A stretch of 17,919 nucleotides of DNA, taken from positions 64,001 to 81,919 of IMG/VR virus record IMGVR_UViG_2667528037_000002, one strand, 5' to 3'. Source of the DNA: a virus. Lineage: Duplodnaviria > Heunggongvirae > Uroviricota > Caudoviricetes. The position numbers and the translations under genes are program-made. The notes under the pieces were generated by a model. That model was given only the letters and a program-made list of their open reading frames with translations, made no database searches and was not told where the DNA came from. The stretch's first letter is position 1. The number at the start of each line of letters is the position of its first letter. Positions 1 to 17,919 of this stretch are shown here, one piece after another.

Positions 1-60
1 AAGTGGCCCCACCGCCGCGCCGTCCTATTCAGCGCCCTCGTTCTCTGGCGCCTCCCTTAA
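1..60 (+). CDS. Possible 3' end of an upstream phage gene (partial)
   Basis: Frame 1 is open from the window edge (KWPHRRAVLFSALVLWRLP) to TAA at 58-60, just before the RBS of the next gene. Too short to identify. Confidence 0.3.
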   Translation, partial: KWPHRRAVLFSALVLWRLP

Positions 61-76
61 ACCATTGGAGCACAAC

Positions 77-211
77 ATGTTAAGCCCGTGCACCCATTCT
101 CACACCTTCGCCATCTTGGCCGGGATAGCCACCGGCGCTCTCCTCGGCATCGGACTCGGCGTCGCCCTGTTCGTATACGAGGCCAAGCACGACATGGAAG
201 CGAGCTACTGA
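77..211 (+). CDS. Small single-pass membrane protein (44 aa) upstream of lysin A; not in the ORF track
   Basis: GGAG at 67-70, ATG at 77, MLSPCTHSHTFAILAGIATGALLGIGLGVALFVYEAKHDMEASY. One clear hydrophobic helix; TGA ends 1 nt before the lysin A ATG. Confidence 0.6.
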   Translation: MLSPCTHSHTFAILAGIATGALLGIGLGVALFVYEAKHDMEASY

Positions 212-212
212 C

Positions 213-1505
213 ATGTCCTTCACCTGGCTCGCAGACCACCCACTGCGCACCCGAGAACAAGTAGCACGTGAAATACATGCCGTCGCACTACAACGCGGCT
301 TAGACGAGCTAGCCACCGTCATCGCCTGCATGACCGTAGCCGTCGAAGTCGGAGCTGACGACGACGACGGAAACCGCCAATGGTGGTGCCCCGCAAACCA
401 ATCAGACTCAGAAACGCTCAACTTCCCGCACGACTCAGAATCCGATGACGCGGACTCATCCGGCTACTTCCAACAGCGTCCCCCATGGTGGGGCACATCC
501 GCACAACGCATGACACTGGCCCAGTCCGCCGACCTGTTCCTGAGTCGACTATCCGGCGACTACCACACGGCAGCCGGAAACCCGGCACTGGCAGGGCAAT
601 TCGCCCAACGCGTCCAGGGATCGGCATACCCCGACCGCTACGCGCAGCACTGGGACGAGGCGTGGGACGTCGTGCGCCGCGCCCTCGCAACCACACCACC
701 CGAAGGAGGCAACGTGGGCTACACAGGAGACCCCGTATGGCTGGAAGACGTACTACGCGCAGCACTCGGCGACCGACTGGTCGTAGAGACAGGCTGGAAA
801 GACCGCGGCACCGGCGGCCAGATGGGCGACATCTGGGGCGTGATGATCCACCACACCGGCAACGACCGGGAGACCGTCGCAGGCATCCGCGACGGACGCT
901 CCGACCTCGCCGGGCCACTGTCGCAGTGCCTCATCACCCCAGACGGCAAGTGCCATCTCATCGCGGTCGGCCCCTGCAACCACGCCGGGATCGGCAAGTA
1001 TCCAGGCATCGCCGCCAACACCGGCAACCAGCGGCTCATCGGCTTCGAATGCGCGTGGCCGACCATCCAGCCGGACGGCAGCTTCGACAAAGGACAGCGG
1101 TGGCCGGACGCACAGATCATCACCATGCGCGACGCCACAGCCTCCGTCCTCACCAAGCTCGGCTACGGCGCCGACCGCGTCATCGGCCACAAGGAGTATG
1201 CGACCGCGGCACCCAACGTGAAGTGGGACCCGGGCAACATCGACATGGGCTGGTTCCGCGGCGAGGTCGCCAAGGACATGGCCGGATACCAGTTCCCAGG
1301 CGAGGCACCCGTGGTCCAGCCACCCGACCCGTCACCAACCTCGATACCCGCGGACTTCGACAAGCAGACCTTCCAGCAGATCAACGGACGCTGGGAGATG
1401 CTGGGATGGCAGACGCTCATCGAGGCAGTCGCTGAGATTCGCGACCACCTCACCGGGTCGACAGACGCAGGTAAGACCGGATTCAAGCTCGGGGCAAAGC
1501 CGTGA
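213..1505 (+). CDS. lysA: Endolysin (lysin A): N-terminal hydrolase-like domain, Amidase_2 N-acetylmuramoyl-L-alanine amidase and C-terminal domain
   Basis: Zn-amidase motifs VMIHHTG, CNHAG, IGFEC, VIGHKEY and KWDPG; Pro-rich linkers; first large gene of a lysis cassette. Confidence 0.93.
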   Translation: MSFTWLADHPLRTREQVAREIHAVALQRGLDELATVIACMTVAVEVGADDDDGNRQWWCPANQSDSETLNFPHDSESDDADSSGYFQQRPPWWGTSAQRMTLAQSADLFLSRLSGDYHTAAGNPALAGQFAQRVQGSAYPDRYAQHWDEAWDVVRRALATTPPEGGNVGYTGDPVWLEDVLRAALGDRLVVETGWKDRGTGGQMGDIWGVMIHHTGNDRETVAGIRDGRSDLAGPLSQCLITPDGKCHLIAVGPCNHAGIGKYPGIAANTGNQRLIGFECAWPTIQPDGSFDKGQRWPDAQIITMRDATASVLTKLGYGADRVIGHKEYATAAPNVKWDPGNIDMGWFRGEVAKDMAGYQFPGEAPVVQPPDPSPTSIPADFDKQTFQQINGRWEMLGWQTLIEAVAEIRDHLTGSTDAGKTGFKLGAKP

Positions 1506-2668
1506 ACGGTGCCGACGGCAAATGGATCGGGTACGGCCCCGGCGACGTCAGCCCAGAGGTGACCAACATCGAGCGACGACTCCTGCGCGCCTACCCGAAG
1601 AACAGCCACGCAGCGGAGCACGGCGTGGTGCTCGACGACCGCTACACGGACGGCACCGCGGCGGCCGTGCGGGACATCACCCGCTTCATGAACAACGACC
1701 CTGTCGAAGTGGAGCGGTTGCGCCGCCCGGGTATCACCACGCCCCTCCGCGACGACGGCGTCGCCAACCTGGCGGTACGAAAGGCCATCGGCGCCTACGT
1801 CGCGCCGGTCTACCAGTCCAAGTACCCGATCCAGGGAGTCTGGGCAGACTCGCGGGCCTTCCTCAACCCACCCGACGCGCACAGCTTCAACAAGGCAACG
1901 GACCAGTTCTGTGACGAGTTCATGCGCCTGTACCGGCCCATGGCGGGCACCAACATCTGGCTCCTCGGCTACTCCATGGGCGGTGTCTCCGTGCAGAAGT
2001 GCCTCACTGCGCTGCCGCCGGAGTGGCGCCAGTTCGTGCTCGGCGTCACCACCTTCGGTGACCCATCCATGCCCGCCGAGGGAAGCCTGCTCGGAAACGA
2101 CCCGGGCGAGGGCATCTCGAAACTGCCGCAACCACAATGGGTACGGGACCGCTACTGGTCGTACTCCATCGACGGCGACTGGTACCCACGCGCCCGCGGC
2201 CTGCTGTTCCTGCTGTACCAGGTCCTCACCCGCGCCGAGCTGACCCTGGACTTCGCCATCTACCTGTTCACAAAGTTCCCACAACAGGCATTCCAGGAAC
2301 TACTCGGTCTCGCGCCAAGTGACGACCCCCTGCACGGCGCGCTGTCCGGCCTAGCCGGACTCATGACGACCGGCCCGGCAGGGACCATCGGCCAGCTGCT
2401 CAACCCCGTGCAGCTGCTGTCCCTGCTACCGGACCTGGTGTACCTACTGTTCGACGCCATCAAGTTCATCGCCACCAACGCACACGGAAAGTACGGCGAC
2501 CCGGCATATGCGCTGTGGGACGGCATGACTGCCGTCGACCACGCCGCCGCCAACATCCGCCGCGTGGCCCCGAAAGGCTGCACCCTCGTCCTGCTCCCGG
2601 GCACATGGTCCAACTGGGACCAGCTATTCCAATTCGACGTCGCTGCCCAGCTCCAAACTCCCGCCTAA
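1502..2668 (+). CDS. lysB: Lysin B (cutinase-like alpha/beta hydrolase, mycolyl-arabinogalactan esterase)
   Basis: Nucleophile elbow G-Y-S-M-G, then TTFGDP and YSIDGDWY; N-terminal peptidoglycan-binding-like segment; GTGA overlap with the lysin A stop. Confidence 0.9.
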   Translation: MNGADGKWIGYGPGDVSPEVTNIERRLLRAYPKNSHAAEHGVVLDDRYTDGTAAAVRDITRFMNNDPVEVERLRRPGITTPLRDDGVANLAVRKAIGAYVAPVYQSKYPIQGVWADSRAFLNPPDAHSFNKATDQFCDEFMRLYRPMAGTNIWLLGYSMGGVSVQKCLTALPPEWRQFVLGVTTFGDPSMPAEGSLLGNDPGEGISKLPQPQWVRDRYWSYSIDGDWYPRARGLLFLLYQVLTRAELTLDFAIYLFTKFPQQAFQELLGLAPSDDPLHGALSGLAGLMTTGPAGTIGQLLNPVQLLSLLPDLVYLLFDAIKFIATNAHGKYGDPAYALWDGMTAVDHAAANIRRVAPKGCTLVLLPGTWSNWDQLFQFDVAAQLQTPA

Positions 2669-2721
2669 TCGGCGGGCCTGTCCAGCAACTGTGTAAATGC
2701 AACTGTTGAAAGGGATTTGAC

Positions 2722-3099
2722 ATGAAGGACACCTCACTGTTGGGCATCAAGACGTGGAGTGACCTCCGCGCCTTCATACACACCGCAATACCCGGGCTGG
2801 CCGTCTTCCTGGTCACCATGGGGATTCTGACGGCCACTAAAGCGAATCTGGTTGCGGCACTGCTGCTTGCGGTGTTCGACTCGACCCTGTCGCACATCAA
2901 CACCGCCGATGGCTTCCGGCGCTGGGTGTACCCCGTCCTCGGCACCGGTGCCACCCTCCTCATCGGGTGGGGCATCTTCACTCAGGACCAGATCGCGCCA
3001 TGGCTTGCGCTCATCCCAATTCTGTTGGGGGGCGGGCTCGCAGCGGCCAACACCAACACCACGCCCAGCATCGTTCCGACGAGCGGCTCGGCTGAGTGA
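2722..3099 (+). CDS. Holin (four predicted TM segments)
   Basis: 125 aa with four hydrophobic stretches, RBS-like GAAAGGGA upstream, directly after lysin B. Confidence 0.8.
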   Translation: MKDTSLLGIKTWSDLRAFIHTAIPGLAVFLVTMGILTATKANLVAALLLAVFDSTLSHINTADGFRRWVYPVLGTGATLLIGWGIFTQDQIAPWLALIPILLGGGLAAANTNTTPSIVPTSGSAE

Positions 3100-3506
3100 G
3101 CGGGGGAGTGGGCGCTGACTCCTGGATGGACCTAGCCGCCCTGACCATCGCGGCCGTCGGCGGCTGGGGCACCGCGTACATCACCTCGCACTTCTCCAGC
3201 CGCAAGCACGTAACCGCCGTCAACAAAAGCGTCGACGCGGTCGAGGCGAAGTTGGCAGGAGTGGAGGAGCAGGTAGTGAACTCACACGAGACCAACCTGC
3301 GCGACGACGTGGACCGCGCAGTCCGCGGCGTCGAGTATCTGGTCGACAGATTCGCCGATGCCATGCGCGACCTGCGCGGTATCCGCGAGGAGATGTCCGA
3401 CCTGCGCAAGGAAGTTGGCGGCCTGCACGGCGACGTTCGCGAGCAGAACCGCAGACACACCGCCCTGTACGACCGGGTGACTGATCTGGAGGACCGCCGC
3501 CCCTAG
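3096..3506 (+). CDS. Lysis-cassette membrane protein with coiled coil (DUF2746-like)
   Basis: N-terminal TM helix, NSHETNLRDDVD motif typical of the gene after actinophage holins, heptad-rich C-terminus, GTGA overlap with the holin stop. Confidence 0.75.
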   Translation: MSGGVGADSWMDLAALTIAAVGGWGTAYITSHFSSRKHVTAVNKSVDAVEAKLAGVEEQVVNSHETNLRDDVDRAVRGVEYLVDRFADAMRDLRGIREEMSDLRKEVGGLHGDVREQNRRHTALYDRVTDLEDRRP

Positions 3507-3526
3507 ACCCACGCGATAGCTGGAGG

Positions 3527-3555
3527 ACGCCCCGGCCTTCGGGCCGGGGCGTTTT
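3527..3555 (+). terminator. Intrinsic terminator ending the lysis operon
   Basis: 11-bp perfect stem ACGCCCCGGCC/GGCCGGGGCGT, TTCG loop, followed by a T run. Confidence 0.85.
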
Positions 3556-3569
3556 CCCGTACCAGCCGG

Positions 3570-3600
3570 TTGCCTCCACGCATGTATAGCGCGGTATACT
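3570..3600 (+). promoter_or_regulatory. SigA-type promoter (likely leaderless) with operator copy 1
   Basis: TTGCCT (3570-3575)-N19-TATACT (3595-3600), with ATG 6 nt downstream. Palindrome GTATAGCGCGGTATAC (3584-3599) overlaps the -10. Confidence 0.7.
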
Positions 3601-3606
3601 GCGCGC

Positions 3607-3828
3607 ATGGATACCCCGTCGGATGAGCAGGAGGCGGCCCGGGCTTCTGTCCGTCGGCTAGCCCGCCGCCGCCGACGCCAGGCTGTGTTGCGCAAGCAGA
3701 CCGACACCGAGTTCTACGAGGCCGTCAAACAGGCCAAGGCGTTGGGTGTCGGCGCCACCGTGCTGGCACGTGATGCCGAGGTAAAGCGCGACAGTATCTA
3801 CAAAATCGTGGACGGCTCTATCTCCTGA
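3607..3828 (+). CDS. Small helix-turn-helix DNA-binding protein (73 aa), candidate autorepressor
   Basis: C-terminal HTH-like segment GVGATVLARDAEVKRDSIYKIV after a long basic helix; operator in its own promoter. Confidence 0.75.
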   Translation: MDTPSDEQEAARASVRRLARRRRRQAVLRKQTDTEFYEAVKQAKALGVGATVLARDAEVKRDSIYKIVDGSIS

Positions 3829-3835
3829 GCGAGCG

Positions 3836-4483
3836 TTAGCCCGCGACGTACCAGTCGTCTCCGATTGCCGTACGCAGGAACGCCATGTGCACGTGAATCT
3901 GGAACAAGTGCGTACTCTCCACAACCGCAGCACCGCCAATTCGTAGACCCGGCGCGAACCCGTACACCTCGTCGAACTGCAACGGCCCCAGGTGCTCATA
4001 CACGCGATCGAACATGGGTTCCTCATCGCGGCCGCGGAAGTCGAACTGGTCTTTCCTTGCAGCCGTGAAGAAAGCCTGCATTGCACGTTCAAGGCTATGT
4101 GGTGACGAGTCTTTCGGGGGTGCCCAGAAAAACGCCGATCCTCGGGCGGGCTCAACGGTTATCGACATCCCGTACCCCGGGGTCCAGAAGAACGTCTTCC
4201 CGAAAGCGCTACGTAGGAACGGGATATACAACGCGTTTTCGTCTAGGCGAGGGTGTCGGAGGGTGTCGAGGAGGACCTCGTCGGCGGTGACCTTCCACTC
4301 GATCGGATCAACAAGCCAGGCGATTCCGTTGCCAACGCCGGAGAATCCGTACTCCTGCCAATACGAAATAAGGCAATCGGGAACCAGCCCGGCGTAGTCG
4401 CGCACGTGTTCATCGGTGCACGCAGGCCCGCTGGTTGAGAGAGGGAACTTCGTTAGGAAGTACTCAAAGTATTCGTCGGCCAC
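3836..4483 (-). CDS. Immunity protein, GAD-like + DUF1851 (Tdi1-like)
   Basis: GAD-like N-terminus (VPDCLISYWQEYGFSG..WLVDP) and DUF1851-like C-terminus (MFDRVYEHLGPLQFDEVYGFAPGLRIGG); starts 3 nt after the toxin stop. Confidence 0.88.
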   Translation of the reverse strand: MADEYFEYFLTKFPLSTSGPACTDEHVRDYAGLVPDCLISYWQEYGFSGVGNGIAWLVDPIEWKVTADEVLLDTLRHPRLDENALYIPFLRSAFGKTFFWTPGYGMSITVEPARGSAFFWAPPKDSSPHSLERAMQAFFTAARKDQFDFRGRDEEPMFDRVYEHLGPLQFDEVYGFAPGLRIGGAAVVESTHLFQIHVHMAFLRTAIGDDWYVAG

Positions 4484-4486
4484 AAA

Positions 4487-6685
4487 TCACCTTTTGCCAA
4501 ATCTGGTGTTTACTATCGCGTTCGGATCTTGGGTTTCAAGCCATGCTCTGAAGGCGTCTCTCTCCTGTTTCGTCAAGTTACCAAGCGCGTTGTTGACTTG
4601 CCAGTCACCATAAGTCAGGCCGTCGCGGTACCCGCCGAACTTGATATCTGGGTTATGGATCACGGGCTGCGGAATTAGTCCGGGGCCTTCGGGGAATTGC
4701 TCAGACGCATAGTTGTTCGCGAGTCTGTCAGCCTCCATCGGACTGTAACCGGCATCGATCAGGTCTTGCGTTCCACGCACTCCAAGCTCTGTGCGCAAGT
4801 CACTTCGTAGGTCAGAGGAGGGCGGTCGAGTGGCCTCCATATTGTCGAGGACTTGTTGGACGCTTTGGGTGTTGAGGCCGTGTTCCCACAGCTGTGTATG
4901 TCGGTCGATCTCAGCCGAGTGGTCGCCAGCGTGCTTGTCGGTGTACGCCGGGTGGTCAACGTCGTACACCGGGGTGCGCGGTAGATCGTCGACGTGCACG
5001 CCCCGGTGAGTTGCTATGTCCTGGAGGTTCTGTTCGCCTCTGTCCCAGTCGAGTTGGTCGCGTTCGAAGCGGTGTGCGGCGCGCGAGTCGTTGAGGATGT
5101 CGTCCGCTGAGCGGGGGAGTCCGGCAGCGTGCTCGATGTTGGAGGGAATGCCGTGATTTCCACCGCCATTGTGATCGGCTGCGGGTGCTGGGTGGTCTGC
5201 CACTGGTGCGGGATGGGTTGGGCCGCTAGGCGGTTCGGTGGGCGCGTGTCCTGTGACTGGTGTGTGGGGTTCGGCGCTATGCGGGGTAGGTGGGTGCCCT
5301 GGCGCAGCGTCTTCGAGTCCGTGGGTGAGGGCGCGGCCTTCGGTGCCGAGCAATGCGCCTTCACCGCCGACGGGTGCTGTCGCGATGCCTGCGGCGATTT
5401 CTATGCCGTGTTTTCCGATGAAGGCTTTGGGGTTGTCTATGCCGGATTTGACCTCATCGATAGCGCCCTTAGCCTGGTCGATGCCACGTTCAACCTGGTG
5501 GACGGGATCGGGGTTGACCACATCCCACAGCCCTTTAGCGACGCCCTTCCACGCCTCTTTCGCGTGGTCGCCACCGTTGATACCCAGCAGGTCATCCTTG
5601 GCGCGGCCAGCTTGATCCCACGACTCGGCGAAAGCCTCGCCACCGGATTGCCGAACACGTTCGGGCGTACCGGGTTCGGGTGTTGCGACCATGGGCCGGT
5701 CCTGCTGGGCGCCCTTGATCGCATCGGACAGCTTGGCCTCCACCTGATCAGGCGGATACTGCGTGGCCAAGATGCTGCGGAACTTGTCGATGGCCGCTTT
5801 CCCCTGCGGGGTGTTGGGGTCCAACTTGGGTGCGGGTACCGTGCGCGCGTCCGGTGGAGCGGGAGGTTTGTCGAGCGGGCTTTTGGGCTCGGTAATACCC
5901 ATCACGCCCAGTTTGTCGGTGAGGCCACCTGCGCGTGGATCGGGCTGGAAGGGCTTGTCGCCGGGTGAGGGCGGCCCAAGCACTGGTGCGTGTGGATCGG
6001 TGGCGGTAGCGGCTGCGGCCTGCGTGCTGGCCGGGTCGGTGGCCTTGGGGTACCAGTCCTTGTAGAAGTTGGCGTCCTGAGCCGACGAGTCGCCCGGCTT
6101 CGGGGTGGCGGCGTCGCGCAGGATCTTGCGGCCATCGACCAGGGCGGTTTTGGGGTTGATGCAGCCGGTGATCTTCTGGGCGATGGCGTCAGCCTGGGCC
6201 TTGAGGGTTTGACAGCCCTTATCCCACTGAGCGACATACCCTTTGACTTGGCGCTCAATGTCGGCGACATGTTCGCGGTTCTTTGCTATCGACTCATCGC
6301 TCTCACCCTCAGCGGGGTGGTAGGCCATGTTGTAGCTCTGATCGATTGAAACGCCCTGGTCCTTGTGTGCCAGCACGCTCTCGATGAGACGTTGGCCATT
6401 GACCAGTGGCTCGACGACTTCGTATTGGATGGTGGCGGCCACGAGTTTTCCGCCGTCTTCGGCGGCGTCGTCGGTGTTATCCGAGCCGTGGCAATCGGTG
6501 GATGCCGTGTCATAGGCCGCGTTCGAGGTGCGCCCGGTCCACTCGGTGCCATTAGGAGCCCCGACCCACCGTTTGTACTCGTCGTAGGTCTCTTTGAACT
6601 GCCGGGTTTGTGGACGCCAGGTGTCCACCACCGCCATATAGTCGTTGGCCTTCTTGGCCATGAACTCATCCAGTGGCGTCACCAC
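4487..6685 (-). CDS. ESX (type VII)-secreted polymorphic toxin with N-terminal WxG domain and C-terminal Ntox15 (Tde1-like) nuclease
   Basis: EWTG motif near the N-terminus, Pro/His-rich linkers, C-terminal HGLNTQSVQQVLDN...IHNPDIKFGG...GDWQVNNALG matching the Ntox15 HxxD pattern; cognate Tdi-type immunity gene downstream. Confidence 0.88.
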   Translation of the reverse strand: MVTPLDEFMAKKANDYMAVVDTWRPQTRQFKETYDEYKRWVGAPNGTEWTGRTSNAAYDTASTDCHGSDNTDDAAEDGGKLVAATIQYEVVEPLVNGQRLIESVLAHKDQGVSIDQSYNMAYHPAEGESDESIAKNREHVADIERQVKGYVAQWDKGCQTLKAQADAIAQKITGCINPKTALVDGRKILRDAATPKPGDSSAQDANFYKDWYPKATDPASTQAAAATATDPHAPVLGPPSPGDKPFQPDPRAGGLTDKLGVMGITEPKSPLDKPPAPPDARTVPAPKLDPNTPQGKAAIDKFRSILATQYPPDQVEAKLSDAIKGAQQDRPMVATPEPGTPERVRQSGGEAFAESWDQAGRAKDDLLGINGGDHAKEAWKGVAKGLWDVVNPDPVHQVERGIDQAKGAIDEVKSGIDNPKAFIGKHGIEIAAGIATAPVGGEGALLGTEGRALTHGLEDAAPGHPPTPHSAEPHTPVTGHAPTEPPSGPTHPAPVADHPAPAADHNGGGNHGIPSNIEHAAGLPRSADDILNDSRAAHRFERDQLDWDRGEQNLQDIATHRGVHVDDLPRTPVYDVDHPAYTDKHAGDHSAEIDRHTQLWEHGLNTQSVQQVLDNMEATRPPSSDLRSDLRTELGVRGTQDLIDAGYSPMEADRLANNYASEQFPEGPGLIPQPVIHNPDIKFGGYRDGLTYGDWQVNNALGNLTKQERDAFRAWLETQDPNAIVNTRFGKR

Positions 6686-6693
6686 GAGTGTCC

Positions 6694-7014
6694 CTATGCC
6701 CGCTTCGGTGGCTGATAGATGCTGGGCAGATTGCCGTACCCGGCCGCCAATGAACTCTCCGTGATCGCGAAAGCCTGCTGGGCCTCGTCGGCGAAATCAG
6801 CGATGGTGTTCAACCGCGCGGCCCCGATCCGCTTCACATCCGCGATGGCTTTCGACACCCCATACAGCGCCGCCAACCCCGGATCAGCACCAGCAGGGGC
6901 CGCAACACTGGCCGCCGTGCTCTGTGTGAGCTGATCAGCGAGCGTCCGCAGGTGCGGGCCGAGCTTGCCCAACGCCGCAAGGTCAAACTTGAGAACGTTC
7001 TCGTCGCCCGACAT
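6694..7014 (-). CDS. Small WXG100/EspC-like ESX secretion partner (106 aa from ATG 7014; GTG 7020 is an alternative start)
   Basis: About 100 aa, helical and Ala-rich, with a PAGADP turn and FxxxE (FAITE) near the C-terminus; first gene of the toxin operon. Confidence 0.78.
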   Translation of the reverse strand: MSGDENVLKFDLAALGKLGPHLRTLADQLTQSTAASVAAPAGADPGLAALYGVSKAIADVKRIGAARLNTIADFADEAQQAFAITESSLAAGYGNLPSIYQPPKRA

Positions 7015-7173
7015 CAACACCCCCGGCGCAATTAATTAGAACCGGCCTCTGGTCCGGCTGATTGGCTACTGGGAGCGTAGTAGTAGGAATTGGCTGGCGT
7101 CCAGCCAAACGAGGATATTCCCGCAGTAAGTGGGGCGTTGCTGCAACAAATCTGACTGGGTGATGGGGTTGCG

Positions 7174-7626
7174 CTAACAACCGGCAGCCGCGGCTAGATC
7201 CTGTTCACGTTGTGTTCGGTTGGCGGGCGCGGTGTCGCATGCTCGGTCTACATCCCGGCCGCCCTGGTTGTTGTTGGACTGGGCCTGGTTGACCCGTTCC
7301 AGGCGAGTGGGGCACACGTAACGCATGCCGCGCCGGACGATGGTCATGGTGCCGTCGGTGTCGGCGGCGATCATTGACTCGAACTCGTTGACGGTTTTGT
7401 CGCAATTCTTGACCGTCAGTTCGTACATGCGTGCCATGTCCGGTGATGCATCCGGGCTGGAGGCAAGTATCTCGGCTCTCCAGCCGCTCATGTCGACCGA
7501 CGTCTGGGGCAGTATCGCCGGTTTCTGCGCCGCGGACGTAGTTGGCGGCGCCTCCTGCACCGGTGCCCCGCCGCACCCCACGGTCATGGCCGCAAACACC
7601 GTGTACAGCCCCCACCTAATTCTCAT
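7174..7626 (-). CDS. Putative lipoprotein
   Basis: Basic N-terminus, hydrophobic core, lipobox-like TVG-C, Pro/Thr/Ala linker and paired Cys. A -10-like TAGAGT (7638-7633) 6 nt before the ATG suggests a leaderless mRNA. Confidence 0.72.
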   Translation of the reverse strand: MRIRWGLYTVFAAMTVGCGGAPVQEAPPTTSAAQKPAILPQTSVDMSGWRAEILASSPDASPDMARMYELTVKNCDKTVNEFESMIAADTDGTMTIVRRGMRYVCPTRLERVNQAQSNNNQGGRDVDRACDTAPANRTQREQDLAAAAGC

Positions 7627-7681
7627 GGCCGAACTCTAAACCGGGGTAGCCGCGATAGGGGGCGTTGACGACCAACCCCTC

Positions 7682-7710
7682 TCGACACAACGTATAGCGC
7701 GCTATACGTT
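7682..7710 (+). promoter_or_regulatory. SigA-type promoter with operator copy 2 (perfect 22-bp palindrome)
   Basis: TCGACA (7682-7687)-N17-TACGTT (7705-7710); AACGTATAGCGCGCTATACGTT at 7689-7710. Confidence 0.8.
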
Positions 7711-7749
7711 CAAGTGGAATTTCCAGCGAACACCAGGGAAGGTCTCACC

Positions 7750-8067
7750 ATGTCAATTGCAAGCACTGCAATCACGCTGACCGCGGACGAGTTGGATGCG
7801 GTCAGCCGCTCCATGCTTGTCCACGAACCGCACCCGGACGTACGTCCGGCCTTCGACTGGGTAGGTCGGGGTCACCGGCCGCCGTGTCTCGCCTATCGCG
7901 GTGACCGGGTCGTCGAGTTCGGATACGAGGTCGCGGTGGTGGTGGCGGCCCGGCGGGGAGGTGACGACGTCTACGCGATCCGCAGCGCCATCGAATCCCT
8001 CGGGCCTTGTCATCGGCAGGGTCGTATCCACTTCTGGCCCGGTGTGATTCCGGCGGTTGCCGCCTGA
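7750..8067 (+). CDS. Hypothetical protein (105 aa)
   Basis: ATG 7750 preceded by AGGGAAGG (the track's GTG 7714 lies too close to the -10); has its own promoter and terminator. Confidence 0.7.
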   Translation: MSIASTAITLTADELDAVSRSMLVHEPHPDVRPAFDWVGRGHRPPCLAYRGDRVVEFGYEVAVVVAARRGGDDVYAIRSAIESLGPCHRQGRIHFWPGVIPAVAA

Positions 8068-8084
8068 CTCTTCCTGGTTACTTC

Positions 8085-8122
8085 TCACCCCCGCCCCATG
8101 TGGGCGGGGGTGATTTCTTTTT
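8085..8122 (+). terminator. Intrinsic terminator
   Basis: 12-bp stem TCACCCCCGCCC/GGGCGGGGGTGA followed by TTTCTTTTT. Confidence 0.85.
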
Positions 8123-8136
8123 CTTCTTGCTCATGC

Positions 8137-8166
8137 TTGCCTAAAACGTATAGTGCGCTATACATT
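8137..8166 (+). promoter_or_regulatory. SigA-type promoter with operator copy 3
   Basis: TTGCCT (8137-8142)-N18-TACATT (8161-8166); AACGTATAGTGCGCTATACATT at 8145-8166, two mismatches to copy 2. Confidence 0.8.
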
Positions 8167-8205
8167 CGAGCCATCGGTTAAGCAAACATCAACCAGGAGG
8201 AAACC

Positions 8206-9390
8206 ATGACCGCACCAACACTCCCCGCAGTACCCGCCCGCACCCTGCGCAACGCCAACATCGGAAACCTCATAACGCTGCTGGAGCAGCAGCACCGGCA
8301 GAAGGTGGACGTCGTCATGCCCGTCTCCGACGTCCGGTTCACCAGCGGCAACCTGGTCATCTCGGACCAGGCGCCCGACATCAACGACGAAGGCGTCACC
8401 GACTTCAACGGGACATACCGGATGACCGACCGCTCCGACAGCCAGCTCGGCGACGTCCTCGACATCCCCACCCGCTATGTCCGGAAGCTGCGCGCGCAGC
8501 ACCTGGAACTGATGGACACCAACGTCAACGAACTGGCCCGGGTGCACGACCCCGCCAAGAAGGTTCTCGTCCGCATGCTGTCGGGCAGCGACCCCATGTA
8601 CCCCGGCACCCACGGCATCGTCCGCGCCGTGCTGTCAGACCGGTACGGCATCCGCGACAACCTCGACACCGTGCTCGCACTGCTCGATGGGATGCGCGCG
8701 GCCGGTCTCGGCGCCCAGCACATCCGCGGCGCCGACTTGTCCGACGAGAGGCTGTACCTGCGGGTGACCGCACCGGAGCTGGAGGTCGTTGCCCCCAAGC
8801 TGCTGGAGGGCTACCGCTCACCCTGGGCAGGCACAGCACACGGCGGCGAAGCCGCCAACACCCTGCCCGTCGTCTACGCCGGAATGCTGGTCACCAACAG
8901 CGAGACCGGCGGCGGCGCACTCACCATCACCCCAGAGCTGCGTATCAGGATCTGCGACAACGGCCTCACCATCAACGCCGATGCCATGCGCAAGATCCAC
9001 CTCGGCAAGAAGCTGGACGACGGCAAGGTGAACTGGTCGGCAGACACCATCGACGCCGCCAACGACCTGATCAAGAAGCAGGTCCGCGACGCCGTCGCGT
9101 CCTTCATGAACGTCGACTACGTGAAGACCGCTATTGAGAAGCTGGAGGAGACCAGCGGCACCCCGCTCACCGCCCCGGCCGACGTGATCGAGGTCGTGGC
9201 CAAGAAGCTGTCCTACAGCCAGGACGAACAGCGCGGAATCCTGGACCACTTCATCAAGGGTGGCCAGATGACCGCGGGCGGCGTCATGCAGGCCGTCACG
9301 TCGTACGCCCAGCTGATTGCCGACGTCGACCGCTCCAACGAATTCGCGGCCACCGGTGTGGACGCCATGCTCGTGGCCGCCGGTCGCTGA
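8206..9390 (+). CDS. DUF932-family protein
   Basis: AGGAGG RBS at 8195-8200; motifs RAVLSDRY..DN and VTNSETGGGAL....RIRICDNGL resemble the DUF932 NSxxG / CxNGL signature. Confidence 0.78.
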   Translation: MTAPTLPAVPARTLRNANIGNLITLLEQQHRQKVDVVMPVSDVRFTSGNLVISDQAPDINDEGVTDFNGTYRMTDRSDSQLGDVLDIPTRYVRKLRAQHLELMDTNVNELARVHDPAKKVLVRMLSGSDPMYPGTHGIVRAVLSDRYGIRDNLDTVLALLDGMRAAGLGAQHIRGADLSDERLYLRVTAPELEVVAPKLLEGYRSPWAGTAHGGEAANTLPVVYAGMLVTNSETGGGALTITPELRIRICDNGLTINADAMRKIHLGKKLDDGKVNWSADTIDAANDLIKKQVRDAVASFMNVDYVKTAIEKLEETSGTPLTAPADVIEVVAKKLSYSQDEQRGILDHFIKGGQMTAGGVMQAVTSYAQLIADVDRSNEFAATGVDAMLVAAGR

Positions 9391-9401
9391 CTGCCGTAGG
9401 G

Positions 9402-9439
9402 GAAGGAGGGCCACCCGAGGGGATGGGTGGCCCTCCTTC
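9402..9439. terminator. Strong hairpin between convergent genes (probable bidirectional terminator)
   Basis: 15-bp perfect stem GAAGGAGGGCCACCC/GGGTGGCCCTCCTTC with an 8-nt loop. Confidence 0.75.
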
Positions 9440-9735
9440 TATTCAGGGTCGACGACCCGGAGTCTCGGCGGCTCGGCTGCACCCTCCGGTGCAGCGTCGA
9501 GCGCTTCCCTGACGCATTTCGCGATGTGCTCCGCTAACCCGTGGATGACGTCCTCGGTGACGTACGCTTTCGCCGCGCGCCGCTGAATCCGCATGCGCTC
9601 GGCAACGAAATCCACATGCGCGGAGACGTCCTCGCGGGCAGTGCTCTCGCTGATAGTCAGCCCGTATTGCTCGGCTAGCGTCTGGATGAGCAGGTTTGCT
9701 CGTGCGTTTAGCCACGGTGACTTGCGGGCAGGCAT
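9439..9735 (-). CDS. Hypothetical protein (98 aa from ATG 9735)
   Basis: Helical, protein-like composition (MPARKSPWLNARANLL...). The track's start at 9816 overlaps the integrase 3' end, so the internal ATG is preferred. Confidence 0.6.
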   Translation of the reverse strand: MPARKSPWLNARANLLIQTLAEQYGLTISESTAREDVSAHVDFVAERMRIQRRAAKAYVTEDVIHGLAEHIAKCVREALDAAPEGAAEPPRLRVVDPE

Positions 9736-9760
9736 GCGGCGTAACCCTACCGGCGCCTGC

Positions 9761-10765
9761 TTAACTTCCGGGGTATAACGGGGGCAATTGATCAGATAGT
9801 AATGCCGTCGATGCAATAACAGCGACGGCAGCGGCGCCGCCTGCGACCGCGCTGCCAGCCCACCTCGCCGCCTTCGCTAGAGGGGGCGGTCCAGAGGAGG
9901 CAGCCATCATGGCTGCCCGCTTTTCGTCGTCATCCACAGCGGTGTATAGCTGCGTAGTAGCAACCGATGAGTGGCCCAACAACTCCTGCACGGCGCGTAT
10001 GTCCCGTGTGCCCCGGTATGCACGTGTAGCGAAACGGTGGCGCAGCTTGTGCATCGTCCACACACCCGGCATCGCCTTTGCGCACAACTTGCCGACCCAT
10101 CGCGGGGACAGGTGCCCGTTGTCGTCGCCAGGGAATAGATACCCGCCCGACCCTAGGCCCGGGGTGTGACCACCTGGCCCGGCCGCGACCATGTCCGCGA
10201 GGTCATCGGAAATGGGTATGGTCCGCTCCTTGCCGCCCTTGCCATGAACGACCAGAAGGTATCCCCCGATGCCCTCCAGTAGGTCGTCTGTGTGCACGGC
10301 GGCGACTTCACCGCGTCGTAACCCGCCATCGCAGGCCAGGTACAGCATGACCATGGTGCGGGGGTCGGCCGCCAGAAGCGACTCTTTCCACACGCGATCT
10401 GGTGCCGGTTTAGGTGCCGGTGGCTCCGGCGAGACGGCCTCCAGCCCGGCGGCTGGGTTAGACAAAAGGTGTCCCTTGGCATGCGCCCAGCCGAAAAACC
10501 CCCGAGTTGTCGTCCGGTATCCGCGACGAGTTTCGCGTTGCCAGTGTTTTTGCTTAGCAAACCACTCGATGAGCGTTTCCTCGGTCACCTCATAGGGCGC
10601 CGCATCCAGTCCGCGGGCTAATCGGTGAAGGTGCGACATGCGTGTCGCGATGGTCGTCCGCGGGCTACCGTCCGCCTCCAAAGCGGTGCGGTACTTCGCG
10701 ATTATCCCCTGCCATTCTGGTGGCGCCGGTAGCGGCGCCGGTCCAGTCCCCCTTGAAGTTGTCAT
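9761..10765 (-). CDS. int: Prophage tyrosine integrase lacking an N-terminal arm-binding domain
   Basis: Catalytic set GLRRGE (R), VHGKGGK (K), HKLRH (HxxR), LLGH (H) and TTQLY (Y). The core-binding domain starts right after ATG 10765 (TTG 10834 is the track's longer start). Lies next to attR and points away from it. Confidence 0.88.
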   Translation of the reverse strand: MTTSRGTGPAPLPAPPEWQGIIAKYRTALEADGSPRTTIATRMSHLHRLARGLDAAPYEVTEETLIEWFAKQKHWQRETRRGYRTTTRGFFGWAHAKGHLLSNPAAGLEAVSPEPPAPKPAPDRVWKESLLAADPRTMVMLYLACDGGLRRGEVAAVHTDDLLEGIGGYLLVVHGKGGKERTIPISDDLADMVAAGPGGHTPGLGSGGYLFPGDDNGHLSPRWVGKLCAKAMPGVWTMHKLRHRFATRAYRGTRDIRAVQELLGHSSVATTQLYTAVDDDEKRAAMMAASSGPPPLAKAARWAGSAVAGGAAAVAVIASTALLSDQLPPLYPGS

Positions 10766-10893
10766 TAGAGCGGAACCGTAAATCGAAGTCGGAAATTCAC
10801 AGATATTTCCAAGGGGTTTGTTATCAAACTGCAAGATCCGATCATCTGGCAGTCGAATTCAGCAAACATGCGTAACCAGACCCGTAGTGTCAT
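10765..10893 (-). CDS. Possible 42-aa ORF bridging the repressor tail and the integrase
   Basis: Its ATG overlaps the repressor-tail stop (ATGA) and its TAA overlaps the integrase ATG (TAATG). Codon use is AT-rich and no family is recognised. Confidence 0.35.
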   Translation of the reverse strand: MTLRVWLRMFAEFDCQMIGSCSLITNPLEISVNFRLRFTVPL

Positions 10894-11030
10894 GCGGCAT
10901 CGGCTTCGAGTTCTGCTGCGCGCCGCCTGCTGCGGTGCGCTACGAGGTCTGTAGGCTCGGTGTCGATGCAGGTCAACGGGTTTCGAACTACTGACCAGAA
11001 GGTTAGGGGTTCGAATCCCTTCGGGCGCAC
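10890..11030 (-). pseudogene. Severed C-terminal segment of an integration-dependent immunity repressor (viral-form tail with AA-ending degron)
   Basis: The frame from the att core reads VRPKGFEPLTFWSVVRNPLTCIDTEPTDLVAHRSRRRAAELEADAA-stop. Position relative to att and the arm-less int matches the BPs/Brujita-type layout. Confidence 0.72.
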
Positions 11031-11032
11031 CA
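10996..11032 (+). repeat. att common core: 3' half of a tRNA-Arg gene (attR of the prophage and junction with the second element)
   Basis: CAGAAGGTTAGGGGTTCGAATCCCTTCGGGCGCACCA contains the T-arm (GTTCGAATC), acceptor strand and CCA; no 5' half or D-arm upstream. Confidence 0.88.
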
Positions 11033-11099
11033 TCTATCAGTGCAAATACGCGTTACGGAGTGCGTGACACGCCCGGAATCTGATACTTTCCCTCCACTT

Positions 11100-12263
11100 T
11101 TAGCCGCCACTTTCAGCGAACTGCTCCAAAGCCGCTCGGACATCGGGGCCTCGGGTCTGGCGCTCTAAGTAATGCGCCTCGGTGGTGGCCAACTTGGAAT
11201 GGGAGAGCTGCTGCTGCGCCTTATCAGGGCCGTGAGCATCACGGACAACGGTGGCGACCGTGCGTCTGAACGAGTGCGGCGTGACCCAGCTCAGTTCATC
11301 CGGCAGAGCTGCACGCAGAGCCCGACGCATGTTGGCTAGGGACATCCAGCCGCCCTGACGATTGGCGAACACTGGGCCTTCCATACCGGACTCTCCGACA
11401 AGCTCCGTGAGGGTCTCAACACCAAACTTGGGTAGAACAACGGTGTGCGGGGGAGCATGGTGCTTGCGGTGGTCCTGCCGGTGCAGTGGCTTACCCACGA
11501 TGCGCCCGTGGTCGATCAACGTCCCGGTAATCGTCAGGGTAGGTGGGTCCGCCAACAGGTCAACATCAGACCACCTCGTAGCTAGTACTTCGCTGGGTCG
11601 GCAACCTGTCGCCACCAACACGTCAATGAATGCGGCGAGAAGTCGGCCAGGACGCGGCCCGGAACCTTTCCGAGTCGAGTACGCCTGGACGGCAGCCCGG
11701 ATCTGCCGGAACTCAGCTGCTGTAGCCGCGCGAGCTGGCTTACGCGTCGTTTTGACCGGCTTCGCCTCGCGGATCGGGTTCACCGGTAGGACATCGAATC
11801 TAACGGCCATCGAGAACATTCCCGACAGCACCGTGCGCAGCCGCTTGGCCTGAGTCGTTGCCCCCATCCCCTGTAGATAGTTGTGCGCCGATTGGGTGCG
11901 TAACTCCGTGACCCTTAGGGAGCCCAACTGGGCGGCGCCATGGGTTTTCCATACCGCCCGATACTGGTCTACCGTCTGCTGTAGAACGCCGTCCTCGGCT
12001 GCCTTTGCTTCGATCCACAGATCGAACAAGTCAGTGAGGGCGGTTTTTTCTGTCACCAGTTGCCCGGAGAGCGGCGCGCGTCGGGCGTTCAAGTGCCGCT
12101 GGAGCGCGCGCCGCGCATCCTCGGCAGATTTCTCGCTGGACCGCTCTACTCGTCGCCGCTTGCCATCAGAGTCACGCACGTAGGTAGAAGCGAAAAACAT
12201 TCGACCACTTACCCGTTCGGTGATCTTGCCGTGCTCCCCCGGAGCGAGCCGCTGCCTAGGCAT
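11100..12263 (-). CDS. int: Tyrosine integrase of the second element (with N-terminal arm-binding-like domain)
   Basis: TGCRPSE (R), PHSFRR (HxxR), LSHS (H) and TEAHY (Y); N-terminal beta-rich segment; stop 67 nt from the tRNA fragment. Confidence 0.93.
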   Translation of the reverse strand: MPRQRLAPGEHGKITERVSGRMFFASTYVRDSDGKRRRVERSSEKSAEDARRALQRHLNARRAPLSGQLVTEKTALTDLFDLWIEAKAAEDGVLQQTVDQYRAVWKTHGAAQLGSLRVTELRTQSAHNYLQGMGATTQAKRLRTVLSGMFSMAVRFDVLPVNPIREAKPVKTTRKPARAATAAEFRQIRAAVQAYSTRKGSGPRPGRLLAAFIDVLVATGCRPSEVLATRWSDVDLLADPPTLTITGTLIDHGRIVGKPLHRQDHRKHHAPPHTVVLPKFGVETLTELVGESGMEGPVFANRQGGWMSLANMRRALRAALPDELSWVTPHSFRRTVATVVRDAHGPDKAQQQLSHSKLATTEAHYLERQTRGPDVRAALEQFAESGG

Positions 12264-12831
12264 CCTCGTTACCCTCGATTTGTTGCCACAATTCGCGAAT
12301 CATTCTGTCGTACATTTCGATTTGATCGCGGTCACGGTCAAGTTCGGCTCGCGCCGTCACGCGGGCGCGGGCATCTTCCAATTCCGCCAGGCGTCGCCAT
12401 TGGCGAAGCTGATCTGTGCGCCAAGCAAATCCGAAATCGCCGTCGAACGCACTCGCTAGCTCTTGCGACCACCCGTTTGCCGAAAACCACTGCGCTGCAT
12501 CGAATTCCGGAACTTCTCGTTCAGGTAGAAATTCCACCGAATCGGAATACGGGCCGGGGTACATCAGCGTTACTGGGGACGTATCGAGTGCGGCAGCGAG
12601 TATTACTAGCTCAGCGGTCGTGACATACCTACGTCGCCCATTCTCCAAATCGGAAATCACCGAACGGGATACTTCGTGGCCGAGTTCCTTGGTCCGAGCC
12701 GCAAGCCACTGCGCTGACCTCTTTCCGCGAAGCCGGTAAACCTCGCGCGCCAATCTATGCGCTTCACGTTCCGCCCAGCTGTCGGGCGGCCGTTCCGTCC
12801 AACTCGGCCTTTTCGGCCCTGATTGCGTCAT
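12256..12831 (-). CDS. XRE-family HTH repressor
   Basis: SAQWLA...VSRSVISDLENGRR..VTTAELVILAAALD is an XRE HTH; 8-bp overlap with int. ATG 12831 lies 7 nt after a -10-like TATCCT (leaderless). Confidence 0.85.
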   Translation of the reverse strand: MTQSGPKRPSWTERPPDSWAEREAHRLAREVYRLRGKRSAQWLAARTKELGHEVSRSVISDLENGRRRYVTTAELVILAAALDTSPVTLMYPGPYSDSVEFLPEREVPEFDAAQWFSANGWSQELASAFDGDFGFAWRTDQLRQWRRLAELEDARARVTARAELDRDRDQIEMYDRMIRELWQQIEGNEDA

Positions 12832-12834
12832 GAC

Positions 12835-12919
12835 ACGCAGGATATGCACTGCTTGCGTTCATTGCCATCCGCCTGGTATCTATTGAGTCGCAGAAACGCA
12901 ACTTATCGGATGTCTGCGT
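12835..12919. promoter_or_regulatory. Divergent switch region with two ACGCA-N14-TGCGT inverted repeats
   Basis: Copies at 12835-12858 (covering the repressor -10) and 12896-12919; extra ACGCA half-sites at 12926 and 12954. Confidence 0.55.
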
Positions 12920-12958
12920 GTTTGAACGCACAAGCAGCCATGAACGGAGGAGGACGCA

Positions 12959-13126
12959 ATGCACGACCACAAGGCAGTGGGGGCAAAGCTCGGAGGTATC
13001 AGCAGAACGCTGGTGTTCCAGCTCTGGCACTCTGGTGCCCTCGCCAGCGTGAGGATTGGTAAGCGCCGATTCAGCACTGACAGGCAGATCAACGAGTACA
13101 TCGCCAAGCTTGAAGGCGCGGCGTGA
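12959..13126 (+). CDS. Excisionase / AlpA-like winged-HTH protein (55 aa); not in the ORF track
   Basis: GGAGGAGG RBS; MHDHKAVGAKLGGISRTLVFQLWHSGALASVRIGKRRFSTDRQINEYIAKLEGAA fits the HTH_17/Xis pattern; divergent from the repressor. Confidence 0.82.
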   Translation: MHDHKAVGAKLGGISRTLVFQLWHSGALASVRIGKRRFSTDRQINEYIAKLEGAA

Positions 13127-13416
13127 GTATCGAGGCGTACAGGATCGCGGCGCGGCTAGCGCAAGAGCCGTGGGTTCCCTTGTCGCCATGCATTATTCGG
13201 GATGGCAAGGTGGTTCCGAATTCCACGGCCAGCGTGGAGGCCGAGGGCGATGTGATCACGGTGACCGTGACCGACGCTGACGGGGCCAAGCGCGAATATC
13301 GCGCACAAGTTCAGCTCGTCGGCACAAGTTCGGCTATGCCAACGGCCCCCGTAGTCCCCGACGCGGCAACGTCGGGCGGGAGCCGCTGCAACCAACCATC
13401 AACAGAAAGTAGGTAA
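13123..13416 (+). CDS. Hypothetical protein
   Basis: GTGA overlap with the xis stop; protein-like composition. Confidence 0.65.
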   Translation: MSIEAYRIAARLAQEPWVPLSPCIIRDGKVVPNSTASVEAEGDVITVTVTDADGAKREYRAQVQLVGTSSAMPTAPVVPDAATSGGSRCNQPSTESR

Positions 13417-13421
13417 ATCTC

Positions 13422-13919
13422 ATGGTACAGATCGAATTTGGCGACGACACCCGGACATGGCGTGACTTGGTTGATCGACTACCGGCTGACTGGGTAGCGC
13501 AGTTGGAGCGCGCCGAGGAGTTGGCGGCGGCTGGGGTCACGCCATGGCGGGCCACGAGTCAGGCCGACAACGCAGCGTTGAGTCTCCTTTTCAAGATCAC
13601 CCTCGATATCGAGACGCATCAAGCTGGTATCCGGTTCGCGCATGTGCCGATCCCAGCTCAAGCCTCACATGCTGACCAGTGGATGAACATGGGCTCTAAG
13701 GAATCGCCGGACTGGGGGCGCAGGCTAGAGGGCGCCCGGTTCGAGGTGGGCGAGGGCTTGGGGCATGTGCTCATAGAGGGCACCCAGCAGGCCGCAGATG
13801 GTTCGGTTGAGTGGGGCGTGCGTTGGGTCAATGGTGTCGAGGACTGGATGGAAGCGAGCGCGGCGCGACGCCTGACTGATGCGCTGCGCGCCGCCGCTGA
13901 GGTCGTGGAGTCCTTGTGA
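13422..13919 (+). CDS. Hypothetical protein
   Basis: Starts 5 nt after the previous stop, 165 aa, in the operon direction. Confidence 0.75.
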   Translation: MVQIEFGDDTRTWRDLVDRLPADWVAQLERAEELAAAGVTPWRATSQADNAALSLLFKITLDIETHQAGIRFAHVPIPAQASHADQWMNMGSKESPDWGRRLEGARFEVGEGLGHVLIEGTQQAADGSVEWGVRWVNGVEDWMEASAARRLTDALRAAAEVVESL

Positions 13920-13955
13920 TCGGAACAGATTGCACTCATCACGCGGTGGAGCGCG

Positions 13956-14174
13956 ATGCCTCTGCGTGAGTGCGCACGGGCACCATTGGGCGGCGGGCTT
14001 GTTGGTCGGCTGCCCGATGGGCCTGGGGGAGTGCACGAGTTGTGCGTCACGGTGCGTGATGGTGTGCGCCCTGTTGTGCGCTGCGACGTGCATCGCGCGG
14101 CCCAGTTGCACGCCAGCGTGCGCGCTAGCCGAAGCCGTGCATTGCCTGCTGACGCACAGGGCGGCTTACCGTGA
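13956..14174 (+). CDS. Possible hypothetical protein
   Basis: Fills the gap and its stop overlaps the Rep start (GTGA), but the competing Cys-rich frame 13879-14193 cannot be excluded. Confidence 0.35.
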   Translation: MPLRECARAPLGGGLVGRLPDGPGGVHELCVTVRDGVRPVVRCDVHRAAQLHASVRASRSRALPADAQGGLP

Positions 14175-14965
14175 CGCCAGAGCAGCGCCGTGACTGGCGC
14201 GATTATGTTCTCGGGGCCAAGGCCCTGACGTTGGCCCAGCGGATAGTTCTCCTGGCGCTTGAGACGTTCGCCGACTACGCGGACGGCACCAACGCGCGGC
14301 CTGGAATAGAAGGGCTCATGCGGAAATGCGGGCTCACCGAACGGGCTGTGGAAACGGCGCTCAAGCGAGGCCGCGAGCTGGGGCTCATCCAGCGCACAGC
14401 AAACGGATTCAAGCGTCATGCCGCCGTGTATCGGCTGGTTCCGATCGCAAATACCCCGCATGGCGGTGCGGGTCAAAACGGTGATACCCCGCATGGCCGT
14501 GCGGGTCAAAACAGCCAAAGCCCGCACAGCGGTGCGGGTCAACGGTCCGATAGCCCGTACGGCGGTGCCTCTTTGACCCGCACGGCGGTGCCCCCCACCA
14601 CATCAGGACCACATCAAAAGAGGGGGTTGCGTTATGGGGGTACGGAACTTGACGACCCGGACGCCTACGCGATCACCCCCGCCAGCCGAGGGCGGCAATC
14701 AGCTAACGGCAATGAGACGGGGACGCGTTGCGCCAAGCACGCGCACATCGCACCTGATGCCTGGGTGGGTGAGAGCTGCCGCGACTGCGCAGCGCTGCGC
14801 AAGGCTGCCACGGCGTCGGAGGCCGAACGCAAACGCGCAGCCGTGCAGGTGATTCGGGACTGCCCGGATTGCGACGACTTGGGCCGGATCGAAGTCGATG
14901 ACGGACTCAAGCCCTGCCCGCGTCACGTCAGCTGGGCGCAAGCCCAGGGAGGGAGAACCGCCTGA
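14171..14965 (+). CDS. Replication initiator-like protein: N-terminal winged HTH, 11-aa repeats and C-terminal Cys/His Zn-binding domain
   Basis: RIVLLALETFAD...ARPGIEGLMRKCGLTERAVETALKRGRELGLI resembles phage wHTH initiators; internal DNA repeats; CxxH, CxxC, CxxC and CPRH motifs. Confidence 0.75.
   Translation: MTPEQRRDWRDYVLGAKALTLAQRIVLLALETFADYADGTNARPGIEGLMRKCGLTERAVETALKRGRELGLIQRTANGFKRHAAVYRLVPIANTPHGGAGQNGDTPHGRAGQNSQSPHSGAGQRSDSPYGGASLTRTAVPPTTSGPHQKRGLRYGGTELDDPDAYAITPASRGRQSANGNETGTRCAKHAHIAPDAWVGESCRDCAALRKAATASEAERKRAAVQVIRDCPDCDDLGRIEVDDGLKPCPRHVSWAQAQGGRTA
14451..14590 (+). repeat. Four tandem 33-bp repeats plus a partial fifth (iteron-like origin)
   Basis: Units start at 14451, 14484, 14517 and 14550. 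Units 1-3 carry the inverted repeat CCCGCA-N6-TGCGGG; unit 4 and the copy at 14577 are degenerate. Confidence 0.8.
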
Positions 14966-15171
14966 TGTCCTGCCGCTACTGCGCACACTGCCGCAAGACA
15001 CGCGAGCGCGCCAACACCCGCCGCGAAGCGATCCCGCAGATACGCAACTGCCCACACTGTGACGACTACGGGCGCCTGGACAACCTCACCGACTGCCCAC
15101 GACACGGCAATTGGGCTGCCGCACAAGCACTCAACGAAACAGATGCTCAGGACCAGGAGGGGGCGCGGTGA
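14965..15171 (+). CDS. Small Cys-rich protein, paralogue of the Rep C-terminal domain
   Basis: TGATG overlap with the Rep stop; shares SCRxCA..RK, IRxCPxCDDxGR and CPRH..WAxAQ with the Rep tail. Confidence 0.8.
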   Translation: MSCRYCAHCRKTRERANTRREAIPQIRNCPHCDDYGRLDNLTDCPRHGNWAAAQALNETDAQDQEGAR

Positions 15172-15491
15172 ACTGGGACACGCTGCTGGCCGAACTAGCC
15201 ACGCCTGTACTGCCTGGGGCGCGCTGCCGGGGACGGCACGAGTTGTTCGACGCCGCTATCGGCGATGGCCGAGGCGCCCTGGACGAGCGCGACTACGCCC
15301 GCCAGGCAGCGACGCGGATATGCCGCCAATGCCCTGCGCTGGCCTCGTGCCGGGAGTGGTTCGATTCCCTGCCGCACGAGCAGCGGCCGCTCGGGGTTAC
15401 CGCCGCCGTGGTGGTCAACTCGTACCCGCCGCGAAAGAAGCAGGAAATCACCACCAAAGACGGCCAGGACGAGGCGACGGGGGCGGCATGA
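15168..15491 (+). CDS. WhiB-like Fe-S protein (degenerate turn motif)
   Basis: AGGAGG RBS, GTG 15168; Cys pattern C-x(n)-C-x2-C-x5-C (ARCRG...ICRQCPALASC); GVTAA where WhiB proteins have G[VI]WGG. Confidence 0.72.
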   Translation: MNWDTLLAELATPVLPGARCRGRHELFDAAIGDGRGALDERDYARQAATRICRQCPALASCREWFDSLPHEQRPLGVTAAVVVNSYPPRKKQEITTKDGQDEATGAA

Positions 15492-15850
15492 GCACGACAG
15501 CGCAGCCTTGCACCCAATGCGCCACGGGAGAGCACCGCGTGGTCAGCGTGCGGGATCTTCGCACCGCCGCATGGGTGCTCGGGGAGGAACTAGCGCGCCG
15601 TCGCCGCCAAGGCACCCCGATCCCACCGGCCTTGCATCGAACATGGGAAGCGTTGCAGCGCAGTGTGTCCGATAGCGGACAGGTTTCTGGACACCCCGAA
15701 ACGGCGGGAGCAGAATTGGAGACAGTGCAACAAAGGGCTGAGCGCCTTGGAGTTTCGCCCCGCACCATCCGCCGCCACGCACTCAAATCCGGGCAACGCA
15801 AAGTCGGCGGGCGCTGGATCTTCGACGAAAGGCAAGAACCACATGGATAA
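15488..15850 (+). CDS. Protein with C-terminal HTH DNA-binding domain (120 aa from ATG 15488)
   Basis: ATGA overlap with the WhiB-like stop; TVQQRAERLGVSPRTIRRH...RKVGGRWIF is a winged-HTH pattern. Confidence 0.75.
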   Translation: MSTTAQPCTQCATGEHRVVSVRDLRTAAWVLGEELARRRRQGTPIPPALHRTWEALQRSVSDSGQVSGHPETAGAELETVQQRAERLGVSPRTIRRHALKSGQRKVGGRWIFDERQEPHG

Positions 15851-16142
15851 ACCCGACTGGAAGCAGGTGCTACAGCAGCTCAACAGTGACACCGAAGCCC
15901 CTGCCACCGATCTGCTACGGCGACTGCGTGGCGACGAGACCGCAACGGACAGTGCCGATTCCGAGGACCTTAAGCGTCTTTACGAACGCCTCGGCACTCC
16001 TCCCGCACCGCAGCCTGAATCGTCCAACTACGTACCGGGCGAGGGCAACAATCACCGGCCCCGGAAACACCCGCGTCAAGTCGAAATCAACTTCCTGCGC
16101 GAAGCCCTAACCGGCGAAATCGCTTTCAACGAAAACTACTAG
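15843..16142 (+). CDS. Hypothetical acidic protein (99 aa from ATG 15843)
   Basis: 8-bp overlap with the previous gene; charged, partly low-complexity sequence. Confidence 0.65.
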   Translation: MDKPDWKQVLQQLNSDTEAPATDLLRRLRGDETATDSADSEDLKRLYERLGTPPAPQPESSNYVPGEGNNHRPRKHPRQVEINFLREALTGEIAFNENY

Positions 16143-16153
16143 GAGACAAACAC

Positions 16154-16900
16154 ATGTCCGTCTACACCGCCACAACCCGTTCCTACCTCGTCCAGGTGCA
16201 ACGCGCCGCCGAACGCCTTGAAATTCCGCTGCCCGATCCATTCGTAGAGGCTGTGGCCTCGGCCCGAGCGTTGGTCGAGAAGGCGCAGATCGGTGCTGGC
16301 AGCGCGGACGCCCTCAGGTACTCCGTGCTCAGCTGCATGAAGAAGGACCAGGATTACCACGCTGACCCTGTGGTAACCGGCCACCTTCTTGACCACATGC
16401 TTGCGCAGCTCGGCCTAGACCGCGCCGCCAAGGACGAGGAGGGGCGCACGATCGGTGAGGCGCTCAACGCTCACGCCGACACCATATTGGCCCAGTGGTC
16501 TAAATCCCTTGAACCATACGCTAATTCGCTTGAAGCTGCCGCTGAAGTGATCCCGACCGATGACCTCAACGACGGGCCGACGATCACCAAGGCCGGACCG
16601 AAAGCCGTCATCGCATGGTCCGAAGCCCTCGTGGCGCGCGAACGATTCGGCTACGCCGTCGAAGGACTCGGCGCGCTGCTGCAATCTGCCGGGATCGGTG
16701 GCGACCGCGCCCACACGTTGATCCCTAACGGCGATGCCTCCGCTGCACGCATCGTCGCCGCCCGCGCCAAGAACAAGTCTGATCTGCGCGACGCCTGGCA
16801 CGTGGCCCGCTGCGGATTTCGGCCAGTGCTGCCCACCGTCAGCGGCTACGTCGAGCGCCTCGGACAAGCCGCACTCCACGACGACCCCCCGGGGGAGTGA
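16154..16900 (+). CDS. Hypothetical alpha-helical protein (248 aa)
   Basis: AGGAG RBS, host-like codon use, last gene of the rightward operon. Confidence 0.8.
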   Translation: MSVYTATTRSYLVQVQRAAERLEIPLPDPFVEAVASARALVEKAQIGAGSADALRYSVLSCMKKDQDYHADPVVTGHLLDHMLAQLGLDRAAKDEEGRTIGEALNAHADTILAQWSKSLEPYANSLEAAAEVIPTDDLNDGPTITKAGPKAVIAWSEALVARERFGYAVEGLGALLQSAGIGGDRAHTLIPNGDASAARIVAARAKNKSDLRDAWHVARCGFRPVLPTVSGYVERLGQAALHDDPPGE

Positions 16901-17122
16901 ACCCGAGGGGTCCGGCGCCCGCCCCTCATGGCTTAGGCAAACGCCCCCCCTGCCCCAATTTGTTTTCAACACCCAACCGTCACTGAAATCCCGTTTTTTA
17001 TTCGCCACCAACACGATCCACGGAAGGTGAAACCGGCTGCTGGTGCGATGTGGCCCTCTCCCGGCGGCCTCAGCGGCTCTTGGCGCTCACGCGTCCCAAG
17101 TTCGGGACCACGTGAAAGCTAG

Positions 17123-17692
17123 CTAGTCCTCTTTTACTGCAGGCTTCTTTAGATCGCCAGGCTCGTGGACCCATGTCCTGTACAGCTTGTGGACGCCACC
17201 GCTGGCGGCTAGCCGCTCTTTCCAGTCCTCGCAGGCAGGTGTCGCGCCTAGTGCGATACAGCCCTCTATTACGTCTTCCAGCACCACCCGGGGACCGGGG
17301 AGATGCGCATCCCGGTTGATTGCAGGGTGGATGTGGGGGCGCCGCTCGTCGCTGTTCCCTACCGGGTGCCAGTGCCATTCGATGACATGACTCTCATTAG
17401 CAATTTCGAGTCGGTAGATATATTCGCGCGTCGAAACCCGAAAGGGCTCCTTTTCAGGAGCATCGTGCAGATCCGCTGTCGTAGGAACTAACTCAAACCG
17501 CTGGGTGGCGTAGAACTTACCGAATCCTCGGAGCACCATTCCGTTGCCCCCGTTGAGGATCCATGCTCCGAATTCGCCGTACCTCTTGGGCGTTTGTGAA
17601 AGTTGGATCTTGGCGCACCCTAAACATGAAACCGCCTGTTGAAGCGGATCTATGTAATTACGGATCGCGTCGTGAGGGGTGCGACCAGGCAC
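17123..17692 (-). CDS. Uncharacterised His-motif protein, putative toxin/effector
   Basis: 189 aa; clustered EWHWHP...RRPHIH and AHLP motifs suggest a metal-binding catalytic site; downstream of a small acidic gene. Confidence 0.7.
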   Translation of the reverse strand: MPGRTPHDAIRNYIDPLQQAVSCLGCAKIQLSQTPKRYGEFGAWILNGGNGMVLRGFGKFYATQRFELVPTTADLHDAPEKEPFRVSTREYIYRLEIANESHVIEWHWHPVGNSDERRPHIHPAINRDAHLPGPRVVLEDVIEGCIALGATPACEDWKERLAASGGVHKLYRTWVHEPGDLKKPAVKED

Positions 17693-17709
17693 TTTGGCAA
17701 ACGTGTCTC

Positions 17710-17919
17710 TCAGATGCCTGCGAAAGGCAGCGCCGTCGCGACCGACGTCAGCCCTGGAACGTCGTCCCAGTTGATCCCTTCAAATTCCCCTGCGTTCCAA
17801 CGTCGCACAAACTCCGCCCCTGTGATGCCCATGTTGTTCTGAGCGATGCTGTCGAACAACTCGGCACCTTCATCTGAGGTCAACTCCACTACTTCACACG
17901 CAGTCTCTGTGACGGTCAC
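17710..17919 (-). CDS. Small acidic protein, putative antitoxin partner (5' end may extend beyond the window)
   Basis: At least 69 aa (ELFDSIAQNNMGITGAEFVRRWNAGEF), ending 17 nt upstream of the His-motif gene on the same strand. Confidence 0.65.
   Translation of the reverse strand: MTVTETACEVVELTSDEGAELFDSIAQNNMGITGAEFVRRWNAGEFEGINWDDVPGLTSVATALPFAGI

Follow-up and report, generated by a model that had tools for sequence, protein, structure and literature searches.

A conserved palindrome before six accessory transcription units of a cluster MabK prophage and a small helix-turn-helix protein as its candidate repressor

Aca genes are located in the same operon as an acr gene, directly after it, and Aca1 and Aca2 are small helix-turn-helix (HTH) repressors whose strong promoter is overlain by an inverted repeat, which results in a self-limited burst of expression. 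KorA of the IncP-1 plasmid RK2 is a small dimeric HTH protein that serves as a global repressor through OA operators, one of which lies at its own gene, and it acts together with KorB. In mycobacteriophages, immunity repressors with operators at multiple sites have been described, including BPs gp33 with its 12-bp palindromes and the stoperators of Cluster A and MabJ (PMC9934374). In this study, we describe a palindrome that is repeated ahead of accessory genes of a Mycobacterium abscessus prophage and a small HTH protein that may bind it. The arrangement is an ordinary kind of switch, and it has not previously been described for this phage group; the motif is not mentioned in PMC8092301, PMC9934374 or PMC7194413.

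The likeness to KorA consists of a 12-16-bp palindrome that recurs in several independent promoters of a mobile element, where it overlies the putative -10, and the protein atlas neighbors of our candidate, a 73-aa protein, include clusters with PF16509 (KORA), which we regard as a lead only. However, RK2 is a plasmid and not a phage, KorA has no significant sequence match to the 73-aa protein, and KorA does not act alone. The likeness to the immunity repressors is that a site for a phage repressor, here a putative one, recurs throughout the genome of a mycobacteriophage and that one of its copies overlies a promoter. Their operators include the early lytic promoter, whereas here the immunity region has no site and every copy lies in the putative promoter of an accessory gene. 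It is hardly credible that the immunity repressor of this phage binds the sites. BPs-type repressors do have several palindromic operators and the phage uses integration-dependent immunity, but the repressor-gene 2 intergenic region contains no copy of the motif and carries TATGCG-type repeats instead, and repeats of this type are also found in the repressor-excise region of the Cluster Y phage Cracklewink.

The window, by which we mean the whole stretch of 17,919 nucleotides that was analyzed, is part of a provirus of cluster MabK, an M. abscessus prophage that is 92% identical to prophiGD43A-5. A motif scan for GTATAG-N4-CTATAC returned three matches in the window, at 3584, 7692 and 8148; the shuffle control (n = 200) gave an expectation of 0.03 matches, and at least three copies occurred in none of the 200 shuffles. 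The copy at 7692-7707 (S5) is an exact match, GTATAGCGCGCTATAC, and the copies at 3584-3599 (S4, GTATAGCGCGGTATAC) and 8148-8163 (S6, GTATAGTGCGCTATAC) have one mismatch each. The first-pass annotation had reported the palindrome three times and written it with bracketed AAC/GTT flanks. The three copies are real. The extension is complete only at 7689-7710; the copy at 8145-8166 is flanked by AAC and ATT, and the copy at 3584 has no extension.

Each window site lies 5′ of a real forward-strand gene, as had been annotated, and each can be read as part of a promoter/operator unit on the forward strand. The S4 unit (3570-3600) comprises a -35-like TTGCCT at 3570-3575, the palindrome and a -10 TATACT at 3595-3600, with a long spacer of 19 nt; the motif and TATACT are unchanged in nine variants, and the -35 is lost in L181, a relative discussed below. 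In the S5 unit (7682-7710), a -35-like TCGACA at 7682-7687 and a -10 TACGTT at 7705-7710 are separated by 17 nt, and TCGAC, the outer hexamers and GTT are unchanged in eight variants, in which the flanks differ. The S6 unit (8137-8166) has a -35-like TTGCCT at 8137-8142, a -10 TACATT at 8161-8166 and an 18-nt spacer, and its AACGTATAG-to-CTATACATTC block is unchanged in nine variants, including L181, which has a 91%-identical protein. The proposed overlap of the palindrome with the -10 of SigA-like promoters is therefore plausible from the TANNNT at the 3′ end of the palindrome and the -35-like hexamers 17-19 nt upstream, although a generic sigma-70 promoter scan did not call S4, S5 or S6. The terminator-like hairpins that had been placed at the three genes are all present. 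On the forward strand, one hairpin (3522-3557; -37.2 kcal/mol, z -5.5, then a T run) ends the lysis operon just 5′ of the HTH promoter, and its stem is retained in relatives while the loop varies; an intrinsic terminator with a 12-bp stem and a T run (8085-8113; z -5.8) follows the 105-aa gene. The third hairpin (9401-9440; 16-bp stem, -39.4 kcal/mol, z -4.3) would be a two-way terminator between the convergent DUF932 gene and integrase-linked HTH gene.

A mini-regulon of three genes, as first proposed, proved too small. The scan of the whole prophage and its relatives added three copies, so that the provirus has six (three in the window and three mid-genome) and one everted copy, with none in its first 24 kb and none in a reversed-sequence control of the provirus. 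The mid-genome copies precede a BrnT-like toxin/antitoxin pair, a secreted protein that heads the Y-RNA/Ro region, and an operon of several unknown genes. Six complete IMG/VR proviruses as well as prophiGD43A-5 and prophiT37-1 have all six sites in synteny; a provirus fragment that is 41% complete retains its three mid-genome copies. Across relatives, the site is conserved more than its surroundings: variation is seen in the four central bases and in the flanks but essentially not in the outer hexamers, whose one-base departures at S2 and S4 are fixed per site. The geometry is also constant, with a TTGNNN or TCGACN hexamer 4-8 nt 5′ of the motif and a TANNNT that overlaps its 3′ end. At all six sites the dyad (6+4+6 bp, with half-site centers 10 bp apart) occupies the spacer and the -10. 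In position and conservation, the palindrome thus behaves as the common operator within promoters that it had been proposed to be. Four sites are followed by an ATG 7-10 nt 3′ of the motif without a ribosome-binding site, and we read these genes as leaderless. S4 is such a site (palindrome to ATG, 7 nt); because its -10 ends only 6 nt before the ATG, the transcript would be leaderless.

The gene behind S4 (3607-3828, forward strand) encodes the 73-aa protein, which combines a basic helix at the N terminus with an HTH at the C terminus and is our candidate for the cognate repressor. Its earlier designation as an HTH protein agrees with several matches, all of them weak in score: phrog_686 (E 2e-4), the Tn3/gamma-delta resolvase HTH (E 0.4-0.8; Tn3 resolvase HTH, 0.38) and small HTH clusters of the protein atlas (0.93), with no Pfam family above threshold. 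Among the genes directly 3′ of a site, this is the only one that encodes an HTH. The best explanation, to which we assign about an even chance, is that the palindrome would be the operator of the 73-aa protein, which would limit itself and set five other promoters. The palindrome would then form the operator part of a promoter-operator cassette of roughly 45 bp before six accessory transcription units; since the half-sites would occupy the spacer and extend into the -10, a bound dimer would block RNA polymerase. The 73-aa protein is the most likely binder, and because there is a copy of the site at its own leaderless gene, we propose that it would limit its own level and, without involvement of the immunity repressor, keep the remaining five promoters at a set level. 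We infer the promoter activity, the transcription starts, the binding by the 73-aa protein, and the sign and timing of regulation from sequence; RNA-Seq of the GD43A lysogen is deposited as GSE161710, which is named in PMC8092301.

The distribution of the 73-aa family is consistent with this assignment. Homologues in phages, IMG/VR and one metagenome contig occur in motif-bearing prophages only, and no relative among those examined retains the motif without the HTH gene, a combination that would have spoken against the proposal. The L181 prophage, whose HTH homologue (P0005) is 61% identical, keeps the three right-arm sites. A further homologue, P0007 (about 40% identical), is a protein without DNA on record and stands outside this comparison, and a search for distant relatives with flanking DNA found none beyond MabK-type prophages. 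However, the annotated DNA-binding genes of the phage are found without exception in the seven proviruses compared (G000 and six relatives); therefore, presence or absence cannot single out the 73-aa gene.

Support from outside the MabK group is provided by the Cluster Y phages of M. smegmatis. The pairing of a small HTH gene with a promoter cassette recurs in this distant lineage, in which Bipper, Cracklewink, Typha and Hilltopfarm carry a related cassette; linkage of the sites with a small HTH gene is thereby seen in two lineages. The gene order is alike: lysis genes are followed by a terminator and a small HTH gene that is leaderless; accessory genes, a BrnT-like toxin among them, come next, and a DUF932 homologue and the integrase conclude the series. 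The site has the same 16-bp form in the promoter spacer and -10 and shares 13 of 16 bases with S6, the BrnT and DUF932 homologues (the latter 55% identical) are among the targets, and a second group of sites lies 3′ of a homologue of the MabK gene gp46. In Cracklewink, a perfect palindrome stands 8 nt before the ATG of the HTH gene, gp39, whose product aligns with the 73-aa family with an hhalign probability of 58% (E 1e-4). The differences are also clear. Cracklewink and Hilltopfarm have nine copies each of GTCTAG-N4-CTA(G/T)A(C/A), whereas MabK has six copies and the half-site GTATAG; a conserved hairpin-like leader lies 3′ of the Cluster Y promoter, and the Cluster Y HTH is only 29% identical to the 73-aa protein. 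Between the two lineages, a change in the half-site goes along with changes in the residues of the recognition helix. However, Cluster F phages encode small HTH proteins with a recognition helix nearly that of the Cluster Y protein, and the GTCTAG-type palindrome is not above control level in them, so the covariation of helix and half-site rests on two lineages and is not general. A combined HTH alignment of MabK, Cluster Y and Cluster F was too divergent for a locus search, and a search with a narrower alignment found only the known Cluster Y and F phages. The Cluster Y promoter cassette was not found in the literature searched.

Most Cluster Y copies are half-palindromic because the right half is -10-like (usually CTATAA, which does not mirror the left half); consequently, part of the conservation may be promoter function. 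This observation favors a reading without any dedicated regulator, in which a strong promoter cassette has been copied and spread by recombination among accessory genes and owes its symmetry to -10-like sequence on both strands. The right half indeed overlaps the -10 at every site, TACGTT can be read on either strand at S5, which lies between divergent genes, and S1-S3 are alike 3′ of the motif as well. We nevertheless consider this reading distinctly unlikely. The spacer of a SigA-type promoter needs no fixed sequence, yet GTATAG, the left half, which falls within the spacer, is invariant at six sites in all relatives while the neighboring bases drift. Moreover, perfect dyads are retained at the HTH genes, and in five of the six cases only one side of the site is flanked by a gene.

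If a regulator does bind the palindrome, it could be another phage protein, for example the early-operon gp46-like HTH, in which case the 73-aa gene would be only one of the regulated genes and the regulon would be switched in lytic growth instead of limiting itself. This is a minority possibility that deserves some weight. No genome in the comparison lacks any of the candidate regulator genes, and the link between HTH and operator is weakened by the Cluster F result. In MabK, the mid-genome sites are found about 1.5 kb downstream of gp46, and in Cracklewink the distal sites are about 1.6 kb downstream of its 58%-identical homologue. However, gp46 has no site at its own gene, its YdaS-type HTH match is only 0.037, and its homologue in Sparky (38%) occurs without the motif; gp36 is RepA-like and gp11 WhiB-like. 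The integrase-linked "TetR-like" protein is an unlikely binder, as its homologues occur in four phage groups without a copy of the motif. The Ro-linked HTH is likewise unlikely; its homologues in Sparky and BearBQ have a conserved HTH, and neither phage has a copy. The BrnA-type antitoxin was rejected as the regulator, its 64-aa acidic product having no DNA-binding region. It is very improbable that a transcription factor of the host, M. abscessus, binds the sites and couples the accessory genes of the prophage to a host signal. The putative promoters are host-type, and the related cassette in phages of another host, M. smegmatis, makes a conserved mycobacterial factor conceivable, but the half-site differs between MabK and Cluster Y, as does the phage HTH, and the matches listed in a scan of species genomes are scattered single matches in unrelated bacteria only. 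The 73-aa protein is still the binder that we favor.

The other window sites precede two further genes. The 105-aa gene behind S5 (7750-8067, forward strand) would have a leader and has a ribosome-binding site, GGAAGG. The forward frame is coding, with 74 variable sites at codon position 3 versus 28 and 23 at positions 1 and 2, and searches of Pfam, PHROGs, NCBIfam and the atlas assigned the product to no family. S5 also lies in the sole upstream intergenic region of a divergent gene for a 150-aa lipoprotein-like product (7174-7626, reverse strand), which may possibly be controlled from there as well; the TACGTT on both strands points in this direction, but no convincing leftward -35 was found in this intergenic region. 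The gene behind S6 (8206-9390, forward strand) encodes a 394-aa distant member of the DUF932 (UPF0380) family (phrog_1362, E 2e-97). This label, which had been given from the outset, stands by way of homologues and fold: P0075, P0081 and P0096 (47-48% identical, E about 1e-100) carry PF06067, UniRef names the homologues P0009 and P0050 as DUF932, and residues 144-393 of the AF2 model (pLDDT 87.9) match YafZ, YfjQ and YubP (probability 1.0, TM by hit 0.45-0.50). The model is alignment-based, single-sequence AF2 having given a pLDDT of 33, and the protein itself has no match to PF06067 in Pfam, even at E 10, and does not reach the gathering score. Searches with Foldseek against the PDB and across VIA gave no convincing solved relative of the protein (best Z 6.7), and the DUF932 literature gives no function.

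The first-pass annotation went on to an Aca-like reading, in which the HTH protein would repress possible anti-defense genes, those for the 105-aa and DUF932 proteins, with a burst of expression on entry and silence in the lysogen. Several features favor this reading: host-type promoters under an HTH protein that represses itself would be active in an early burst, the fold of the DUF932 protein is matched by YubP of the F plasmid and the cryptic-prophage proteins YfjQ and YafZ, and the window genes are arranged as promoter-gene-terminator units. As in the Aca systems, an inverted repeat lies in the candidate regulator's own putative promoter, where 3584-3599 overlaps TATACT. However, the parallel fails on anatomy. 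The 73-aa gene is not directly downstream of a target in the same operon; it is monocistronic, with its own promoter, a terminator before it and the convergent immunity gene of a toxin cassette after it, and its product would act in trans on five other promoters. The proposed regulon also extends to the three mid-genome units (toxin-antitoxin pair, secreted protein, multi-gene operon), no target matches a family of known function, and none has a demonstrated or predicted anti-defense function. Finally, the window genes are situated between lysis genes and integrase, the usual place of lysogen-expressed mycobacteriophage genes (PMC8092301). On balance, we judge the Aca-like reading, which is one by analogy, improbable. 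We would also give only a slim chance to a broader form of it, in which the HTH and cassette would constitute a second timing circuit, independent of immunity and extending from Cluster Y to MabK, with a self-limiting burst of accessory genes on DNA entry and a counter-defense role for the DUF932 or 105-aa protein. If at least one target did prove to be a counter-defense gene, the DUF932 case would provide the first function for DUF932.

The prophages of M. abscessus are studied for their effects on virulence, phage resistance and phage therapy. By itself, our finding reveals no new principle. However, one site links a toxin-antitoxin pair, a secreted protein, the Ro/Y-RNA-adjacent region and a DUF932 gene, and this offers a handle on when these genes are on. 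Because the Cluster Y phages with the related cassette grow on M. smegmatis, the circuit can be tested in a host that is safe and fast-growing, and the set of promoter, operator and repressor could serve as a compact tool for regulated expression in mycobacteria.

The window makes up the right-hand end of an 81.9-kb provirus (G000:C1:64001-81919). This provirus has two MabK relatives, prophiGD43A-5, a Mycobacterium phage 92% identical to window 3000-10000, and prophiT37-1. Both are members of cluster MabK with integration-dependent immunity at attB-1 (PMC8092301). The right arm carries lysin A, lysin B, holin and a 136-aa gene, followed by a 73-aa gene (3607..3828, +), a leftward WXG/polymorphic-toxin/immunity cassette and a leftward 150-aa lipoprotein-like gene, a 105-aa gene (7750..8067, +) and a 394-aa gene (8206..9390, +), a small "TetR-like" HTH gene with an integrase, and finally a second integrase-bearing element. 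The tyrosine integrase of the latter (11100-12263, −, and beyond) opens another element stacked behind the prophage.

A motif scan of the window found one exact copy of the palindrome GTATAGCGCGCTATAC, at 7692-7707, and two copies that each depart from it at a single base, at 3584-3599 and 8148-8163. Shuffling predicts 0.03 copies, and none of 200 shuffles contained three, which bears out the three sites reported in the first-pass annotation. The AAC/GTT extension described there is complete at the middle copy only, and the three terminator-like hairpins are real, with stabilities far above those of shuffled sequences. The proposed promoter overlap is made plausible by a conserved hexamer, TTGCCT or TCGACA, that precedes each palindrome by 4-8 nt and by a TANNNT hexamer, the −10 form of mycobacteria, over each 3′ end (spacers of 19, 17 and 18 nt at 3584, 7692 and 8148), although a generic sigma-70 scan called no promoter at the three copies. 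The 73-aa gene lacks a ribosome-binding site, and its −10 is separated from the ATG by 6 nt, so its mRNA is read as leaderless; the 105-aa and 394-aa genes have leaders of approximately 33 nt with GGAAGG and AGGAGG, respectively. The 150-aa gene (7174-7626, −), which has a lipoprotein-like signal (…TVGC), may also be leaderless, since a TAGAGT hexamer precedes the ATG by 6 nt, and may have its own leftward promoter beside the 7692 site.

The first-pass annotation proposed a mini-regulon of three genes, which proved too small. With one mismatch allowed per half, GTATAG-N4-CTATAC occurs six times in the whole provirus and never in a reversed-sequence control, and this set very probably constitutes an operator regulon. 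The three mid-genome copies, each with an ATG 10 nt after the motif, face a leftward BrnT-like toxin/antitoxin pair (G000 25557), a 112-aa protein with a signal peptide, encoded before the tRNA-like/Ro region (G000 25605), and a series of genes without assigned function (G000 29064). The positions of all six copies are conserved in prophiGD43A-5 and prophiT37-1 as well as in six complete IMG/VR proviruses; a fragment that is 41% complete retains its three. In alignments of these relatives the outer hexamers are near-invariant, and the central four bases and immediate flanks vary. Within IMG/VR, more than one exact copy of the motif occurs only in these proviruses. In addition, everted half-sites, CTATAC-CGCG-GTATAG, precede both the tRNA-like/Y-RNA array and the Ro gene (G000:C1:26025-26040; L197:4026-4041), and may be the promoter of that array or a seventh site.

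The forward 105-aa ORF is a real gene: in a comparison of nine variants, third codon positions account for 74 variable sites, first positions for 28 and second positions for 23. Therefore, gp114 of prophiGD43A-5, annotated on the reverse strand of the same locus (7753-8088, −), is probably wrong, and gp107 of prophiT37-1 is right. The 394-aa protein (phrog_1362) had been labeled DUF932. Searched alone against Pfam it gives no passing match, but the label is correct as distant membership, because it has full-length homologues with PF06067 or the name DUF932 and its alignment-based model (pLDDT 87.9) resembles E. coli YafZ and YfjQ and F-plasmid YubP. Neither the solved structures nor the papers found in our searches give a function for this family. 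The 73-aa protein has only weak HTH signals (phrog_686, 2e-4; Tn3/gamma-delta resolvase HTH, 0.4-0.8; an atlas score of 0.93 to small HTH clusters of actinobacteria and phages).

Presence or absence cannot single out the protein that binds these sites, since the seven proviruses compared (G000 plus six relatives) all carry the full set of annotated DNA-binding genes. The palindrome is missing from the control region of the immunity repressor, which makes this protein an unlikely binder; that region carries TATGCG-type repeats, which also occur in the Cluster Y phage Cracklewink. In the control regions between the repressor gene and gene 2, MabK (G000:C1:300-470) and Cracklewink (L200:8944-9170) share TATGCGAATATGCG-type repeats, the likely immunity operator conserved in both lineages. 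The 97-aa "TetR-like" gene (9443-9735, −) constantly accompanies the integrase in several phage groups with integration-dependent immunity (prophiGD36-2, phiGD57-1, prophiGD43A-3, Purky). Four other groups in which it follows the integrase have no motif copy, and it probably belongs to the integration module rather than regulating cargo. A 76-aa HTH gene (weak HTH_31 match) lies directly 3′ of the Ro-like gene (L197:6689-6919; G000 28688-28918). Its homologues in Sparky and BearBQ conserve the HTH and adjoin Ro, and these two phages have no motif copy. The Ro-HTH pair is kept in the Mycobacterium phages Sparky and Farewell and in BearBQ and Cashline, both Gordonia phages; its conservation points to a dedicated partner for the Ro/Y-RNA module. 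Two further candidates, gp36 and gp11, are RepA-like and WhiB-like. Only the 73-aa gene encodes an HTH directly behind a palindrome site. Across the three collections with retrievable DNA, the family of this gene is confined to motif-bearing prophages, and a syntenic prophage with a 61%-identical form retains the three right-arm sites. We consider the chances evenly balanced that the 73-aa protein is the binder of the operator set.

The best evidence for such an HTH/palindrome pairing, with a clear limit, is its counterpart in Cluster Y phages of M. smegmatis, where the closest outside relatives of the DUF932 protein, gp46 and gp11 occur. Cracklewink and Hilltopfarm have, beyond the lysis genes, a region arranged like the MabK right arm, in which TTGCGG, a spacer and GTCTAG-N4-CTATAA/C precede nearly every accessory gene, including a BrnT-like toxin and a DUF932 homologue. 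This site matches the MabK site at 8148-8163 in 13 of 16 bases. Each phage has nine copies in two groups, one of five or six following the lysis genes and one of three or four following the gp46 homologue, and these groups correspond to the two MabK zones. The first gene 3′ of the lysis terminator is a small leaderless HTH gene (Cracklewink gp39, 83 aa; Hilltopfarm gp37, 77 aa), and the perfect palindrome GTCTAGAGAGCTAGAC lies 8 nt before the ATG of gp39. Over the basic helix and HTH, gp39 aligns with the 73-aa family at 29% identity (hhalign probability 58%, E 1e-4). The half-site differs between the lineages (GTATAG in MabK vs. GTCTAG in Cluster Y), as does the putative recognition helix (KRDSIYKI vs. 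GKARAYQI or SKPRVYQI). However, Cluster F phages encode small HTH proteins whose helix is nearly that of Cluster Y and have no GTCTAG-type palindrome above control level, which limits this evidence. In addition, gp46 is common to MabK and Cluster Y. A conserved leader that could fold into a small hairpin, ACCGGGGCAGGTACCAGACCAGCCCCC, follows the Cluster Y promoter cassette ahead of most accessory genes (L200:1829-6003; L201:9450-13816, another Cluster Y locus); MabK lacks it.

A dimer bound to half-sites one helical turn apart would cover the spacer and the −10 and would thereby exclude RNA polymerase, and the regulator would limit itself because a palindrome copy lies on its own promoter. Such a circuit would work in like manner to KorA-type plasmid global repressors and phage repressor-operator sets. 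Its layout differs from that of an Aca operon, and none of its targets bears the mark of an anti-defence gene, so the Aca-like reading in the first-pass annotation is not sustained. The interval between lysis genes and integrase is the usual place of lysogen-expressed mycobacteriophage genes (PMC8092301). Expression of the set may come as a burst on entry, stay low and constant in the lysogen, or combine the two. Our literature search found no paper describing the palindrome motif; the present analysis contributes the palindromes of the right arm, a candidate regulator together with the tests applied to it, and the counterpart in Cluster Y.
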